A stretch of DNA of 64,000 bases from Epiperipatus broadwayi (taxonomy: Eukaryota; Animalia; Onychophora): the NCBI GenBank assembly GCA_028023455.1, contig JAQFVV010000003.1, positions 7,006,001-7,070,000 on the forward strand, in the 5' to 3' direction. A program made the position numbers and the translations under genes. The notes beneath the pieces were generated by a model. It made no database searches and was not told the DNA's origin. It saw only the letters and a list, made by a program, of their open reading frames with translations. Positions 1-64,000 of the stretch are shown here, piece after piece. How positions within the stretch are numbered: position 1 is the first letter of the stretch; the number at the start of each line of letters is the position of its first letter.

Positions 1-303
1 CAAAAAAATCACCTTTACAGTTGCGCCGCTTACACCGTTTTCTAATTCTACTATCACGCTCCCTTCCGCTTCTTTTTACTAACTATCACTTCTGTCCTCA
101 TACACGACTCTGGCCACCGCTTGACTCACGTCGATTCTGCCATCCCAAAACATCTAGTTTTGCTCCATGTTGACGCGCCATTCTACCTAACCCGCCCTCA
201 ACTCTCTCTATATATATTTTTAGTCTTTTTCTTTTAATAATAATATATAAAGTACGTCGTCCCGTAAATTTGTATAAAACATCATTTATATAAAGTAATA
301 ACA
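1..303. mobile_element. Probable end of an LTR-like element, truncated by the window edge
   Basis: CpG-retaining sequence unlike the AT-rich background. Ends ...GTAATAACA (CA at 302-303), one base before the TG of the next element. No coding evidence. Confidence 0.3.
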
Positions 304-304
304 A

Positions 305-2086
305 TGTCCCAAATTTTATTATAACGACTCGATCAGAATTCTATACCACTCTCTTACACAGAATCCTATCACAGGGTGGTTAGTGCTACGGGTGGAGTAA
401 TCAATATCATTGGAAAACTTTTGCCAATAACATTTATACTCGTTTACTAGAACACGTATTAGCCAATCAAACTTTTATTTATTTAAAGGAAGAAATCCTA
501 TGGGCGCCAGCCGAGCTTGTCGACAAGTCTGCTTGACCAATACGGTCTAGTACCCGCTCCCGCTAGCTCAGCTAAAATAATCAATCAAATATACTCCGCC
601 TACTTAAAAAATCACTTTTTAAAAATCTTTTCTACGCTAACTTTCTCGCTTTCTCTTTTCTTTATTTTAATTATTTAAGTTAAATCTAATTTGAGTAATA
701 ACTAAACAATGAAATATTCATTTACGCTATTATACTTCGTTTTGTCTTATAACACAATTATCTACACTTTCGATCAAGTTGAAATAAAATTTAATGCACT
801 CAAAGTTCCATATTATAAATACAAATTAATCATACGCATACGCTTACATTTGAAGTAACAATAAAATCTCATATAAATACATTTAGAAATAATCATACGC
901 ATACACTGATATTTAAACTCACACTAAAATACATTTGATAAAATAATTATACGCATTTATTTATATTGGCAATCACACTGAAATCTCTGGGTATTGGAGC
1001 TAACGACAATTAGTAGTTCATAAGATAAAGTTCAGAGTTTATTATTACGGCTTTAATTAGTGAGTTAGAAATTGAAACAAATATTACCTAGCTTTCTCCC
1101 CTCTGCACGGTTTTTTGAGCGTTGCTTCAATAGTGTTTCCTTCGGTCAGTTAGCGCTAACTGCTTGCAATCCGTTCCCGATGTCTTTGGGATCATGTGGG
1201 CTCCACGTGGACACTCCGTCTCCTTCTTGTTTATGCGACCATGATCGAATCTGGAACTGTCCGCTGATGTTATTGCCTGGAAGGATTCGGCCGGTTGTTC
1301 ACACGATGGTTTTAGCAATGCAGCATAGTATAATTAATGAACGACAATTGCTTAATAATTGCTTAGGAATAATAATACAAGCATTGATTAATAGAATAGA
1401 AAATTTGCCCCTTTTATATTTACAGTTCTTATCTCGCGGATTCAATCTACAATACGTAACTAATCCTCTGGTGTTTCAGTTATGGTCCGTGCTGATTTTC
1501 TGGTGTTCGCATTGGTTATTTAATTTCTTTGTATTCCCTGCTAGAGTTATTTCACTTTCTTTGTTATAGTCATTTCAATTCCTTTGTTAAAGTTTTTCCA
1601 ATTTCTTTGTTAAAGTTATTTGCACTAATTAGCCGTTTGCTGGAAATTTCTTAGGTTTGTCATTAGCTCCCATTGTTTATTACATTCATTCAATTACACA
1701 TATAATTTTTCTTTTTATTATGATTATAAGACAAAACGAATTCCACCTTGCTTTTTCTTTTTTTTTTTTTTTTTTTCTTAAAGCAATTTTAAATCGAATT
1801 TCAGTTTAGTCAAATCAAATTTCTAATCAAATCAAACCTAATTATATCAATTCTTAATTTTTTTTAGCTTTTATTTAATACGACTCAAAATTATATTTTA
1901 GAAAACTATTTATTTTATGCTTTTAACGCTCACCTGTCTATGAGAAAAAAATCTTTATTTTATTTTACCTTACACGAACTTTTAATTTTATTAATATTTA
2001 CACAAATCGCTTATTAATTAATATTATTTTTTAAATTATATGTACCGCCAACGCACACACACTCCTTCCTAATATATCTCGGTACA
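305..2086 (-). mobile_element. LTR-like element (~1.78 kb, Gypsy-type ends)
   Basis: Termini TGTCCC...GGTACA, followed by ATAT/(TA)n. CpG-rich. Minus-strand TATAAAAG at 1411-1418. Internal ~60 bp tandem repeats at ~820-980. Same length and layout as the 49365-51139 element. The left TSD is not visible. Confidence 0.6.
501..509 (-). promoter_or_regulatory. tRNA-Lys primer-binding-site-like motif TGGCGCCCA
   Basis: 9 nt complementary to the 3' end (...UGGGCGCCA) of metazoan tRNA-Lys(CUU), recalled from memory. A second match, to tRNA nt 2-16, lies at 559-572. Confidence 0.55.
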
Positions 2087-5000
2087 ATATATATATGTAA
2101 ACTTATAGTTAAATATATGAAAAAATTCCACATCTAAATACTACGAAACAATATCAAATATCTCAATCTGATTATTGTTAAGGCAACCTTCTTTTGTGAT
2201 AAAAGTGAATACCCATCTTTATCTGTGGGCAAGGATGTTTATATAGACACTAAAAATTAACACTTAATTGAAAGACCTCATTAAACAGGCGAATATATAT
2301 ATATATTTTGAAAGCAGACTAACAAATAGTCACTTCTAATTTTCAAACTACATTGAAACTATGTATTACTTAGATTAAAAAAAACTAATGAAGCTCAAGA
2401 CTAGATTAGTTTATATATATTGTGTCATATTGGTCTAGATTTAAACCCAGAATCATTATGTTCCTAAAAAAAATTGTTGGATTACTTTATTTTATTTTTT
2501 CAATTGTTTTAAAAAAGGATTTCATAATATAAGACAACATTCATAAACTTTTAATTTTCTTAACCAACAGTATAACAAATTGTATATTGTAATAAAATAA
2601 ATATTTTATTATTATAAAGATTTACAAATATTAATAAATTTGTTTATGATAGTATTTTTTTTATTTACTGCATACATTTAACAAATAATACATGAAAATA
2701 AATAAACAGTCATTTATTACTTAATGTGTGTATAAATGTATATATATACAATTAAAATAATATTAAATCATATGTATTTTAAATTATTATTTTTAGATAT
2801 AATTATTTCAATAAGTATGTAAAAAATATAGGATATTTTACATTAGGTAAATAAATATACAAGTTATGTTGATATTTTATTTAAATTATAATTTTAAAAT
2901 GTATTTTAATTTGCAGATTTACTTTTTTTTAATGTTTATTTACTATAAGAAAATATTTTTATTTCACGAACATTGATGTATTTTAAAAAACTTTTTACTG
3001 AATGAAATTAAGCTTGTCATAACTGAGACCAAAGCAATGGGTTAAATTTGAGTGAAACCATAAGAACAATATCTAATATAGTAACTTAAATGTGTCATTA
3101 TCATAATAAAAGTATATAAGCCATTGATCTTAGATTGATTATGCTCTTAATCTGCATCTCAATAAGTAAAGTCAATGTGTTATATATAGTATTAATAATT
3201 GGATTTTACTATAAAAATAAACAGCTAGGCAAAGTAAAATGTTTGCTCCAAAAGAATTCTGTCTTTAGGGAAGTCTTCTAACATCTTATAATAAATCATC
3301 TCATCACATAATGCATTTACAGTGCCAAAATAATATATTAATTCTCAGAATGACCTAGTGTTGCACTGTAGAATATTAAAAAAGTAATTTAAATATAATA
3401 TGGAATTCATTTGACATGATAATATTTATTATGGAATATCTAATAAGGATTAACTAATGTGAATATTAATATAAAAATTAAAAATATTTAAGTTTCTATA
3501 TTTTACTATAAAATATTTTATTTAAAATGTATATTTTATTCAAGTAGATAAAAATTTCATTTTAAGTGCTATAATGGGGATATAATTGTATGTAAAATAC
3601 CATGTTTGTTTAATACATCGATAGCATCATAGGATATTAATAAGACCTCTAAAGATTTATGAACTTTAATTTGATCATGTTTCTGCAAATATTGTTGTGT
3701 TGATATGTATTAATAAATATGCTTTTTAATGGAGTTTTAGTTAAGAAACATATCGGACAATTATCGGACAAAATTGAACAGGTCATATATTTTTATTATT
3801 TATTTATTTACTTACCTTAGAATGCATGTGCTTATGTATATTACCTAAATATGTAAACTAATCAAAAGAAAATTTATATTATCTTAAAAACAAAGCTTAA
3901 ATATACTTATCTAATATTAATTCTGTTTGTTTTTATTTGAAATCTTATAGTATATTTGATTGATTCTATTATATATGTGAAGAGAAATAGATCTTTAACA
4001 TAAAAATTTATGAATTATTTTCATGATAGTATATATTTTAATATGCTTTGAATGTATGATAATTCCTGTATTTAAATTAATAGTTTCATTTTTATGATTG
4101 TAAGAAAATGAAAAACAAATTAAATATATTTAGTTAAAAATTTTATGTATAATGTTTAGTATTTATTTATAAGTATTTATGTAAAGATAATATTTTCTTT
4201 CTGGTTTATTATGTATCATTCACATCTGTTAGATACATGGATAAGAAATTTATAGAACATATTCAGCAAATAAATGTAGCCTAATAAAGATCATTTCATT
4301 CACTTATTAACTTATATATTTTTATTTATTTATTATGTTTATTATATTAGTACTTTTTTTGCTTTATCAATTAAAATTTGATTTTGTAATTATTTATAGT
4401 CTAGTTTGTACCTTATATTTTAATATTAACTTCAAGACTCTCTACATAATTTATTTGCATATTAAATATTAATTAGCCAAAAATTTTGAATAAACACCTA
4501 CATATTTTAATAATTTATTGTATTATTTTATCATTTCATCAATTACATTTTATTGATAACATTGAATAAATAATTAATAAATGTTAAACTAATATGTTGT
4601 TAAATACCAATTGGTTGGTTTAATATATTTTAGTTTAAACCAATACAAATTAGTGCTCAACATTATTTAAACTTTTATAATCTATATTTATTTAATCCTT
4701 AGTTTATAGATACTTCATATTAATAGAATTTGCTATTTCAACTGGGTTTTAAAACATTAGTTATTTAATTTTATGTATCTTTATACTATAATAAAATTTG
4801 GTATCTGAAAGTATTAAAACCATTTATTCATTAATAGATAATCATTTTAATATCTTTATACTTGTTACAGACATTGACACCTTAAAATGTGATTAGAATT
4901 GAATCAGTTACCCAAGATAATAATAGTTTATTGATTACATTACAAAATTGGCATCCAAACATGATGGGTTATTATTATTTACATATTGGTTATATTTTAA

Positions 5001-5920
5001 TTAATACTGTTACAAAAATTGACTTTTCCAATTCATGGGACATGATAATTCAAAATACTAATTTATATCATTACAGAAATTGTTATCCAACATTATAACC
5101 ATTCGGTTAGCTACTCATTCACTTATTCATTTATGATGATTTATAGTGTTATGGTATATATATATATAGCTGAAATTTTCCCTTTGTACTTTTAATATTT
5201 ACAACTGTAAATGGCATGAAAATCTTTTAATTAATATATATATATATATATAAAGTAAATGTGACATGTGCAATCTAACATTCCTTAATGATAAAAACCA
5301 ATAATTAGAAAGCAGTCATTGGATTTGATTGGCCCTAACATGTGGTGTTTCTTGATTAATCATGCTTTAGAGAAGAAAGTTTCATCTTTCTTTGTTCTCT
5401 TACCTACCCCCATATCCTAGTTTAAACCCTAGTAGTATTGCAAAGTGTGTGTCATGTTATTATCAGGCAAAATCTACGCATGTGCAATGCATTTATCACA
5501 TATATACGGTTATTATAGATAGTTGAGTTAATAATATAATGGAATTATAAATTGATTAATGTAATTTATAATTTGAATGTGTGTTCATATGTGGGTATAT
5601 ATATAAACACATAGTATGCTGAGACTACACATATATTTCAATATTATCTTTAGGGCTTATATTTAATATTGTTTTGCTCTCTTATTTTAAATATTTAAAA
5701 GATCACGCCATGAACTTTGTTTATTAGAAAGTTAAATAAGGGTTGTGAGGCTGAACAATAGTATTTCACTAATGCAACCCCATAAGAATATATTAATTGC
5801 TTAATTAATTAACTAATAAAAATGATAACATTTGGCAAGTTGCAAATCTCATCAACAAGGAAATAGACCGTCTTAAAGTATTTGCTTTAAAAAAAAATTT
5901 AAATCTTTTTTTTTTCTCAT

Positions 5921-6008
5921 GTGTCATAGCATCAGCCGGGAAGCAAACATGCTAATCCGGGACAACTGCTTGTAAAGCAACTTTCGCTGACCTTTCGACC
6001 ACCAATGC
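5921..6008 (-). mobile_element. Decayed copy of the short tRNA-Gly-derived SINE
   Basis: Aligns by eye to 22749-22838 (GCATTGGTGGTCGA...CCCGGCYGATGCTATGACAC) with most CpGs decayed. A-rich tail on the minus strand. Confidence 0.75.
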
Positions 6009-6733
6009 TTGACTAAAATCTTATTTTGTAAAACTGTAATAAAAGAATTAATGTAATAAAAGTAAATGTATTTGCAGCACCCTGCTGCAAACTTTTAGAT
6101 AGTAAAATTGATAATACACGCATATTATTTCACCGCAAGGTAAGCCAATAGAAAATATTAATGCCATACTTGACCAATATATAGAGTAGGATTTTGTAAT
6201 ATAATATAGTTGTCTCATTTGAAACTTAAATGTCAGAATAGAGGAAGGCAGGGACTGTTTTCCTACTTGGAGAATGGCCATCCTATATCCCAATACTACC
6301 TGCATGCCTCCAACTATAAGAAGAAAATTCTCATGACCTGTCACTGCCACCAGTGAGACTAGAAATGCTATTTCTAATGCCATCAAGAGGGATCTCACTG
6401 CTGGAATCAATATAATGATGCACTTATAATTAAAATGTAATATACTCCTACAATTGTATCTAAATTATATAATTTCAACCTATGTAACTTGGCTAATCTA
6501 TTCTTTAAATTATACTTTAATGTTAGGGTAAACGCTCTTGAATTTTATTAAATTATTTTCTTTATGATATTTTGTTATGATAATATGCCTGGATAACCTC
6601 CGACTGAGTGAATGAATCCCATTTTCCTTATAATAAACATGCCGCTACATTTCCATATGGGTTAGTTGTATAAATGGCAAATATTTTGTATCGAATCCTT
6701 TTTTCTACCTATTAGCTCAGATGTTATCTTTCA

Positions 6734-6735
<2 letters not shown>

Positions 6736-6783
<48 letters not shown>
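6736..6783. repeat. (TA)n microsatellite
   Basis: Directly visible. Confidence 0.95.
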
Positions 6784-6787
<4 letters not shown>

Positions 6788-8689
6788 CTATGGATTCAGT
6801 GAATCATATTGTGTTTTGTATAGTAGTTAATTCACCCATAGTAATCTATTCATGCTATCTCATATATTATTTTATTATTTGTTTATTTTAAGTTGAAATG
6901 TAATGTGGGTGTATGTGCAAAGTTATAACTATAGGGATATTTTCAACATGCATGATTAAACTTAGGTTTCTAAGAATCCCCTCGTCATGCATTCTTAACC
7001 CATTTAGTTATTATTACAACAATATTGAATGTGGTTAACTGTCTTGGAGTCATCTGATCTACCTTAATCTTTAAGCTGATAATTATGCAAATTTATTTGA
7101 AATCAAAATTTTAAGACTTAGGAATGTATTAAGTATAGCAGCACAATAACATGCTAAACTTTGAAAGTAATCTATTGTTAATTATTATTGTTATTGTATT
7201 TATTCACGTGTTGCTGGTGCAGATATATAAATCTATGCTTTTATAGTATTCTTTGTCAATCTTCTCCATGGGATACATACTGCTAAGACTATCCCAAATC
7301 TTTAAGGTTCATGCATCAGTGAACATGGAAGTCACACCTAGGAACCTAGCTGTTTGATCATGTATTCATGGATTTTACTGGGATGAGGGTCCAGTCCAGT
7401 GACCCTGCTTATTTGTGATGAACCCTTCACAGACATCTGGCATTCCACCGATCTAAATTATACATAGACAAAGCCCAGCAGTTTTGATACACCATCCTCC
7501 TGTATAGGTTTGCACACATAATCTCCATCAGCATCACCAATCACTAGTTAAACCCTATATATCTATATTTATCTAAAGCATTTAAGCTATCACATTACTT
7601 AATTCCTTCATATTCTTTCATAGATCAATCTCACATAGTTATGAATAATGAGACTCCTAATATTCTTGTGATTCTAAGTCCATGTGCACCTCTTGATTAG
7701 CTTAATAAATCTCATTAATAACATAAGTTACTTATCGCTATATATAATTATGTCTGTGATTATAATGCTTTAATATATTGCACACACTCACATCCCTTAA
7801 CCTGATTGGGTAACATTTCAAAAAGGCATATTGGTCTATGATTTTACCCTATATTAACCCAACAAAAGTATAGAACCTCAAATAATTAAATATTTCACCA
7901 TAATGAAATAATATGTATTATCTTTCATATATATATTCTGTAACATTAAGCACTACATTATTATCTGTATAATTGTATAATGAGTGAAGCCAATATATAT
8001 TCAGTTTGACAATTATTAATTTTTTTTTTTTTTAAATTATATCTGTTGTTGCCTTTCCATATGATCCATACTACATTATCTCACATTATTCATGCATTTC
8101 TAGAATTTATTAAAGATCTTAGCATTACTCTTTCATACACCACCCATAGATATGTATTGATAGTATGTTAGTGAACTTAGGGCAGGGCTTATTACTATTA
8201 AGGGTCTCATGCATCTTTCTGACCTCTGGCACTAGAAAGAAGATGTACTATTAGTAGCACCAGGAGCATTGTTCATGCAGTGGAGATTGTGGTAGCATGG
8301 GAAAATAGGTCAAGACTTAGTATTCTTTGGGATAGCTTCCCACCCAGATATGCTGAGCTTTCTGTATTCTGCTTGGACCCTGCATCTTGTTAACAGAATG
8401 AACCAGACCATTACATTAGACTATTTCATATGCATTATTATTATATATGAATCATTATTGTTATTAAAAATACAATTTTGGTTCTTTATTTTCAATTCAA
8501 TTTTACTTTTGTATATATAATCTATATTTTCATAGTCTGGGGGAGTTTAAATCCATGCCAGTAGAGATCCATACTGTAACATTTGTAAATGCAAATTCAA
8601 GTTTACTGATTAGTTAATTTGATCATAGAGAAGATAACATTCTAATATAAATGTTTCTTCTCTCTAGAGTTATAAGCAAATAGAAATAT

Positions 8690-9300
8690 GTAGCTTCCAA
8701 ACCGACAGATATGCTATCATCGAAACTTATAGAACAGACTTATTAAAGGCTAGATATAACAGAAAAAACATAGATAACATAATCAGAATGTTCAAATGCC
8801 AACCTAACCCAGTAAACATACAGAGTCTACCTCAAATCCTTCTCCCATATATAAGGAACATTTACAAGAATTTATACATAATCTTTTACAATAATTTCAG
8901 CTTATGCTATTGCACTCCCCCAATTTTAATAGACTTATCAACAATACTAAAGAACTGCTTCCTTCAATACACATACAGCAAGCAGTATATAACATAGCAT
9001 GTCCATACAACAATTGCCTCACATTATATTATGGAAACAAAGGCAGCATTACACATAAGGCTCTCACAGCACATATATGCTTATCAGAAAGCACAAACAG
9101 TCCCCATGCACACCTCCATCTTCACGCACTACAGTACTTCTGTGGGTCATCCCCGAATTCCAGACAGCCCTCCAGTCGTGTGCAGGGAGCACCATGACTT
9201 AAAGAGAAAGATCAAAGAAGCTTATTTTATTAATTTGGACTGTAATTCGATAAACAAAAGAGAAAAGTGTTACGCAATTTCCAAAAAATGGCAAATATAA
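8690..9300 (+). pseudogene. Penelope-like element, GIY-YIG endonuclease remnant
   Basis: Frameshifted AVYNIACPYNNC...YY(G)ETKAALHIRLSQH...H...GH...REHHDLKRKIKEAYFI, typical of a PLE C-terminal GIY-YIG endonuclease. Confidence 0.8.
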
Positions 9301-12300
9301 TTTGCATATACTTTGCATTTCTCATAGCAACAGTTTTACTCCGCAATTCATATCGCACATGGAGGTATTCCTTCGAAAATACTTAGAGAAATAAACTCAA
9401 GTAGCCAATTGCTTATTTATTTATTGTATTTATTTGTGTGAAAAATATATCGCAAATATCTTACTTATTACAAATATAGACACAAAGCGATTATTTAATA
9501 ATTAACTATTGTTACATATATATGTGCACATATCTTTTTGTCATAGCACATTTGATGTATCTATGCGAGACCTAATCGTAAATAATTATCATATCATCAT
9601 TGATAAAGTTACTTGTCATTTTTTAAATTTCTCATTTAATGTTACGTATTTGCAATGCAATGTGTAGCAAAATGAAGATTTTTATGAGACAAAGGTGTTC
9701 ACAGAGATTATAAAATTCTGCTTTATGTGTAGTTGACTAATATTTTCAACATAATACCTATGTTTTGATCATATTTCACTGAATATCACCTGGGATTATT
9801 CATACTCATTATACACTAGCTTTATTACTATATAATCTGGACCACTTCAGATGAGATCTAACTAAACTATCAATGATTATGATACCAAATAACAATTACA
9901 CAAAATTGCTAAAGCTGAATTCATTTATACACATATATGTATAATGATAAAATTAATTTTGCAGAAAATATATTAAAGGGTCTTAATTGGGTAGACCAGA
10001 CTTATAATGGTGAAAATTGTTTCAAACTTTAAAAAAAAGTTATATTATTAGAAAGAGAAAAAAATATTTTAATGCGTCATTTTCTTTGCTTTTATTATTT
10101 GAATTTATTTGTATCTATTAAAAGTTAGTTTATCTAAATTAGAAGATTAAGATTTCTAATTTAAATTATATTAAACCTGTATTGAATTCCAATTTGAATT
10201 TTTTCACATAACTGTAATCAATAGAAAGTAATGCATTAGTGAAAAAGGTCACCCTGCTCGGTCAACAATTACCTTAACTGACCACAGATGAATTTTGAAA
10301 TCAACAGGAAAAGTCTGATTACAAACTCAATAAAGCAAATCTTAGTTCAGCATTAAGCTGAAGAAATCACTTTTTCTGAAGAAGAAGCCAGAAAAGATAA
10401 ATCTATTCTGTGGTTAAAATCTAAGTACATATATTTATTTTAATTCTTAATAGCCAATAATAAATAAGAGTGATAAAATAATTGTAATTTTTAATATATG
10501 TGCTTTGATAACTTCACCAATACTTTTTAAAAACAAGGTGAAAACATGTCACCATTTTCTACCTCAACTAAACCTCAAATACTGAAACAGTGTTAATTTT
10601 ATCTAATTTTCTGCATGCACAGTGTGTGCACACAATTATATCAATGTGTGTTTAAAATGCATACTATATATATATTATATAGTATAGTAATATAGTATAG
10701 TTCACTAGAATCAAAGAATTTCAATATCTACATCCCATCTTGGAACCAAATGTTGTGGAACACAAAAAAATTTCTTATTAATTATCTTGATTCTTGTTTT
10801 GTCAATAAATGTAAATGCTTTAAACTGCTATTCTGCACAGGTAGTCCTCTACCTATATAAACCCAATGTACACAAATTTGGACTTAAGTAAACAATTCCC
10901 AGGCATATATAAAGTGCAAATAATTTGGAAAAATATTATTTTCAAATCAACACAACCTTCATTTCCTGTTTTCCTTACACTTTGTAAACATTTATTGTGA
11001 AATACTATAGTCCTTATTTTTATTTATTACAAAATATTTTTTTATATTTTACATCACAGTTAGTAGTAAGCATATTCTTAAAAGAAAAATCCAATTTATG
11101 TAAATTCATCATAAACAAAAGATCATAAAAGTCATAACTTACAACTGAGGGAATACTTACAACATAACTGTTTGATTGTAGCAGCATTCTATACAAGACT
11201 TTGTCATTTCTAAAAATCCAAAAAGAGTATTTCTGAGAGCATGAAAGTCAGCAGGTTTTTTTGCTTCCAGACAGAATAACCAAGGTTTGAATATGGATAA
11301 AACTTAAAATTGTTTCAAATAATTGAATATTTTCAATCAAGTTTTTGGCTATTGACCTTCCTATGAAAAAAATATAGTTTTTCATCACAGTCATCTATAT
11401 GAATTATGGATTCTATTCAAACTAATGCCTTATTTAACTGAAACAAACATGATTATCTAGCTATATAGAGACTTCACACTAGGTCAGACACTATATAGTT
11501 TAGTGTTCATTAAAAGCAAAAATGTGTTTGGCTTTGAGTGTTAGACATATAGATGGCACATGCATAAAACAAAGTAATTGATACTATTTACATTTAATTC
11601 ATGTCAAATTACTCTAATCATGAACTGTTCATATACCAATCAGGGACTGCCACTTACTTATTGTACATAAATGACTCATGAATAGAATACAGTGAAACAG
11701 ATGGTTGGAAACCCAATATAGATTAATGTAAGAGGGAGAAGTCCTGTGTTACCCATAAATATTATCTGGTTGCAGTTTTTAATATTTTACAGATTTGTGT
11801 AACAGTTACTTATCCTAAGTCAATGTGTAAATTTTATACATCCCTAACAAACAAAATATAACAAAAAAAAAAACATAATCAAAAATATAAGCTTTATTCA
11901 AATTATTTAAGTTACTTCCATATCACAAACAGATCTTTTTTTTTTTTTTTGCATTTTTTAAAATTGTGTTTATAATTAGCACTATAATTATTTCTTAGTC
12001 TGATGGTATATACATCATTAAATCTCATGAATCTAATGGAAGAACACACATGTGGAAAAATATCTCAACTCCTTGGGTCGGAAAATATAATATTATCAAA
12101 CAAAATATTACAGCTTACTGCAACATTTACATAAAGAACAGTAATCCATTCTATTTTGGAACCATCTACTGTACGTTTAACTGATCAATGGATATTAGAC
12201 AATAATGGTATATCTATGTTTCCAAACTAGTTTTTAATTATTGCTTTTATCATAGAATAAAATTTCACTTTTGGTTTAAAGTGATTCAGACAAATATTAT

Positions 12301-12859
12301 TACTGCATGATGTAATTTATTTCATTTCAGTTTGTAATGTTTGTATCTAATTTGTATTTTGCTAAAATTTAACTGTAGAATATGCGGAGATATCTTATTA
12401 AAATTATTATGTAATATTCAGATTTATTTACTAAGTGTAGAGATCTCATAATAGCTCAATGATGGCTCTGTCTTGTGTTTGTTTGTATCCTCACTACTCA
12501 ACAAGATATTGAGCTATTATAAGATCAGTATGATGCATATATTAAAGGTGGAAATCCTTTCATTAAAATTATTATGTGTGAATGTGTGTTCTCCATATGT
12601 AATACTACTACATTTAAGATATATATGTAATTATTCAGATCTCAGGTCTGTAATGGGAAGTTCTCATGTTAAAATATATCATATCATAGCTATTTATCAG
12701 TGTAAAAATGTGAGATCATCTTGTCTCACTATACATCTATTTCAAAACCAAAACTTCCTAAGTTCTTTCAAAAGTTCAAATATTTTCTATTAATATTTTA
12801 TTCATTTTTTTGTTATAGCTATATTTCTGTTTTGAGATGAAGAGCATTAAAAAATAGAA

Positions 12860-13070
12860 ATTTCTAACATCATCATCATTTTTATTTACTGTCAATCTAC
12901 TGTAGACTGAAGGTCTTTTCAAATTTAATCCAATTTCTCTGGGCCATAATTTCTCCATATCAATTTAGAAAACTTCCTTATCTTATCCATCCATCTTATT
13001 TGTTATTTTGTTCTTCATTTACAATATATCTAACATTAAAACTAAACAATATTTCATCTTCAGATTTAAA
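12860..13070 (-). mobile_element. Degraded 3' end of an RTE-like LINE
   Basis: Minus-strand broken frame (...KITN...DKEVF...LKRPSVYSRL) ending in (GAT)n, like the 41.4 kb fragment. Confidence 0.35.
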
Positions 13071-13821
13071 TTTCATTTTTATGCTTTATATGTTTCTGCC
13101 ATAGATACTCAATAAGAAATGTTACATTTAATTCAGGCTTGCACATACTTTCATCATTAAGATTACCCATTATCTATAAAGCAATTAATCTCAAATTGAT
13201 ACTATGCCACTATGTTTAAAAAAAATTTTAATGCAATACAAAAAATAAAAAATATCCAGAATTAATGTAGTCCACACATATAAGTACTAAGATTTCTTCC
13301 TAGAAGTATTACAGTTAGAGATGTTGCATTCAGTTAATACCACATGTCTAATAGAATCTTTTAATTATTGTAATTGCATTATTATGAAATAGATATATTT
13401 CTTTAATCTAAGTGCAAGTGTGTGTCAATTTAAAAAATATATTCTTATTGTCAATCAAAAATTTATAGGGAAGTCTCAATATATCATTTATCTAAGTACT
13501 ATTTTTTTATGTCTATGGTCTGCTCTTTTTGGTACCAGAATTAGCACCATAGAAATACTTATTTTTGTTCCATGGATCCATCTTGCTTAATTTGTCATTT
13601 TGTCACATCTATGATTAACATATCACAATTCTAAAGCAACATTTTTCCATATAGTACTTTTTTTAAATTTTAAATGAATAGAAACAAAAAACCCTAGTTT
13701 ATAAAAAGTTTGAGCAACAAGAGTTAAAGAACTAGGTGTAATTTGTGACATTAATCTCCAGGGTTTGCCACTTCATCACTGCATTAAATGTCATAGGTCA
13801 ATAAAAGTCAATACAAATATT

Positions 13822-13856
<35 letters not shown>

Positions 13857-13957
13857 TATTAATCAATGTCTGTATTCCAATTATAATAAAATATATATAA
13901 TTATTCAAAACAATACAATAATTAATACAGTAACAATATTTTAAACAAATATATACC

Positions 13958-14014
13958 AATTTAATAGAAGTACTTTCAACTATCTATGTAGTCGTTGTCA
14001 ACTAGACTCAAATT
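13958..14014 (-). ncRNA. Mirror copy of the family A hammerhead
   Basis: Exact reverse complement of 14941-14997. Confidence 0.7.
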
Positions 14015-14412
14015 GTATTAGAAAAAACCGTTACAAATGTAAACAAAAGCAATACGTCATACATCAATTTTCCCACAATTCATTAATTTTTATATTGGCT
14101 GTCTGTCTATTTATCAACTGTTGCTTTTCACTTTTTATTAACATAGCTTCTTTAATTTTGCGTTTATTATTATTTCTTTCAATACACAGAATTTTAACTT
14201 TATTAAAATCAAAATCAAAACCATAATTACATGTTACATTATGATCAAAAAATACTGATGGTGATACATCATCATTTCTAACATTCTCTTGTCTTGATTT
14301 TTGCACTCGTTTATATAATAACAAATGCTCCCTTGATCTTTTCTCCAATGTACATCGAGATTCCCCAATATATGCCTTTCCACAAAAACATAGCCATATA
14401 AATGGCTATGTA

Positions 14413-14631
14413 TGGCTATGTTTTTGTGGAAAGGCATATATTGGGGAATCTCGATGTACATTGGAGAAAAGATCAAGGGAGCATTTGGCTATGTTTTTGT
14501 GGAAAGGCATATATTGGGGAATCTCGATGTACATTGGAGAAAAGATCAAGGGAGCATTTGGCTATGTTTTTGTGGAAAGGCATATATTGGGGAATCTCGA
14601 TGTACATTGGAGAAAAGATCAAGGGAGCATT
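14413..14631 (+). repeat. 73 bp x3 tandem repeat inside the PLE
   Basis: Units start at 14413, 14486 and 14559. Identical by eye, no spacers. Confidence 0.95.
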
Positions 14632-14940
14632 TGTTATTATATAAACGAGTGCAAAAATCAAGACAAGAGAATGTTAGAAATGATGATGTATCACCATCAG
14701 TATTTTTTGATCATAATGTAACATGTAATTATGGTTTTGATTTTGATTTTAATAAAGTTAAAATTCTGTGTATTGAAAGAAATAATAATAAACGCAAAAT
14801 TAAAGAAGCTATGTTAATAAAAAGTGAAAAGCAACAGTTGATAAATAGACAGACAGCCAATATAAAAATTAATGAATTGTGGGAAAATTGATGTATGACG
14901 TATTGCTTTTGTTTACATTTGTAACGGTTTTTTCTAATAC

Positions 14941-14997
14941 AATTTGAGTCTAGTTGACAACGACTACATAGATAGTTGAAAGTACTTCTATTAAATT
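14941..14997 (+). ncRNA. Minimal type I hammerhead ribozyme, U3-A8 core variant (family A)
   Basis: AATTT-GAGTC-TAG TTGACAA C GACTA-CATAGA-TAGTT GAAA GTAC TT / CTA-TT-AAATT. Helices I and II pair; helix III region is the palindrome AAGTACTT. Confidence 0.7.
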
Positions 14998-15430
14998 GGT
15001 ATATATTTGTTTAAAATATTGTTACTGTATTAATTATTGTATTGTTTTGAATAATTATATATATATATATATATATAGGTGTAAAATGTTAATGAGTGCA
15101 TTTGCATAATTACAATAAAATTAGATTATATAAGAAGCAGCAACACAAAGAAATAAAAAGGCTATGTTTATGGTGCACAGCACCAAAAATGCACTCACCC
15201 AGACAATAAGACATTAACAGAAAAAAATAACTCAATTTATCTAACATATACATATATGTATGTAAATGTATTACATATATATTAATTAATTTAACAACTT
15301 CAGTAATTAATATTTGTAAATTCCAATAATAAATAAAAAAATTGTACAAAATAATCCCATACCTTTCCAAAAATGTTTTAGTGATTTTATCATAAATAAA
15401 TTCCTTTTAATTTTTTAGAAGTTTGTGGTT

Positions 15431-15611
15431 TTAAACCACTAAACATCACATGATCACCATTTCTTATGCTTGCTTATAACTGTTATTAAAGCAGGCAAAA
15501 CTCTCCATACAGTAGTGCCACTCAGTGCAAGTCAGAGTAACCCTCTGGAATTCATTGATTACTCTGGCTTGCACTGAATGGCACTACTGTATAGAGAGTT
15601 TTGCCTGTATT
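15431..15611 (-). mobile_element. Family C short element (HHR deleted), asymmetric hairpin with 12 bp TSD
   Basis: TSD AAGTTTGTGGTT at 15419-15430 and 15612-15623. Inverted arms ~15495-15537 and ~15556-15607. Sequence shared with 57169-57535. Confidence 0.8.
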
Positions 15612-18395
15612 AAGTTTGTGGTTCTATGTAGAAATCTATAAAAATTGTTTATGGTCAAAAAAATAGTCAATTGAAGTTTATTTCAAATCAAAACAAAAAC
15701 TGTTTCAACCACAACTATTTTTCTTTATATTTTTTTCAGGGAATGTTTTGTCTTAAATTAAAATATAGTAGTTTCTTTCAATTGAATCAGTCTTATATTT
15801 TTTATTTAAATTAATAGAGGGTGATAAAAAAAATTCTCAATATTTTCAAGTTTTGGACTGGTCCAAGTACACTGAACACAATATTTTAAATTGAATCAAA
15901 TGTTGATAAAATATTTTAAATAAAATAAATCAAGTTTGTTAGAAAATGGTTGTACCTGTATCTAATCACTATAATGATTTTTTTGTAAATAGTAAGTTTG
16001 AAAGGTTTTGAAAAATATAATCCGAATTGCAATTTGCAAGTATTTTAAATGAATAATCATTAAATTGGTTTTAGTTATAATTCTTATTACTTTTCATATC
16101 TAACCCTTGAAAAATGAATTGAGAGTTCACTCTTATAAAATTTCTGAATGAATATCATCTTAATTCCAATTTGTTATACTCTTATTAAGTTGTTCATTTG
16201 ATTTTATGCGTACTATTATTTTTTATTGATATAACCCATATATATATATTCATTAAAATATGTTTTTATAATGACTGGTTTCTATTTAGATTATGATTTT
16301 TATCATTGATAATTTGTTTTTTTAATTACCTATCAATTTATTTCAAAGATAACTTGCTGCTATTCTTGAATATTTATTATTTTTAAAAAAATTATATAAA
16401 GCTGTCAAATAGCAAGTATTGGTCTCAAATTGTGTTATCTCATTCAATATTTATTTAAATGGTGAAAAACAATATATTTAGGTCATAAATCTTTTAAAAA
16501 TGATTTTCTTACTTAATTTTACAGAAGGAATCATTTAAGACATTGACAAGTGATGAAGTCACAATGTTAAATAATCAACACTAAGGAAACATTACCTATC
16601 ATCATATTTGTATCAACAGAATAAAAATATATTAAATCATTTTTCAAATATGTTGTATCAAATTCATTTTGGTGTAAACACTGTATAAATATGAATATTG
16701 TTTCTACAATTGATATTTAAGAAAGATAAATAAACAATTCAGCAAACTTGAAAATTTTATTAAACCAATTTACACAAACTGGTATGATTCAGCTAAAATC
16801 CACCAACAATAACAATGATCAGATGATTAGTTTCTTGGGGGGATTTGTGACATTTGAGCACTCAAGCAGCAGATTCAGCACTTTTTTATTCACCTGAGCA
16901 AATTGAGATACCAATTACAACACTGACTAAATTAAACTGCACAAAAAACTGCTATTGTAATCACAGTCTAAATATAAACTAGATAAGTCATACTAAACTT
17001 AGTTTTGGATTATTATTCTATGAAAAATTATTTTTATCAATTTCAAACATTTTCTTTTAAAATAATGCAAATTAAAATCAGAAACTTAGTTGGAGCTTTG
17101 AGATCAAATGATATAGTTCATTGTAATATAACATTATATCATATAAAACATAGAATGACTTTTTTTAACTCAAATATAATTTTCATTTATTAGTAAAAAT
17201 GTACTTATTTTTTCTCCTCAATAATCTCTGTAATAATCATCCACTGATCATACATAATGAATGCAAATAGGGCAGGGATTAAATGAAATAAGTAACTTCA
17301 AGACAAATGCAAATATATGTTAGAAGAATCATCTAATTTTTTTTTTATACTATATATCATATTTTCCTCATCAGTACTTATAATCAGTTTATAACTAAAG
17401 TTATTATAACATAGTTGCTGATTTAAAATCAAATCTATATACTTCCATAAGCAAGTTCATTTAAGTTCAAAATGTTAGGATTCTGAGAAAATTTAAATCC
17501 TTTAATATGAATAGTCTAATTAGCACAAGTGATTGGTGAATGAAGATAATGCAAAAATTTCTATTGGAGAAATATCCATAACACTAGAAACTGTCCTAGT
17601 TATATATTTATGCTGCCATTGATTACTCACCATGCTTAAGAAAATTTTCTAGAATAAATGAAAGACTTTATACCTATCAAAAATTATTAAGTATACAAAG
17701 TTGCACTGAAATGACTTCTTTAGATTTTTCAAGTAGCGGTGTATTCTTAACTGAAAAAGGATAGTCAAACATTATATGATTGATTTTAGAATAAAAAATT
17801 GACAAGTATATTTCACTTAAATCAATCTGACATATTCCAAAAATTTACAGAAATCATCTTGAGCATATAAATGTTACTAATATGTTTTTTTTTAATCCAG
17901 AAACTATAGTCTGAGTATAAAAAATGAAATCAATAATGATATAGTAGCTGACCCAAAAGCTAAAGTTCCTGGAGCCAACTCTGAACTAAAAAAAAATAAA
18001 GACCAAATTGGTTGATCATCTGAAAAAAACTATTGTTCTACCAGATGATGCCAGAATGCTCAAATACCAGACTATCCAAGCAAATAACCAATACAAATAT
18101 TTATGATATTGAAACTCTACAAATATTTTCTGACTTTTTGACTTTCTTTTAATAGAGACTACCATTTCCTTTTATTATTTCATTCAAGTTAATAGCATAA
18201 AATTTGCAAACTTAAACTTTTGAATTCAATCAAACTGTAAGTATATTATTTTATATCAAATTACAAAATTTATTTCATATTTTATGAGCTCCTTAAGAAT
18301 TTGTAAAAAGTAAATTTACTAATAGATATAATAAACACCTCCATACTTCCCCATTCTTTTTAAATTCATATAAATAAAGATATAATAAAAGACAA

Positions 18396-18452
18396 ATGCC
18401 CCCCAAGATGCATTTTGTGCTGAACCAGCACTCATCAGTTAGCCCAGGTCAT
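18396..18452 (-). ncRNA. Type I hammerhead (family E), G12 to A
   Basis: ...GCTAA CTGATGA GTGCTG-GTT-CAGCAC AAAA TGCA TC / TTGG. Perfect 6 bp helix II; GAAA lost by an apparent CpG transition. Confidence 0.75.
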
Positions 18453-18803
18453 TATCTCTCATATATATCTTTATTATATGCAAAGTATTTATCTAGAGTA
18501 AATTGTTACATTTTCATTTACCATTATCAAACTTCCTCCACTCACAACTTTGACGCCATTCATTTCAGATAAATACACTAATGATTATTACTAATCATTT
18601 TCGAAACTACAGATTATCTCTAGCACAGATATAAACTTTAAACCTCAGTTAAAGATTAATATATCTGATTTTTTAAATTTACACACGGTGGAGTTATTCA
18701 CCTTTCTCTGTCCTGCATGTAATATCTTTATAGATATAATAAACACCTCCATACTTCCCCATTCTTTTTAAATTCATATAAATAAAGATATAATAAAAGA
18801 CAA

Positions 18804-18857
18804 ATGACCCCCAAGATGCATTTCATGCAACCAGCACTCATCAGTTGGCCAAGTCAC
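18804..18857 (-). ncRNA. Type I hammerhead ribozyme with intact core (family E)
   Basis: GTGAC-TTGG-CCAA CTGATGA GTGC-TGGTT-GCAT GAAA TGCA TC / TTGG-GG-GTCAT. All core residues present; palindromic ATGCAT helix III. Confidence 0.85.
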
Positions 18858-21829
18858 TATCTCTCATATATATCTTTATTATATGCAAAGTATTTATCTA
18901 GAGTAAATTGTTACATTTTGCCATACATAAATTTACTAAATGTAAAGAGTCTTTTTATAATAATCTCGGTGTAAAATTTTAAAAAAATTCTATTACTGCC
19001 AATGGTAGCTTGTTATTTCTGTCTTAATTATACAGTATTAGTGATTATTAAAATACATTATAAAAACAATGCTTTCATTGTTCTGATATATTCATATTTT
19101 ATCATCTAAATAACAAATATCAATTGTATCTTGCATTTAAATATATTATTTTAATAATTTAAAAGTCTTTCATTATTAAATGACTGTATGATTTAATTCA
19201 GTGGAGTTAGTACACTCAAAAGCTAAAAAGTTCTGAAATAATTCTCAATTAAATTTTAAAAGAATTCACAAATTGAACTATAACACTCAACCTATTATCA
19301 TTTGGATACTCAACCATCACATAATTTTCTAAGAAACTAAACATGATTATTAAAAAATAATGTAGCATTATACATCAGAGTTAATTAGAATATCATGTGA
19401 AACCAAAAGCATTTTAAGACAATTGAAACCATAAGGCAGTCAGCTTTTGCATTCCTTTAAATTTACTTACGCAAAGTATCTAATATATCTAGGTGTTTTT
19501 TTTAAGGTTTCAAATTTTTGGAACAAAATTACATTTGACTAAACATTACACAATTATTTAATTCATTATAATACAGTGGTGTTAGAAGTAATCATAAGCT
19601 AAGCATTGGAAGATAAATACCTCCTTTTCCTCCTCTTCTCAGAAGGGAAGGCTATTTTGTATTACAATCATATTTTGTTCATTTTTATGGGAATCATATT
19701 GACAGCCATCTGGCAGAGCAGTTAATCTGCATTTAGCTAAGAATACTAGATACCTATTTACTGAATACTACTTTATTGATATGTAGATTGTCCATGACCT
19801 ATTCATCTGAAAAAAAAGATTCAAAGTTAACGTAAATCATACCTAAATCACAGATTGGGGGCACAAGAAGTGGTTGTACCAATCACTGCACTATAAGATT
19901 TTCCATGATAGACTGCTAAACTTAAGAACTAAAGATTTTTGAAATGATTCTCAACTATGTAAAATAAAATAAAAAGTTCTGTTTATCAATTGCATGGCAC
20001 TAAAGAGCTCTATTTGCCACTTTGGTGCTTGAGCACCAATAAACTCCAGAGCAAGTAACCATTTTATTATATAAGCAATAATTAAAACAGTAATATGAAC
20101 TAGACAATTAATTTAATTTATTGCTCAAAAATAGATACATTTGTAGATTTTAATCTTTTTGTTGCTTCAATGTATGATATTGAGAGTATAGTCAATTTTC
20201 TGTTGTATCTGTAGACTGTTCATTAATCAATAATCATTATATGATGTAAAAACTACTTTTTGATATTCTCAGTCCTCTCGGTCTATTTTCTAGTGATCCA
20301 TTTTAATAAAAAACTATAATAACTCCATCACAGAAATATAATAAATTTAAGATAATACTAATATTGCTTCATGCACAGAAGAAATATTGAAAACATCAAA
20401 TATAATTTTATCATTCAAATATAATTTTATCAAATGCAACCATTATATTCAAAATAGAAATATAAAATTAAACATTTAAATATGCATATTACAAAATGCA
20501 CTCAACTAAAACTCCATCAGATTTTCTGTTCATTACTGAGTCCATTTTATTAGTGAACTACACCTTCTTATTTTTACATTTATTCTCTTTGTGTTCAGTG
20601 CAAATGATCTGTACTTTCTTTATATTTAAAAACATGATGAAATATCTTTTTATAGAATATGTACAATTAAATATATAATTTTGTATTTATGTTTTTACTC
20701 AGCACCAAAAATGCATTAAGATTATATTTAATGTTTTTGATATTTTCTCTATACATGAAATAATATTATTTAATAATTTATTTTATATATTAATAAAACA
20801 ATATATGACTATATGTACTTACATACAATATGTGCTTTCAGGAATAGTAATTTGCTCTCTTTGCTTTACTCGAAAACTACTTGATCAATGATAGTTGTAA
20901 TAAAATCCACACTCAACAGGCTTCTTTTTAGATAATAATACATACATAAAACAGTCATCTTTAAATCTTCTCTACTATCAACTTACTAGCTTAAAATTTA
21001 GAAACATCCTAGGGCATTGAACCCAAACTAACATTCTTGTATAGTTATGTGGGCTTAACATTATGCCAGTATCATTATATATTTAAGTAAGCCTAGTTAT
21101 ATACTAACTATACCTTTTACCTTTTTGGTGATTATTCCAGACCTAGTTATTGCAATCTTAAGTAATCAATAGATACTAGATTGAAGTTCTATATTCATAA
21201 CTTCAACCATATTTTAGTTAAAAATAGGATATCCAAAAATCACATGAAATCAAAACATTTAATTGTAAAATAAACTTATGAAAATAGAAAGCATATTTTT
21301 TATATATCAACATTAATGTGAAAATATCACCATTAATAGATACATTATACTTGTTAGAAAACAAATCTGTCCCACTGAATAAAGTGCTATTGGAAACACA
21401 TTTAGATATAAAAAACATTGTTAATTGTTGCAATTACTTAAGCATTGTGCCTTTAATATCGCACTTTATAGTTCTAGTGCTAACATATATTTTTTGAAAA
21501 AATTCATAAGTGGTCACTTTTCACTGCTTGCACTATCTAACTATAAGATAATGAATAAATTATTAATCTTTGGGTTGTTTTTTTCAGAAACTTTAGAGTT
21601 TACTTAATCTTTCTATAGTTTGTATAGCATTATGTCTATTGATTAGACAACTCAAAAGTTAATTTCTATTTTTTTTTCTTTTGTTATATGATTTCTATTA
21701 CTTAAAATAATACAGGAACCCAATTTTCATATTTCTTTCATGGTTAAATCATTCTTCTGCATTAACGGTCGCAATGGGATTGTGTGTTTGCACACCAGTT
21801 TCTATTTTTTTAATTAAATGCTCAGCAAT

Positions 21830-21898
21830 TGTCTCTCTCTCTCCCTCTTTCTCTCCCTCTCTCTCTCTCTCCCTCTCTCCCTCCCTCCCGCTCTCTCT

Positions 21899-21981
<83 letters not shown>
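21830..21981. repeat. (CT)n/(CCT)-rich microsatellite
   Basis: Directly visible; explains the SLSLSL/RERERE ORFs. Confidence 0.95.
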
Positions 21982-21985
<4 letters not shown>

Positions 21986-22406
21986 GAATGCAAAAGTTAT
22001 GATTTTGCATGAAGCAATTACTACTTATTCGTGTTTTTCTTTCTTCCTTTTTATTCCTTCTAGAGTCTTAAAGATCATATTGTTTATGACTGGCTGCTAA
22101 ATATTATTTTTGTGTATAAATAATAAAGATCTTAAATATTATAAAAGAAATGCTAAAATAAATGGATGGTAAGAAATGGCAAAATTTCAATAATGATGCA
22201 TCAAGGGTTATCTCTTGGGGATAGTATTCTATTAGTCTGACAAATCAATCTACTTCTAGGCAGAAATTTTAAAATATATAAAAATGCTAAAATAATTTTA
22301 ATATTAATTTCTATTTAACGGTGTATCGTAACCTCATCCTCCCCCCCCCATTCCAAACAGAATATATCATATATGAGATGTCAGAAGATTATCAGTGACT
22401 CTATAG

Positions 22407-22584
22407 CAGCGGTTCTCAACCTGTGGATCGTGACCCCTTTGAAGGTCAAACAACCCTTTCACAGGGGTCGCCTAATCATTGGAAAACACATATTTTCGAT
22501 TCATAACAGCAGCAAAATTACAGATCACCACAACATAAGGAACTGTATTAAAGAGTCACGGCATTAGGAAGATTGAGAGCCACT
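22407..22584. mobile_element. SPIN/URR1-like hAT MITE
   Basis: Starts CAGCGGTTCTCAACCTGTGG...GACCCCTTT...CCCTTTCACAGGGGTCGCCTAA and ends ...GGAACTGTATTAAAG...GCATTAGGAAGATTGAGAGCCAC, matching SPIN/URR1 termini as I recall them. 8 bp TSD CTCTATAG / CTCAATAG. Confidence 0.8.
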
Positions 22585-22737
22585 CAATAGCATTCTAGTA
22601 GCTTATTGTTGTGACGGTTCAACATACTTTTGAGGAAAGAATATTAAGACAAAAAAAAATTATAAGTGTTTAAGATAATTAACTTTCTATTAATTTCTAA
22701 GTATGCTTATTAATTATACAAAAAGTTCATTACAGTT

Positions 22738-22841
22738 TTTTTTTTTAAGTGTCATAGCATCGGCCGGGACGCGAACCCGCAACCCGGGCAACTGCCTGCA
22801 AGTGCAAGGCAGTCGGCTGACCTCTCGACCACCAATGCAAA
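22738..22841 (-). mobile_element. Short tRNA-Gly-derived SINE with poly(A) and 20 bp TSD
   Basis: Minus 22838-22757 resembles tRNA-Gly(GCC) (GCATTGG...CCGATGC acceptor, GTCG/CGAC D-stem, GGTTCGCGTCC B-box-like). Followed by TATGACACTT and an A-run. TSD ACAAAAAG(T/C)TCATTACAGTT at 22718-22737 and 22842-22861. Confidence 0.85.
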
Positions 22842-24649
22842 ACAAAAAGCTCATTACAGTTAATGGCGCAATTCCTATATTGAGATGCTAAAATAAATTA
22901 TGCTAAGCAATTGCGATCACCTGCCTATTAATTATAGCATCGATCTGCTCAGACCTCCACTTGCTTTCAGTTAAACATCTTAACAATCATATATACAGTA
23001 ATTTCTAAGTTACTTTCATATTCACACGGAAACAAGCTTTACGCAAACTTTTAACAATAAAAATTAAAAAAAATTAACTGAAAAAGTAGAAGTTTACTAA
23101 ACTTAATTAAAATTAATTTTAAAAAGTATTATATAAATAAATATTTCTAATTATTCAAATATATGCTTTAATTATAAATTTACTCTTCGCTTTTTAAAAC
23201 AATTAAGTGTCCTTATTAATATACAACAAATGAACTTTATTAAAGGTGGAAAGAGAAAAATCTCGGTCTGAAGATAAATAAAACATAAGTCAAAGTTAAA
23301 CTTAAATAAAATCTGTATCATTACTTTTTTTTAAAAAAATCTCTATACCAAATACCTACCTAATATTATCTTGAATTATTTATTCTTCAATCTTCTCCAA
23401 TATCCATTCAAAAAACAATTCGCATTCACAAGTACAAATACTGTACCTAGAACTAATGGAATTCTGGGAAATTTTGTTTTCTTCTTTCCTATAGAATTAG
23501 CTTTTTTAAAATCATATTAGTAGCGAGAATTTTAATAAATAAATCAACTTTCATTACAAATGACTTTTAATCTTGATGGGATGTCAATCGATACGGATGG
23601 CCAATCTAAAACAACTTATAAATGGAGATATATATAAAGTGGTACTTGGAAAAAAAAAATCAATATTTATGGAGAAAAAAATATATGATACTTTTATAAG
23701 ATAATTTTCATAACAGTGACACAACGGAAAAATTAACATAAATTAAACTTAATTCTCTGGAGAACAATTTAAATACATTAATTAACCTCTAATAAAATTA
23801 AAAATAATGTTCTATAAAACAGAATTAAAACTGAAAAAAAAAAAAAGAATAAATACAAAAGAACGAAATGCTAATATAAAAGCACATTTCATTTTTTACT
23901 TAAAAGAATATATCGTTTAATATTTCATTTACTTACAAAGCAAGTTATAAAATATATTACATATTCTTAAAAAAGAAAATTGGTTTGTTAAACCCTTACG
24001 CCAAGTTTTCCGGGGGGGGGGGACTTTTATATAATCCACTTCGTTAAAAATAAGGCAATTTTTATCAAAATTGTTAATTGTCAATTGGTAAGTTTTTTTA
24101 TGGTTTACTTTCTTTATCCTGTAAATAAAAATAGCTTATATATATATATAAGTGCTAATAATTAACTGGATTATTATATGCAAATTACATTAACATATCC
24201 CTCTTGCTTAAACAAAACAACAGAAAATCAGGCCTAAAGTCGAGCCAAGTAAAACTAGACAGCTTGGGATTTTTTTCTCAGATAATTGTCTATAGAAAAT
24301 CTAGATACTCATCCATTTATTGGTCGATGTCTTGTACAATTAAACACAGTGACAGAGCGATAGGCTCAAGAGTTTGCAGTTTCTGAATCAAAACTCAATT
24401 TACCACTTTCTGGTGCTCAAACATTGCATACAAATTTGGTTATTTATTGTACTGTTTGGTAAAATGGGTGTTTATTTATTCTTAGATAAAGAATACCAGG
24501 AAGATAAACTGCCTAAATCTTCATTACTTGGTAATCTACAAGCCTAGCAATCATTTCTTCTTTACTTACATATAACCAGTTAGTTTATACAGAAGTTTCC
24601 AAAAATAAGTGGTATGCAATAGCACTATCAATTTCCAAATGCCCTAAAT

Positions 24650-25122
24650 CAGAGGTGGGCAATTTTTTTGGCTTGGGGGCTGCGGAGATTGGTGGAGGGC
24701 CACATCAGGGGCCACTTTGTGGAAGTGAAGGTTAGCGGAGGGCTGCACCTTTTTTTCATGACACAATAAACACACTGCTTTATTCCCTGTATTACCAAAG
24801 AAATATTTGTTTGTCCATTCTTCATTAAACACATGACATTCATCACCAATTTTACATTTTTTCAGAGGGTTCATGGTTTTACTAAAGTTGGAAATGTATA
24901 TATTTGCTAATGGAAAGACAAAATTGAAATTAACCAGATCAACTGGCAAAGCACTGCACATCGTATCTACACTGTGCATGTGTATTGATGTGGCCATCCT
25001 AGCGAAAAATATCAGATGAATATTCAGTTGTGCATGGGAAGGAAATCTCAGTTCAAGGCAGATTTTTCTGATTGTCTTGGCAGGCCACATGTGGCCGTCA
25101 GGACACTATTTTCCCACCCCTG
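24650..25122 (-). mobile_element. Internally deleted hAT (Charlie/GTF2IRD2-type) element
   Basis: TIRs CAGAGGTGGGCAA / TTTCCCACCCCTG. 8 bp TSD CCCTAAAT / TCCTAAAT. Minus-strand N-terminal transposase remnant KCKIGDECHVFNEEWTNKYFF...KAVCLLCHE. Confidence 0.85.
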
Positions 25123-26899
25123 TCCTAAATCATATTACTTTATAAATTGTACATGTGTCCATATCAGTACCTTTCTAGTTATATCTCTATTTTGCAAAAA
25201 TCAAATTAGTTTGAATTTAGCTCATGTAGTAGACTGTATTGCTGTGAAAAAATTTTCAACAATTTTTTTTTGTTTTTAAATGACTGCATTTTCCCTACTT
25301 TTTAAGACAAATATTATAAAACTTATTGTTACTAATGATTACAATAACAAAAAGAAATTTTATTTCTTTATAATAACTGATTGTAAGAAATCAATCAACT
25401 AAACAAAAATAATTTTATTTCTCCATTTTCATGATTTTATGTCTATACTTTTTTAATTTTTTATACAAATATTTTAATAGTTATTATAAATAATGCTCAT
25501 AATAAAAAAAATCAAAATTGAAATGATATTTATATAAAACAAATAATCTTCCTGGGGAGTATTAGATACCATATGTAGTCTGTATATTTGGAAATCACAT
25601 TGAAGCCATTGCAATTTTATTATAAAAGCTAGATTGTAAACTAATGATAAATTCTAAATATTGAAATCTATTAAACCCATAACAGAATTGTTCACTATCA
25701 TTTGACAAACTATAGGTGAAGTCTTAACTGGATTCTTATTTGTCAAGATCTGTCTAAATTTCACTTAAATGACTATTCATTATATTGAAAATGTTTCATG
25801 ATAAGAAAATAAAAAAAAAAGCATTAACATTAAAATCCAAAAAGAAGGACTGAGTTCCTTTGATAAAATTATGATAGATAAGTTTGAATCAGTAGAAAAT
25901 AAAAATTTACAATTGAAATCCTATATAAAAATAAATAAATAGATTTACATAGACAAAATGTTTTTGATTAAATGAAACATTTTAAATTGTTGTAAGAAAT
26001 TTTAATATAAAAATTGAACAGTGATGGAAAGACAAACCTGCCATAGACAAATTGGGATATTGAAAGGAGATAAGAGAATAAATGATTTGTGGAATTTGCT
26101 AGATAAAAAAAAATATTCTATCCTATGAATTCTTTTTTTGTAAAAAAAAAATCCATAAGGAAAATGGACATGTAAATAAATATCCCAAATAAAAACATAG
26201 CAGATATGAAGGATATTTTGATTGATAAAAAACATCTATCTCTAGACTGCAATGTTTTAATAGATTCAAAACACAGGAAATGGTCATCTCTTAATGAAAT
26301 GTAACATAGCGGTCAGCAACATATGACCTAAAGGTCATTTAGTGACTGGGAATTCTTAGTGATCATAAAATGCATTTAAGATGATCCACTAATTACTTTT
26401 CACCGAGGAAATCATTAATTTAATTGTTATTACAATTTAGAGTTAAATTTTTAACTACATAGACTTAATTCTTGCATGTTAGTACTGTTTTCTATTTTTT
26501 TTTTTTTTCATCAATTTGATTAAAAAATAAAGCATTTTTCTGCAAAATGTTCTCATCATTTTTTAAAATAATGTTTGCATTATAAAAAGAGTATACATAC
26601 TAATTCATTTTCTTACTGCCATTTTTCATCTTATATATAGATTTTGTCAGGTATCATTGATTTATTTGATCAATGAATAAGATGCAAAGTATTCAATAAA
26701 GAGTGACCTGAGATAAAAACAAATTACCAATCACTGGTATAAAATATACCTTAAAGCGATTTAAAAAGACAATGTTAATAGTTGATATTTTTAATTTTCA
26801 GAAATATTTTACTGAACTTAACCTATTTTTTAGAAGTCAATTTAAAATTCTAACAGATTATAACGATCGTTTAGACCAAATCAAGATCAAAAGCAGCAA

Positions 26900-27180
26900 T
26901 TTTACCTGTAAATTTTGAACTGAAGCAAAGAAGTGTATAAAAAAAGAAGGAAAATTTAAAAAAACATTTAAAGATAACCTATAATGAAAAAACTAAATAT
27001 AATATCAAAAATTAATGATAAGATAATGCAACTGGAAAATGTCAATAAAAGCTGATATTGAAAGAAAAATTATTTCAATAACAAGAACAAAATAAAAACT
27101 ATTACTAAAGAGGATGGTATTATAAAGTGTTCAGAACAATTCTACAAAGAACTGTGTAATAGTAAAGAATAAAAAAAGAT
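26900..27180 (+). mobile_element. Possible LINE ORF2 linker remnant
   Basis: A-rich broken frame ending ...KEDG...KCSEQFYKELCNSK, resembling the RTE endonuclease-RT linker. Confidence 0.25.
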
Positions 27181-28689
27181 TAAAATAATCTATTATAAAA
27201 TTATTATATTAAAAGTATTTATTGTTATCTTGGCCATTTAGTTGATTGATGTGGGAAAAAAATCATAAAATTCTTCCAATCTTTTATTATTATATATGAA
27301 TGTAAATCTGAAAGATTTAGTCAATTAATTAGAATTATTTCACTATTATTCATTCAGTATTCTATAATATTTAACAATATTAGTTGTCATTTTCACTCAA
27401 TTTTTTTTTTTTTTTTCATTTTTCAATCAAATCTATATTTTTCTATTTTGTCTTCTAATGTCAATTATATCTAGTCCATTTTTTTAATTTCTAACATTAA
27501 AATATAAAATATTCTCAGTTGCAAATGGATTCAGACTGAGGCTATATTAAGCTTATAAAGGATTCTAAATATAAGTCCTCATATATATCACTTAGTAAGC
27601 TTAAAATAATATTTTTATAGATGAAATATAAGTTTCTATTTTGTTTTTAGATATTATTTTAAATGAGAGCATTTAAGCACTCTCTGTTATATCATTGTGA
27701 AAATAAAATAGCTTTAGTAGCAAATAAATAAGCTAAACCATATTTGTATTCCAAGAGAATTGATTATAAGAACTTATCAATGCAGAATAAATGCTTTGAA
27801 CCTCCTTATAGAATTTTAATTATAACAATCTAATTAGCAATTTTTTAAAAAAATCTCACTAGGTTATGCCATTTAGATCTCATGATAAGTATTCACTTAG
27901 TTATAAGCATTTATCTTATCAATGGACATTGCAATATTTCCAGACATCCTTTTACCTATATTTTATCTAAAAATAAAAAAATTTAACTGTCTTGTTAATA
28001 GACTTTGCAATGATTCTGGAAATTGGATATGAAAAGATACAGATCTAATTTATGACTTTTGATAATGAACTCTAAAATGAAGAATAATGTTGATACATAG
28101 CCTTGATGTCTTTCAACCGCCCATGTTGTTCACTATTTAAAGTTCATTTATACATTACAATTTCTTGCTCAGATTAGAATACCCTACATCTTTATAAAAA
28201 GGATGCAGATGTTTAATAAGGTGTTTAATGCAGCATAAGATGTAATAACTGCAGAGTATTTGTGTTTTATGAATTGATTTGAATGCATCTCTACAAAACT
28301 TATCTTTTTATTCTAGTTTTTCTTTCTATTATAATTCATAAAAATAATGGCTTTATATATTTATATTGGTTGATAATATATACAGTATATGTAAGCTAAA
28401 ATATTATGAACACAACATGTTGGTACTATATTTCAGGATAATGAGCATAAAAATGGAACTACACACTTGTAACATTTTTTTTATTTTATTAATAGAGATA
28501 ATATAAATTATCTGTTAAAAAATTGACAGCAATTTTTTAAGCCCATAAGAATAATAGCTGACTGATTTAAGTTTAAGGAAGTCAACTTGTTTAAATTAGA
28601 TGATTTTTTGGCATCAAAACTATTAAAGTCCCAAATCACAAAACTGATATTATTTGTTAAAGATGAATAAAAAAAAAAAATTAAATGAC

Positions 28690-29215
28690 AGTTTCTCCAA
28701 GTTTATCTAATTTCTTCCACTTATAGTTACCTTATTCTATATCATTCAATCAAAGTTCCTTGCTTCATTTATTCATTCTACACATGGTCTTTTTTTAGAT
28801 CTTTTACAATCTCTTAATATGATTTAATATTTCAGTTAAGTGTATAATGTCATTTCTTGTAATGGCTTGTCCAATCTAACTCTCTTGCAGTCTCTCAATT
28901 CTTTCAATGTTATTAGCTATACCTGTTTGTTTTTCATTCATGTATATCATTTTTAATTTCTCATTATGACTTTCAACATACATTTTTCCATAGGTCATAG
29001 TTTGAACTGAAGTTTCTATAAGCCTCTTTCAATTTAATAATAAGTTATTTTGTCAAAAGCACTCCATCCAAGTTTAATTCCATGATTAATTTTATCAATT
29101 ATAATTTCATCTGCATTAATAATCTATAATAAAAATAATTGTTATTAAATATCTATATGTTAAACTGATTGACAGCACAAAGGATTCTTGACAAAACAAA
29201 ACCATAACAGAATCC
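28690..29215 (-). mobile_element. Degraded RTE-like LINE RT fragment
   Basis: Minus-strand remnants of the ...CVLS...FNI motif, a ADE(D)-like motif and LGWSAFDKI (RTE-type LGWAAFGKL). Confidence 0.45.
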
Positions 29216-29244
29216 TTACTGAAGACATCAATACAAATTTTCCC

Positions 29245-30300
29245 CCTTGAATGTTTGCAATGATATTGCTTCATAAATTAAGTATTTTCAAGGTGATATT
29301 TCAATGCCACTGTTTAATTGCTGAGGCTATTAATATATGGTGATACTGAACTGAGTCCAGATCCATACTGGATTTGAAGACATTTATGCATCTAAAAAAA
29401 TCAGATTTTCAAATTGATAGTAACATATTAGATAAGTGCTGACTTTTGAGTTTGTATTTTAGATATAGTGCTTGGAGTCCTAATTCCTCTCTGAGGTGAA
29501 CCATAAGCTCAAAACCAATTGGTCTGGGGATGAGGACTTTCCAATAGAGATTTTGAATTCTTTCTCTTTTGGCACATTCTTTCTCTTTTGGAACTCATAA
29601 ATTAAAGCTTGATCAAGGCTATTGGTAAGCTCCCACTAATGAACATTTTAATACAAGCTTAAAAGCAAGTTACCCAATTTGTGTCTTGTTTTATTAATTA
29701 TTATAAGTGTACCCTTGAAGACTTTTGCAATGTTATATTGCTGAGACTATTAATGTATGATGAAACTGAACTGAGTTCAGACCCATATAGCTATCTGATT
29801 TGTAACATTGGATTTGAAGACATTAACATGTCCGAAAAATTCAGGTTTTCAAATTGATAATAACATATTAGATAAATGCTGACTTTTGAGTTGGTATTTT
29901 AAATCTAGTGTTTGGAATCCTAGCTCCTCACTGAGGTGAACCATAAACTCGAAACCAATTGGTCTGTGATGAGAACTTTCTGGTAAGATTTTGAATTCTT
30001 TCTCTTTCAGCACTTATAAATTAAAGCTTAATTGGGGCCTAGCTCCTCACTGAGGTGAACCATAAACTCGAAACCAATTGGTCTGTGATGAGAACTTTCC
30101 GGTAAGATTTTGAATTCTTTCTCTTTCAGCACTTATAAATTAAAGCTTAATTGGGGCCTAGCTCCTCACTGAGGTGAACCATAAACTCAAAACCAATTGG
30201 TCTGTGATGAAAACTTTCCGGTAAGATTTTGAATTCTTTCTCTTTCAGCACTTATAAATTAAAGCGTAATTGGGGCTATTGGTAAGCTCCCTCTAGTGAA
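29245..30300 (+). repeat. Tandem array with four hammerhead-like motifs (family B)
   Basis: ~440 bp duplicated unit whose second copy contains a 119 bp x3 repeat (starts 29919, 30038, 30157). Each unit has CTGAGGT GA(A)C-CATAA-(G/A)CTC GAAAC CAATTG GTC / TG. Confidence 0.85.
29477..29537 (+). ncRNA. Hammerhead-like motif B1
   Basis: GTCCT-AAT-TCCTCT CTGAGGT GAAC-CATAA-GCTC AAAAC CAATTG GTC / TGGGGA-TG-AGGAC. Extended helix I; palindrome ACCAATTGGT; U at position 9 and G12 to A. Confidence 0.6.
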
Positions 30301-32869
30301 CATATATACACATTTGAGTTAGATAGATATTTTAAAAGGTGTTGATTTTAAAGCATGTATCTCTATGCACCCCACACACAAATCTCCAACACTTCAGAAA
30401 TAAAAGAATACATCACAGTGCTGAATATTTGTTTATTATATAGACAATTGTGCAGAAAATAAATGCTCAAAAGACAATGTTTAGCTAAAGCAGATTGCAA
30501 TAAGATTTGTCAATTAGAATATTAATAAACAGAAAAGCAATAGCAAAGCTAACCAAAAAATCATTTGTTTCAACTTAAAAATGTTTGAATATAGTAATAA
30601 AATGTGCTAAGTTTTTATGCATTAATTTTAAAAATAATGTTATAACTAACATTAGTTCCACCACATATTTAACTAAAATTTGAGTAGGAGATTCTGTAGC
30701 ACTCACTATATGACAGAAGAGAAACATTTATTTATGTATTTTTGGTAATTTTGTAGAATTTGAGACAAGCAAAAGACATTTTGGTAGAAATTATTTTTTT
30801 ATTTTTTTTTCTTATTAATTAGTGATTTATTATTAATAGTATTATTGTTTAGCAGAACTAGAATTTTACTGTTGTATGTGCCATGGCCCCTATTAAATGG
30901 AGATGTTGTCTTTCACCTACTTCTAGATTGTTTTTAAATAATAATTCTTAACAATAAGATGGCTAGTGCAATCCAGCTGAAACATATACACAATAATTGC
31001 TCACGAATGAGTTCAAAATGAGCCCAATTAATGTATCTTATATAACGATGTGGGTATGTGAATGTACTTATAATAACAAATTAATATAATAAAACATGGA
31101 GATAAAGGTGTTAAAATTTGGACAGCCATAGGATAGTATTATTTTTGTTTAAGTAATATTTAATATGAATCCAACCCAACTGATTATTTGTCCAATGATT
31201 TCCCCGTGAATCTTTTCTCTGGGAGAAAAGGCTTTTTCAGACAATCTGTCCATTTCTAAAATGATAATAATCACATTTATTTAAAGATCATTCAGTCAAA
31301 TGATTTTATGAACATAAGGATGTTCATTATCTTCTGTAACTTTTCTCATCCTCGTTAAACTATTCTTGAACGACAAGTAAAAGATTGATATTCTACTGTG
31401 AACTCTCCCAAAAAATATGAGTCTTATAAGAAATAGCTTAATATTTGTTCAGGCAGTTTTCAAATATTACACAGTTCCATTCCTTATAAAATGATGAATA
31501 GAAAATAGTCTTTAAGTAGCCACTACAAAACAAATGCCTTCCCAAAACAACTTTTTAAAAAGGAAACAATAAAGATATTAATAGGACTGTCGGTTTCTAG
31601 ATAGTAAGAATTTGAACAATATTCCATGCTTGTTTTTCCCTTTAGCTAGAATAGCTATACACCCATGAATTAACTAATATCGGATAGTAAACTGAGTTGG
31701 CTATACAACGGCTACCTATAAAAAAAAAAAACCTTCTTAATTTGATAATAAACTGGAGATTTTTTTTTTCCATTTAGAATACAAGCATTTTTAAAAGAAT
31801 ATTTTCCTTACATTGTAGCAATAAAACTATCACACTCAATTTGTCTAAGCCTTTTATATCCCGTACGCGTTAATAAACATTAATTCCAAATTTTAAAAAA
31901 TTACTACAAAATATTTTTACAATAAATAATTTTATTATTATTTAATCAATTTAAAATTTCAAATCTATTTCCAATAAATATTTCAACTAAGTTGGATAGG
32001 AGACGTTTTGACTTATTTCACTTATTTTCAGTACTTTACTGGAAATGCTAAAATCAATGCAAGTCGTTGAGATGTAAAAGAACCCGTAAAGTGGTTCAAC
32101 GCAATTTCAGTTTTACAAAAATCACATCAATTAAACCAATAATAAATGAAACAACCGAAGCAAGAGAAAAAAAAAAACAAATTAGCATCCAACTTTCTAA
32201 ATCATTTTTTAACAATGTAGATTTTGTACAATAGTTAATAATTAACTGAAAAGTAATTAAAAAATCTTCATGAATAATTCATAAAACTTGCCATTAAAAA
32301 ATTGTATAATAGTATGTATTTTAATTTATTAAATAATATAATCTGTAGAAATCATAAAAGTCTGTTTATCTATAAATATATAAACACAAATATATATATA
32401 TAGTGATGGTAAATGAGAGAACTCGGAGCTTATAGAAATATGAGCCGCACTCATCTGTGAAAAAGTCCACAAAATATTACAATCGCATTTTTGTTTTTTC
32501 GGACAGCATATAGAAAATTATCAGACAAATAAATGCAAATAGATACTGCTATCGAAAAAATAGCGAATAGCTATTTGGATTGGCCATGGACAAACTATCC
32601 AAAAAAAATCTAATCCTGATCTTGATGTAAAAAGATTTCCAGAATCTATCTTGATCAGAATTGAACCACAGATAGTTGACATGGAAGCAACTATAATAAT
32701 CACTATAGCATAACATCATTCTATGTCATATATATATATAAATCCTATTAATGTTTAGAAGTCCTTCAAATTTACAATGTAGCTTTAAATGTCAATATGC
32801 TAGAATAAATTGCGGTTGAATTTAGAATGAACTGAGTAATAAACCATCTGATTATTATTACTTATTAAC

Positions 32870-33160
32870 TGCATTGCTTTTAGTTTTTTATGAGATTGTA
32901 TCCAAGATTAAACAAAAAATATTACTTAACTATGTAAATTATAATTCAGATAATCTATTATAAACATTTAAAAAGATCCATGCAATTTTGTTAGAAGTTC
33001 CTGAAGCTTTACTAACTAACTTAATAGTAATGCACCTGAAAGAGATAGATAAAACAGCCTTTAAATACGTTATTGCCTGAACAAAGGCCTTTCCAATAGC
33101 CTATGTAGGAATAAATTTACTTATCAAGTTTCCCAAATGCTGATAGTGAGGAGTCTTTGT
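32870..33160 (-). mobile_element. Possible RTE-like LINE fragment
   Basis: Minus-strand SAFGKL motif in a broken frame. Confidence 0.3.
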
Positions 33161-34360
33161 TTATCTGTTTTACTTTATAGATAAAAATATCTAAATATCA
33201 TTTAACAATTAATATAAATTGATTACAAAGTGAAAAAAATTCAAGTTTTATTCGGTCTGATTCAAATTCCAGTTATAAGTTTGCCAGTATTACACTATGA
33301 TACCCATTTGTGTAGTTGTAAATAGAATATAAATTTGGATAAGGTGTTTTTGTGTTCAATTGCTTTAATGTGAAGTCTCAGAAATGATGCTTCAAATTTA
33401 GATCACGAAAATAATTTCTTTTGTGAATTAGATTATTTCTATGAAAATATTTCTAATGTAGATTTAATAAAATGTTTTTGAGTATATAAAAAGTATTTTG
33501 CATTTGTTATTTTAGGATAAACATTCTTAAAATATTAAAGTTTACTGCCTTTTCCAACTCATGTTAAAGGTTACTTCAAGATTACATTTTTAAATATTTA
33601 ACTGTGAAATATGGAAAAAATTAAATCTAACAATGCATTATTTAACACTATATAATATGCACACGTTTTATGTGAAAGCAAATTTAATTTACAATTAATA
33701 ATTACAATTATAAGAACTATATTTGATACTTCTACAATATTGCTGTGAATACTGGACCATTATTTATGGCATACAGAAAATCAAAAGCCTGTAAGATGTA
33801 ATGCCTCAAAAAAAGATTAAAATAAATAGCAAGTGATAAAATATTTCAAAGTGCAAAAATATTAATTAATACAAGCAATGCCCTGAGAAATTGAGACAAG
33901 CAATGATAGTAAAAGGCTAAATAATTAGAAGTTCTGGACTAATTCTATCTGATGTAACAATATGAATGAAACAGCAGTGTTCCGCCAATTGCTTTGGTTT
34001 TCAAATGATTTCCTAAGTAACTGATAATATTAATTTTTTAAATTCAACTGATGATAAATCCCAAACTGATTTACTATGGAAATGTACATAATAAATATAT
34101 TATTCTATAATTATCAATAGAAAGAAATATGAGAGAAGAAATAAAAAAATTGAAAAAAGAGAATAGATGGGTAATATTAAGAAATTACTATACATTATTG
34201 ATGTCACTAAAATATATAGTTTCTTATCTAGTTTTAAATTATATAATAATATATATTATTGTTTTGTTTAGTTTAAGACTTAAAGGTTATTGAATGTTAG
34301 ATTATCAGCTTGAATAGAAAACTTAAATATGCCTGCTAGATATGTGAGTGCAAATTCTGC

Positions 34361-34445
34361 TATTCAGTGAAGATGGCCAATAGATACAAACTAGTCTGAA
34401 GATATACTTCTTGATTACTCAAGCTTACAATTGATGGCTCTAGAA
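34361..34445 (+). mobile_element. Degenerate family C copy with hammerhead-like motif
   Basis: TATTCA GTGAAGA TGGC-CAATA-GATA CAAAC TA GTC / TGAAGATA, followed by TTGATTACTC...GCTT matching the family C tail. Confidence 0.55.
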
Positions 34446-34613
34446 TAATATAAATTAAATATTGCAGATGTCAAAAATAAGCAGAGAAAGGTATGTGATA
34501 TTTTGGTAAAGACTCCTGAATAAAAAAAATAATGCATGAATTATAACTTTTTATTTATGAAAGACTTTTAAACTTTAATTTTTTATATTCTGTATAATTT
34601 ATGTAATTATATA

Positions 34614-35332
34614 TTGTTCATATTTATTTATTAAGCATATAGTTCATATAAAATTAAAGTGAAAGGATTTCACCTTTTTAACATGTGCCTTACTGATTTT
34701 ATAAATGATGCTGTGTTAAATACAGAGGAAATTCACAAACCCAAACACAAAATAGAGATTTTATAAATATAAGAGTGGCTGTCTTGTCTTTAACCTAAAT
34801 TCTGATTTATATACACCAATTTAAAGCATCTTGATTTGAGAGAGTGAAGATATTATTCTGTTCACTTTTACTTCCATTACTTTCTTACATACATTACCAT
34901 TCGTGAAATCTTTCAATTTGCATATTATGAATTAATAGAAATTATGTAAAATTCAAATTTATTTATTAAGCACATAGATCATATGGAATTAAAGAGAAAG
35001 GATTTCACCTTTTTAATATATACACCTTACTGATTTTATAATAGTTCAAAAATGCTGTGTTGAGTACAGAAAAAACAATCAAACCCAAACACAAGATAGA
35101 GGCTCATTGAGTTATTATAAAATCAGTAAGGTGCATATGCTAAAAAGGTAAAATCCTTTCTCTTTAATTTTATACAATCTATGCACTTAATAAATAAATT
35201 TGAATGTTACATAATTTCTATTAATTCTTAATATTAGTATACAATAAATCAAAATATTTTGCAAATGTTAATGGATGTAAAAGTGAACAGAATTACATCT
35301 TCACTCTCTCAAAGCAAGACACTTCAGATTGG

Positions 35333-35429
<97 letters not shown>

Positions 35430-35900
35430 ATTTAGATTATACGATGGCCACTCTTATCTTGTAAAGTCTGTATCTTCTGTTTAGGTTTGAAAGTTTCCTT
35501 TGTATTCTACACAGCATCATTGTGCTAATTACAAAATCAGTAAGTTGCATATGTTAAAAAAGTAAAATCCTTTCTCTTTAATTTCATATGATCTATGTGC
35601 TTAATAAATAAATTTGAACATTACATAATGTGTAATATTAACACGTAGTAAATCAAAAGCTTTTGTGAATGTTAAAGTAATGGATGTAACAGTGAACAGA
35701 ATAACATCTTCACTTTCTCCAACTAAGACACTTCAGATTGGTTTATATAAATCAGAATTTAGGTTAAAGATAAGATGGCTGCTCTTATCTTTACCTTGTG
35801 TTTGGGTTTGAGAGTTTCCTCAGTACTCGATACAGCATTGTTGAACTATTATAAAATTAGTAAGGTGTATATGTCAAAAAGATGAAATCCTTTCTCTTCA
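34614..35900. repeat. Head-to-head array of a ~340 bp unit with 13 bp TSD
   Basis: About 1.5 forward units (34614-35100) and about 2.3 inverted units (35113-35900). TSD ATGTAATTATATA at 34601-34613 and 35901-35913. (TA)n expansion at 35336-35424. Confidence 0.85.
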
Positions 35901-37005
35901 ATGTAATTATATACTGTGTATTTTTATATTTACAAATTATTATGTGTTTGATGAAGAAAGGATGGATCTAAATAATTCTACTCTTGGGCAATAGAAATCA
36001 ACAAAAAGCCATTGCAAAATGTAATACATTACATTCATATAATGAGGTAATATGTTGTATTATGTATGACTTCTCCGATTTATTTTAATTACCAATATCT
36101 CTCTTCCAAATCTGAGAATCATAACAGAAGCTATAAGTAATGGACACAGAATTATTTCTATCAGAAAATAAATTAATTAGACATTGACCATAGAATTTTG
36201 ATGGCACTGCAACTAAATGTCCATTATTTTAAATCATTACTTAAACTTGGGTACTCAGAAGTTACCAGATGATAGTGATTTAATCCTTATCCTCAGACTG
36301 GTTTCTGCATTTTACTTGTGGACTTGGGATTCAAAGCTGAAATTAAGCTTAATTGCATTGTCAATTGGTAAATAATAATTATTGAAGCTTATAATAGTAT
36401 TAAAATGGGGAAAAATAACTCTTGTTTTAATGTTGAAAACTAAAACTATCATAAGGCTTTTCTTCTCTAGTAAAGTATCAACATATATTTCTGTTTATAC
36501 ATAAAAAAAAATTTGATTTCATCAAAAGAGAAATTGTTTTCTTTCACATCACACAGAAAAAAAACTTATTATATATTTATTGATTTTTACCAATCTTTTG
36601 CTAAAAAATCAAAAATGTCTTCAGTTAGCTTCAAGTTGGAGTCACTAAAGTAGGATAATTTATGTAATGCCAAATCTATATATTATATAAATTTGCTAGC
36701 TTATATTCAAAAACCCTAAGGATGTCTAAATTTTACAATCCATGGCTTTGAATATCAAGATAAGTGAAAAATACAGTCATTAAATAGAAGGTAATAAAAA
36801 ATTGAAACTTCTATCAGAAAAAGATCATAGAAACTAATCACCCTGATCTAACTTTCATTGCTAATTGATATCCATTGAATTTAATCATTGTCTACATAGT
36901 GATTTATAGACTTTGATAAGATATTCCTATACCTATGCTAGTGGATTTTGTTGCAAAGTTTAAACAACAGAATCTATATATAGTAAACTAGTCAATTTAC
37001 TTCTA

Positions 37006-37224
37006 AACAGATCACATGAACACCATTCTTTATTCTTACACAAGCTGTTTAGACAGAGGCTAAACGCTCCATACAGTATCCACACTGATGAAAGCCACAA
37101 TCTAGAAACTAGTCTGGGAATATTGGATGAGTAGGCACTAGATAGGGATTTTATGCACAAACCTTCTTGTACCCATTAATTATTATGGCTTCCTCTGAGT
37201 GGTGTTACTTGTTTAGCCTTTGTG
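37006..37224. mobile_element. Family C element with hammerhead and 13 bp TSD
   Basis: TSD CAATTTACTTCTA at 36993-37005 and 37225-37237. Inverted tail on the left, HHR on the + strand. Confidence 0.8.
37074..37125 (+). ncRNA. Type I hammerhead (family C), core intact, weak helix II
   Basis: CAGTATCCACA CTGATGA AAGC-CACAA-TCTA GAAAC TA GTC / TGGGAATATTG. Palindromic ACTAGT. Confidence 0.7.
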
Positions 37225-40200
37225 CAATTTACTTCTAGCAGGAGTTGTATATGTATAAAACAAAAGTGTTTGTTTTATCTTTAACTCTGTAATACAATAG
37301 GTACTCTATAAATATTGGGAAAAATATGTATGTCATAATATTATGCCATAACTTTATAGGTAGATAAAACTTCCATTAAATAGCTTTCTCCACAATCTCC
37401 ATAAATAATGACTTATCAAAACTTAATAGTGAAAAGTTTGAATCATTTTTCCATTGTTGTTTGCTTTTAGCTAAGAATAGCCAAGTACTTAATTATGAAT
37501 CAATATTATATGGTTAGTTGGGTTGGTTGAGAATAATCTTAAGCCTGATTAAAACTTAAAATTTTACCTGGTTTATATTTAAATCCTAAGTAGATGTTTA
37601 TAATGAATCTTAAACGCTACTACTGCTACTGCTATAATAATTCTTGTTGCCTTAGATAATTTAGTAATGGTAGAATTGCGAACTCAATAGTTATATGTTA
37701 TTAAATCTATTCTCAGATGAGTAAGATAAAAAAAAACAGTTACATTTGATCAATTGATTGCAACTGTTTTGCTCAACGTGATATTTGCTTGGTTAAACAT
37801 CTATTAATCTGCCGACCAACAACAAGCAGACTGTATACAATTATCTATTTATAAATTTGATAAAGTTGGTATAAAAAAACTGATGGGAAATTACTAATGA
37901 TGATGATGATAAGGATTGTTTAATCTTAGTATTCTTGGCTAAAAGATTTTTTGGAGTCAATAAATTTGCATTCTTGCTGGTCACTTAACGTAGACTATTG
38001 GTGGAAAGAAGTTAACTTCGGTTGTTTAGCCAAATCAATTTTATATATATTTATTGTGCTTTAATTTTATTATTATTACTTTTCACAAGAGTTTTCATTT
38101 ATTTGTTTGAAAGTCAGGCAATTACTTTTATCGCTGTCTGTCCATTAAGTCTGCTAAGTTGAATAATAGGAAGATCTTCAACCCTGGTTTTAGATTAATA
38201 TTTCTTTTTTTTTTTGTGAAATGTGAAAAAGTTAACAAAATAAAATATAAAAAAAAAGAGAGAAATTCTTAATTTTTCAAAAAATAAATCAATAAATTGA
38301 ATCATGGAATATTGTTTCAGTTAATCATTTGAAAATAGAATTTATATATATGGCCTTCATAAAGTTTAGAATTAACTACATTAAAGTGGTGCAGCATTAG
38401 AGTAGCGGACTTTAAAGATTAATGTCTACGCTTCCAGATCTGCTACTTCGAGCACGTGAACTTCTTACGATTTCTCCAGAAATAAATCGAGTCGATTATT
38501 TATTTATTTTTGCTGATAATCACTATTTGTGATCATAATAGTTTGTTTCTAAGTGCTCTCTTAAATTGATGATCTTAGGATTTAAAGATTGGCTCTGAAT
38601 CAAAGTTTAATAGGTTTCTTCTAGTGCACAAATGATGCTTGACTGTTGTGATTGCATTTGATTTTACCTTGTGTGGTTTCAGTGTAGTGATAAAATGTTG
38701 AATAAAATAAAAGTTACTGGGTTGATACTCAATCTGTTGCTACCATAATTGAATAACTAATGAACTGAGTAACTAAATGTTCGGTTTGTAGTTTAATACA
38801 ATAGCTAAAGGCTCCGGGAAGCAAATCTCAATCTGTCAGTTTCAAAGCTAGAATGTCATATAACTTTACAAATGACTCCATTTAATTTTGTTCTGTTAAT
38901 TCAGTGCAATAGTAAAAAGATAAACTAGTTAAAAGTCCCTGGATCAAAACTCAACATAATCACTTCTGATAATCAAATTTCCAATGAATGAGCAAGATTC
39001 ATTCAATTTTCTCCATGAGATTTAATGCAGTAGTAGACTGATTTGAGATTAATTCTTAGTGGATCAAACCTCAATCTATCATTTCTGGTGGTTCAAAAGC
39101 CACTTGATGTACCATTTGATTATATATTACTTACAGAAAATGTAAATTATAAATTTTTATTCCTAATAATTTAAAAGACTGAATTATTTATTATTGAGTA
39201 ATGATTTTAATATATCTTCTGACATGAAATGTACATATATTGAATCTTGCATTATGACTTAACCTCTGGGAACAATCCATGAAGTGAAATCACATTGCTA
39301 TTTTTTTAGACTGCATGCATTAGTGCTGCAATTGATTTGATATTTAGTGCACGACTTATTTATAAAATCTATTTTATTATTAGTTGTCTTTAGAATATTC
39401 TGTTAAAAATTAACTGGACCAATTCCTCGTTTATCCATTTGTAATCACAAGGAATGATTCTTGTTTGAAGATAAAAATCAATCCAGGACTCAACATCAGT
39501 AGGTGAAGGCCTTATCTTATTACAATATCATTGATTTTTACAGTTTCTGCATCAACACTCTAAAAGTGCTTGCTAATAATAAATAGAGGCCCATTTCCTG
39601 ACCAATAATAGTTATGTATTTTGGTTGTCTATATACTTCTATTTGTAAGAAAAATTCCAAATTTTCTCATAAGCAGAAAAAAAAATAAAGTTTACTCAGC
39701 CCAGATTTGAAACTCAAAAGATGGGTATTGCATGGTAATTTAAATATCATTCTATAATTTTAAATGCTTTCCTTCATCATCTAATCCAAGAATTAGAAAT
39801 GTTTGTTATCATTCCAAAAGTCATTGTTAAAGTAATAATTCAAAGTTGTGAAAACATAATAATAACCTCAGGAATAAATTTTTTTAAAAATTATTGCTAT
39901 TTATCTGCTTCTCCAGAATTTCAAATAATTATCATAAAAGGATTTGTATTTTCAGTTAGTGCTTTGTTTAAGATCTGCAATTTAAGTTTGGGTAAGTATA
40001 TTGAATTGAACTTTTTTTTTCATCTGGAACATGGAAGATCTTTCATCATTTATACTTTCAATTTAGCATAGTCTATTAATATATTTTTTTAATTTACTAA
40101 ATCTTTTTAAACAATTTTTAAAAAAATTCGACAGGTTATTTAGACTTCTACTTTCAGCAGATATAACAATAATAAATCAATTTTACTACATTTATAAAAT

Positions 40201-41368
40201 AAATTTCTTTGTATTTTTCCCTTAATTTTTATGCTTCTTTCATAAATGTTTGTAAAATGGTTCAATTGCTATGTAAATTGGTGATATAAATAAGTATTAG
40301 GGATGGATATTAGATAACTTAAAGCATATCATAGGGCCACATACATCATTCACATTTTCGTAAAACACAGAAATATTCTATATCTAGAAGGTAACAGCCA
40401 ACAAACAAAAAAGACCATAAAACACATCACCTTTTCCAAATATGAAATTGTCATGATTTGATCAGCAGTACATTTCTATTTTTCAATCATCATCACATGA
40501 ATTAAGCTCAGATCAAACTTTTTGAACATTTTAGAAAATCAGATTTATCCCTTGGTGAAACATTATTTCTAGATGGCATTGACTCTTTTGAAACAATGTT
40601 ATTCCAGTGCATACAGTTTATGGCAAGAGATACTAAACATGTGACTAATGTTAAAATGTTATTGAATGTGTGTGAGAAATTTTTGAATAATAAGTAAAAA
40701 GATGATATCCTCCAATGTATATCCTTCCGAGACCTGACAGTTTTTCCCATGTTAAATTCCACATGATAAACAAACATTTTTAATGCTAATAGTGATTTTG
40801 TAATTTGTTATCACAGCTATCATAGATGGGTTATTGTGTTGAAATCATTATATTAGATCTTCATTCTCAAAATAGTGATTTGCATGGTGCTGCTAATATT
40901 TATATAAATTTTTAATCCTAATTTTAGTAATATATTATTGAATAAATTATAATTTTAAAAAATAAATATTTAATATTGAGTAAATTCTAAATATTAACCC
41001 CCCCCCCATGTTTTAATAATGTATTAAAATTTTAAAAGAAGCAATGGTAGAGGGATGAATAGTCTTTGCGCTCAATTTTTAATCTATGAATAATAATAAA
41101 AAAACAGTTCTGCCTTAAGTTATATTATATTTTTAAATCTTTGCAGTTTCACTCTTTTACATTTTAGTGTTGAAACATCTGTTAAATTTTTTTCAAAGAA
41201 TTGATGTTAATGTTATGGAAGTATTTTATTAGCTGACCAATCAATACATCTTACTGATGTATTAGAAATGGTTTTTTTTTTATGGTTTGCTTTTTTGAAA
41301 TTCAATTTTATAAATTACTATTAAGATATCGAAAATATATATTGTTTGATGTTTTACATATACATAAA

Positions 41369-41640
41369 TCATCATCATCATCATTTCTTATTTGCCACAA
41401 GAGCAGATCTTGCAACCCCATAACTTTATTTAGTCTTTCTATCCATTTCTGTACTCTTAAGACATTCATAAATACTTTTTTTTGATTATCTTTTTTTCCC
41501 TTTCTCCCTTTTATTCTCAAATTCTTTCACTATATCTTTTATAATTCCTCTATCTCTAAATATAACTCAATCCAATTTCTTTCCAGTTGTTTTTTATTTC
41601 ACTCTTTCACATTTCAACATTGAAAATCTAATTATTCAAA
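41369..41640 (-). mobile_element. 3' end of an RTE-like LINE
   Basis: Minus-strand ...RIKGRKGK...FMNVL... (EGR.GRGRPR-type C-terminus) ending in a (GAT)n tail. Confidence 0.5.
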
Positions 41641-44352
41641 CTTATCATTAAAATAATCAATTGATTGGTTACTCAGAAGAACATGTGACATTTAAACATC
41701 AGAAGTGACAAATTCACTTTTCAACTAGAAATCTTTAACTCTTGAATTCATCATTCTACAGTTAAACTCAACTGCATAGATGGAATAATAGACTCAAAAA
41801 ACAAAAAGTTTTTGAACCTCATCACTTTCACTGCCTGAATATTGCATGACCTCCTGAATATCTAGCGATTCAATTATAATTATTTACTACTCTACTCTGG
41901 CTAAAAAAATATACATTCTTTTTGTAACTAGATTGCAGTACTTGTTTTTAATAATAATGAAATATTTTTTTTATAATTCTCTTTATATATGTATTTATTG
42001 AGAGGAAGTAAGTAAATAAATTATTTACGATGATAAAAAGTAAGAAATGAGATTAAAAAGACATTTATTTCTACTCATAATTTCATTGTCAATAAATTTT
42101 ACTATCGCATTGTTTTAGCAATCTCAAGTCTCACGTCTGTTATCTCAATTATATATTCGTCTCTGCAACATTTTTTAAATAATTTCTGTACTCAAATTAC
42201 AAATAGCTTAGAGTGACAATCATTTCTTAACATATAGTGAATGCTATAACTACTGATACATGTCATAAGAGCATGTACATCATATCTATTATCCACACTA
42301 TCAAGTTGTACAGCTCTGACACCTTTTAATATATGAAAAACTTATTAACCCTCTTATTGCAACCTTCACTTGACTTACCCTTATTTTAAATTCTTTGAGT
42401 GAAGGAAAGTTGAAATAAGTAGATAATGCTTGACTTGCTGCATATGATATTATAGAATCGGCTATTGTAAAAAAAAAATCACACCTTCATTGAATTGTAC
42501 ATATGAAATGAAGATCTTCTAAAAATGATATTTTAGAGTGAAGTGGAGCATTGGGGGAGGAGTGGAGAGGCAGACACCATTTATATTGCAAAGATTATTT
42601 CAAAAGCATTCTAAAGACGTGCATATCGATTGCTTTTATTGAAATAATGACGACTACAATGCATTGAATATGGTATTCAAGCATTTTAGAATGAAAATTT
42701 TATTTGCAAAAGAAATTAAGACAGAATACCAAAATATCAAATAAATAGAATAATGAACCATTATATTACAATTGGCTTATTTGTGGTTCATAGATTGGTT
42801 TGTATAATCATTAAAAAAACCCACCTCTATTATATTAGTGTATTATTACCACTACTACTACTACTACTACTTTTTTTTCCTGGGGTTGGAATGATCACAT
42901 TCATTTGCAAGTGGCTGATGCTGCTAGTAATGAATACCAAACAATAACCCTAGATTCTTATCAGTAGTGCTTAACCATTATTTGCTGCCATCATGGTGGA
43001 GTATTTTTTAAGAAACTTAATATTTAGAAATCCATCTTAAAATTGAATGAATTACATTATCAGTATACATTTGTAGTAAGACTTTATATGTATGTATAGA
43101 AAATGTATATAAATATTGTACATGTACAGATTGCTCACACACCTTATTATGGTTGCATATGCAGCAAACATTAGATTAATTATCATGACAGTATTTGCAC
43201 ATAATAATTACTCATTGGACATACGTGCACACACTCATTCATCACTTTATATGTGCGTAATCATTTATAAATTTCCTATAAACTTATTCATGTGCATTCA
43301 CATACTCATGGATTTGTAACAGCATTTCACATAAACTCAGTAACTAGCTTTTTGCTGTAAATTCATAATCGCTCTCCACGAAGCACAAACATGATCATTC
43401 ATTTGTTACAGGATAACAGTCTCACTATAAAATATCTAACAAATATCTGGGAATTTCTATTTAAAGATAAAAATCAATAAATGACAATGAAATAACCTGT
43501 AGTAAAAAAGAGGGTTAAAATGTATAAGTAATGAAAAACTATTGATTTTAGTGTATGATTCATCAGATTACAATTGTATTTTATTTTATAGTCAGAGCAT
43601 TAACACTCATTTGCTCAATCCAGATTATCCAAGATTTCTACCCTCCAGCTAAGAATAGTTAGATATCCACTTCCCACCAATACAGGATGGATAAATAAAT
43701 CATCTATGGAATGACTACCTTTTAAAAAAATATGTTTTTTGTGAAATTCTCAGCTAACTAAAACAATTCCCAAGCTGCATATAGATATGAATCACATTTT
43801 ATGCCAATGCAATTAAATATATTAATTTATATCTGATTACTATCACTAATGACTATCTTTTAAAATACATTAGTATTATATTGACTACTTTAAGCAGTAA
43901 GAATTTATTATTTTATAGTATTTGAAAGCAACCCATCTTAACATGGAGGGGTTCTATTTGATTCAAGTCAGCATTATTTTCAATCCATTCAAATGTGGCA
44001 TTTAGTTTTTTTTTCTTAAATTATTTGCTTTGCTATAGGAGTGTAACTCAACAGACATAAGCCAATTAATATTCCTGAACTACAGCATTGGTAGCATTAA
44101 ATGTTTATGAATATTAAAATAGGCTTTATGAGTGCCCTAGTGGATTGTGTCTCTTAACACAAGTCAGATATATATTGGGTATCTTAGAGGAAAAGAGTTA
44201 ACCCTTTGTTACTGGATTATTGAACTTACAAAATATTTATTTATAAACAAGACATTTATTTTATATAGCACAAGGTTTTTATAAACTGTAATACCAATAA
44301 GCCAATAAGCTAATGCACATGTGCTTTGTAGATGTCACTATATAAATGAATA

Positions 44353-44466
44353 CTCCCACTTTTTCAAACACAAGATAAAGTCTTTGGGAAAAGATAGAAT
44401 GAATCCATCTATCCTTTCGACCCAACCGTATATGTATGGGCAAATCTAAAGTGTTTGAAAATGAGA
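44353..44466. mobile_element. Small MITE, probably Tc1/mariner-derived
   Basis: TA|CTCCCACTTTTTCAAACAC ... GTGTTTGAAAATGAGAG|TA: imperfect TIRs flanked by TA, with internal hairpins. Confidence 0.5.
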
Positions 44467-47400
44467 GTATGAAGTTGTTAATTGATCACTTTAAATTATT
44501 TATTTATGTAAAAGGATTATAGAAAATTTTATAATGCAACATTAAATGTAAAAAAAAACTACTAGAGTAACTCTTGTTAAGAAAATGATAAGTTGTAGCA
44601 AATATCTATTAATAATGATTAAGTCATACTATTTGGGTTAAAAACGATTTTGCTAAAAAAAAAAAAAATCTGAATTCATGCAACTAACTAATGAACAAAA
44701 ATATTTAATTTTAAAATCTTAATTGTTAAAAAAGATTATAATGTTATTAATAGATTAACACATCTAGAAATAATGTAAATAAATCTGGAGAAATGATAGC
44801 AAAACAGAAAATTTTCATTACTGAATCTCTACACTCCATTAAAAAAAAAAAACTAGCCAATCATCCTGCAGCATATATACTTTGAAAATAACTGTTCATC
44901 ATCTGCTATCTTGAAATATTATCACACTTAATCCAATATCCATTCATCTTGTATTAATAATATCAAACAGACAGACTTAATGTTAATGAAATAAGTTAAT
45001 ACAACTCTAACTTGACTAATTTTCAAATGTATTGAAAGAAACTGATTTATAGAAAGACTACAGTGTCAGATATTCATGTTTTAATATTAAATTAGTCTGT
45101 TTACTAGTATTAATATAAGATAAGTAGTTGCTACATTAATATGGCTTGCTGATAATATTTCAAAGTAGCTGGCAAAGTTCTTTTTCTCAGTGATGAAATG
45201 TTTATTCATCAAAAAAAAAAAAAAAACATATACAGTGAAACAAATGAAATTTCAGGAGCAAAATGGTAAGAGGGGAAGGATACATGTAAAAGGGGAATGG
45301 GAAGTGGAGAGGGGAAATGGTGTGTAGTTCATGCTATAGACTGATTGTTCCATTTTTAATGATATGTGGTTATTACTAAATGAATGTTTCATGTAGTGTG
45401 ATTTAAACCAATTATAAAGCTAAAAATACTATTGAAGAAATGGATAGAAGTTTAAATAAAATTTAACATTTTCTAGACATTTAATGACAGATGATGAAAA
45501 TAATCCAAAATATTATCACATATAATGATATTATGACTAAATAAATATAGTACATGTAAAGGATTTATCTTAGATAATTTTGTTGTGTTTGTTACTTGTC
45601 ATTCATAATTAAATTACTTCTCTCTCTCCAAGGTAATAATTTTCAACGAAAAAGTCACTAATAATAGTTTACAATGGGTAATTTGAATATAATAATGACG
45701 AAAATACTGATTTTCAATTTAAATCAACATGTTCATGAATATAGAAAGATTTTCTTTACTTGAATATTGTGTGATATCATGTAAAATTATGTGGTAGTAT
45801 AGGATTTAAATATAAATAATAATTTCTTCTGGTATGAAGGGTAAATCTAAGAAAAAAAATACTAATTTCTTCATAATAATTAAATAATAAATTATAGTTA
45901 CTTTACTTAAAAAATATTGAAATAAAAATTGTTTTCTGGTTATCAGAAATTAAATTATTATACAAAATACATTTTATTGCTATTTAGAACCCAGACATTA
46001 TGGTGCCTAAGTCAGATACCTCATAAATTTGCCATTAGTTATGACAAGGATGGCGCAAGTTTTCTTCATTCCCTCATTTTATTTTGGTGAATGTTATGGA
46101 GTCCCTCCTTATACAGTATGTTGAAAACTTATATCATAATGCATTCTCATCCACTTAGTGAATATTTGAATGTCGGCATGTCTGCACAGTATATAAAAGT
46201 ATATAAGGTATACTTCAGTCAATCTCGAATGCAATGTTTAATGAGTGATTTCTTGCGGGTCTTCTTTGTATTGCTTTTCTTTGTCATTTTTTGAAATTTT
46301 AAATTATATATTCTATTGCTTCTAAGTTCATTATTGGACTATTTATTTACAATTATAACTTATAGCAGAATTACAAGAATTACATACAACATATAAATAA
46401 TTATTGCTAATATGAAAAGTATTATTTATGAAAATGGATTTCAAGGATGCGGAATTAAAAAAAAAAAAAATTGGGAACTACTAAATAAGGGAGTTAATCT
46501 TGGATTTTGCTAAATGAATATGCATTGATTATAAAAACCAAAATAATAGGTACTGTGTCATTGATCATGGAAGTATCGTACATATTTAACATACTATACA
46601 TTATATATATATATATGTATCGCGCACACACACATATAACAAATTCAAATTTTATTTAAATACTAATGACTATTAGAATTCTGACTTAGCAATGGTTTAA
46701 ATTTTTTAACAAATCTATATACGGCATAATTCATTCGATTATTCAAATTCATAAATGGATTTTGAAATGAGTAAAAAATTTGAGTTAAAAAATATTTTTT
46801 GAGAAAAAAAAAGATTCGGAAGATGAGAGACTTGAGAAAAATTTTATTTCCATTTACAATTGTAAAAATCTATTTAAATTCTATAGAAACAAAAACCATT
46901 CCCCAAAATATCGATTACTTTTCGTCATCAGTACAATTTTAGCTTATAGCAATGACAAAACAAAAAAAAAAAAAAGAAGCATTCATTAAATTTAGAAACG
47001 ATGACACTTTTGTTTTTTAAAAGTTCGCAGCTACAAAAAAAAAAAAACAAGGTGATACCGTCTACTTGATCATGCAATATAATGAACAAAAAAAACATAA
47101 CGTAATAACAATTAATCAGCGTCTCTTAAATTGAATGTACCGTGTTAATACAGAGACATCTATGATTTGAAGATCTAACTTTAGACTAATTATTAATAAT
47201 AAAACTTTTTTTATTAATGTAAAGTGATAAGTATAACATGAAAGCATTTTTACATACTTTATATAACATAACCAGAATATTAACTATGTGTAAAATAAAA
47301 TATTAAAAAAAAAAAAAAACACTTTAAACGTTCGTTTGCGAAATTATCTTAATGATGAGATTGGAAAACATCATATATATATTTCTTATAAATCTTGATC

Positions 47401-48296
47401 ATAATCTGACATGAATGGAATGTGGAAACTTTTTGGGATAATAGATTTCTAATTTTAAGACTTCCTTTTTTTTTTCTTTTCAGTTAGAGGACCCACAGAT
47501 AACCCAATAAGAATCCAGTTATTCTTAACTAAGGGATGCTGTGAAAATCATTGCTACCAATAAAAAATATTACAATAGATTAGTGTATATAAATGCCTCA
47601 TCATTATAAAAGATTATGTGCAATAATAAAATTAGATTTTATGTACTACAAAAAAATCAACGATGCTTACAATAAAAAAATAATCGAGTAATTCGTTGCT
47701 TGATAAGTTGTGTAACAATCTTAGTCAGAATTGAGAGATGAGTTTTGATTCAGGAATTTTTTTAACTTTCATGCATACATGAATGGAGTTAATTAGTTAA
47801 AATCTGAAACTTAAAATATGTAAAGAAGAAATTTATTTACAAATAGGTGTTCTAATAAAAGTTGTCACTATCAGAACCAAAAGTTGGCTTGTCAAAGACA
47901 CAACTAAATATGCCATTTGCAGAAGTGTCTTTTATAAAAAGACTTTTAGAACTTGCTGACATTATTTATTAAAGCACTTACTAGTCTTTTCAAAATCTGT
48001 AAGTCTGAAATAGTAATGAAGAGATGAGAGAGATTAAGAGCGAAAAAAAAAATCCCAAGCAAGTTCACACTTTGTTTCAGAAAGTTTTTTCATTATCAAC
48101 ATAACATTCTCCAATCACCATCATCTTCATCATTTGAAAGCATTACTATCAACTAAATGGTAAAAATCTTTTTTGAGTTTATTTATAATTTCTCATTTTC
48201 ATATCATTCCAGAAACTTCTTGATTACATCCATTTGTCTGATATAAAATTTCTTTTGTTTTCTTAAAACAAGCTTCAATATCAATCAAAGTAACAA

Positions 48297-48496
48297 ACTC
48301 TGCATGCAATAGTGCCACCAAGTGCAAGCCTTCATAATTAATGGATGTAGGAATGTTTGTTCATAAGATCCCTATCTAGTTCCTACTCATTCAACATCCC
48401 CAGGCTAGTTTCTACCTTCTGGCTTTTATAGTTTGCTACTGTTATTAACAGCATGTGTAAGCATATGAAATGATGATCAGTAATGTTTTGATGGCT
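48297..48496. mobile_element. Decayed family C element with inversion
   Basis: Minus-strand AAAGCC-AGAA-GGTA GAAACTAGCC TGGGGATG...; plus-strand tail ...AGCATATGAAATGATGATC.... Confidence 0.65.
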
Positions 48497-49364
48497 CCAA
48501 TATCAAGTGATAAATTGTAAAAGAAAACAAATAAATATGCAGATAATTATTTGGAAGTCAAGTAAAATTCAATATCAAAATGGAATAATAGGACCCAGTG
48601 ATTCTTGTAGCTGCTCAGGGTTCGACAATAGCAGCATTTTTGTAGATATAGGATTTTCTACTTCTAAAAGTAATGATACAAAAACAACTGAAGAACCACC
48701 AACTAATCTGAATTTTTTTTCCATCTTCAACAATTAAAATGTGATATATATTTTTTACTTTCCTAATCAATTATTAGCATAGTCTTAGATAGTTAATAAC
48801 TTACATTCACCAAAGGCATTTTTGTCTTTGAAGAATTTGTGAACTGAGTACACAACAAAGCATCATATGACTGTCCAGTTATATTCACCATCTATATTAC
48901 AAACAATAATCCACCTTACCATTCTATTCCAAAGCCATCTATTATAATACAGAATAAATCATGGATATATGATAGAAGTATCATTCAATCCTACACTGAT
49001 TTCTAGCTTAAATTGTTTTTCATCAGTGAAAAGCGGTGGATTTTCACACACAAACATTTCAACAACCATATTCATTTTTTTGGTTCATCCAACAACAAGT
49101 AAATAATAATATATGGCAAACAGCCTTTAAATAACTTATTAAAGGACAAATATTTCTAGTTCAGAAACTATATATTTTAATGGTCCTAATAATATGCCAA
49201 CTGTAAGCATCTTTAAATCTATGGCAAAGGATAGTATAATATTATAAAACATCATATAATTCCCAGTTTGCTTTAACATCTGCATTAATAGTAGATATTA
49301 AAGCTGGAAACACCTTCAAGTTTTTAAATCTTATGTCATTAGTTTTTTTAATATATATATATAT

Positions 49365-51139
49365 TGAACCGAATTCAAATATGTGTATTCGAAACACGGC
49401 CTCTTAGGCAGAGAAGAACATACTCGGAGAGTATGTATGCCCAAACGATAGCTATAAAGTATATAACTAACGTTACATTTCCAGGACATAACTTCTTCTC
49501 GACTGTTGAGTTCAACACCAAGTTCAAAGCACTTTTTTGTTTGTGTATAAACACGGGCGCCAGCTGCTTATTCTAAAAGAATAGACAACGCACTTTGAAT
49601 AGTGGCAACTAACCCAATGCCTAAATCCACGACTAGCTCAGTTGTTTGTAATCACTAATAGATTATACTTAATTAGTGGTTAAAAGACTTGATAAAGAAT
49701 TTGTTAAAAAGAATTTATAAAAGGAATTGTAAAAGAATTGATAAAAAGGAATTGATAAAAAGAATTGACCGACAAATAAAGTTTAATTTTAAAGATAATT
49801 TATTAACTAACATTTATTTCTAAATTTAAACATTTTATAATTCTAATAAACACACGCATATTTTAAATTGACATTTCTAAACTAGTTTAAATATTCTTGT
49901 TTACTTTCATAACAAAACACTGGTAATTATCTAATTTAACTAATAATATTGATATAAGGATCACGCACATATTAACTCATGCACACACATAATAATATTA
50001 AAGTATTACATAGCATTTGAAATTTAATCACACACATCAATAGTTCATTTACGTATGATATCGAGTTCATATAATTAGACTCTTGGAGGATTCGCACGAA
50101 TTAATGAAATGCAATGGCTATTACAGTATAAACGAAAATAAGCAAATGTTTTACCTAGGATTTTGAACGTAGATTTAACACTTGGTTTTCTTCCAGTATG
50201 AATGGTTCCAGTATGAATGCTTCCAGCCGGCTGGGACGTTTCCTTACTGAGTTTCCTGATTTTCACGATTATTACTATCGGAGACAATTAGATACTGGCG
50301 GAGATTTTCTAAGATGTTAAGCTGACATTATTTCACGGGCAGATCTGCTGTTTTCTTGGACATCTGGGCTGGAGACAAACGTGCGTTCCAAAATATTCTC
50401 AGCACCGCATTTTGTTTCTTAACTGACTCAATCAATTTCCGAACTGCACTCTCTCAATAACCTTGTGAACTGATTGTCTCAACTCAATTAATTTGTGGAA
50501 TGAATCACTGTTCGATAAAAAAGTCTATTTATACCTGCGCCTTGTTGTCTTTCTCATATCTCCGGCAAAGATCTGTTGTCGAATTCCTTATCAATTAATC
50601 CTTTGATAAACGTGTTTTGGAAGATTGCTTAATTAGTAATAGCCATGCAAAAACGTATTGTTTTATATTAATTAATATCTAATAGCCATTGCCGTGTTTT
50701 TCAATGATAATCTTCCCTAACTTTCACATACATTTTATATATTTACAAATGTACATATATACGCACATATATTTTTAATACAATTTACTATTTAGTTTTA
50801 ACATTATTTTTTTCTTTAATTAAAATTGAATGAAAAGAGATTTGCATGTCTTAACTTTCTCAAATTATATTTTTACGAATACTAACAAAAACTCTTTACT
50901 TCCTTTTACAACTCTTAGTTTCATCTCTCAAATCAAGTCCCCCTCCCCCCTTTTGACCAATTAATTGTAGCTTTTTTATTTCAAAAACTAACGCTAGAAA
51001 ACTATTTAATTCTTATCCTTTTCGAAAACAAGCTGCAATAAATTCTTCAACATTTAATTTTATGTTTTTCTTTTATGAAAGATTACTTTAATAATAATTT
51101 TAGATAAAAATTATATGTGCCTATATCAATATAGGTACA
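49365..51139 (-). mobile_element. Solo-LTR-like element (1775 bp) with ATAT TSD
   Basis: TGAACC...GGTACA termini with ATAT on both sides within (TA)n. Minus-strand TATAAATA at 50526-50533 with TCATTC about 32 nt downstream. CpG-rich; no long ORF. Confidence 0.7.
49554..49562 (-). promoter_or_regulatory. tRNA-Lys PBS-like motif TGGCGCCCG
   Basis: 8 WC pairs plus one G-U with the tRNA-Lys(CUU) 3' end, preceded on the minus strand by CA-GC. A second match, to tRNA nt 4-16, lies at 49630-49642. Confidence 0.55.
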
Positions 51140-54100
51140 ATATATATATATATATATGTCACTGTTAAGTATATATGAATAAATCCAATGCTCCTCAAAG
51201 ATAAAGAACAAAAAGTAATCTGAATTTCATTGAAACTACTATAGTTTTTATTGTTTAGCCAAGCTTGCAACATATGGCTATAAAATAAAATAATAGGTTG
51301 ATTTACTATTTCTAAGGCAAGGAAATAACATGGATAAAACTGAATAAGAAAAAATTTTGACTGCAAAATCTTATATGCCAGTAAAATGTCAATGGATGTT
51401 TGTCAACTTTTAATTGTCATAATGATAGATAGGGAATAGAAGATAAACATAATTATAATATTATCATAATCTTCCCATTCTGTAAATCAAACATTTAATA
51501 ACTTCTGATTAAAACAAATCTATAGCAATAATCTTCCCTAAAGCAGATAAGTACAAGTACTTTCATAGGTCAAACAGTCAGCAACTCCTTGTGAAGTTGA
51601 ATCATTAATTGCCCATTCATTAGAACAAACAGCCAACAATTTTTTGTGAAGTTAAATCAGAAATTTTTTTTTTTTTCACTTTTACTATTGTCAAAAATGT
51701 CGAATTTAAACTAGACTATTCATTAGTAAGTGTTGTGTGGTATAAAAATGTGTTAATGGAAATCTGAAAATCTGTAAGTTCTTCCAATTTTTATGACTGT
51801 ACAGACTATATAACACTTAAAATATTCTTTAGGGATCATCTAAATCCTCTACACTAATCCTATATTGTAATTGGAAATGAAGCAATACATGATTGTTATT
51901 GCTTAATATCAAATTTATTTACAAATAAAATGTTTATAATATTACAAGCACAAAATGTATGTTTTTGGAAATAGTAATCTGCTGTATTTATTTAACTTCA
52001 AAACCATCTTTAGTAAATTTAAGCAATCAATGATATTATATAATACTAAGAACATTATGACCACATCCACAGGCTAGTTTCTGGCTTATGGTCTTTATTA
52101 ATAAAAAGTTTTGAACTACTGGCAGTTAATTACACATCTAACAGTCACCTTTAATTTTTTTTTTATAAAATCAAATTTATAATCTGAAATTTAGAAAAAA
52201 AACATTTTAGGATTTTGAATGTAAGCTAACTTGTTTGTATATTTGTATAGATGTGATAATAAAATAATGACTATACATTTTAATGACCTGAGTTTTTATA
52301 ATAACTGTGGACATCTTTAACATTTTATATAGCATAATATATACCAAAACAAAAATCATGGGCCTTTCTTTGCTTACATTCTATATGTTCTTTTAAGATT
52401 AATAATTTACTCTATTTCAGAGCCACCACTTTTGCAGAATTGAATAATCAATATAAATTAAATGATAATACCATAATCTACAATCCCAGACTAGTTTCTA
52501 TGTCCTTATTTTAAAGGTAATTTATCCAGAAACTTAATAAAGTAATATGAAATTATAATATTACTACCTAATGTTTAATGACTAACAAGTTTACATTATA
52601 TGCTCTGATATATGATGAATGTAAGTTAGGGAAGCCATTAAATATTAACAAAATAAAATTATCTTACTAGATAATATTAGTAGCATGCATGATGTCACCA
52701 GTTACCATTAACTAAAAGAATTACATTATTAAATAAATGTCTTATACATAATGCATTTGACAGACTCAATAAGTCACAAGCATCTTTAGATTCAACATAA
52801 TTATGTTTTATGGTAGTAGTCAATCATAAAATTCATATAATGCTGCAGAGGGTCTATGGTTATGAAGAAAACACTAGCTACATTGCAATCAGTTATGAAT
52901 TAGGAATTTGATATATCATTATTAACTAGTTATTTAATAAACATTCAGATCTAAAAAAGAAAGAGCTATTGATTTAAAAATTGGTATTAATTCTTTACAA
53001 TATAATACCTACAGATTCCCAAGTGCCTTTTGTGTATATAATAAAATAACACAACTAAAATTACTTAATAGAAAGCAAAACTACCCAGATTATTTGCACC
53101 AGTGTTGCTGTTTGAGTTAGAAGACTTCTCCCATGTTAAATAACTGTTTCACTGGATACTTCACACTTGAATTTATCAGCAAAGATGTTTCTTCAAAAAG
53201 GTAATAATATCTAGAAGTATAAGACACAATACAATTTTCAATATTAGACTGTTCACTGGTAGTTATTTGAGAGAGCAGTTTTTGATAATGATGATGATGA
53301 TGATAATACATTTTATAGTTCAGAAAAATCATATTACAGTTGAGCACCCTAGTGAGAAACATGAGCATACAACAATTCTTTTCCAGATAGGTATAACCAT
53401 GTTTTATTATTATTATTTACATTATTAAACTGCAAATTGATTCTGGAACTTTTAATAGTGAATCCACCACTCTGCCATTGTTATAAAATATATAGGATCA
53501 ATTACTGAATGATTTTTAGAGGGTGTGTGGTGCTTGAGTGCTAAAAGTTATAAATTGAGCTTCAATTCAGTAATAAGAAAAGTTGACAAAACAGTAAGAA
53601 TGTTGCCATTTAAAAACAATGAAATAATACTTTTAAAGTCTAGTTTTTATAAATTCTGAATAGTAAAAATTATATCTACCATTCATAGATAATATAGAAA
53701 TTCATATATCTGTGTATCATTCACTTAATTCAAGTAACATTTTAACAATTACATATAATTGCATAAAAACTAGTAAAACATTTGTATTTTATATTGGACT
53801 ATTTCCATCATCTAATATGAGTATAGAATGTCTTTAAAAAAATTTAACTTTATTTAAATATTCCAAATATATTCAATTGTTAGTAATAGTACATCAAACA
53901 AGTTAGTATATGTAGAACATTTTGAGAGGTATTATTCTCCCCTCTTCTTCATGTGTTGCTGGCCTGACCAGTAACAGTACTAGCATGGGATTCAAATCTG
54001 GATCCTTAGATTAATGAATATTAAATTTTAAGATAATGCTCTAACCAACTGAGCCATCCTGCCAAAGGCAAGAGTTAGTTGAAATTTCATATACTTATCT

Positions 54101-54867
54101 ATGAAGTTCCTCTTGATTTCTCCACTTTTTTTTAAAAGCAAAGTTGATTAGTGGTTTCCATATATTATGTATAGTCACGCTATATTGGCTTATGGGATTT
54201 TTTCCATTGTCATGTGAACAGCTTCTTTAAATTTTTTTCTTTGTATTCTTTCTTCTCTATCCAATATTTTATATTTTCCCAAATAAACATATATGTTCAT
54301 TGGCACATACATGGTCTGCTACCTTAGACACATCTGTTTTCTCTCATCTAATCATCAGTTTGTGTTATTGCAAGTGCTTTTCAATGGTATGACTGGTCTC
54401 ACCAATATATGTTCTTCTACATTAAATGGTGATAATACTTTACAAACCAGAACAGCTCTTCCTATTGATAGTATAATGGAACTATTAACATTCTGCATAA
54501 AAACAACCTACTTTCAATGTAACACAGAATTTTTCCAAAAAAAATCAAGGAATGACTATAAGCTCACCACTGTCTTCTCTGTTGAGCAATATTTATATGG
54601 AAGAACTTGAAACCTTAGCCATAAAAACTACTCCATATCCACCTAAAGTTTGGCTTTGGTATGTGGATGATACATTTGTTGTATGGCAATATGATGAAGC
54701 ACTGCTACAAACTTTCTAGAAACACATCATCAACATATCCCCTTTCAATTAAATTCACAATAGAATCAGAACAAGAACAAAAATTGGCATTCTTAGATGT
54801 TCTTGTGACAAGAGTCCCTCATGATAAAATCAAAACTACAGTTTACCAAAAACCTAAACATACAGAA

Positions 54868-55227
54868 AAATACCTAGCATATACATCCAATTACACCAGA
54901 AACACAAAACACAGAGTTATACTATCACTATGGAACAGAGCAAAAGAAGTTTGTTCAGTAGCCAGCGATTTGGAAAAAGAAGAGATTTATATAGAACTCT
55001 TATGAAAATACCTAGCCTATACATCCAATTACACCAGAAACACAAAACATGGAGTTATACTATACATCCAATTACACCAGAAACACAAAACATGGAGTTA
55101 TACTATATATCCAATTACACCAGAAACACAAAACATGGAGTTATACTATCACTATGGAACAGAACAAAAGAAGTTTGTTCAGTAGCCAGTGATTTGGAAA
55201 AAGAAAAGATTTATATAGAACTTTTAT
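54868..55227 (+). repeat. ~138 bp duplication containing a 43 bp x3 repeat inside the PLE ORF
   Basis: 43 bp units at 55021, 55064 and 55107. Confidence 0.9.
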
Positions 55228-55846
55228 GAAAAATGGTTATCCATCAACTGTTATTAGGAAAACATTAAATAGACAACAAAAACAACTATCAAGAAAAAAG
55301 ACAATTATTGGTACTATAGTGTACCCATACATTCCAAAAATATCAGACAAATTAATGAAAATCTGCAATCATTATAACCTCAGAACAGCTTTCCAGAGCC
55401 ATACCACGCTATGAGGAATTTTAACCTCTATACAGCCTAAACTTGAAATGCTGAAAAGAAAAAACTGCATCTATGAAATACCATATAAATGTGGAAGAAC
55501 ATATATTGGTGAGACCAGTCATCCCATTGAAAAGTGTTTGCAAGAACACAAACTGATGATTAGAAGAGAGAAAACAGATGTGTCTAAGGTAGCAGACCAT
55601 GTATGTGCAATGAACATATGTTCAATTGGAAAAATACAAAAATATTGGATAGAAAAGAAAGGCTACAAAGAAGAAAATTTAAAGAAACTGCTCACATGAC
55701 AATAACAAAATATTCCATAAGCCAACCTAATGTGACTATACATAATATATGGAAACCACTAATTAGCTTTTCTCTTAGAAAAAAGTGGAGAAATCAACAG
55801 GAAACTCATAGATAAGTATATGAAATTTCTACTGACTGTTACCTTT

Positions 55847-55937
55847 GGCAGTATGGCTCAGTTGGTTAGAACCTTACCTAAAAATTCAAAAATCAAGAAT
55901 CTAAGGGTTCAGGTTCGAATCCCATGTTAGTACTGTT
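55847..55937 (+). other. tRNA-like (Pol III A/B box) cassette in the PLE 3' region
   Basis: GGCAGTA...TACTGTT acceptor-like stem, A-box TGGCTCAGTTGG, B-box GGTTCGAATCC. Mirror copy at 53973-54063 has a perfect GCTC/GAGC D-stem. Not a canonical cloverleaf. Confidence 0.65.
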
Positions 55938-55944
55938 ACTGGTA

Positions 55945-55985
55945 CTGAAGAAGAGGGGAGAATAATACTTCTCAAAACATTGTGC
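55945..55985 (+). ncRNA. Degenerate hammerhead (family D); mirror copy at ~53910-53952
   Basis: CTGAAGA A GAGGGG-AGAATAATA-CTTCTC AAAACATTGTG. The two copies jointly suggest an ancestral GAAACGTTGT (AACGTT palindrome) lost by CpG decay. Helix I is poorly supported. Confidence 0.5.
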
Positions 55986-56232
55986 ATATACTAACCCATT
56001 TAATGTGCTATTACTAACAGTTGAATATATTTGGAATATTTAAATAAAGTTTTAAAGATATTCAATACTCATATTAGATTATGGAAATAGTCCAATATAA
56101 AAATACAACTAGAACACCATCATTGCAAACCTTCAGAAAAACACTAGTAAAACACTTTACTTAATCAATTCCAGAGCCCATTATTATAAGATTGAGTTAT
56201 CAATGAACACTAGATGACACTGCTAAACCTAC

Positions 56233-56276
56233 ATTTCTAGACTAATTTTTGGCTAGTGGCCACCTTCAATAAAAAT
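56233..56276 (-). ncRNA. Degenerate hammerhead (family C-like) with intact helices
   Basis: ATTTTTA TTGAAGG TGGC-CACTA-GCCA AAAATTAGTC / TAGAAAT. 7 bp helix I and 4 bp helix II; several core substitutions. Confidence 0.55.
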
Positions 56277-57168
56277 CAACTGATGCTTATCACTGAAAAG
56301 GGTCAATGGCCAAATGCTAGTCTAAGAATGTGGATATACCTTGGTTATTCAGTATTCATTGACTACCTCACTAAAGATGGTCAACAGTAGAGACTTGTCA
56401 ACTAGTAGTTGTTGATTTTTCAAGCTTGAAGCAGGTAGACCTAAAGTAAATTAAATAGTAAATTATTGATTCTAATGTATAAATAACTTCTAGAATTCTG
56501 AAGAAATTAACATTATGATTTATTTCATTTATTTTTTAAAAAAGGAATTCCAGTGATAAAAACAAAAATTTGGATATAAAAGATAAATTAATTTTCAAAT
56601 TGTTTGTTAAAATCATGGTTGATTTTCAAGATGAATTATAATGATTCAGCTCTATAACATATCTAAAATTATTTTAGACTTTATAAGAAGTATAAAGTTA
56701 CAAAAATGTACGAGATACTAAACAATATATAAACTGTTAATTGATATGACAAAAATTTACTTTTTATAGGTTTTTAAAACAGAAATGACTAATCTATGAT
56801 GCATGCAGTAATGTGGCATATCTGATCCCAACTATAAAAAGTAAGCCTAGATTTTGAAAAGTAGTACTGTAATCAAAAACAATCTTTTATTAGTATTCAA
56901 TATAACAAAAATTCAAACTAAAAATGAGAATTCCTATTCTACATATTTGTTGTAAATAATACATGTTTATCTTTTGTCTAATCTTGAGTACTTTTGAAAA
57001 CCTTTTTTGTGAAGATTATTTTCATTCATGAAACTTATAAAAATTAAAATAAAAAATTATGATTGACTGATTCAAATATGAAAGACACTCTGTTGCTTTC
57101 ATTAACAGAATAAGCTCTAAACTTTAAAAATATAGTGAAAGCAAAACAGACTCAGAAGTCTCGTTAAA

Positions 57169-57535
57169 ACAGGAACTCTCCATACAGTAGTGCCACTCAG
57201 TGCAAGCCAGAGTAATCAGTGGATGCCAGAAGGCTTGTGCATAAAATTCCTATCTAGTGCCTACTCATCCAATATCCCAAAACTAGTTTCTAGCTTGTGG
57301 TTATGAGAGCACTGCACCTAGAAGGTTCATCACTGATGAAAGCCACAAGCTAGAAACTAGTTTTGGGATATTGGATGAGTAGGCACTAGATAGCGATTTT
57401 ATGCACAAGCCTTCTGGCATCCATTGATTACTCTGGCTTGCACTGAGTGGCACTATTCTATGGAGAGTTTTGCCTGTTTTAATAACAGTTATGAGAAAGC
57501 ATAAGAAATGGTGATCATGTGATGTTTAGTGGTTT
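57169..57535 (+). mobile_element. Family C element: ~135 bp-arm hairpin with HHR core in the loop, 13 bp TSD
   Basis: TSD AAGTCTCGTTAAA at 57156-57168 and 57536-57548. Arms ~57166-57300 and ~57343-57480. CTGATGA at 57333-57339. Confidence 0.85.
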
Positions 57536-57639
57536 AAGTCTCGTTAAAGTATGTAACATTTAAACTATTTCTTTTTTCTATAGCACATTATAACCCAATC
57601 TATTTTTTATTTATTTCTTTGTTTGTATATCAATAGATA

Positions 57640-57860
57640 AGGAAGGCTGACTACACGGGAAATATTATAAAATTAGAACTCCTCTTTAGAGCATGAGATC
57701 AACTCAGGCCACAATTTCGATCCACACAACTTCAAAATGGTTTGCGCTGAGCACAATGATTGAAAAAGAAAAGATACAGAGGTGTGGTTTATCACAGATA
57801 ATACCCATGATAAATAAAAAAGACTCATGCCTTGCATCATCATGAAAGTGGTATATGTAA
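57640..57860 (+). pseudogene. PLE endonuclease C-terminal remnant
   Basis: Frame LEHEINSGHNFDPHNFKMVCAEHND*KRKDTEVWFI matches the PLE H...GH.FD...KIL..E....KRK..EA..I pattern. Confidence 0.6.
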
Positions 57861-57903
57861 ATTCACAAATTTGCATACTAATTAAACTATAAGTTCTCTT
57901 TTC

Positions 57904-57952
57904 TACATGCTATGAATATGACCAGTCTGGTTGAAAGCAGTGCTAAGTTGTA
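57904..57952 (+). ncRNA. Hammerhead-like motif with A3-U8 core
   Basis: TACA-T-GCT ATGAATA T GACC-AGTCT-GGTT GAAA GC-AGT-GC TA / AGT-TGTA, in the PLE 3' region. Confidence 0.5.
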
Positions 57953-59059
57953 AATCTGTAAAGAAGTTATAATTTTTATGATCTTTCCTGCATAGTAGAT
58001 CTTTCCTATCTGTAGAATAGCACATTATTATATCATAAAAAATACTACATGTTACTTATCCTTATTAACATATTTTACACAGAAATTAAATAATAACATG
58101 AGAGTCATGTTGTTGGAAAACAAAATTTGAATTCTTACATAAAAAAGAAATAGCATAAGCACTGTTAAACATTGGCCAATTGTACAGCATATAATATATT
58201 TAAAAATTTACATTAAAAAAAAGATAATGGAATCTATTCATACATTTGAATAATTGTGAATGATATTAATAAAATCTACAACTTATCATGATAAAATTGT
58301 TTGCACAAAAATTCCCAATCAGATTGACAACCAATCGATTTAACATTATATACCCAAGATAGTGCATTTACAGTTCTAAAAATTTCTGTGTGGCAACATG
58401 TATTTTTGTCTACAGTTCATTTTCTTGGCTTTTTTTGGTTCATTAATAGTATTAAATATGAATTTTTATAACATTTAATAACCATTTCCCATTATAAAAA
58501 TTATTTACTTAGGAAAACAAATTTTATTGAAGAGCAGTGAGGGCAGATTGTAAATAAGCCTGTTGTGATTGATTTACCATCAGTTCAATTTCCAACAATT
58601 TTTTAAAATAAATATCACTTTAAATTTCCAACAATGTATTTCTTCAAGACTAACAATAGTAAGCCAGCTCAGGAAGTGGGAACTTTTATGGTTTATAATG
58701 AAAAACTTAGCCTGCTAACTACACACTCTCACGACTGGCTGCAATATTTTCACTATTCATAGAATAAAAACATTATTTTGGAGACATAGCTGCATTTGCC
58801 TTTCATCAATCATTTTTCTTATCTGCTTGTTATTTGATCCCTACTTATGAGTTTGTTTTGCTATTTTATGTTTTCTTGCTCAGTTAATTGACAAATGTTT
58901 GATCAGAGTGCTTTAATGTTCCTGTTTTTTAGTTGTACAGAATAATATTGGTATACAAAAAATTTAGTTTTAAGTAAATAACATTAAATTTAGTTTTAAT
59001 TTTAGTTTTAATGCTGAATTTTGTTAGTAAATTGTATATTATCCATCATATCTAAAAAA

Positions 59060-59900
59060 GTTAAAAGAAGGTTGAATAAAGAAAAAAGAACATTTAATGA
59101 AGATTGTGAGTTATAATATTTTCTTATTTTTATGAAAAATAAAATGTTTTTTATGTTTTATACTGTACTAATGATCTCATAAGAACCACAAATACATGAA
59201 AATAGAAGAAGCCAGTAAATATGCACTTCCTAATGAAGAAAGAAAAACAGCACACAGCTTTTAGTGCTTTTATTAAGCAAGAAGCTGCTGAAAATGATAT
59301 TATATACAAAATAGCACATATACCTGGAAAAGGAGGTAAACCATTTAGTGATATAAAAATAATAAAAGATCATATTGGTGAAACAGTGGGCTGTTTAGAT
59401 CCAGAGAAAGTTAACAATACAAACAATTACTTTCTTCAAGAAGAACTATAAATGATAGACAACATGAATTAGCTCAGAATATGACAAAGCAACTTCATTG
59501 TTATGATAAACTATTTAATTTGCACATGCTTAGTCAGAAAATTCATGGAATTGATATGTTTTAGCAACTTTAAAGAAATATGTCATGAAGCAGAGCTAAA
59601 TCTTGGTAACCTAATAAATGTAAGCACTAATGGTGCACTTTCTATGAGAGGAAAAGCAAAAAGGAGTCATTTCATTTGCTAAAGAAAGAAAATTTCAATT
59701 TAGAAAAGTTGTTTTCCATCCTCTGTATATTGCACCAATAGAATCTTTGTACCAAACTTATATTTTACCCAATACTTTAGATAGAATTATTGCAATTATA
59801 TAAATGCAATATAACATCATGAATTTCAAAACATGCTTATGTCAGATGATGATACATATACTGAGAAACGTTCGTATTATTCTAAAGTAGTTTTTCTCAA
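59060..59900 (+). pseudogene. hAT transposase remnant (GTF2IRD2/EPM2AIP1-like), 5' part
   Basis: KRTFNED..., IYKIAH...GKPFSD...IKDHIGETVGCLDPEKVN, TNGA.SMRGK and CILHQ*NLC motifs. Confidence 0.75.
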
Positions 59901-60959
59901 CTACCTACATACTGCAGTCCAACGAATTTTTTTTTTTTTTATTACAGATCCAATGAAGTATAAACAACAAAAAAAAATGGAAGAAAGGGCAGATGTTTTT
60001 ATAGTAAAATAATATTATTAATAATGTTTAACAAATTTAATGTATATTTATATATTCAAAGAGTAGTAAAATGAATAGAATAATCGACAAAACTATACAA
60101 AAATAAATTAACTAGCAAAATATTAAACTAATAATAAACAAAATCTGAAGAAAAACAATGAACAATATTTAAATAACTGAGCGAAACATAATTATAATTA
60201 TAAAACCAAAAACTAATTAGATTGTTGCTGATTCTTTTCAATAATTAGCTTATCTAGTCTTAAAGATATATTTGTAATTGGTAAGCGAAAACTGGATTTA
60301 TTAATAAATGATTTCTTTCTTTTCATTTTATGAATGCTATTGTTGAAAATGTCAATTCACACAAACACAGCAATAACACTCGAAGACTTTTTCGTGTAAT
60401 TCTGAATATTCAATTTTTATTTTAATCCAAAATTGAGTTATATTTGTCGAATTAAATAATATATTTAATGTATCATCGCAATTTAAGTATATTATTTTTC
60501 CTGTTCCAAATAGTTAGGTTATTTTATAGTTCAATAAATGTATTTAAAATCCACATATTGCCTTTCCAAATGTCTTTTTCCTGTCGATAATATTGCTCAA
60601 ACACACAACAAAATCCGTTTAAATGACCATAAACAGTATTTTTCTAATTCGCCAATATTTAAACGTATCAACTTCATTTATCAATTCTGAAAATAAATGA
60701 AACGTCTTTTTTTTTTTTTTCTATACGCTTATAATATCATAGTTTTAACTTTTCTTGAATGACTCAGTTTTAAATCCATAAATCAAAACTAGTATTATTT
60801 CATTACAGGATTAAATTTAGTTCATTTATTGATGAAAATATGTATGATAAGTAAACCAGTTTAGCAATCCAATTGTTGTCACGGAAAATATTTCTGAATT
60901 CTGCATTTTTTTGATCATAGAAATATTTGAATTTCTTTTTTTAATTTATACAATTTTGT

Positions 60960-61660
60960 TAATACTATTCCTCTCAACAACCGTTATACATCTGCATGAG
61001 ATAGTAAATTTTTATATCCAGATCCCATTTCATTGCATAAACTTGAAAATAGTTTTGAATTTAGTGCATTGCATTTAATATCATTTCTTATTTGTATCGA
61101 TTGAGTAAGAACGTTATTCAAGTCAGGAGACAATTTTTTAGCAGCTAAATGCTTGCAGGATATAATACAACGAGTAAAAATCATTTTGACGTTTGCTACT
61201 TCTTTAATTTTTTTTTGCAACTCCTGAATCTTTTCCAATCATACTTGTTTCTGCATCAGTACATAATTTTTTCCAATTAAATGAATTCTTTTCGATGTAA
61301 TTTCAATTACATAAAAAAAAATTCTTTACATCATTGATTTAGTAATCAACATAACGACTGTAACATAAAAGTATGGCTTTATTGGTAACATTTGTAGATT
61401 CATCTATTGAATTGCAAACAGAAATTTGTTTACTTTTTAAATTAATTAATCTTCAACATCAATTATTAATTCACTAAATATACATTGAATAGTATTATTA
61501 GAAAGCAGCAAAGTTTTCATTCTGCCTCCAACAACTGTATCTAGGATTTCTTAACACACTTCTACTAAGCATGGTTTAATTAAAATTTCAGCAATAGAAT
61601 ACTGCTTTTTGCATATAGCAATCTTTAAAGCAACTAAATATGTGCTTTTTAAAGAGTGGA
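60960..61660 (-). pseudogene. hAT transposase remnant (Buster/ZBED5-like), nested in the opposite orientation
   Basis: STYLVALKIA..KKQYSIAEILIKPCLVEVC and CIISCKHLAAKKLSPDLNNVL...ALNSKLFSSLCNEMGS...LLSHADV. Confidence 0.8.
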
Positions 61661-62148
61661 CTGTTCTGTGCATTATATGTATATTTATTGTAAATAAAGT
61701 TTAATAAAATCTTGGGTTTTTTTAATTATTATTCACTTAAAAACAGCTAAAATTTATTAAAAAGGTAAATATCATGTACTTAATATGTTTTAATTTATAG
61801 TCCACTTATTATATAGTAATTTCTATCACTACATGCCAGTGCAATTCCATAGGCTGATTACAACAAACTACATAGTGCATAGGACTGACAACTATTAGGT
61901 TATTTTTGTATATACCAAAGTCCACCTCAGTGCATGAAGTGCACATGCACAATATTGTTAATGGAGCAGTATTTTTACTATGAGATAACTGAAACCAGAA
62001 AATATAAACTTTTTTGTATTTTTTGTAGTATTTTGTTTTTTGGTTTAGTTTCTAAATATTCTATGAATAAAACAACTAACAAACAAAAGAAAACCATACA
62101 ACTGAATTAAAGATAAATTTAATAAAATTAGTTATAATTTAAAAGATT

Positions 62149-62429
62149 TTCACATGACCCATTACTCTCAGTGCCGTCTCATATTGCTGACCCACATGAT
62201 CACACACATGTTGAAAAGATAAATAATGACCAATATACGTATTTCATGCTAAACCAGTAATCATCAGTTGGTCTATTTATTGATGATTATTTATCTTTTC
62301 AACATGTGTGTGATCATGTGGGTCAGCAATATGAGATGGCACTGAGAGTAGTGGCTCATGTAAAAGTCTGAGTTTCGAATCCTGTATATATTACATATAT
62401 AAATGCAGGTTTAAGCCTGTACAATGTAT
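62149..62429. mobile_element. Hairpin element with hammerhead in the loop, 14 bp TSD
   Basis: TSD TAATTTAAAAGATT at 62135-62148 and 62430-62443. Arms ~62152-62226 and ~62286-62361. Confidence 0.85.
62228..62273 (-). ncRNA. Type I hammerhead (family E-related), core intact
   Basis: GACCAA CTGATGA TTACTG-GTT-TAGCAT GAAA TACGTA TA / TTGGTC. 6 bp helix I; palindrome ATACGTAT; eroded helix II. Confidence 0.75.
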
Positions 62430-62509
62430 TAATTTAAAAGATTGTAAAAAAAAATATGTAATAAATATGAACAAATTTATAAGTTTTTTGTAGACAATTA
62501 AAATTTTTC

Positions 62510-63280
62510 TGCAGAACAGCTGTTGAAAAACAATGCTCTAAAGTATGCTGATTATCAAAAGCCCAAATTTTAATAAAAGTTTTAATTTTGCAAGAACAAA
62601 TTTTAAAATTTTATGAGGAACAACAAAATGATGTGAATGATTAGACAAAGAATTTTATAGAAATGCTGCATTTTTTGCATAATATTATGATAAAAAAATA
62701 ATTTAAATATTTTTACAGGGTAAAACATATATATATATATGCAGCTAAAAGTCCAGGGGTTTAGAAGAAAATTAATATTTTTCAAAAATATTTTCTATAA
62801 ATCAGAAATTTCCAACAACATTGCTCACAGTTAACAAACATGTTAAATTAATAGAAATATGTACTGAAAACTTTCAAGATTTCATAGTTATCCTGGATTC
62901 CTTAATTAAAGAGTACAATGAAAAATTTTCTGATTTTGAAGAACATACTCTTGCAATGAAATTGGCATATGAACCATATTTGATTAATATCTTGAAAGCA
63001 TTCACAGAACTACAAATAGAATTGAATGACTTAGGGGGAAGTAAAATCATAAAGTCTCTTTTTAATACCAATAAAGATCCCCCATTGACATATAGAAAAA
63101 TGCCATTGAATACCCATATTTATATCAACATGCTCATCATCTTATATCTTGCTTTGCAGCTACATACTGTTGTGAATCAACTTTTTCATATCTCACACAA
63201 ATTAAAAATTATTGATGTTCATTTAAAAGAACATATTAAGCTGGATCCCAATATTCATTTTGTATCAAATAAAAAACAAA
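62510..63280 (+). pseudogene. hAT transposase remnant (GTF2IRD2/EPM2AIP1-like), 3' part
   Basis: EQILKFYEEQ, DFIVILDSLIKEYNEKFSDFEEH and the dimerisation-domain remnant FA(A)TYCCESTFSYLTQIK; continues the 59.1-59.9 kb piece. Confidence 0.75.
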
Positions 63281-64000
63281 AATCTTATTAAATTACTTAT
63301 CTATGATCTTTTAAAATAATAGGGTTTTTTTAATGTGGAATATACATACAAATATTTTATTTTTTATAAAAAGAAAATGTAAAATAATTATGATACATTT
63401 TCATTTAAATAATAATCTGGAAAGTTATTTATAATATTGATTATTTAATTTTATTTTTGTGTTGATATAAAAACCTTTCAGTAAGAATTATAGTTTAATG
63501 TACATCTTAATATGTAAAAAAAATTGCAGAAATAAAAGTACATTTTTTAGAACTAAGTATAGATCAGTTGGATTGGTGTGGCCTTTTCACTATTTCTAAG
63601 GAAGAATGTGGCCTTCTGTTTTAAAAAAGCAACACCACATGACTCTTAGCTTACTTTAACATTTGCATTAACACTACTAATCAATAATTATATCATGTTA
63701 TCCTGGAACCACTTATGTAAATGTAAACCAATCAGTTCTCCAGAATAGTTTCCAGCTATAGATCTTCATAAAGTTGGAATGAATTTACAATGTTGTAATG
63801 TTAACAGCTTTTAAATTATTAGCTTGAATAGTATAAAAAGAAGTAGCCACTGTAATGCTCATTAATGATAAAAGATAATATCCAAAAATTAATCTGGGCA
63901 TTTAGTTGATGCCATTGTTATCCTTCAGTTATTCATGCTTATATAATTGATCCAAAATAGAGTATCAGAGTAGTTCAATTATAGATATTAGATGTAACCT

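What the first reader, a model, noticed from the sequence alone, without database searches (positions are those of the whole stretch)
49365..51139. Second, unalignable 1.78 kb element with the same tRNA-Lys motifs ~190 nt inside a TSD-bounded end
Seen: TG...CA ends with ATAT on both sides, PBS-like 49562-49554, and a 13 bp match to tRNA nt 4-16 at 49642-49630. Length (1775 vs 1782 bp), TATA position (~610-670 nt from the 5' end) and PBS-to-end distance (189 vs 196 nt) match the 305-2086 element, although the rest cannot be aligned by eye. Established: in standard LTR replication the PBS lies outside the LTR, so a solo LTR should not contain it. Inference: either an LTR lineage that keeps a tRNA-binding module inside U5 (a regulatory role or a second primer site), or both are 5'LTR+leader pieces and the left TG ends are coincidental.
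Basis: partly seen in the sequence, partly recalled or inferred. Interest (0 to 1): 0.75.

Follow-up and report, generated by a model that had tools for sequence, protein, structure and literature searches.

The report
Second tRNA-Lys site inside LTRs
The 1.8-kb stretch is a lone terminal repeat (solo LTR) of a retrovirus-like jumping gene, and 189 bases inside its end it carries a folded module matching both ends of the lysine tRNA that primes its copying; related families keep the same module in thousands of copies, so it is probably a retained primer-docking domain rather than chance or ordinary leader sequence.

Summary
Window 49365-51139 (sense on the minus strand) is a solo LTR of a pol-less Ty3/Gypsy family, inserted in a (TA)n tract.

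In a full-length copy both LTRs contain the motifs and the 189 nt after them. A separate, longer tRNA-Lys primer site follows the 5' LTR.

The comparison element 305-2086 was mis-bounded. Its LTR runs on to window 182, followed by a primer site at 180-162. It is the 5' LTR of a full-length element that leaves the window.

The motif pair occurs 5251 times in the genome (reversed-pattern control 0). It lies inside the LTRs of several mutually unalignable families, whose Pol proteins are only 62-72% identical where Pol could be compared. In four families it sits in the same predicted fold: a long closing stem, a hairpin, an unpaired UGGCGCCC and, in three of them, a second hairpin.

Best reading: an old primer-binding domain absorbed into U5 and kept by selection, probably as an auxiliary tRNA-Lys docking element. 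The function is untested.

The scan had already found stacked primer sites elsewhere in this genome (s1-085571, s1-187187). It had not found this conserved U5 module.

The parts
49365..51139 (-). Solo LTR (1775 nt) of the non-autonomous 'el2' Ty3/Gypsy family, in a (TA)n tract
   Evidence: 92-96% identical full-length matches elsewhere in the genome. No PPT upstream and no PBS downstream here. L031 shows two such LTRs flanking a PBS, a 2.36-kb interior and a PPT.
50526..50533 (-). TATA box (TATAAATA), the likely U3/R region
   Evidence: Read from the sequence. Inferred; no RNA data.
49799..49804 (-). AATAAA followed by a U/GU-rich tract; the likely R/U5 border, which places the module in U5
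   Evidence: Read from the sequence. The surrounding block is conserved in the A, C and F family representatives. Inferred.
49508..49652 (-). Structured PBS-like domain in U5: long closing stem, hairpin, unpaired UGGCGCCC, hairpin, A-rich linker
   Evidence: RNAalifold on 8 representatives of the A/C/F families: 94% of cells paired, 11 pairs with changes on both sides, covariation 0.42 versus at most 0.15 for slid controls. Single-sequence folds give the same architecture in families A, B, D and G.
49630..49642 (-). Complement of tRNA-Lys(CTT) nt 4-16 (acceptor 5' strand plus D arm), 12 of 13
49554..49562 (-). Inner PBS-like site TGGCGCCCG. Its first 8 nt complement the tRNA-Lys 3' end including CCA; 189 nt of LTR follow.
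   Evidence: Present in both LTRs of L031.
182..2086 (-). Corrected bounds of the comparison element 'el1': the 5' LTR (1905 nt) of a full-length non-autonomous element that runs off the window start
   Evidence: The 3' LTR's copy of the module lies at C3:7002902.
559..571 (-). el1 complement of the tRNA-Lys 5' part (CTGAGCTAGCGGG, 12 of 13)
501..509 (-). el1 inner PBS-like site TGGCGCCCA, 319 nt before the true LTR end
162..180 (-). el1 outer primer-binding site: a 19-nt, bulged complement of the tRNA-Lys(CTT) 3' end, one base after the LTR end
   Evidence: Some el1 copies carry the canonical 18-mer at this place (L089).

Best explanation
Window 49365-51139 is a solo LTR of a gene-poor (gag-like ORF only) Ty3/Gypsy retrotransposon that uses tRNA-Lys(CTT) as primer.

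The tRNA-Lys motifs belong to a roughly 145-nt structured domain in U5. The domain has the build of a primer-binding domain: a closing stem, a hairpin, an exposed 8-nt complement of the tRNA 3' end, and a second hairpin. Upstream of it lies a 9-18-nt complement of the tRNA 5' end and D arm.

DNA synthesis does not start there. It starts at a second, longer tRNA-Lys site one base beyond the LTR, which is why the domain is copied into both LTRs.

The domain most likely began as an older primer site, together with a relic of a read-through copy of the tRNA. It was absorbed into U5 when priming moved to a downstream site.

It has since been kept by selection across a clade of families, probably because it docks tRNA-Lys or otherwise organises the 5' RNA for initiation, packaging or dimerisation.

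Shown: location, copy number, family spread and predicted fold with covariation. Inferred: origin, selection and tRNA docking.
For: - Both LTRs of full-length copies hold the module, and an outer PBS and a PPT flank the interior.
- L010, a 3' LTR, is followed by 13 nt of canonical tRNA-Lys PBS. L089 and L090 carry the canonical 18-mer after the LTR. The outer site is therefore the one that is primed.
- The motif pair has 5251 hits against 0 for the control, often in pairs at LTR spacing, in families A, B, C, D, F and G.
- In a sample drawn by LTR end plus canonical PBS (blind to the module), 12 of the 13 elements I judged clade members by eye (similar U5/leader) carry it, allowing for CpG decay.
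- Pol of the el2-side family A3 is about 62% identical to el1 Pol, and family G about 72%. Public relatives reach at most 42%.
- The el1 and el2 LTRs share words only at chance level, apart from the motifs at collinear positions.
- The inner match stops sharply after 8-9 nt in all groups, with unrelated bases beyond.
- The same fold is predicted in A, B, D and G, with covariation in A/C/F.
- No subfamily-defining change falls in the 9-nt core or the 8-nt site among 28 copies.
- Origin: family D keeps tRNA-complement similarity up to the anticodon loop upstream of the D-arm complement. Other families show stacked LTR-end/PBS units and tRNA relics.
Against: - No RNA or binding data exist. U3/R/U5 borders are inferred from TATA and AATAAA only.
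- Most family representatives were found through the exact motif pattern, so conservation is partly ascertained. The unbiased sample is small.
- The structure was predicted on the same alignment that was used to count covariation, and that alignment has only two deep clades.
- The D-arm complement lies outside the closing stem, so the two motifs are not obviously brought together.
- Absorption of primer sites is frequent in this genome, so some families could have gained similar modules independently.
- Eight base pairs is a weak tRNA contact.
Confidence: 0.6

Rival explanations
1. Pure fossil: an old primer site and tRNA read-through scrap absorbed into U5, with no present function. Its spread reflects only the recent amplification of a few related families.
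For: Stacked or absorbed primer sites and tRNA-Lys relics are common in this genome. The inner site has only 8-9 matching nt and is not preceded by an LTR-terminus-like GGTACA. Representatives were partly selected by the motif.
Against: The motifs survive between lineages with about 62% Pol identity whose LTRs are otherwise at chance similarity. The cut-off after 8 nt is sharp rather than showing scattered decay. The fold is conserved with compensatory changes.
Confidence: 0.22
2. The GGCGCC palindrome in the exposed UGGCGCCC serves as an RNA dimerisation or long-range pairing site (for example with the outer PBS). The tRNA resemblance only records its origin.
For: GGCGCC is self-complementary and sits unpaired in a multiloop in all four folds. 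It is the only 90%-GC 10-mer shared by the two LTRs in a 28%-GC background. From my own knowledge, not checked here: the same palindrome in the HIV-2 PBS has been linked to dimerisation in vitro.
Against: It does not explain the co-conserved complement of the tRNA 5' end. In family G the site reads TGGCGCCT, which breaks the palindrome but still pairs with the tRNA through G-U.
Confidence: 0.1
3. The inner module is a working alternative initiation site (a short PBS plus a D-arm contact, as in Ty1/Ty3) that is used alongside the outer site.
For: An 8-nt PBS with extra tRNA contacts is enough for Ty3. The domain has full PBS-domain architecture.
Against: Priming there should give LTRs ending at the inner site, but only 1 such candidate exists genome-wide. 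Apart from family E, only one D-type copy shows the D-arm complement followed by a full canonical PBS. The bases before the inner site are not LTR-terminus-like.
Confidence: 0.05
4. Both elements are 5' LTR plus leader fragments, and the 189 nt is ordinary leader.
Against: 3' LTRs and solo LTRs contain the full tail and are followed directly by (TA)n.
Confidence: 0.02

Closest known systems
Bipartite/extended primer-binding sites of yeast Ty3 and Ty1
   Same: A short (8-10 nt) complement of the tRNA 3' end, plus separate segments that pair with other tRNA arms, including the D arm (review PMC5371799). Ty3 is also a Ty3/Gypsy element.
   Different: Here the short site and the D-arm complement lie together inside U5, 189-319 nt (el2, el1) to roughly 330 nt upstream of a second, long PBS that is the one actually primed. 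The primer is tRNA-Lys, not tRNAiMet. Binding is untested.
Retroviral PBS domain with extra-PBS tRNA contacts (HIV-1, FIV, RSV)
   Same: U5 sequences upstream of the PBS pair with the primer tRNA, and stems flank the PBS (stated in PMC5371799). The stem-hairpin-site-hairpin build is similar.
   Different: Those contacts serve the PBS next to them. Here the domain carries its own truncated PBS and is duplicated in both LTRs.
Retroviral vectors engineered with two primer-binding sites (Voronin and Pathak 2004, J Virol 78:5402; seen only as a reference entry)
   Same: Two tRNA sites on one genome. From my own knowledge: whichever site is used sets the U5 end of the progeny.
   Different: That is an artificial construct with two full sites. 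Here it is a natural, clade-wide arrangement with one site reduced to 8 nt. The paper itself could not be read.
Stacked 'LTR end + tRNA-Lys PBS' arrays and over-copied tRNA primers noted elsewhere in this genome (s1-085571, s1-187187, s1-174606)
   Same: Same genome and the same tRNA. The same idea that an LTR boundary moves when another primer-site copy is used. I saw similar arrays in L083 and L094.
   Different: Those are tandem, recent, copy-specific arrays. This is a single, diverged, structured module shared by several families.
Non-autonomous LTR elements (LARD/TRIM type)
   Same: The el2 family and the 3.6-kb form of el1 have long LTRs and an interior without pol.
   Different: They keep an open gag-like or coiled-coil ORF. 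el1 LTRs are shared with an autonomous 1240-aa Gag-Pol form.

Membership tests
LTR retrotransposon, solo LTR | The same sequence occurs as direct repeats flanking an interior with a PBS after the 5' copy and a polypurine tract before the 3' copy | tested here: met
   L031: LTRs at 1028-2805 and 5168-6944 (98.5% identical), PBS from 2807, PPT at 5149-5162.
LTR retrotransposon, solo LTR | TG..CA termini with a short inverted repeat, and a target-site duplication | tested here: inconclusive
   The termini are TGTACC..GGTTCA, an imperfect inverted repeat. The flanks are (TA)n, so the duplication cannot be sized. ATAT is consistent in most copies.
Ty3/Gypsy (Metaviridae) | Pol domain order protease, RT, RNase H, integrase | tested here: met
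   The el1 autonomous form has a 1240-aa ORF with Pfam gag, aspartyl protease, RVT_1, RT_RNaseH, Integrase_H2C2, rve and SH3_Tf2-1. The el2-side family A3 has the same order but is broken by frameshifts. The clade within Gypsy was not resolved: the best named relatives are insect elements at 42% identity or less.
Canonical primer-binding site | Lies within a few bases of the 3' end of the 5' LTR and is not part of the LTR | tested here: not met
   The inner site is 189 nt (el2) or 319 nt (el1) inside the LTR, and it is present in 3' and solo LTRs.
Canonical primer-binding site | Complementary to the 3' end of a host tRNA, including CCA | tested here: met
   8 nt (el2) or 9 nt (el1) match tRNA-Lys(CTT) of L043. 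The outer site matches over 18-45 nt, with bulges in some subfamilies.
Bipartite/extended PBS (Ty1/Ty3 type) | A second RNA segment complementary to another part of the same tRNA | tested here: met
   12 of 13 to tRNA nt 4-16 in el2, 12 of 13 in el1, and 16 of 18 in family G.
Bipartite/extended PBS (Ty1/Ty3 type) | The segments bind the primer tRNA and are needed for initiation | not testable with these tools
   Needs annealing, probing and replication assays.
Retroviral-type PBS domain | The site is exposed between flanking hairpins and closed by a long-range stem, conserved by covariation | tested here: met
   (prediction only).

The most novel reading that the evidence does not exclude
A whole clade of animal Ty3/Gypsy elements depends on a U5-embedded 'split clamp' that pairs with both strands of the opened acceptor stem of tRNA-Lys: the 3' end on UGGCGCCC, and the 5' end plus D arm on CUGAGCUAG. 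The clamp would capture or unfold the primer before it is handed to the real primer site downstream. That would be a two-station mode of primer placement not described for retroelements.
Probability: 0.25. Interest if true: 0.7.

Novelty: new variant of a known kind. Interest (0 to 1): 0.5.

Why it matters
Textbook LTR anatomy puts the primer site outside the LTR. Here a primer-site-like, tRNA-complementary, structured domain is a stable part of U5 in thousands of copies, next to a separate working primer site.

If it is retained by selection, it offers a natural system for two questions: how retroelements choose and place their tRNA primer, and how LTR boundaries move when priming shifts.

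It also matters for annotation. PBS-based LTR finders would place the LTR end 189-319 nt too early in these families.

Tried and rejected
- Aligning the two LTRs directly gives nothing beyond the termini. The k-mer test confirms chance-level similarity apart from the motifs.
- I looked for the rest of a tRNA copy upstream of the D-arm complement. It is absent in families A, B, C and F, and only family D shows a weak extension to the anticodon loop. A reading as an antisense tRNA gene or Pol III A/B box was dropped: no B box was found, and ARAGORN finds only an unrelated tRNA-Cys in the window.
- I tested whether relatives have the D-arm complement next to a full, LTR-adjacent PBS (the possible ancestral state). 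Only family E (55 hits, an 8-nt match that could be chance) and a single D-type copy fit.
- My first tRNA-Lys pattern was too strict and found nothing.
- D-type loci gave no Pol or gag homology in 6 kb downstream, so family D cannot be placed on a protein tree.
- The Voronin and Pathak paper is not held.
- Two literature searches found no report of a U5-embedded second PBS domain. That is not proof of absence.
The consensus line printed by the alignment tool was not used.

Full report
**What is at 49365-51139.** The window is AT-rich (about 27% GC) and belongs to a 5.6-Gb assembly. Read on the minus strand, the element starts TGTACC and ends GGTTCA, and both flanks are (TA)n. A search of the assembly returned full-length matches at 92-96% identity (40 of 4995 candidates were scored), several of them as pairs about 4.14 kb apart.

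One pair (L031) shows the full anatomy:
- 5' LTR at 1028-2805 and 3' LTR at 5168-6944; the two are 98.5% identical.
- An interior of 2362 nt with only a 247-aa ORF that has no Pfam match.
- A polypurine tract at 5149-5162, directly before the 3' LTR.
- Directly after the 5' LTR, one A and then a 27-nt stretch (L031:2807-2833) that is a bulged complement of the 3' part of tRNA-Lys(CTT).

The window copy has neither a PPT before it nor a PBS after it, so it is a solo LTR. Among the 30 fetched loci of this family I counted 7 that are clearly 5' LTRs and 5 that are clearly 3' LTRs. Most of the rest end directly in (TA)n.

The genome's own tRNA-Lys(CTT) gene was found in L043, complete with a Pol III terminator. 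Against it, 49562-49554 reads TGGCGCCCG, whose first 8 nt complement the tRNA 3' end including CCA. 49642-49630 complements tRNA nt 4-16 at 12 of 13 positions. Both LTRs of L031 carry both motifs and the tail after them. A pattern for an LTR ending there next to a TA repeat has one hit in the whole genome.

**The outer site is the one primed.**
- One 3' LTR (L010) is followed by 13 nt of canonical tRNA-Lys PBS and then (TA)n.
- Some 5' LTRs are followed by the canonical 18-mer (L090; L016 with CpG decay).

**The comparison element 305-2086 was mis-bounded.** Its family is young (97-100% identity). It occurs as pairs with a 3.6-kb or a 6.06-kb period. It is then followed either by (TA)n or by A plus a 19-nt bulged tRNA-Lys complement.

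In the window the LTR is 182-2086 and the primer site is 180-162. The interior runs off the window start, and the second LTR's module lies 3600 nt away. The neighbouring stretch holds an open 402-aa gag-like ORF. The 6.06-kb form encodes an open 1240-aa Gag-protease-RT-RNase H-integrase protein, so this is a Ty3/Gypsy element. The inner motifs therefore also lie inside this LTR, 319 nt from its end.

**How general the module is.** The pattern CTGAGCTAG, 35-95 nt, TGGCGCCC has 5251 hits, against 0 for the reversed control. The hits fall into several families with different intervening sequence, and many form pairs at LTR spacing.

I fetched representatives of families A2, A3, A4, B', C, C2, D, D2, F and E, and saw a further family (G) in the later outer-site sample. 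Apart from family E, in every representative where an LTR end could be recognised the module lies inside the LTR:
- The tail after the inner site is about 55-80 nt in family D, about 190 nt in A, about 210-290 nt in C/C2 and about 320-340 nt in B and F.
- True LTR ends resemble GGTACA, the inverted repeat of TGTACC.
- The outer PBS ranges from 18 nt to a 45-nt complement reaching the anticodon loop in family F.
- The inner match stops after 8-9 nt in all groups, with unrelated bases beyond.

To reduce ascertainment bias, I sampled 20 elements by 'LTR end plus canonical PBS' alone. Of these, 13 resembled the A/B/C/F/G group in U5 or leader as judged by eye, and 12 of those 13 carry the module, allowing for CpG decay. 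The exception is a rearranged copy. Seven elements from other families lack it. Several of those show other tRNA-Lys relics or stacked LTR-end units.

**Depth of conservation.** Pol of the A3 family (broken by frameshifts) is about 62% identical to el1 Pol. Pol of family G is about 72% identical. The best public relatives, mostly insect elements with generic names, reach only 42%.

The el1 and el2 LTRs share 8- and 9-mers at the level of shuffled controls. The exceptions are collinear: GCTGGCGCCC at position 1576 from the LTR start in both, and CTGAGCTAG at positions 1516 and 1499. Among 28 el2 copies there is no shared (subfamily-defining) change in the 9-nt core or the 8-nt site, while neighbouring positions, including the ninth base, do vary.

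**Structure.** An alignment of eight A/C/F representatives gives a consensus fold with these parts: a long closing stem, a hairpin just 5' of the site, the site itself essentially unpaired, a second hairpin, and an A-rich linker. In that alignment 94% of cells are paired and 11 pairs have changes on both sides. Covariation is 0.42, against at most 0.15 for slid controls, and 0 of 500 shuffles reach it.

Single-sequence folds of el2, el1, family D and family G give the same architecture, although their sequences cannot be aligned. The outer PBS is also flanked by hairpins. The AATAAA at 49799-49804 and its conserved surroundings lie upstream of the module, which places it in U5. This is an inference.

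**Interpretation.**
- Origin: read-through copies of the primer and stacked 'LTR end + PBS' units are common in this genome. Family D retains weak tRNA-complement similarity up to the anticodon loop just upstream of the D-arm complement. If priming moves to a downstream site, everything upstream, including the old site, becomes U5 and is copied into both LTRs. This follows from the standard reverse-transcription scheme.
- Retention: the sharp 8-nt boundary, the survival of the motifs across about 62% Pol identity, and the conserved fold argue for selection rather than a decaying fossil.
- Function: both motifs complement the same tRNA, one on each strand of its acceptor stem. Docking of tRNA-Lys is therefore the most economical function. 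It resembles the extended or bipartite sites of Ty1 and Ty3 and the extra-PBS contacts of retroviruses (PMC5371799). This step is inferred, not shown.
- Rivals: a functionless fossil, a GGCGCC dimerisation palindrome, or a rarely used alternative initiation site.

**Limits.** There are no RNA or binding data. The structure and its covariation counts come from the same alignment.

Noticed in passing
window 49340-49364 and 51140-51157; L001-L030; L045-L054: Every sampled copy of these families sits in ATAT/(TA)n, which indicates a strong target preference. From memory, not checked here: Drosophila 17.6/297/gypsy-type elements also insert at ATAT/TATA.
   Followed up: partly
L031:2807-2833; window 162-180; L008, L018, L020, L022, L023: The outer primer sites of young subfamilies are bulged relative to tRNA-Lys(CTT) (4 or 6 matching bases, extra bases, then a long match), and yet they are identical in many copies. 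A minority of copies carry the canonical 18-mer. It is unexplained why copying of the tRNA does not restore them.
   Followed up: partly
L010 (C245:1231572-1236345), just after the 3' LTR: A 3' LTR is followed by 13 nt of canonical tRNA-Lys PBS and then (TA)n. It looks like an integrated end that kept the plus-strand copy of the primer.
   Followed up: no
L044:259-1464 (minus strand), L031:3162-3902, L055 and L059 interiors: Non-autonomous elements with el1-type and el2-type LTRs share a related coiled-coil/gag-like ORF (N-terminus ESPI[YF]FKNPQ) that the autonomous forms lack. This suggests one parasitic lineage that captured LTRs from different autonomous partners.
   Followed up: partly
L083, L084, L094, L076: Unrelated tRNA-Lys-primed families show tandem 'LTR end (+PBS)' units upstream of the used PBS. 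L084 has an exact 13-nt complement of the tRNA-Lys anticodon arm about 356 nt upstream.
   Followed up: partly
L072 (family F), about 330 nt after the inner site: The outer PBS is a 45-nt complement of tRNA-Lys(CTT) reaching the anticodon loop, with a few CpG-type changes. It is an over-copied primer fixed in a family.
   Followed up: no
window 22756-22838: A tRNA-Cys(GCA) gene called by ARAGORN, on the minus strand. It is unrelated to the finding.
   Followed up: no
window 13882-15073: 518-nt inverted repeats, 99% complementary, around three exact 73-nt tandem units. Other notes of the scan place a hammerhead/Penelope-like element here.
   Followed up: no
C6197:15628409-15628438: The only genome-wide candidate for an el2-type LTR that ends at the inner CA and is followed by a TA repeat. 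It could be a rare product of priming at the inner site, or a mutated copy.
   Followed up: no
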